Shown piece after piece: positions 1 through 7,578 of a stretch of DNA of 7,578 nucleotides. Location: contig JBJCIZ010000651.1 of NCBI GenBank assembly GCA_051294375.1, positions 19,338 through 26,915 on the forward strand. The letters are read 5' to 3'. A program made the translations under genes and the position numbers. Within the stretch, counting starts at the first letter, position 1; every line of letters begins with the position of its first letter. The stretch comes from Paraspadella gotoi (Eukaryota; Animalia; Chaetognatha). The notes beneath the pieces were generated by a model that saw only the letters and a program-made list of their open reading frames with translations, did no database searches and was not told the origin of the DNA.

Positions 1-2
1 AA

Positions 3-3000
3 GATACAAAAGGCGAAATGGAACCCCCCCCTTTACCAACCAATCCACCGCAAACCCATCCGCCCCACCCACGAAATGAACCGCCACCCAGGGATGACAC
101 NNNNNNNNNNATCAACTTCAACAGCAACAGTTACATCCCAGCAGTAGTAGGAGGAGCCCCAGCGAGCTGCCTCTACGACACAGGGGCATCGATAAACACT
201 ATCCCGAAGAAGTNNNNNNNNNNNNGGTCAATGACGAGCAAAATCTACTCCGGCCCGCCACTCCGGGTATCGACAGGAAATGGAAACGTCGTCATCCAAG
301 ACCGCATCAATCTCAGAGTCATGTTCCAGAATTGGATACTGGACACAACCTTCTTCATATCCCCAGACGAAGNNNNNNNNNNNNNNNNNNNNNNNNNNNN
401 NNNNNNNNNNNNNNNGCCAGCCAATGAGATGTGGATCGTCACCCCAGCCGAAAAGCAAGGTCTACAAGTTGCACACATGGCAGGGAAACCGGTCACGCAT
501 CTCTTTAAGGACAAACAGTCAGCTCTCAAAGCAGCAAGATGGCTCGCAAGAAGATGTGTTGACGAGAAANNNNNNNNNNCGCTCTACGCAGAAAGAAACG
601 AGGCGGGAAACCTCGTAGTGAGAGCAGCCAGGGTCTACTGGAAGTCGCTCGCGGAAGCAAAGTGGATCCTACAATCCAGCGACGGCGAAACGGCTTGCAC
701 AGTATCAGGCGAGCACCTAAAACAAGGGGTGGAATTGCCGGGCGAACCCGGCGAATGGGGAGAAGCGAAACTAATCGTCACAGAAGAAGCCAAGACGGAT
801 TTAAATCTTGATCCGGACTGTATCGCGAGACCGGTCCAAGCAGATTTAACGGGGGAGAGACCAAAATTACGACGGGTGCGGAAAGAAAACATACCGCCAA
901 CAAAGATTATAAAACACACACCTTCAGAGGCAGAATTGGAGGCGGTAGAAGAAGCGAGAAGAAGGAGACGCCAAAAACACGACGACAGAGGGAAAGACGA
1001 ATTCCTACGCCCGTTTAAGGAAATCGACCCATCCCTCATCGACAAAGCCCCCATAGTTTGNNNNNNNNNNTGGGAATTCAGAGACGTTTTCGGGGAATCG
1101 ATAAACGACTGCAAGGAGGGATTCCTGAACTATAGAGTCGACCTTGGATACACCACAGAAGGCTTACCAAAACCAAGGTTTGTAAATCAAGGCCCAGTGA
1201 AAAAGGCAGCCCTCAAAAGATNNNNNNNNNNNNNNNNNNNNNNNNNNNNNNNNNNNNNNNNNNNNNNNNNNNNNNNNNNNNNNNNNNNNNNNNNNNNNNN
1301 NNNNNNNNNNNNNNNNNNNNNNNNNNNNNNNNNNNNNNNNNNNNNNNNNNNNNNNNNNNNNNNNNNNNNNNNNNNNNNNNNNNNNNNNNNNNNNNNNNNN
1401 NNNNNNNNNNNNNNNNNNNNNNNNNNNNNNNNNNNNNNNNNNNNNNNNNGGCTAATCTGCGACTTATCAGCTGTAAATGATAACATCTCCACCTTCGCGA
1501 CAGAACCACAGACAATCGCCTCAATCTTAGAGGAATATAAACCTCACGAACTACAGTGTTCAGTCGACATCCTGGCATGTTTTCATCAAGTAAATCTGGC
1601 AGACAAATGCAAACCGGTAACTGCCTTCGCAGGCGCAGGACACAACTGGCACATGAACAAGCTCCCCATGGGAGGAGTAAACAGCGTAAACGTGCTGCAG
1701 GCCATCCTAGACGAGATTTTTGCAGNNNNNNNNNNNNACGTAAAGAGCTTCCTCATTTACGTCGACGACCTCATCCTGACAGCGAGATCACCCGAGGAAA
1801 TGGCAGAGCGCCTGCGAGAATTCTTGGAAATATGTAGACGAGAAAACGTCGTCTTGAAGTGGACCAAGAGCGTCCTGCTGAGGAAAGACGACATCAAAAT
1901 CCTCGGCTTTAGCATCTCGCNNNNNNNNNNNNNNNNNNNNNNNNNNNNNNNNNNNNNNNNNNNNNNNNNNNNNNNNNNNNNNNNNNNNNNNNNNNNNNNN
2001 NNNNNNNNNNNNNNNNNNNNNNNNNNNNNNNNNNNNNNNNNNNNNNNNNNNNNNNNNNNNNNNNNNNNNNNACACGCACTCACGCTGGTCGACAAGAGCA
2101 GTTTCAAGTTCGAAGGAAAGCATCGGGAGGCCCTAGAAACGCTAGTCAGTGAAATAAAAAACACTCCAGGACTAAATTTTTTAAACGATGCAAAAATAAA
2201 AAATGGAGAATACCGCATATACGCCGATGCCAGCACCAGCGCGATNNNNNNNNNNATAACGGCAACAGCAAACGGTGTAGAATATCCGTTAAGTTTCCAC
2301 TCCAAATCATTTCCAGATGAATACAAGATCAAACACATAAACATACTCGAAACATTAGCGTTCAATATGATGATCAGAAAGTTCAAAGGTTATATCTGCG
2401 GCAGACGAGTAAAATTGATCACCGATTCACAATACTTCAAAAGGGTGATGGATCTTCAACACGACAGACAACAACTACTCCCAACNNNNNNNNNNCGATG
2501 GATAACCGAAATAAGACAAGAATGCCACCCGAACGAAGTAGTACTTGTGAAGAGCGAAGACAATCCAGCCGATTTTCTCACGAGATTCACCGAACAAGGC
2601 CAGATAACTCCGCTGGACACGCCTTTCATGCCCGCTGGCTTTAACATCGAAGGCACGTACGAACCAGGTTATAGCGAGGACCCGATAAGCGGCGGCGCAT
2701 GGCCAGGCCACTTAGAACTAAGAGTCGGAGGAGCACCGNNNNNNNNNNTCGTCGCCGCCACCCTGAACATAGATGAAAAACTATTTCGAACGACTTTTTT
2801 CAACTTTGTAAGAAAAGAATTTGAAAAGAAAAAGGAAAACATAAAGAAACTTTACGGAGAACCAAAAACGAAAGACACCGACACTTTCATAAGATGCATC
2901 TCGNNNNNNNNNNGGATGCTCGGACACCCGGAACTGGAAATGCTCGCGGACATGATCGACATCCGCATCAGAATCCTTGACGAAGATGTCACTACGCCAG

Positions 3001-3773
3001 CCGGATGCAAATTTGAAAAGACATATGGAACAAACAATCAGCGAGAACTAAAGATTTTCAGGACAACAACAGGCCAAGCTTCCCTGATAGCAGATGAATC
3101 TGCAAATCTTAGAGTCGCAAAAGCCACTGAAAAGGAAAAGAAGGAGATAAAAATCATCACGAAAGACATCATCAACGATGCCATAACGGAAAAATGGTTA
3201 GGACCAAACTCAAACAAGCCATACGCTGAACGCCTCGCGCCACCACCGAAGCAGAGAAAAAAAGAGGACCTCCCAGCAAACACAACAATCATCTACGGAT
3301 CCCCGACAAACGAAACACAAAAAAAACCCGGGCCACCAGCGATGAAACCTCAAGACGAAACTAGAGAAGCAGGACCGCCGACATCTCAAATAAGACGACC
3401 CGGCGCAAGTGTCGAAGCTCAAACACCTCCACGAAGCCCCATGCCTGCAGCGCCACCTCTGACGCCGCCACCAGCCTTACCTCTTTCAACCCCATCGGGA
3501 TGGAAAACGGCNNNNNNNNNNGCGCTGCAAGAAGATGAAACAGGAGACGTCAGAACGGCGGCCCCGCCTACGGCGCGTAACCAAAACCCAGGAGCCGAAA
3601 AGGAGCGCCACCCACGAGCAAACGAGAGACGCCGAAGCGCATGGGAGACCGACGAGACGATCGAAATACCGCCAGACTCGACCACCGAAGCGTCCATCGA
3701 GATAGACGCACTCGACCTGTTGGAGGAAGAAAACCAAACCAACACAGGCGAGACAGTCACTCCTCCCCTATAA
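3..3773 (+). CDS. pol: Pol polyprotein, 5'-partial (protease, RT, RNase H, OTU-like domain, Pro-rich linker)
   Basis: Frame +3 is open from base 3 (GAT ACA AAA GGC GAA ATG), so the ATG at 18 is probably not the real start. The frame is kept across every N gap up to the TAA at 3771-3773. Confidence 0.93.
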   Translation, partial: DTKGEMEPPPLPTNPPQTHPPHPRNEPPPRDDXXXXINFNSNSYIPAVVGGAPASCLYDTGASINTIPKKXXXXXSMTSKIYSGPPLRVSTGNGNVVIQDRINLRVMFQNWILDTTFFISPDEXXXXXXXXXXXXXXXPANEMWIVTPAEKQGLQVAHMAGKPVTHLFKDKQSALKAARWLARRCVDEKXXXXLYAERNEAGNLVVRAARVYWKSLAEAKWILQSSDGETACTVSGEHLKQGVELPGEPGEWGEAKLIVTEEAKTDLNLDPDCIARPVQADLTGERPKLRRVRKENIPPTKIIKHTPSEAELEAVEEARRRRRQKHDDRGKDEFLRPFKEIDPSLIDKAPIVXXXXWEFRDVFGESINDCKEGFLNYRVDLGYTTEGLPKPRFVNQGPVKKAALKRXXXXXXXXXXXXXXXXXXXXXXXXXXXXXXXXXXXXXXXXXXXXXXXXXXXXXXXXXXXXXXXXXXXXXXXXXXXXXLICDLSAVNDNISTFATEPQTIASILEEYKPHELQCSVDILACFHQVNLADKCKPVTAFAGAGHNWHMNKLPMGGVNSVNVLQAILDEIFAXXXXXVKSFLIYVDDLILTARSPEEMAERLREFLEICRRENVVLKWTKSVLLRKDDIKILGFSISXXXXXXXXXXXXXXXXXXXXXXXXXXXXXXXXXXXXXXXXXXXXXXXXXXXHALTLVDKSSFKFEGKHREALETLVSEIKNTPGLNFLNDAKIKNGEYRIYADASTSAXXXXITATANGVEYPLSFHSKSFPDEYKIKHINILETLAFNMMIRKFKGYICGRRVKLITDSQYFKRVMDLQHDRQQLLPXXXXRWITEIRQECHPNEVVLVKSEDNPADFLTRFTEQGQITPLDTPFMPAGFNIEGTYEPGYSEDPISGGAWPGHLELRVGGAPXXXXVAATLNIDEKLFRTTFFNFVRKEFEKKKENIKKLYGEPKTKDTDTFIRCISXXXXMLGHPELEMLADMIDIRIRILDEDVTTPAGCKFEKTYGTNNQRELKIFRTTTGQASLIADESANLRVAKATEKEKKEIKIITKDIINDAITEKWLGPNSNKPYAERLAPPPKQRKKEDLPANTTIIYGSPTNETQKKPGPPAMKPQDETREAGPPTSQIRRPGASVEAQTPPRSPMPAAPPLTPPPALPLSTPSGWKTXXXXALQEDETGDVRTAAPPTARNQNPGAEKERHPRANERRRSAWETDETIEIPPDSTTEASIEIDALDLLEEENQTNTGETVTPPL
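132..415 (+). other. Retropepsin-type aspartic protease domain
   Basis: YIPAVVGGAPASCLYDTGASINTI, with the catalytic D-T-G at 177-185 and a flap-like VSTGNG. The expected ILG motif falls in the N gap 373-415. Confidence 0.92.
423..620 (+). other. Small inserted domain resembling DUF2188 (tentative)
   Basis: WIVTPAEKQGLQV...VTHLFKDKQSALKAARWLARR...LYAERNEAGNL resembles my recollection of the DUF2188 pattern HVVP..GW.V...F.TK.EA..AAR.LA...L.IH..DG.I. This is a by-eye match only. Confidence 0.35.
1071..1920 (+). other. Reverse transcriptase domain (partly masked by N)
   Basis: EFRDVF, LICDLSAVND (1452), SVDILACFHQVNL, TAF, NKLPMGGVNS, YVDD at 1758-1769, LKWTKS, and the primer-grip-like IKILGFSIS. 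Confidence 0.97.
2208..2585 (+). other. RNase H domain (Ty3/Gypsy type)
   Basis: IYADAS (D at 2226), PLSFHSK, NILETLA (E at 2349), LITDSQ (D at 2424) and NPADFLTR (D at 2571) give a complete D-E-D-D set. Confidence 0.95.
2709..3095 (+). other. OTU-like cysteine protease fold domain, possibly catalytically inactive
   Basis: LRVGGAPxxx(F/L/I/V)VAATL sits at the Cys-loop position, with the key codons masked by N at 2739-2748. A helical block follows, then MLGHPELEMLADMIDIRIRILD (cf. OTU WGGxxELxALA...xIxI), then TYG..ELKIFRTTTGQASLI (cf. YG..IxLxY...HYxxL). About 125 aa, consistent with OTU size. Confidence 0.6.
3237..3770 (+). other. Low-complexity Pro/Thr/Glu-rich linker within Pol
   Basis: PPPKQRKK...QTPPRSPMPAAPPLTPPPALPLSTPS...acidic ETDETIEIPPDSTTEASIEIDALDLLEEE, about 180 aa. 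Confidence 0.8.
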
Positions 3774-4200
3774 GCTCAAGCTGAAGTAAAGAAAATGGTC
3801 AAAACGAAGACGAAGCAACATCAATCGATTAAAAAACCAATTTACAAAAAATCACGGCGCCATGGGATTTAAAGGCGCATTGATGGTCAACGACAAAGAA
3901 GGCTCGTGCTCCAAACGCCAGAGCCAAATGCTTGGCTCTGAAGTGAACAAACGCGGATATTAAAGAACCATGTATATTTCTAGAGACGATATAACTGGCG
4001 TCATCGGTTACAAAATAACACGCGAACGACTCGAATCGTGTGCCTCAAAGAAAAACCTTGAGAGACGTAGTGAAAAAAAATTCACGAGAAACTGGGCACC
4101 CAGGCCGCGATCCGGACAGCGTACCTCGTATCGCAGTACCGTTGCAAGCCCAGAAAATGGTGCGCACCGTTGCGGGATATCGTACTCACGTGCGACCTCG
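3774..4200 (+). pseudogene. Frameshift-disrupted Pol segment including the integrase HHCC zinc finger
   Basis: The motif is split across frames: IHEKL (H at 4083, frame +3), GHPGRD (H at 4097, frame +2), DIVLTCDL (C at 4191, frame +3), then QKNDRRD from 4201 in frame +1. The second Cys codon appears to be lost at about 4200. Confidence 0.75.
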
Positions 4201-5041
4201 CAGAAGAACGACAGACGAGATGCACTAAAACGAAACAGATCCGACATCCGCGACCCATCCGCCCTAACGCCGTGGGAATCGCTATGCATAGACGTCATGC
4301 ATCTTCCCACCAGCAGCGGCATCAGCCATGTAGTTGTCGCGTCCGATAACGCCTCCGCCTACACGTGGGCATTACCCATCCGCAGAGCAGACGCGCAAAA
4401 CATCATAACAGCCCTCGATAAAAACATTTTTCTATTACATGGAAATTACCTCGAAATAAACTTTGATGGCGCTACATCACTAAACGGTGAGGAAATGCGA
4501 AGCTTTCTCGACCTCCTCGACACAAGCGGACGAAGGACCCTAGTCTCANNNNNNNNNNGCAACAGAGCCGAGAGGGACATCGGCCGAATCAGACAGGCAC
4601 TGAGAAAGGCAATTGACGACGACGCAACGGCCTGGTCAAAGAAACTGCCTCACATACTACTCACCCTCAATGCCACGCCCATAACAGGATGGAAAACGGA
4701 CATGAGCCCACACGAACTACAATTCGGACACAAACCCAGACTGGTCGAGGCCCCGGATGAAGAAACTTATGAATATCTATCTGACTATGCAAAACTAAGA
4801 GCTGACAGGCAGGAAGAAGCGCAGCATAAAATCGCCGAACAGCGCAGAGTCAGAAATAGAACAGCAAAAAGAGTAAACCGGTTCCGTGACCCAAAAAAGC
4901 TGGCCGTGGGAGACCAAGTATACGTGAGGCGCGACTTGATCCGCACAGGAGCCGCGCCAGCCGCAAATAAAATGAAAACTGTGTACACAGGCCCACACGA
5001 AATCCTAGAAATAAAAGGAAACCATTTTATCGTCGAGATAG
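4201..5041 (+). CDS. Integrase catalytic core and C-terminal GPY-type module (3' end lost in N gap)
   Basis: PWESLCIDVMHLP (D at 4291), VVASDNASAY, INFDGA (D at 4465), NRAER (E at 4570), WSKKLPHILLTLNATP, SPHELQFG, LAVGDQVYVR and KMKTVYTGPHEILEI. Confidence 0.95.
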
Positions 5042-5493
5042 NNNNNNNNNNNNNNNNNNNNNNNNNNNNNNNNNNNNNNNNNNNNNNNNNNNNNNNNNNN
5101 NNNNNNNNNNNNNNNNNNNNNNNNNNNNNNNNNNNNNNNNNNNNNNNNNNNNNNNNNNNNNNNNNNNNNNNNNNNNNNNNNNNNNNNNNNNNNNNNNNNN
5201 NNNNNNNNNNNNNNNNNNNNNNNNNNNNNNNNNNNNNNNNNNNNNNNNNNNNNNNNNNNNNNNNNNNNNNNNNNNNNNNNNNNNNNNNNNNNNNNNNNNN
5301 NNNNNNNNNNNNNNNNNNNNNNNNNNNNNNNNNNNNNNNNNNNNNNNNNNNNNNNNNNNNNNNNNNNNNNNNNNNNNNNNNNNNNNNNNNNNNNNNNNNN
5401 NNNNNNNNNNNNNNNNNNNNNNNNNNNNNNNNNNNNNNNNNNNNNNNNNNNNNNNNNNNNNNNNNNNNNNNNNNNNNNNNNNNNNNNNNNNNN

Positions 5494-7020
5494 AGCAGGG
5501 TTCTTTATAACCGTATTGCAGTTACAAGCATTTCGCCCCTGCAGGTGGGAAAATATTTCAGATATGATCGATGTATGAAAGATCGTCTGCCAGAAGGCGG
5601 GGAACTTTGTGCGTCGTACGCGGCCCTATACGCGCATTCTTGAAAGATCAAAATCACGAGAGAAGAAGACAGCACAGAGTTACGGGTAGAGTAGGAGGGC
5701 GTTCGCGCTGCGGGAGACCGATTTGATGTCGTCTGTGTGTTACTTGAGCTTCAGAGACTTAGTATATAATATTGAATGACAATGAGAGGAAGTCAAAGTC
5801 GAGTAATTAAACGCGGAAAAGTAGTTCGCCTTTGTTCCATACGTTATCTTTGGCTTGTACTTTCTTTTAGTTTGAAAATTCAGTTGCAACGCGATCGCGC
5901 CCTGACTAACCGGAGTGAATGCGATGGTCGGCGATGTTGGTTTTCGAGGGGCGGGGGTAAGCCCCGTTGCTAAAGAGCTTAAATCACAAGTTGCTTCCTT
6001 TGTTGATGTACGCTCTCTTGACATGAATCCCGAAGTCTTCAGTACAAAATGAATAACGTTTCTGCTTTTCCGGCAGATTTCTTGACAGCCGTTCGAGGGT
6101 TGGCCGACGCATAGAGTGCATATTGCGTAGATGTCTAGCCGAAGAGAAGTACTCTTTTTTGTCCAGCAATTTCCTGCGTTCTTTTTCTCGAATTAATTCT
6201 CAGAGGATATATCTGCACTTCAATGGTATTTGCCTTTGTATGGCAGGTACCGACAGTACCAGAGTTCACTCTCAGTACATGATTCGATCCTGCTTACGCA
6301 GCCAAAACCGGGGAGTCGTTCATCACTCGCAGCCAGCTTTCGTCGTGAAGACCGTCCTTCGAGACGCGTAGCGAGAGCCGCGTCTGACAATTCTGCGGCG
6401 CCTTCCACGCTGAGGCGGGAAAGAGTAACCAAAAGCACACTGAGCTAGGTCATGGTCGCAATGCTTCGCGTGTCTCGCATCCCTCCGCCAGTCTCAAGAG
6501 TTTTAGAGTCGTCTGCTATCGAAATCAAGAGGAATCAACATAGCAGATGAAAGGAGAAGGTTCGCACCCATTTTGCATCTCTTTATCTAGTTGATATCAG
6601 TACGGAAATTCACACATTCACTACTGTTCAGCAGTAGCCCTAGAACGTCATTTGTGCCAATGTGTGGTTATAATGTTATCGCCCAGCTTCCTTCACATCT
6701 CGATGGGGACATAGTATTCCCTGCTTTGGTTCCGCTCACGTTCTCTCGATGGGCAGGCTACTCATGCGGTACACCTTTTCTTTTTGTCGTGTAGTCCAGG
6801 CACATTTCTCTCCGCGGTTACGAAGAAATGATCGACCTGACGCATGTTTGGGTATGGGTCATGTCCATCTTCACCTATCAATCCCGTGCTCTCCCGCTTG
6901 GCACCACGGTTAAGCTTCGCAGCCTTTCGCCTCGTGTTAGCTCGTCGCTCCGGACAAAAGATGATCTCCCCTCTCGCTCTACTCCTTCTACAGTTACCTC
7001 TAACGAGCCACGTGCACTCG
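5494..7020. other. Compositionally distinct segment with no convincing coding capacity (insertion, flanking DNA or misjoin)
   Basis: The A>>T skew of the element disappears: line 4801-4860 has 24 A and 5 T, while line 6781-6840 has 13 A and 19 T. Only short ORFs without recognisable motifs occur on either strand. Confidence 0.6.
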
Positions 7021-7022
7021 CC

Positions 7023-7578
7023 CTTACGAGAGATACAAAAAACTGTTGGCAGGACCTACCCATCAGCTACCGAGGCAGAGCCGCGTACCGACACGCCATT
7101 TATCATCACGTGATCGGAACATCATACCAAACGCCCTGCGACCCGCCGCCCATCTATAAAATGAACGGCGAATACCGAGACGCGAAAGGACGCCCGTTCA
7201 AAAACTTTAAATCACTAACTACGACTATCCCCAACAAAGACGAACAAGTAACAACCGAAATCGACTTGTACGACGACGTCGGAAAATTCATGACTACACT
7301 ATAATAACACAGGCGAGGCTCATGATTTCACACGAGGATGGGAGAAATCACCGCCGGATCACCGGCCTCCTTCTTCAGGGACGTCCTAGGGGAAACGAAG
7401 TTAACAAAATGGTGGACCAGCCTCACGCGTACCGCCCCCATCATCGCCGCGGTCACCGCAGCATTGGTAGCCATCTTGTGCCTCAGCTGCTGCGGATACT
7501 GCTGCTGCAAGCTATGCGTGCGCTGCGCGAATAGAGAAATCGAGGCTGCAATAGACAATCTGGACGCCATGATCGCAG
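7023..7578 (+). CDS. env: Envelope-like glycoprotein, C-terminal fragment (chuvirus G / herpes gB-like), locally disrupted and open at the window end
   Basis: Frame +3 reads RDTKNCWQDLPISYRGRAAYRHAIYHHVIGTSYQTPCDPPPIYKMNGEY.... After stops at 7302, 7305 and 7323 the same frame resumes with MGEITAGSPASFFRDVLGETKLTKWWTSLTRTAPIIAAVTAALVAILCLSCCGYCCCKLCVRCANREIEAAIDNLDAMIA, which contains a hydrophobic helix (7434-7484) and a Cys cluster. It lies downstream of pol, as expected for env. Confidence 0.75.

Follow-up and report, generated by a model that had tools for sequence, protein, structure and literature searches.

The window, by which we mean the whole stretch of 7578 nucleotides that was analysed, starts inside a pol gene and ends inside an env gene, both on the forward strand (Table 1). 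Ns make up 988 of its 7578 bases, and neither a gag gene, an LTR or a primer site nor any long direct repeat was found within it. The protease (PR), reverse transcriptase (RT), RNase H (RH) and integrase (IN) follow one another in that order and keep their catalytic motifs, with a domain of predicted OTU fold between RH and IN. Neither the pol nor the env frame is intact in this copy as recorded, the breaks being likely noise; Pol is made discontinuous by a stop at 3773 and by frame changes at ~3733-4260 that part RH and the OTU-like domain from IN.

Table 1. Features recorded in the window, with positions counted from its first base
Feature	Positions	Strand	Remarks
pol frame 1	3..3773	+	1256 codons, 5'-open; Pro-rich start, PR, insert, RT, RH, OTU-like domain, Pro-rich linker
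Aspartic protease, DTG at 177	111..371	+	Pfam Asp_protease_2 E 1.2e-4
PR-RT insert, ~270 codons	417..1220	+	Conserved as protein
Reverse transcriptase core, YVDD at 1758	1452..1920	+	Pfam RVT_1 E 1.1e-15
Gypsy-type RNase H	2118..2585	+	Pfam RT_RNaseH E 4e-8, RT_RNaseH_2 E 5e-7
OTU-fold domain, likely catalytically dead	2712..3110	+	Pfam OTU E 0.026 in the window; predicted fold from relative P0165
Pro/Thr/Glu-rich linker, likely disordered	3240..3770	+	31 Pro in 177 residues
Broken stretch, linker to integrase core	3733..4260	+	Stop and frame changes; indel-rich against other copies
Integrase core and C-terminal GPH/SH3-like part	4261..5041	+	Pfam rve E 1e-5
Unreadable stretch, expected site of most of the env ectodomain	5494..7016	+	Short islands match family contigs in order
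env ectodomain, C-terminal part	7017..7301	+	Chuvirus/gB-like by weak Pfam PF24664 match
env membrane-proximal region and Cys-rich cytoplasmic tail	7326..7577	+	3'-open; transmembrane helix 7440-7496

A preliminary description of this DNA had called the pol gene Gypsy-type, and this was upheld by the Pfam matches and by the DTG, the YVDD, the D/E/D/D residues of RNase H and the D-D-E of the integrase (D 4291, D 4465, E 4570). This last lies, with a GPH motif, in the stretch 4276-5019. The domain order is common to BEL/Pao elements and is not sufficient alone, but the RT/RNase H and integrase are of Gypsy type both by profile (PF17917/PF17919) and by their nearest solved relatives, Ty3 among them. 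The RT core matched PDB entry 8r0s and the Ty3 entries 4ol8 and 7q5b at E about 1e-13, and the best PDB match of the integrase region was Ty3 Gag-Pol (E 2.5e-9). PF17917/PF17919 was carried by all 32 of the distant matches scanned, and the Pao-type Peptidase_A17 (PF05380) gave no match in Pol at E up to 1. At the C-terminus of the integrase, where a GPF/Y motif would be expected, a possible variant of it, GPH, stands at 4990 within a weak match to SH3_Tf2-1 (E 0.08). Two insertions in Pol that had been pointed out earlier proved to be real. The one between PR and RT has no convincing match in Pfam, PHROG, NCBIfam or PDB, and from its position one might guess at a dUTPase-like remnant (cf. PMC6431247). 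The other separates RH from the integrase core by ~558 codons, where the 33 Pols fetched for comparison have a median of 147, and contains the OTU-like domain and the Pro-rich linker.

The element belongs to a multi-copy family: in eight runs of one organism each place is represented by several contig variants, whose identity ranges from under 90 to 100%, and in two runs 418 and 541 contig records matched within that range. Purifying selection acts on the family. Counted among the differences listed, with 40 of 636 entries shown, those between copies lay at third codon positions in 26/26 cases for the pol frame at 3-3773, 10/10 for the PR-RT insert, 7/10 for the integrase core and 11/13 for the env ectodomain part, and the bias was not significant (6/13) for the env membrane part. 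A contig of 2404 bases that comes from a different study covers 662-3133, and metagenome fragments were the sole close relatives found. None of the distant Pols among 170 fetched proteins matched the family profile at E below 0.3, an Atlas search with an unbroken part produced leads under 0.9 only, neither viral contigs nor metagenome contigs yielded a relative with flanking DNA, and no RNA holder for the element was listed. The suggestion that this is a new lineage is borne out as regards divergence, since the family is distinct and long-branched in a tree of 154 rows, a comparison made without named GyDB or Repbase clades as references. The sister grouping with P0066 in that tree is possibly a long-branch join.

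The OTU-like module proposed in the preliminary description was supported by the predicted fold of relative P0165 together with weak Pfam OTU matches that score below the cut-off. The domain is recognisable in 5/7 family sequences, each scanned either in full or over the domain, at E values from 0.0012 (in relative P0166) to 0.16. It stands in frame after RH in the window, P0166, P0028 and P0170, and the stretch is 29-39% identical in six JGI proteins. The P0165 model, made from a 7-row alignment, is of moderate confidence (mean pLDDT 55, pTM 0.52); with Foldseek it recovered OTU domains in the top 11 rows and no PDB match at E 0.001, and with VIA-align the top 29 rows were all OTU (best Z a middling 6.6, rmsd 3.6, 118 aligned) and the first non-OTU row appeared at Z 3.0. 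An OTU fold in the family domain is supported by this prediction. The second Atlas hit was a cluster with OTU on 19% of its members (score 0.92), no OTU turned up when PDB sequences were searched with the OTU-like stretch or with a profile of it, and a single-sequence fold of the window's own copy of the domain gave no information (pLDDT 36). The best look-alikes of the domain in Atlas and BFVD are giant-virus proteins, which is no evidence of a donor.

The catalytic Cys and His positions were placed by what we take to be the OTU consensus and by the predicted helix start, not by residue-level superposition, and in the window they correspond to Pro at 2736 and Gln at 3075. Across the family the inferred Cys position at the helix start is Pro in 6/8 sequences, Leu in 2/8 and Cys in 0/8, while the three rows that cover the His loop have Ser, Gln and Ser, with no His across 17 columns in 3/3; on these grounds the domain is probably a pseudo-deubiquitinase. 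In the window the four codons directly after the Pro at 2736 consist of N, and in P0028 a Cys stands two places ahead of the position of that Pro. The ubiquitin-pathway modulator that had been envisaged is thus improbable as a deubiquitinase, both catalytic positions being apparently replaced, and survives as a non-catalytic possibility only. OTU folds without an intact triad also occur in Drosophila Otu and CG3251 and in human FAM105A (Louis et al. 2015, PMC4654579), but these are cellular genes and in the Drosophila proteins the only change is of Cys to Ser, with His and Asp kept, whereas in the window's domain both the Cys and the His positions are apparently replaced.

If the element behaves as other Metaviridae do, PR would cut Pol inside a virus-like particle, RT and RH would make the DNA copy, IN would insert it and Env would let particles fuse with other cells. 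The OTU domain may stem from a single capture of a deubiquitinase, host or viral, have lost its Cys/His pair early and have been kept as a protein-binding module that travels with RH or IN into the particle. Most likely it would hold on to a ubiquitin or ubiquitin-like tag carried by Pol, Gag or a host factor and leave it uncut, thereby shielding or steering it, though ubiquitin binding by the domain is putative.

A rather unlikely alternative is that the dead domain is unrelated to ubiquitin and acts as a structural spacer or as a partner surface for RH, IN or Gag. The replacement of both catalytic positions is in keeping with this, as is the alteration in the family of a Trp-Gly-Gly loop that we take to be conserved in OTUs. 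Moreover, variable non-catalytic domains are known from the RH-IN bridge, namely the mini-/pseudo-RNase H of errantiviruses (PMC13524379), and the inactive Drosophila CG3251 bound no ubiquitin chains (PMC4654579). However, Pfam still recognises OTU in 5/7 family sequences, which suggests constraint on OTU-like surfaces, and unrelated transposons repeatedly carry OTU and Ulp1 domains (PMC2836005). Should the domain bind ubiquitin, the reading that we prefer, it would offer a small, expressible handle on the suggestion that transposons exploit the ubiquitin system (PMC2836005) and a natural case of a captured enzyme retained for binding alone.

Downstream of pol the preliminary description had placed a membrane-anchored ORF with a class-III-like env. 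What can be read is an env tail with a C-terminal transmembrane anchor (hydropathy 2.5 over 19 residues), and not a single env ORF, the readable parts being 95 + 84 codons within 7017-7578, of which 95 are ectodomain. The ectodomain part matched PF24664 (Monjiviricetes fusion) at E 3.5e-5 and 22.4 bits (cut-off 27) over 65 residues, at profile positions 390-456 of 653; from its name we take PF24664 to be the class III chuvirus-type family. On this one below-cut-off match, env is likely a chuvirus/gB-type fusion protein, and the class III assignment is a likely one for a remnant with a transmembrane helix, most of the ectodomain being unreadable. The env fragment gave nothing convincing in PDB, PHROG or NCBIfam and no homologue among longer proteins, the latter being weak evidence. 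The strand skew said to be shared with pol (AT skew +0.34 to +0.36) was found in 7017-7578 (+0.26) but not in 5494-7016 (-0.09).

The stretch at 5494-7016 yielded no Pfam match in six frames, and its longest stop-free frame, of 104 codons, is not beyond chance, being reached by 1 in 3 of 300 shuffles. An inversion or a minus-strand gene was considered here and rejected, there being neither a six-frame Pfam match nor a strand-change joint. Among the contig records listed, 13 begin matching at exactly 7017, and three contigs beginning there are identical over 276 bases, yet their 51-109 bases upstream differ from the window. In the island at 6646-6764 there are 16 gaps against only 4 substitutions relative to a family contig. 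At the other broken stretch contigs with 0 differences stop at 3732, and one contig crosses 3606-3874 with 17 gaps. We infer that the breaks at ~3733-4260, 5542-7016 and 7293-7340 are mostly uncorrected sequencing noise; real decay is judged unlikely, as matches of 100% identity to other copies give way abruptly to indel-rich ones. Simple noise does not account for the reversed AT skew of 5494-7016.

The linkage of pol and env is seen in this window only, and it is conceivable that the env tail is a separate repeat, either another element or an endogenous chuvirus-like fragment, which is nested or mis-joined beside pol, with 5494-7016 as a foreign or non-coding spacer. This would account for pol and env being unlinked among the contigs listed, none of which bridges the two, and for the different strand skew and lack of coding signal of the intervening stretch, and chuvirus-like glycoprotein fragments often lie beside fragmentary Gypsy copies without proven capture (PMC10084718). 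We nonetheless hold it to be quite improbable, as the tail is on the same strand, its position and the ~500-codon gap fit a GAG-POL-ENV element lacking the first 390 profile positions, one contig joins the islands at 5516-5541, 6157-6183 and 6337-6357 in order, the env variants are under purifying selection like pol and the env-tail depth tracks pol depth over four runs (a weak point, depth being no copy number). We put a confidence of about 0.58 on the window being an error-ridden single copy of a multi-copy, deeply diverged Ty3/Gypsy-type retroelement, with a predicted and likely dead OTU-fold domain fixed between RH and IN and a likely chuvirus/gB-type (class III) env downstream.

The combination of a Gypsy Pol with a gB/chuvirus-like env had been put forward as new, but it is widespread and already published. 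Chary and Hayashi (eLife 2026, PMC13524379) found gB/chuvirus-like env on gypsy elements to be equally abundant as F-type env across metazoans and recovered 114 gypsy elements with a mosquito BEL/Pao chuvirus-like glycoprotein as bait. Their HSV/gB-type 'ancient errantiviruses' resemble the present element in having a Gypsy-order pol and then a membrane-anchored chuvirus/gB-like env, in being multi-copy and in carrying variable domains in the RH-IN bridge. The bridge classes in that survey of 1512 elements are mini/pseudo-RNase H, with 5 elements 'Other', whereas the window's bridge, of ~558 codons, combines an OTU fold with a Pro-rich linker, and 'OTU' is absent from the text and 7 supplements (PMC13524379). 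The literature searched gave no report of an OTU domain in the Pol of an LTR element, the OTU domains published there being in DNA transposons and a non-LTR element; an 'OTU' match in PMC6875170 was rejected, as it refers to the operational taxonomic unit. The novelty that remains is a family with no named relative found above ~25% identity over RT-RH, plus a conserved pseudo-OTU in the RH-IN bridge.

It is a doubtful further step to propose an undescribed deep enveloped LTR lineage with a captured and rebuilt OTU in Pol, which, like nairoviruses and giant viruses, would bring a device against ubiquitin into the cells it infects, by means of a new His/Cys active site or as a dead ubiquitin trap. 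An active protease whose site has been rewired is a very improbable reading of the domain, for although the His at 2925 (HPE, 6/6 covering rows) and the Cys at 3006 (GCK, 5/5) that would replace the canonical pair are invariant in a domain otherwise ~35% identical to the window's, neither is at an inferred canonical OTU position, the Cys-bearing loop has pLDDT under 50 and five of the rows are mutually close (54-72% identity), which makes invariance cheap.

Other mobile elements share some features with the non-catalytic, enveloped element that we favour. In Ginger1 and in Helentrons (Bao et al. 2010, PMC2836005; Arkhipova and Yushenova 2019, PMC6431247) a protein used in transposition is fused to an OTU-like domain, and in Ginger1 this partner is a Gypsy-like integrase that has a GPY/F motif. 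Both, however, are DNA transposons without RT, RH or env, and the Ginger1 OTU is C-terminal to the integrase whereas that of the window is N-terminal to it and apparently without the catalytic residues. As cited in PMC13524379, PMC12440569 and PMC10084718, Anakin and mosquito BEL-Pao elements likewise carry a chuvirus-like env on an LTR retrotransposon, but with a Belpaoviridae Pol, the window having a Gypsy-type RNase H and integrase and no Peptidase_A17 match. The planarian Burro/GYPSM1 and the Oikopleura Tor elements are divergent Gypsy-like elements with env (PMC6431247; PMC4402516). Burro carries ubiquitin-related cargo (SUMO-like/MATH), its env being placed in frame between gag and pol, a spacer separates pol from env in Tor4b, and the passages searched mention no OTU for either. 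Troyka has no env and no GPF/Y motif (PMC12440569), whereas the window has an env tail and the GPH motif.

The pol frame 1 of the Paraspadella gotoi window encodes an aspartic protease (PR; Pfam match, DTG motif intact), a reverse transcriptase (RT; Pfam E 1e-15, YVDD intact) and a Gypsy-type RNase H (RH; Pfam E 4e-8, acidic motifs intact), and ends at a stop at 3773 that is spanned by one 1055-base contig. The preliminary description had read a Gypsy-type PR-RT-RH-integrase with two insertions, and both are real; the integrase (IN) core lies in a different frame (Pfam rve E 1e-5; Ty3 Gag-Pol E 2.5e-9). The PR-RT insert of about 270 codons had no family match in Pfam, PHROG, NCBIfam or PDB, and with 10/10 listed inter-copy differences at third codon positions it is predicted to be coding and under purifying selection; the second places 558 codons between RH end and IN core, where 33 fetched Pols have a median of 147 residues. 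No gag or LTR was found in the window, 988 bases of which are N. The RNase H ends in NPADFLTR, which is closer to the BEL/Pao end motif than to the usual Gypsy one, the remainder of the domain being Gypsy-type. Upstream of the IN core and in a different frame from it, His/Trp/Cys-spaced residues without a Pfam match have a spacing that resembles the integrase zinc finger motif.

Coordinates of features within the window
Feature	Position	Strand	Length or note
pol frame 1	3-3773	+	1256 codons; open at the 5' end, where the window begins
PR-RT insert	417-1220
NPADFLTR	2562-2585		RNase H end
OTU-like domain	2712-3110
Broken stretch	about 3733-4260
His/Trp/Cys-spaced residues	4074-4210
Integrase core	from about 4261
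Integrase D, D, E	4291, 4465, 4570
GPH motif	4990
Family-matching remnant	5495-5541		48 bases
Broken stretch	about 5542-7016
env piece 1	7017-7301
Broken stretch	7293-7340
env piece 2	7326-7577
Transmembrane helix	7440-7496
Cys-rich tail	7480-7530

A word-index search for relatives returned only distant Pols (19-30% identity) and a full HMMER search a dozen short extra fragments at 35-74%. In a FastTree analysis of 154 rows, none of them from a named reference clade (the window, 7 added family fragments and the 146 of 169 fetched proteins with more than 250 aligned positions), the eight family rows were separated from all others by a long-stemmed branch with SH support of 100; among long alignments with non-family rows, the best reached 20-24% identity. 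A Gypsy-like character, as first proposed, is supported, because 32/32 distant matches scanned carry Gypsy-type RNase H profiles, as the window does, no Pao profile matched the window in Pfam, and the RTs of known structure closest to it are 8r0s and Ty3. The pol stretch is present in nine runs of one organism from three studies, and contigs from eight runs align to the window as several variants. Among the inter-copy differences listed (40/636 in one comparison), leaving out places inside the broken stretches, third codon positions accounted for 26/26 in the pol frame, 7/10 in the IN core and 11/13 in the env ectodomain, but only 6/13 in the env membrane part. A 2404-base contig covering 662-3133 holds the insert, RT, RH and OTU-like domain together in another copy.

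Six JGI proteins carry the OTU-like stretch (29-39% identity), and in three relatives (P0166, P0028, P0170) it follows RNase H in frame; in a set of 170 fetched proteins, no distant Pol showed it. Pfam OTU matched 5/7 family sequences, all below cut-off (best E 0.0012). For a model of a further relative, P0165, built from a 7-row alignment (pLDDT 55, core 70-80), OTU domains filled the first 11 places in Foldseek (best E 2.7e-3) and, in VIA-align, the best 29 rows of 48,161 chains (best Z 6.6, rmsd 3.6, 118 aligned); these scores are middling, yet the OTU family is unanimous among the best structural matches. By language-model features and a viral structure library, the nearest look-alikes of P0165 were giant DNA virus proteins, OTU-like or lacking annotation, which is a lead only.

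The OTU-like module proposed at the outset is supported as a predicted fold, but not at its inferred catalytic positions. The inferred position of the catalytic Cys, where the first helix begins, holds Pro in 6/8 and Leu in 2/8 family rows; in one row a Cys stands two residues before it, and the four codons after the window's Pro are N. The 3 rows covering the His loop read Ser, Gln and Ser there. OTU enzymes require a Cys close to a His and an Asp (PMC4654579). The domain is therefore predicted, by model and alignment, to be a conserved pseudo-OTU with catalytic residues lost. Elsewhere in it a His is invariant in 6/6 rows and a Cys in 5/5, which bears on the rival of a rewired active site; a purely structural spacer is another rival. 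On the preferred reading, by analogy with its family, the enveloped element would most likely replicate by the usual Gypsy route, Env may carry it between cells, and a captured OTU fold would be kept for binding a putative partner, not for cutting.

An env of gB/chuvirus type on a Gypsy Pol, one part of the combination that the preliminary description did not recognise, is already published: Chary and Hayashi (PMC13524379) describe Ty3/gypsy elements with a gB-type env from across the metazoans, 114 of them recovered with a chuvirus-like BEL/Pao glycoprotein as bait. A word search of its text and 7 supplements (figures excluded, long cells cut) found no mention of OTU, 5 bridges between RH and IN being labelled only "Other"; nor was OTU mentioned in the portions seen of papers on Tor (PMC4402516), Troyka (PMC12440569) and Jingchuvirales EVEs (PMC10084718). 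OTU domains are reported for Ginger1 transposons and Helentrons (PMC2836005, PMC6431247) and for one non-LTR ORF2 (PMC13405545). The full-text literature searched yielded no LTR-element Pol with OTU, an absence of limited force because Repbase, GyDB and most subscription journals lay outside its scope. A conserved, modelled pseudo-OTU in a very divergent Gypsy-like family, represented by one error-ridden copy plus fragments, thus appears undescribed.

The broken stretches probably reflect an unevenly corrected long read, because identity switches abruptly to indel-rich sequence, whereas decay would be uniform and substitution-rich. Contigs identical to the window end at 3732, and one crossing 3606-3874 carries 17 gaps. 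At least 13 contig records begin matching at exactly 7017, of which three are identical over 276 bases, yet differ from the window in the 51-109 bases upstream. In 5494-7016 islands alone match family contigs, one contig linking three in order, and the alignment across the island at 6646-6764 contains 16 gaps against 4 substitutions. The reversed AT skew of that stretch (-0.09, against +0.34 to +0.36 in pol and +0.26 at 7017-7578) is not fully explained by sequencing noise despite these ordered islands, and a foreign spacer is therefore kept as a rival. The longest open plus-strand frame there is no better than in shuffled sequence.

The downstream membrane-anchored ORF of matching skew claimed earlier survives as an anchored, A-rich tail at 7017-7578, not as one frame, env being readable only in two pieces. 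The first matches Pfam Monjiviricetes_fusion (E 3.5e-5, 22.4 bits against a cut-off of 27) at profile positions 390-456 of 653, and the gap of about 500 codons before it fits the absent first 390 positions. The second piece contains the transmembrane helix. No contig listed bridges pol and env, and derivation of env from a separate repeat is a rival. The family-matching remnant is hydrophobic in one plus-strand frame and could, as a guess, belong to an env signal peptide. Directly after the transmembrane helix the env tail is very Cys-rich and is a likely site of palmitoylation.
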